Source of the DNA: a virus
IMG/VR virus record: IMGVR_UViG_3300020041_000001
Span: 1 to 6,573 of that record
Length of the DNA stretch: 6,573 nt
Direction: 5' to 3' (one strand)
The position numbers were made by a program, and so were the translations under genes. Positions 1 to 6,573 of this stretch are shown in pieces (position 1 is the stretch's first letter; the number at the start of each line of letters is the position of its first letter). The notes below the pieces were generated by a model. That model did no database searches and was not told the DNA's origin. It was given only the letters and a program-made list of their open reading frames with translations.

Positions 1-121
1 TAATGAAGGTAAGCATACGCTACTATTAACATACGACGCAACGTAGGAAGAAGAGCCTCCTCGCGATAATTCACAAGTCGTACGACCGTAGGACCAACTC
101 TCAGATACAAGTCGCTGTATA
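1..121. repeat. Terminal direct repeat, copy 1. Identical to 6453..6573; this is the overlap of a circular genome with unit length 6452 bp.
   Basis: Base-by-base comparison of 1..121 with 6453..6573 shows 121/121 identity. The repeat lies inside one continuous reading frame (rep), as expected for a linearised circle rather than a biological LTR or ITR. Confidence 0.97.
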
Positions 122-771
122 GCCGAGGTGAGTTCGTCCGAGTTAAAGAATAATAACAAATGCCAATGCGGGCGATATGTCCGAGGACCATATTCTGATA
201 CAGCGTAAAAACGTATTTCTTCATTATATTTATTTTTTGAATGGAATCTTAAGCGCTTTAAAAACTTCTGACAATCAGAAGTATTACAATAGGGAATGCG
301 GTTGTCGCAATCTTCAAAACGAGGGTAAACAACACTCTTGCGAAGAAAGTCATACCGTCCATGACTCTTAACAATAATATCTTGATATTCAAGGGATGTC
401 ATAGAATGAGTAAATTCAATAGGGGAGTCCTCTATAATCCTGTCCTTACCATTGGGAACATGAATACGCAGATTTCTGTTAATAGATGAGAAAAAATAAT
501 TCGAGCGAGTTCTATCCAAAGGGTCAACAGATTTGAGTTCTATATAAGGAAGATATCTGTCGTCGTAAGAGAGCCAAACAAAATAACAATATTTGAAATT
601 TGAAGCAATATTCATAGCCAATGCGGTATCTCGATTCGACTTATTTTTAAGACACGAATAACAATGTCCACAAGGAGCGTAAATAACATCATTTGTGTAC
701 TTATTGAACACCTTAACGGGACGAAGACACTCCGAGAGAAGATACTTATCTATAACATCCTGAGAAATCAT
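1..771 (-). CDS. VP4: Replication initiation protein (Microviridae VP4 / phiX174 gpA-like HUH endonuclease), N-terminal 257 codons. It continues across the circular junction into 6452..5568; the full protein is 551 aa.
   Basis: Hand translation of the minus strand from ATG 771..769 (in-frame TAA at 777..775 just upstream) finds no stop down to base 1. The frame is continuous with the 5568..6350 ORF via 6452. Motifs seen: C34-G-H-C37-Y-S-C40 (672..652), motif I YFVWLSYDD (about 585..559), HUH motif RPHWHLLLF with H202-W-H204 (168..160), and paired catalytic tyrosines S-Y243-VAS-Y247-VNS (45..31), compare phiX174 gpA YVAKYVNK. The ORF track misses it because it runs off the window edge. Confidence 0.93.
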   Translation of the reverse strand, partial: MISQDVIDKYLLSECLRPVKVFNKYTNDVIYAPCGHCYSCLKNKSNRDTALAMNIASNFKYCYFVWLSYDDRYLPYIELKSVDPLDRTRSNYFFSSINRNLRIHVPNGKDRIIEDSPIEFTHSMTSLEYQDIIVKSHGRYDFLRKSVVYPRFEDCDNRIPYCNTSDCQKFLKRLRFHSKNKYNEEIRFYAVSEYGPRTYRPHWHLLLFFNSDELTSAIQRLVSESWSYGRTTCELSRGGSSSYVASYVNSSVCLPSL

Positions 772-774
772 GAA

Positions 775-945
775 TTATAAATTAGCTGTATATGTGTCAA
801 TAGTATCAATAAGCAACACAACATCCGAATTCAGACGTTTGTCAATAAAGTCGGAAAGAGAAGCCAAATCAACAACATAGAGGGAACCTTGTTCTTGAGA
901 ATTCTTAGGTTTAATAGAAACCAAATACATATTTTCCTTTTTCAT
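775..945 (-). CDS. Hypothetical small protein, 56 aa (MKKENMYLVSIKPKNSQEQGSLYVVDLASLSDFIDKRLNSDVVLLIDTIDTYTANL).
   Basis: Found by hand translation; it is below the track's length cutoff. ATG 945..943, TAA 777..775, ending 3 nt before the rep ATG. Same strand as all other genes and fills the gap exactly. No recognisable motif. Confidence 0.5.
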   Translation of the reverse strand: MKKENMYLVSIKPKNSQEQGSLYVVDLASLSDFIDKRLNSDVVLLIDTIDTYTANL

Positions 946-957
946 AACAATAAAATT

Positions 958-1155
958 TTAATGATTAATATTTAATTTAGTCGAATCTACGGAAGAAGAA
1001 GCACTCTGTTCGGTATTCTGAGTAGAATTAGAATTATACTTAGAAATAGACATAGATGCAGTACACGATTGAACAGAAAGAGCAGTAATAACTCCGATGA
1101 TGAAGCTAGAAATCAACTTAATGACTTCAATCCATTGTTGAGCAGTAATTTTCAT
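958..1155 (-). CDS. Small membrane or lipoprotein-like protein, 65 aa from ATG 1155. The track's 74-aa version starts at GTG 1182.
   Basis: MKITAQQWIEVIKLISSFIIGVITALSVQSC-TASMSISKYNSNSTQNTEQSASSSVDSTKLNINH. It has a short polar N-region, a hydrophobic stretch of about 17 residues ending in a Cys (signal-peptide or lipobox-like, though VQSC is not canonical), then a Ser/Thr/Asn-rich tail. Same strand as the phage genes. Confidence 0.55.
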   Translation of the reverse strand: MKITAQQWIEVIKLISSFIIGVITALSVQSCTASMSISKYNSNSTQNTEQSASSSVDSTKLNINH

Positions 1156-1233
1156 AATAATAACAATCTTATAGATAAACACAAATAGACAAAAACAATA
1201 GAATAGACAAATGCCAAAACAAAATCCAAAATG

Positions 1234-1440
1234 TCAAACTTCATAGAGCGAGTATTTAAAGGTCATACTAACAATACGGTATTTATTCCTTAGGTAAGAT
1301 TTTACAACAGGATTCTTATAAACAAAATCCACAGCATGTAACAGCGTAGACCCTACTACATGATCAAGAGAAATAGAGGTAACAACCATAGGAGCAAGCT
1401 CCTCAAGCGAAAACACTATAGCAATAGAAGATATATACAT
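1234..1440 (-). CDS. Hypothetical small protein, 68 aa.
   Basis: ATG 1440..1438, TGA 1236..1234. It is the first ORF after the long noncoding region and sits 26 nt downstream of a Bacteroides-type -7-like element. No recognisable motif. Confidence 0.5.
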   Translation of the reverse strand: MYISSIAIVFSLEELAPMVVTSISLDHVVGSTLLHAVDFVYKNPVVKSYLRNKYRIVSMTFKYSLYEV

Positions 1441-1466
1441 AATAGATTTGTTTTTGATTACGGAAG

Positions 1467-1497
1467 CAAAGTAAGAAATTATTTTTTAAAGAACAAA
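1467..1497 (-). promoter_or_regulatory. Candidate Bacteroidota-type promoter: -33 TTTG (1497..1494), 19 nt spacer, -7 TtACTTTG (1474..1467).
   Basis: The minus strand reads TATTTTGTTCTTTAAAAAATAATTTCTTACTTTGCTTCCG. Against the Bacteroides consensus TTTG-N19-21-TAnnTTTG (recalled from the literature), the -7 box has one mismatch. It lies in a very AT-rich tract and its 3' end is 26 nt upstream of the 1440 ATG. Confidence 0.35.
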
Positions 1498-1703
1498 ATA
1501 AAAACCTGTTTTTTTTGAATTAATCACTGTCATTTATCTAATATAAGGCAAGAAGTGAAGAGTTTTCGGCGGAGATTAACCGAAAACCCTTGCGGGATAA
1601 ATGAAATAGGCTTTCGCCAGTGAAGGCCGCGAAGGTGAGGAGGAACTCAACCACGCGTCCGAAAGATTATTTTCTTTAGGTAGCGCGCTACGCGCGGATT
1701 TTA

Positions 1704-1723
1704 CAGCCGTTAACTAACGGCTG
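1704..1723. repeat. Near-perfect 20-nt palindrome CAGCCGTTA-ac-TAACGGCTG.
   Basis: 1704..1712 is the exact reverse complement of 1715..1723. It contains a GTTAAC palindrome. Confidence 0.85.
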
Positions 1724-1811
1724 GTGCTGTCCTGGCTTAACGCCAGATGCGCACGCGTCACGAGCTTCCAGCTCGCACCGCTACTATGCAGAATGTTCGC
1801 TGCTTATTTTT

Positions 1812-1856
1812 TAGGGGTATATAGGGGTGAACTGCAGCGCAGTAGTGAAGTGCAGC
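1812..1856. repeat. Iteron-like short direct repeats: TAGGGGT x2 and GTGAA(C/G)TGCAGC x2.
   Basis: TAGGGGT occurs at 1812..1818 and 1822..1828, 10 nt apart. GTGAACTGCAGC at 1827..1838 and GTGAAGTGCAGC at 1845..1856 match at 11 of 12 positions, 18 nt apart. AGTGAAG also occurs at 1554..1560, 1619..1625 and 1844..1850. Confidence 0.6.
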
Positions 1857-1904
1857 ATGTTAATGAATAAGATAAGGACAAAGCTGCACCCACACTACGT
1901 GCGT
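1837..1904. repeat. Long imperfect inverted repeat (hairpin) with a 26-nt AT-rich loop.
   Basis: Pairs checked base by base: 1850-1856/1883-1889 (7 bp); 1842-1847/1893-1898 (6 bp) across an aa/cca internal loop; 1838-1841/1900-1903 (4 bp) with 1899 bulged. The loop 1857..1882 is ATGTTAATGAATAAGATAAGGACAAA. Confidence 0.7.
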
Positions 1905-2002
1905 GGTGTGCGGCTTCGCCGATATCAAGGTGCTGGACGCTAAGGGACGTTACCACGTCCAGTTACCTGAGGTCCGTTCAGGCCACGGAGGCCTACCGAC
2001 TA

Positions 2003-3112
2003 TCAATAACGATTATAAGTTCTATTACCGTGAATATAAGTATTAGAAGCCGAACGCTTACGAAAACTACCAGCATTTCCAATAGCATTTCCAACAGTTC
2101 CAAGTGCATTAAGGCCTTCAGACCAATAGCGCTTATCAAATTGCCATTTAGTATTAAGAGCATCCATACGAGACTTCAATACCGACGCAGGAATATATTT
2201 TTTACCTTCTTCAATAAATGGAGAGTTGATATCATAGGAGGCAGCATATTCCGCATTAAGAGCTCTCATGTAAGCATCAGAAGTTTCCTCGGCAACCTTA
2301 TTATCGATCCGCAAACCTTTAGCTTCGGCAGACATAACCAAGCGCTTGGTAATCTCAGATTTAGCTTGCTGATATTTTAAATGACCAGAAGCCATAGCGT
2401 CATAATATTGAGCCGCCATTAAATCCAATTGAAGGCGTTGACCTTCATCAAGATACTTATTGATAACCTGTTTAGATTTGTTGTCTAATAAGACACCAAG
2501 ACGCTGAGCCTGAATCAAATTACCGGACCACTGCATATTACGAAGATTTTGACGATCAGTCTGAAATTGCAGACCAGCACGAGCAAGACCAGTCATTTGA
2601 GACCACTTCTTGTACTCAGGGCCTAATTTCCACCAATCGACGTTCGAGAGAATACTATTAGCCTGTGCGTCGAACAGAGACTTCTGGCTCTGGAGACTCT
2701 GAACATTAGCATTCGTTTCTTTAGTTTGGTTAGCAATCTGAAGAGCCGAAGAGAGAGCGTTAGAGAGACCGGAAAAATCCTGACGCTGCATAGAGAGAGG
2801 AGAAGCAGCGGTAGCCGGAGAAGTAGAACCGACAGAAGAAGCAGTTCCTGCATTACCACCAGTCATCATTAAATAGGGATTCAAACCAGCTTGCGAGAGA
2901 CGCTGGAGCTGAGAAGAAGCCGAATTGTATTCATTTTCACGATTCCACATATCCAATTGGAACTGCCGAGCCTTCTCAGCTTCGGCAGCATTAAACTCAT
3001 TATTCATCTGATTAATAGCCATGTTCGTTTTATTGGTTTTGTTCGTAGAAATAGCATTACCAACAGCAGAAGAAACTTGGCCAACAACCGGAATAAAATC
3101 AAGAAGTCCCAT
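2003..3112 (-). CDS. VP2: Minor capsid / DNA pilot protein VP2 (phiX174 gpH analogue), 369 aa.
   Basis: Track ORF. Gly/Ser/Asn/Gln-rich with a coiled-coil-like centre and the ...RLSQAGLNPYLMM... motif typical of gokushovirus/alpavirus VP2 (recognised from memory). The ATG lies 2 nt after the stop of the preceding ORF. Its position downstream of VP1 fits the family layout. Confidence 0.85.
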   Translation of the reverse strand: MGLLDFIPVVGQVSSAVGNAISTNKTNKTNMAINQMNNEFNAAEAEKARQFQLDMWNRENEYNSASSQLQRLSQAGLNPYLMMTGGNAGTASSVGSTSPATAASPLSMQRQDFSGLSNALSSALQIANQTKETNANVQSLQSQKSLFDAQANSILSNVDWWKLGPEYKKWSQMTGLARAGLQFQTDRQNLRNMQWSGNLIQAQRLGVLLDNKSKQVINKYLDEGQRLQLDLMAAQYYDAMASGHLKYQQAKSEITKRLVMSAEAKGLRIDNKVAEETSDAYMRALNAEYAASYDINSPFIEEGKKYIPASVLKSRMDALNTKWQFDKRYWSEGLNALGTVGNAIGNAGSFRKRSASNTYIHGNRTYNRY

Positions 3113-3114
3113 AA

Positions 3115-3636
3115 TTATTCAGATTGAGAGACAGATTGAGATTGAAGTTCAGAAGCAGAAGCCTCTGTATCAGAAGCTTCCTTTTCAAGAGAAATACGTT
3201 CAGCTTCTCGCTCAATATCCTTAGCTTGTTCTATAAGGTACTCACTCCAGGCGATAAGTTCCGAAGGAGATTGGAGATGACGAGACTTAATAGTATCAAG
3301 AATCTGAGCATCACTCATCTGGTCCATTTGAGACTGAATAGAACTAGACTTAGGACGACGCATATCAATCATGGATTGAACAAATCCAGGTCCATATTTC
3401 TTGGCCATATCAGCAGCATGAAGTAACATACTCACATCAGAACGAATACGAATATACTCATCTTCTTCAGTTCCGTTTTTTTCAAAACGAAAGGGTTCAG
3501 TAGGAAGTTCTTCTAAAACAATATCAGGCTCAGAAGAAGCACATATAGGACACAACTGAACATCACGAACAGATTCACTCTTACGATATCCAGGGCCGAA
3601 GCATTTTTTGTTTCTATTTTCCTCTTTATTTTTCAT
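3115..3636 (-). CDS. Hypothetical 173-aa protein. By position it is a candidate internal scaffolding (VP3-like) protein.
   Basis: Track ORF wedged between VP1 (7-nt gap) and VP2 (2-nt gap). Basic N-terminus with three Cys (KKCFGPGY...QLCPIC) and a strongly acidic Ser/Glu-rich C-terminus. The function is assigned from position only. Confidence 0.72.
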   Translation of the reverse strand: MKNKEENRNKKCFGPGYRKSESVRDVQLCPICASSEPDIVLEELPTEPFRFEKNGTEEDEYIRIRSDVSMLLHAADMAKKYGPGFVQSMIDMRRPKSSSIQSQMDQMSDAQILDTIKSRHLQSPSELIAWSEYLIEQAKDIEREAERISLEKEASDTEASASELQSQSVSQSE

Positions 3637-3643
3637 AACTTAA

Positions 3644-5557
3644 TCAATAAGGTACACCGTCAGCAGACAGTGGACGAGTTACATAACAACCAACATTGCA
3701 ATTCACCAACAGTTGATCAGTTTCCCAAGTAGAATCAACCTTAACAGCAAAAATATCATCAAGAGTATTCGGATTTACCTTGAAGAAGGGCCAAGTAACA
3801 CCTTTATAAGTGGAGAGGTTTCCGCCGAATAAGGAGTACAAGAACGAATCGTCAATAGGAGCAACCCAATCCTTAAGAGTAGTGGTAAATGCACCGTGAA
3901 TTCGATCAATCTTAGTCTTCCAATTATAATAGCGAGGATTATAGCCCAGAATCTTATCCGCAGAATTAACATTCGAATACAGAGCAGAATTCATAAGCTC
4001 AACAGCGGGAACTGATTCCATGCCAATGCTATCAAATTCAGGAATAGGCAGATCTTCAACAGATGTAACAAGAAGTTGACCGTCAGGGGCACTGATCGCG
4101 TAATCCAAGAGAGGAACAGCGTGATATATGCACATAAGAATGTAATATCCAGAGCCAGTATTAAATGTCATAGAACCTTGGCCAGAACCAACACCTTTAC
4201 CATATATATATGCCTGGTCAGTTTCAGAAGACAAATGTTGATTAATAACCTCAGAAATATCAAGATTACGAGCAATACCTCCGATATATTTAGCCATATG
4301 AGACTCAGATTGAGGAACATTGACACCGAAATGAGCCTTAATCTGATCTCTATAATTGGTATCAACAGACTGAGTAATCTCTTTCCACTTCTGAAGAGCT
4401 TCCGCTTGACGAAGAGCAAGTACAGAAAATTTCAAATTTAAATCAGGAGAGTTGCCCAATACAGCCCAGAGATTGGCATTAGCACGAACTGAAATACCGT
4501 CAGAGTCACGAGGATAAATTTGCGTAAACTTATCAGTACCAGAAGAGAGATTTGCGCTTTCAGAGGAAGTTTGGAGCTGTTTAAATTTACCAGAATCATT
4601 AACACCGTCATAAGCTCCAACAGGAACTTTGGAACCATTAATAGACACTGAACCAAGGTCTACTACTGCAAGATCACCAAATTGAGAATTCGGGAGAACA
4701 CCCATAAATTTATCCTTATTCCAATTGGCGTAGCGAAGAGAGAATAAATTGTCTCGTTTCCAATAACCATTACCTGCAACAATAGAACCAGAGAGACCAG
4801 AAGGTCCAAATAGATTACCAGTACCAGTATACCAATCAAAATTATAAGAGGTAGGATCTGCATTTTCCCATTGAGACCAACGAAAAAAATCTTGATAAAT
4901 CTTCTGATACGCAGCAAGAGGAAATAGGTTGACAGCTAAGTTAACGTTATATTTCTGAGAGTAGCTAGAACTACTAGAGAGAGCAGCCTGCATATTCCAC
5001 CAGCGATTAGTACCTGTACCAATCCATGAAGAATCAGAGCGAACAACATTTCCGTAATCCAACATTGTTAGCAATTTGTGATTAACATCTCCTCGATTAT
5101 ATCCAAAAATATTACCAAATCCGGATATAACAGAAACATCATCTCCTAACTGAGTAGGGCTGCCACCCGCAAATTTAAGAGAATCCGCAAGATCACTTAG
5201 AGCGCAATAGGGTAAATCTCCTTTAACAGTAAGATTTGTCAATAGATCCTTAGATTGCAAGGGAGCTTTCTCTCCCATTTGAATAACGGCAGAATCAAAT
5301 GACTTCCAAATAAGATCACAAGGAACTGCAAAAAAATCAAAATACTCTCGAATACGAGTATAAGCAGAAGTTTGCACAGGACGAGTACGAGTAAAATACT
5401 CTAGATTAAACTTGTACGTACAATTAGGAATCGCAAAATCAGTCCAAACAGGCAACAATTCTCCAATTTTAGCCGTAAAGCAATTTTTAGCAGAGATATC
5501 GTGACCAGATTTATGGGGTCTATTCTGCAATTCCTTAAGACCAGTAAAATGAGCCAT
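3644..5557 (-). CDS. VP1: Major capsid protein VP1 (Microviridae F-protein family), 637 aa.
   Basis: Longest ORF. The N-terminus MAHFTGLKELQNRPHKSGHDISAKNCFTAKIGELLPVW...YFTRTRPVQTSAYTRIREYFDFFAVPCDLIW matches the conserved N-terminal signature of Microviridae capsid proteins (recognised from memory, no search run). Its size fits the larger alpavirus-like VP1. Confidence 0.95.
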   Translation of the reverse strand: MAHFTGLKELQNRPHKSGHDISAKNCFTAKIGELLPVWTDFAIPNCTYKFNLEYFTRTRPVQTSAYTRIREYFDFFAVPCDLIWKSFDSAVIQMGEKAPLQSKDLLTNLTVKGDLPYCALSDLADSLKFAGGSPTQLGDDVSVISGFGNIFGYNRGDVNHKLLTMLDYGNVVRSDSSWIGTGTNRWWNMQAALSSSSSYSQKYNVNLAVNLFPLAAYQKIYQDFFRWSQWENADPTSYNFDWYTGTGNLFGPSGLSGSIVAGNGYWKRDNLFSLRYANWNKDKFMGVLPNSQFGDLAVVDLGSVSINGSKVPVGAYDGVNDSGKFKQLQTSSESANLSSGTDKFTQIYPRDSDGISVRANANLWAVLGNSPDLNLKFSVLALRQAEALQKWKEITQSVDTNYRDQIKAHFGVNVPQSESHMAKYIGGIARNLDISEVINQHLSSETDQAYIYGKGVGSGQGSMTFNTGSGYYILMCIYHAVPLLDYAISAPDGQLLVTSVEDLPIPEFDSIGMESVPAVELMNSALYSNVNSADKILGYNPRYYNWKTKIDRIHGAFTTTLKDWVAPIDDSFLYSLFGGNLSTYKGVTWPFFKVNPNTLDDIFAVKVDSTWETDQLLVNCNVGCYVTRPLSADGVPY

Positions 5558-5567
5558 AATAAAAAAA

Positions 5568-6573
5568 TTAAGAATTTAACAACAAACCACTAAGATCATT
5601 AAATTCCTTATGTTTAACCTTATCTACGCACGCCTTCCGATTGTCAGCAGTTAACTTCATAAGGAATTTGTCACTTAGTTCATAATCATAAGAATATACT
5701 TTTTTAACCTTTTTCTCATTATCCTCATTAGTAGAATTCTTTACTTCATTGTAAGCAGAACGAGAAAACAAAAATGACCGCTGTTCATCGGTACAATTCT
5801 CAAGAAACTCATAATAATCATGAAGTTGACGACGAGCAAATTCATTCCAATAAGAATCAGAAGCTTTCATGAGAGCATATATAGGACCTCGACGATAAAT
5901 ATCTACATAACCAAACAAATTCCAAAACCTAGCAGAACGAATAACCGTGTTAAAGAGCCTATAAAATTTGTTATAAATCTGATCATAAGTAAGACAATGC
6001 CAATACTTACGATTAGGAGCATCAAGGCGAACAGTAGCAACTATAAGTTCATCGTCGGAATGAACAAAACCTTTATCTGCACGATCAAGGAAAAAATCAG
6101 TATAAGCATGAGCAAGCTCAGAAACAGGAGAAACAGATTTATCGTAAGTTATGTCCAGATATCCGAAACGAATGAGCCTCTCGGGTGCAAAGAACGCAGA
6201 TGAAAATACGTAAGCACTGCTATGTGCAGATTTGCAAACAAGATTCGAGAATCTGGGGAATACGGTATGTTTATACGACCGTGAAGGGTAGATCTGTTTA
6301 ACTTTACCATTAATAGAGAGGCTTTCTCCATTAAGGAGGATAGAGGACATTTTTTCAAGCTCATGTATCGTGGCTTGAGTGGGAAAGACATAATTGTTTC
6401 CATATCCCTTCGAGTGGAGGGAACGCGCTCTAATCTCTCTATGCTCGAGGTATAATGAAGGTAAGCATACGCTACTATTAACATACGACGCAACGTAGGA
6501 AGAAGAGCCTCCTCGCGATAATTCACAAGTCGTACGACCGTAGGACCAACTCTCAGATACAAGTCGCTGTATA
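5568..6573 (-). CDS. VP4: Replication initiation protein VP4, C-terminal part. 6453..6573 duplicates 1..121; the unique part 5568..6452 is 294 aa plus the stop.
   Basis: The track lists a 260-aa ORF from M at 6350, but the same frame stays open upstream to the window end: ...CLPSLYLEHREIRARSLHSKGYGNNYVFPTQATIHELEK-M... checked codon by codon over 6455..6348. TAA stop at 5570..5568, 10 nt before the VP1 start. Confidence 0.92.
   Translation of the reverse strand, partial: IQRLVSESWSYGRTTCELSRGGSSSYVASYVNSSVCLPSLYLEHREIRARSLHSKGYGNNYVFPTQATIHELEKMSSILLNGESLSINGKVKQIYPSRSYKHTVFPRFSNLVCKSAHSSAYVFSSAFFAPERLIRFGYLDITYDKSVSPVSELAHAYTDFFLDRADKGFVHSDDELIVATVRLDAPNRKYWHCLTYDQIYNKFYRLFNTVIRSARFWNLFGYVDIYRRGPIYALMKASDSYWNEFARRQLHDYYEFLENCTDEQRSFLFSRSAYNEVKNSTNEDNEKKVKKVYSYDYELSDKFLMKLTADNRKACVDKVKHKEFNDLSGLLLNS
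6453..6573. repeat. Terminal direct repeat, copy 2 (identical to 1..121).
   Basis: Same comparison as copy 1. Confidence 0.97.

Follow-up and report, generated by a model that had tools for sequence, protein, structure and literature searches.

What is an extensively folded, gene-free island doing in an otherwise compact microvirus genome? The window analyzed here, a stretch of 6,573 nucleotides (IMG/VR record IMGVR_UViG_3300020041_000001), corresponds to a circle of 6452 nt, with positions 1-121 repeating 6453-6573. Every long ORF lies on the minus strand, with spacings of 2-10 nt, whereas the longest stop-free stretch within 1441-2002 amounts to 52 aa, so that both the compactness of the genome and the coding gap described in the original prediction hold. 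Its compositional claims were likewise reproduced. The G+C content is 233/440 (53%) in 1561-2000, compared to 38% for the remaining genome and 25/60 in the coding line 3121-3180, and the CpG observed/expected ratio of the island is 1.21, against 0.91. The 8-mer CACGCGTC occurs at 1652 and 1752 and has no other copy, the palindromes GCGCGC, ACGCGT (twice) and CTGCAG are confined to the island, and the GNRA-type loops in CCC-GCAA-GGG and GGC-GAAA-GCC are indeed minus-strand readings.

Compared with shuffled controls, the island folds well beyond chance on both strands, with z-scores of -6.1 (minus) and -3.9 (plus) using RNA parameters, and of -5.9 and -5.75 for the two strands using DNA parameters. 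Its stems are retained in homologues through compensatory changes and are hence not peculiar to one genome. Homologues, folding scores and covariation together establish a genuine structured non-coding feature. What had been overlooked is its composite make-up, in that the 173 most GC-rich nucleotides are a lineage-specific insertion. Three parts can be distinguished: a core shared universally (about 190 nt, 1814-2000), which 81 distinct microvirus sequences contain; a 5' module specific to the lineage (1525-1627); and the 173-nt hairpin insertion (1628-1800), which was seen in five genomes only and has a distant counterpart in a microvirus integrated in Bacteroides finegoldii.

An AT-rich spacer (1441-1524, 19% GC) flanks the fold and lies outside the element, separating it from the next gene. 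It contains a putative Bacteroidetes-type promoter on the minus strand, ahead of the ORF at 1440-1234 (TTTG at 1497-1494, 19 nt, and TTACTTTG at 1474-1467), read from the sequence by comparison with the consensus for this group; the spacer blocks CAAAG and ACAAAATAAAA are conserved among relatives. The 5' module begins with an AT-rich block (1525-1548; plus strand CACTGTCATTTATCTAATATAAGG) that is restricted to the lineage of the window, referred to as A-type, and nearly invariant across 25 A-type sequences. This block may, tentatively, pair with GATAAGGAC at 1871-1879; a long-range helix 1528-1537/1871-1879 was rejected, the changes there being one-sided only. The remainder of the module (1549-1627) aligns only among A-type relatives and forms three hairpins (approximately 1562-1569/1580-1587, 1587-1596 and 1609-1618), whose loops vary (GCAA, GUAA, GAA or GGA in the minus sense) while the stems are retained. 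The insertion, the GC-richest part of the island at 55% GC, consists of about seven back-to-back GC-rich hairpins. It is missing from MT837631, Dulem 244/245 and most A-type genomes, and present in L023, L033, L038 and L059, the last of which shows compensatory changes. The non-coding gap of the integrated B. finegoldii microvirus matches it with 71% identity over 150 nt, and an exact 30-mer from the insertion has no match in 185,579 species genomes.

The core opens with a variable domain (1814-1885), delimited in the alignment by the conserved GGGGTATATAGGGG (1814-1827) and GATAAGG (1871-1877); its helices vary by subfamily, and the structure in this part is partly resolved. Helix Pa (1886-1909) comprises ten pairs and one bulge, with double changes in seven of the ten. 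Its internal pair 1892-1902 reads in the plus sense as G:C in 50 sequences, A.C in 27 and A:U in 4; in the minus sense, the same position is G:C, G.T or A:T and fits in 81/81 sequences. It is the sole internal wobble position in the core helices. Helix Pb (1911-1921), four pairs capped by a triloop, covaries as well, with pair 1913-1919 found as G:C (51), A:U (14), C:G (13) and U:A (2). It is followed by a near-invariant, mostly unpaired block of 25 nt (1921-1945; plus strand GATATCAAGGTGCTGGACGCTAAGG, minus strand CCTTAGCGTCCAGCACCTTGATATC) that holds a phiX174-like CTTG/ATAT on the minus strand at 1929-1922 and is matched by a CRISPR spacer. Its minus-sense consensus, CCWTRRTATC, was obtained from sampling anchored on Pa and Pb, with the block itself not forced. 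Within the block, covariation supports a mini-hairpin (1932-1940) of two pairs, 1932:1940, which changes from G:C to A:T in L066, L067, L069, L074 and L108, and 1933:1939, where L071 and L072 have T:A in place of C:G.

Helix Pc (1944-1961) contains six to seven pairs, four of which show double changes (e.g., G:C in 43 and A:U in 38 sequences), and its loop (1951-1954) contributes to a pseudoknot, PK1 (1952-1973), formed between 1952-1954 and 1971-1973. PK1 displays the strongest covariation of the entire alignment, with two pairs sampling all four Watson-Crick types (U:A 15, G:C 14, A:U 13, C:G 10). Helix S1 (1974-1977/1985-1988) has double changes in three of four pairs and shares the segment 1974-1994 with a second pseudoknot, PK2, in which loop 1980-1984 would pair with 1990-1994; this is the pairing read originally as a GGCC-ACGGA-GGCC stem. 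Support for PK2 is moderate: loop and tail are complementary over at least 3 bp in 25/30 distinct variants, whereas shuffled tails achieve this in 41% of cases, and a single compensatory change, from C:G to G:C, was found.

Taken together, the core comprises five helices and two pseudoknots supported by covariation. Paired cells in the alignment amount to 93%, compared to 75.6% in shuffled alignments, and 20 of the 31 core pairs show double changes. The covariation score of 0.445, against 0.131, was matched by none of 500 shuffles, and slid controls reached a maximum of 0.086. The core structure is under selection. The proposed switch between stems 1933-1939/1956-1962 and 1945-1950/1955-1960 did not survive this comparison; it is specific to the window because it depends on G1935, which is A in nearly every relative. 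Several further readings were discarded. For GGUGC of the block and the GCNCC linker that follows Pc, pairing is inconsistent and competes with the covariation-supported mini-hairpin, and an 11-nt GAAA tetraloop receptor reading of CUAAG/UAUGG lacks a conserved partner strand. A tRNA-like T-arm reading of GUUCAAAC was rejected on account of the Watson-Crick covariation between U1977 and A1985; the closing pair of the UUCAAAC-like loop covaries between U:A and C:G, and this is incompatible with a T-loop. ARAGORN detected no tRNA or tmRNA.

How widely is this structure distributed? Exact motif scans for the block yielded 19 viral and 35 metagenome contigs, and the carriers are almost exclusively contigs of microvirus size. 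Dozens of gut microviruses have the cassette in common. It was also present in nine of nine independently retrieved Rep relatives. An exact scan of 185,579 species genomes and a plasmid BLAST search returned no match to the core. The carriers fall into two phage classes whose Rep proteins share 23% identity over 117 aa and whose capsid proteins share about 21%, yet the B-type and D-type subfamilies of the element occur in both classes, with cores that are 80-90% identical. Every carrier encodes a Rep of the HUH-type family PF23343. Judged from these sequence comparisons, the element behaves as a cassette exchanged between divergent phages, independently of Rep.

Its orientation follows a strict rule. 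In 64/64 distinct genome-size carriers, the minus sense of the element resides on the T-rich, C-poor strand, regardless of gene direction. In 30 of these genomes the genes are on the T-rich strand (T3.54, A3.18, C3.11), and in 34 they are on the opposite strand, with mirror-image values (A3.51, T3.18, G3.12). Codon third positions on the phiX174 viral strand show a similar composition (T3.47, A3.13). Deamination of C to T is about 100 times faster in single-stranded DNA and shapes codon use in ssDNA phages (PMC4032129). From composition alone, we infer that the T-rich strand is the packaged strand. Occupancy of a constant physical strand, whichever way the genes run, suggests a role in starting replication on the packaged strand. 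The original prediction had favored the gene-sense strand, here the minus strand, as the folded molecule. We consider this choice probably correct, because the orientation tracks the T-rich strand and the internal G.T wobble occurs in this sense; the argument by which it was reached, from GNRA loops, is weak, since such loops favor RNA.

Based on these observations, we propose that the island is an exchangeable, orientation-dependent single-strand origin region, most likely serving complementary-strand initiation and possibly including a phiX-like Rep nick motif, CCTTG/ATATC. We assign this interpretation a probability of roughly 0.55. Among the roles listed originally, a complementary-strand or replication origin of the G4, phiX174 or Ff type, which headed that list, is the best supported. 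In our model, the active form would be the folded single-stranded DNA of the packaged T-rich strand, in the window the gene-sense minus strand, with the core (1814-2000) adopting its five short helices and two pseudoknots around the 25-nt near-invariant block. Upon entry of the circular ssDNA into a Bacteroidales cell, a host enzyme would recognize the fold together with the invariant block and prime complementary-strand synthesis; RNA polymerase, primase or a PriA-type primosome are candidates. The block may also carry a Rep nick site, CCTTG/ATATC, comparable to CAACTTG/ATATT of phiX174, while module 1 and the 173-nt insertion would represent lineage-specific hairpin additions to the origin region.

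Both the priming function and DNA, rather than RNA, as the active form are inferred, and some observations weigh against the model. Three-pair pseudoknot helices are marginal in DNA, no primase, PriA or promoter-mimic signal was recognizable in the element, and the integrated Bacteroides microvirus contains insertion-like hairpins apparently without the core. We further speculate, with somewhat less than even confidence, that the cassette is a portable origin that sets which strand is displaced and packaged, and that it has been traded between deeply divergent lineages with Bacteroidales hosts. Where it is inverted with respect to the genes, the packaged strand would be complementary to the mRNAs. 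Should packaging involve the T-rich strand, roughly half of the carriers (34/64, e.g., OP549868 and OM869569) would be negative-sense microviruses. Full-text literature searches revealed no precedent for negative-sense microviruses, no description of such polarity for the Microviridae and no description of the hairpin element.

Could the element instead function as RNA? A structured non-coding RNA might be expressed in the plus sense of the window, antisense to the genes, either driven by a dedicated promoter or forming a 3' UTR. It could work in trans, whether as decoy, as scaffold or as ribozyme, or else serve as a long folded primer RNA made from the incoming ssDNA. Two strongly covarying pseudoknots surrounding a 25-nt invariant unpaired block are reminiscent of riboswitches and ribozymes, and several plus-sense properties look RNA-like and count against a DNA origin. 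Positions outside pairs contain much A (31%) and little C (18%); G.U occupies the helix ends at 1886-1909 in 79/81 sequences and at 1944-1961 in 63/81, with rare A:U or G:C variants; and the single-sequence minimum free energy with RNA parameters is lower for the plus sense in 45/55 sequences. In A-type genomes, a T-run followed by a conserved block also lies upstream in this sense.

However, the strand signals clash. RNAalifold energies lean to the minus sense (-34.2 vs. -25.9), opposite to the single-sequence energies; the GNRA-type loops (GCAA, GUAA, GAAA, GAGA) are found on the minus sense, opposite to that of the G.U helix ends; and a plus-sense RNA would have to tolerate the internal A.C mismatch of Pa in 27/81 sequences. 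G.U and A.C counts across all helices are balanced save for three positions of conflicting direction, and minority substitutions in unpaired columns, G>A in 45 and C>T in 31 sequences, involve too few columns to carry weight. Rfam 15 cmscan (E<=10) gave no match in the element for the window and six relatives, a sigma-70-type promoter scan of the element region found none, and no terminator-like site was found in 1400-2060 on either strand, so that the terminator cluster suggested originally is not supported. Putative Bacteroidetes-type promoters occur on both sides, a T-run followed by G upstream in A-type genomes and GATATTTG downstream in L006; for want of conservation among relatives, they cannot decide the strand. 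Above all, an RNA gene has no evident reason to track strand composition over gene direction in 64/64 genomes. We consider a structured RNA unlikely, although it is the main rival; its primer-RNA version fits the complementary-strand origin and is in no competition with it.

A second alternative places the viral-strand (double-strand) origin at the center, with Rep nicking the block at CCTTG/ATATC and the flanking hairpins exposing this site by extrusion from the supercoiled replicative form. CACCTTGATATC of the block is identical in 10/12 positions to the phiX174 origin CAACTTGATATT, whose nick position we verified in NC_001422. The nick-like motif lies on the T-rich strand in every carrier, is unpaired between hairpin Pb and the mini-hairpin, and coexists throughout with a Rep of the HUH type. 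Yet the alignment with CAACTTG/ATATTAATAAC, 10/12 on the T-rich strand, lacks the AT-rich 3' half TAATAAC, and the 8-mer CTTGATAT has three copies in the window, such that the motif resemblance is weak by itself. In addition, the candidate nick sequence, CCTTGATATCG, has natural variants; the presumed cleavage dinucleotide varies among CCATAGTATC, CCTTAGTATC and CCTTAATATC (TGAT, TAGT or TAAT). The block is identical although the Rep proteins show just 23% identity, and transfer of the cassette between classes is independent of Rep, which is unusual for Rep-origin pairs. A pseudoknotted structure of about 190 nt is also more than a nick site alone would need. We regard a chiefly viral-strand origin as unlikely, slightly more so than an RNA function.

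A viral-strand signal for packaging or encapsidation, akin to hairpin A of the Ff intergenic region, would be expected to be structured and strand-locked as well. It is very unlikely, given a nearly identical cassette in two carrier classes whose capsids share only about 21% identity; to our knowledge, packaging in known microviruses is coupled to Rep-driven synthesis and involves no separate signal. Captured host DNA, an assembly chimera or a dif-like XerC/D attachment site for integration, suggested by a GC- and CpG-rich island inside an AT-rich genome and by the insertion module in B. finegoldii, is largely refuted and close to negligible, considering the identical architecture in many independent assemblies, the absence of exact core or insertion matches in two scans of species genomes and of the core in plasmids, the location of the B. 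finegoldii match between genes of an integrated phage, outside host DNA, and compensatory changes that indicate selection for intrastrand pairing rather than for a duplex recombination site.

Is there a precedent for a mobile single-strand origin of the kind we favor? The Ff intergenic region, the G4 origin, the phiX174 n' site and the sso of rolling-circle plasmids are start sites at which the host primes the complementary strand. Plasmid sso elements are exchanged independently of Rep and are orientation dependent, and the cassette matches this behavior in both respects. Like ssoA, ssoU, ssoT and ssoW, the element is non-coding, heavily base-paired and presumably dependent on host factors; it is confined to a single orientation, on the displaced strand in the case of sso and on a strand that, by its composition, would be the single-stranded one in the case of the element; and it has been exchanged among replicons with unrelated Rep proteins. 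Unlike sso, it contains pseudoknots and resides in phages; it is unrelated to sso in sequence and is not carried by any Bacteroides plasmid. ssoA has a conserved CS-6 motif (TAGCGT) in its terminal loop and an RS_B site. TAGCGT is found on the minus sense of the common block; a correspondence to CS-6 was rejected, as the motif spans stem and loop and is lost in the variants TAACGA and GAGCGT.

The intergenic region of Ff phages (M13/f1/fd) offers an architectural parallel, a single non-coding region of about 0.5 kb with consecutive hairpins in a compact ssDNA phage, bundling the complementary-strand origin, the nick site for its Rep (gpII) and strand-specific signals; G2P and the Rep of the element's carriers fall into one Pfam family (PF23343). 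Ff phages are, however, a different family with dissimilar sequence, their hairpins mimic a sigma-70 promoter whereas no mimic was found in the element, and we know of no swapping of the Ff region between distant phages. Closer in taxonomy are the Bullavirinae origins, the primase origin of G4, alpha3 and St-1 and the n' PriA site of phiX174, which come from the same virus family; like the element on its putative viral strand, they are intergenic hairpins, and they serve conversion of ssDNA to the replicative form. They have neither pseudoknots nor a long invariant block, being made of one to three simple hairpins, share no sequence similarity with the element, and operate in enterobacteria rather than Bacteroidales. 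The element has no conserved CTG, the E. coli primase start, which may not be that of Bacteroidales; its mini-hairpin loop usually ends in CTA or TTA. The viral-strand origin of phiX174 shares with the element the 10/12 bases, including CTTGATAT, on the viral-type strand, but is located inside gene A without conserved flanking hairpins, and the motif of the element varies at the presumed cleavage position in some lineages. Finally, pseudoknotted RNAs of the Rfam type resemble the element in size, multiple covarying helices, pseudoknots and an invariant unpaired core, and differ in that its orientation follows the composition of the DNA strand rather than transcription units.

The replication of the abundant gut microviruses outside the phiX174 group is barely understood, and the element provides a sequence-defined origin candidate; a first Bacteroides microvirus has meanwhile been brought into culture (PMC13064476). 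If the element is indeed a host-dependent mobile single-strand origin, it would parallel the plasmid sso cassettes on the phage side and mark a Bacteroidales host range. If it acts as RNA instead, it would define a new class of pseudoknotted RNAs, about 200 nt long and built around 25 invariant nucleotides. Strand-locking would supply a computational rule for assigning the packaged strand in metagenomic microviruses, from either element orientation or A3/T3 skew, and it predicts that a large, unrecognized class of microviruses has its genes on the strand complementary to the virion DNA.

The GC-rich hairpin element in the gap at 1441–2002 is best read as an origin region that works in the form of folded single-stranded DNA, can be exchanged between phages, and depends on orientation. 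The terminal redundancy of the window (1–121 recurs at 6453–6573) identifies it as a complete microvirus genome, a circle of 6452 nt, in which all long ORFs lie on the minus strand: three small ORFs (1440–775), a Rep of 551 aa (Pfam PF23343; compared with 322 aa in OP549868, our locus L064) whose ORF crosses the junction of the window ends (771 to 5568), the capsid protein (PF02305; 5557–3644), a 173-aa protein encoded between the capsid and pilot-like genes, and a pilot-like protein of 369 aa (3112–2003). The gap is the only sizeable one in this genome.

All figures of the original prediction were reproduced. The segment 1561–2000 contains 233 G+C in 440 nt, compared with 38% elsewhere in the genome, and the observed/expected ratio for CpG is 1.21 in the island versus 0.91; the palindromes named previously are present, including CACGCGTC at 1652 and 1752, and the longest stop-free stretch in the gap spans at most 52 aa. 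The region folds far better than dinucleotide shuffles, with z-scores for the two strands of −6.1 and −3.9 with RNA parameters and −5.9 and −5.75 with DNA parameters. In line with the failure to recognize a known family by inspection, an Rfam search (E≤10) returned no match in the region; ARAGORN and a promoter/terminator scan of it returned nothing. The two mutually exclusive stems that had been thought switch-like rest on a base peculiar to the window and are not conserved.

A BLAST search of GenBank phages found the region in 19 microvirus records, at 84–88% identity compared with 75–81% for the whole genomes. The alignment reveals two common modules, at approximately 1525–1627 and 1803–2000, divided in the window by a 173-nt insertion (1628–1800) that is the GC-richest part of the island (55%) and is missing from most relatives. 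Four further assemblies (L023, L033, L038, and L059) also have the insertion, and in L059 compensatory changes preserve its hairpins. It shows 71% identity over 150 nt to a non-coding gap of a microvirus that has integrated into a replicon of Bacteroides finegoldii, with hairpins again retained by compensatory changes. An exact 30-mer of the insertion was not found in any of 185,579 species genomes. Together, these observations exclude an assembly chimera or a capture of host DNA, both of which the original prediction had considered. The integrated microvirus (NZ_OY725888.1, 4634–5092, equivalent to L180 2974–3430; capsid WP_237923830.1) resides in a 123-kb Bacteroides replicon. Its 456-nt, multi-hairpin gap is homologous to the insertion in its first half, a later hairpin matches the 5′ extension seen in a different element subfamily, and the universal core seems absent.

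More distant microviruses have only 1901–1995 in common, including a near-invariant, mostly unpaired block of 25 nt at 1921–1945. An exact scan for this block retrieved 19 IMG/VR contigs and 35 metagenome contigs, almost all of them microvirus-sized and derived from the gut; it matched no bacterial genome. Genomes fetched by Rep similarity alone carried the element in nine of nine cases, with small block changes, and a scan that used the adjacent helices as anchors yielded further variants, bringing the distinct core sequences to 81. The core comprises helices Pa (1886–1909), Pb (1911–1921), Pc (1944–1961), and S1 (1974–1988), with a two-pair mini-hairpin within the block (1932–1940) that shows double changes, G:C to A:T and C:G to T:A, in separate lineages. 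Two pseudoknots join the Pc loop (1952–1954) to 1971–1973 (PK1) and, with moderate support, the S1 loop (1980–1984) to 1990–1994 (PK2). A 56-sequence core alignment bears out that stems are kept in homologues through compensatory changes: paired cells amount to 93% versus 75.6% in shuffles, 20 of 31 pairs show double changes, and the covariation score of 0.445, versus 0.131, was attained in none of 500 shuffles, slid controls staying at or below 0.086. No other column pairs covary as strongly as those of PK1, in which all four Watson-Crick types occur. Upstream of Pa, at 1814–1885, the structure varies by subfamily and is partly resolved. The first half of the block is echoed some 75–95 nt away at the element's far end, as TATCAA at 1924–1929 and 2002–2007 in the window lineage, where the second copy overlaps the pilot gene stop codon, and as GATACTAT, present twice, in B-type genomes (L088, L100).

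Which strand does the element mark? It is found in either orientation relative to genes, which rules out a cis-acting function in phage mRNAs and seemingly also a role in the packaged strand, unless packaging polarity varies among genomes. Codon third positions settle the matter. Window-like genomes (n = 30), with genes on the strand bearing the element's window-minus sense, have gene-sense third positions of T3.54, A3.18, G3.17, and C3.11; oppositely arranged genomes (n = 34, including L005–L008, L010, L011, L013–L022, L026, L064, and L065) show the exact complement (A3.51, T3.18, C3.20, G3.12). Because the two classes mirror each other exactly, every carrier has one physical strand that is rich in T and poor in C, and the element's window-minus sense always lies there, with no exception among 64 distinct genomes. 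The viral strand of phiX174, which is known, has T3.47 and A3.13; the T bias has been ascribed to C-to-T deamination, about 100 times faster in single-stranded DNA (PMC4032129). The rule holds in at least three independent cases of one subfamily spanning both classes, namely the D-type (L063 and L064), the B-type (L009, L088, and others versus L006 and others), and the window's own A-type, and the phage integrated in B. finegoldii conforms as well. The A-rich class looks like microviruses that package the strand complementary to the gene-sense one.

Between the two classes, identity is 23% for Rep (over 117 aa) and about 21% for the capsid, yet element cores are 80–90% identical and block variants such as GATACTATGG are common to both. 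The element is therefore a cassette that moves between unrelated microviruses, and it always lands, or survives, in one orientation to the T-rich strand. Short direct repeats border the D-type elements: in L004, CGACTACA stands at either end (L004 880–1110 compared with L005 880–1110), and in L005 and L013 the repeats are GACT/CGACT. They could have arisen by chance or reflect the way in which the cassette is exchanged. One 10,976-nt contig (L043) carries two differing copies from two subfamilies (3050–3200 and 9004–9154) and may represent a heterodimer, two co-assembled phages, or a chimera. In L035, L060, L054, and L044 the element lies beside GC-rich sequence without phage skew; these contigs are possibly integrated copies or chimeric assemblies, and could point to hosts.

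A serious rival is that the element is a structured RNA, and the signals for the folding strand are mixed. Favouring the minus sense, here the gene-sense and presumed packaged strand, are the orientation rule in 64 genomes, the GNRA-like four-base loops of the module 1 hairpins (1549–1627), and the sole internal wobble position, 1892–1902, which is G:C, G.T, or A:T in all 81 sequences and on the plus sense would be an A.C mismatch in 27. Favouring the plus sense are G.U pairs at two helix ends, A-rich and C-poor unpaired positions, and a lower RNA-parameter minimum free energy in 45 of 55 sequences; with DNA parameters the strands fold equally well. A primer RNA of plus sense, templated by the incoming strand, could reconcile these signals.

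Under the origin reading, the most likely role is that a host enzyme would prime complementary-strand synthesis at the folded element. Among known systems, the element comes nearest to the sso cassettes of rolling-circle plasmids, which, like it, are structured, orientation-dependent, and exchanged independently of Rep; the Ff intergenic region and the complementary-strand sites of G4 and phiX174 are also close analogues. On the presumed packaged strand the unpaired block reads GCACCTTGATATCG, and because it matches the phiX174 nick region CAACTTG/ATATT (verified in NC_001422) at 10 of 12 positions, it may also be the Rep nick site. We hold this suggestion loosely, since the 8-mer of the motif occurs three times in the window, some lineages deviate from the motif at the putative cleavage site, and it occurs with highly divergent Rep proteins. 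Within the capsid gene (4257–4264, minus), TCTTGATATT on the T-rich strand has 9 bases in common with the phiX174 nick region (CTTGATATT), probably by chance, which shows that motif evidence is weak alone.

Three observations point to a Bacteroidales host. A metagenomic CRISPR array (OGRY01010653.1; L039 1–1520; 47-nt repeats, period 76–77 nt) holds a spacer, TCGTCGATATCAAGGTGCTGGTCGCTAAGG, identical to the invariant block; a host thus targets the element where it is most conserved. The element's flanks carry promoter-like motifs of the Bacteroidetes type, TTTG-N19-21-TAnnTTTG, and the insertion module is common to the window and the B. finegoldii-integrated microvirus. One such promoter-like motif, TTTG-N19-TTACTTTG (1467–1497, minus), lies directly upstream of the ORF at 1440–1234, and both its boxes are kept in relatives (CAAAG and ACAAAATAAAA on the plus strand).

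Our search of the available literature found no description of the element, nor of negative-sense microviruses. A structured origin region in a single-stranded DNA replicon is a known kind of thing; the element family is new in that it has pseudoknots, can pass between distant phages, and can serve to mark strand polarity. The apparent class of negative-sense microviruses, if confirmed, would come as a surprise to specialists.
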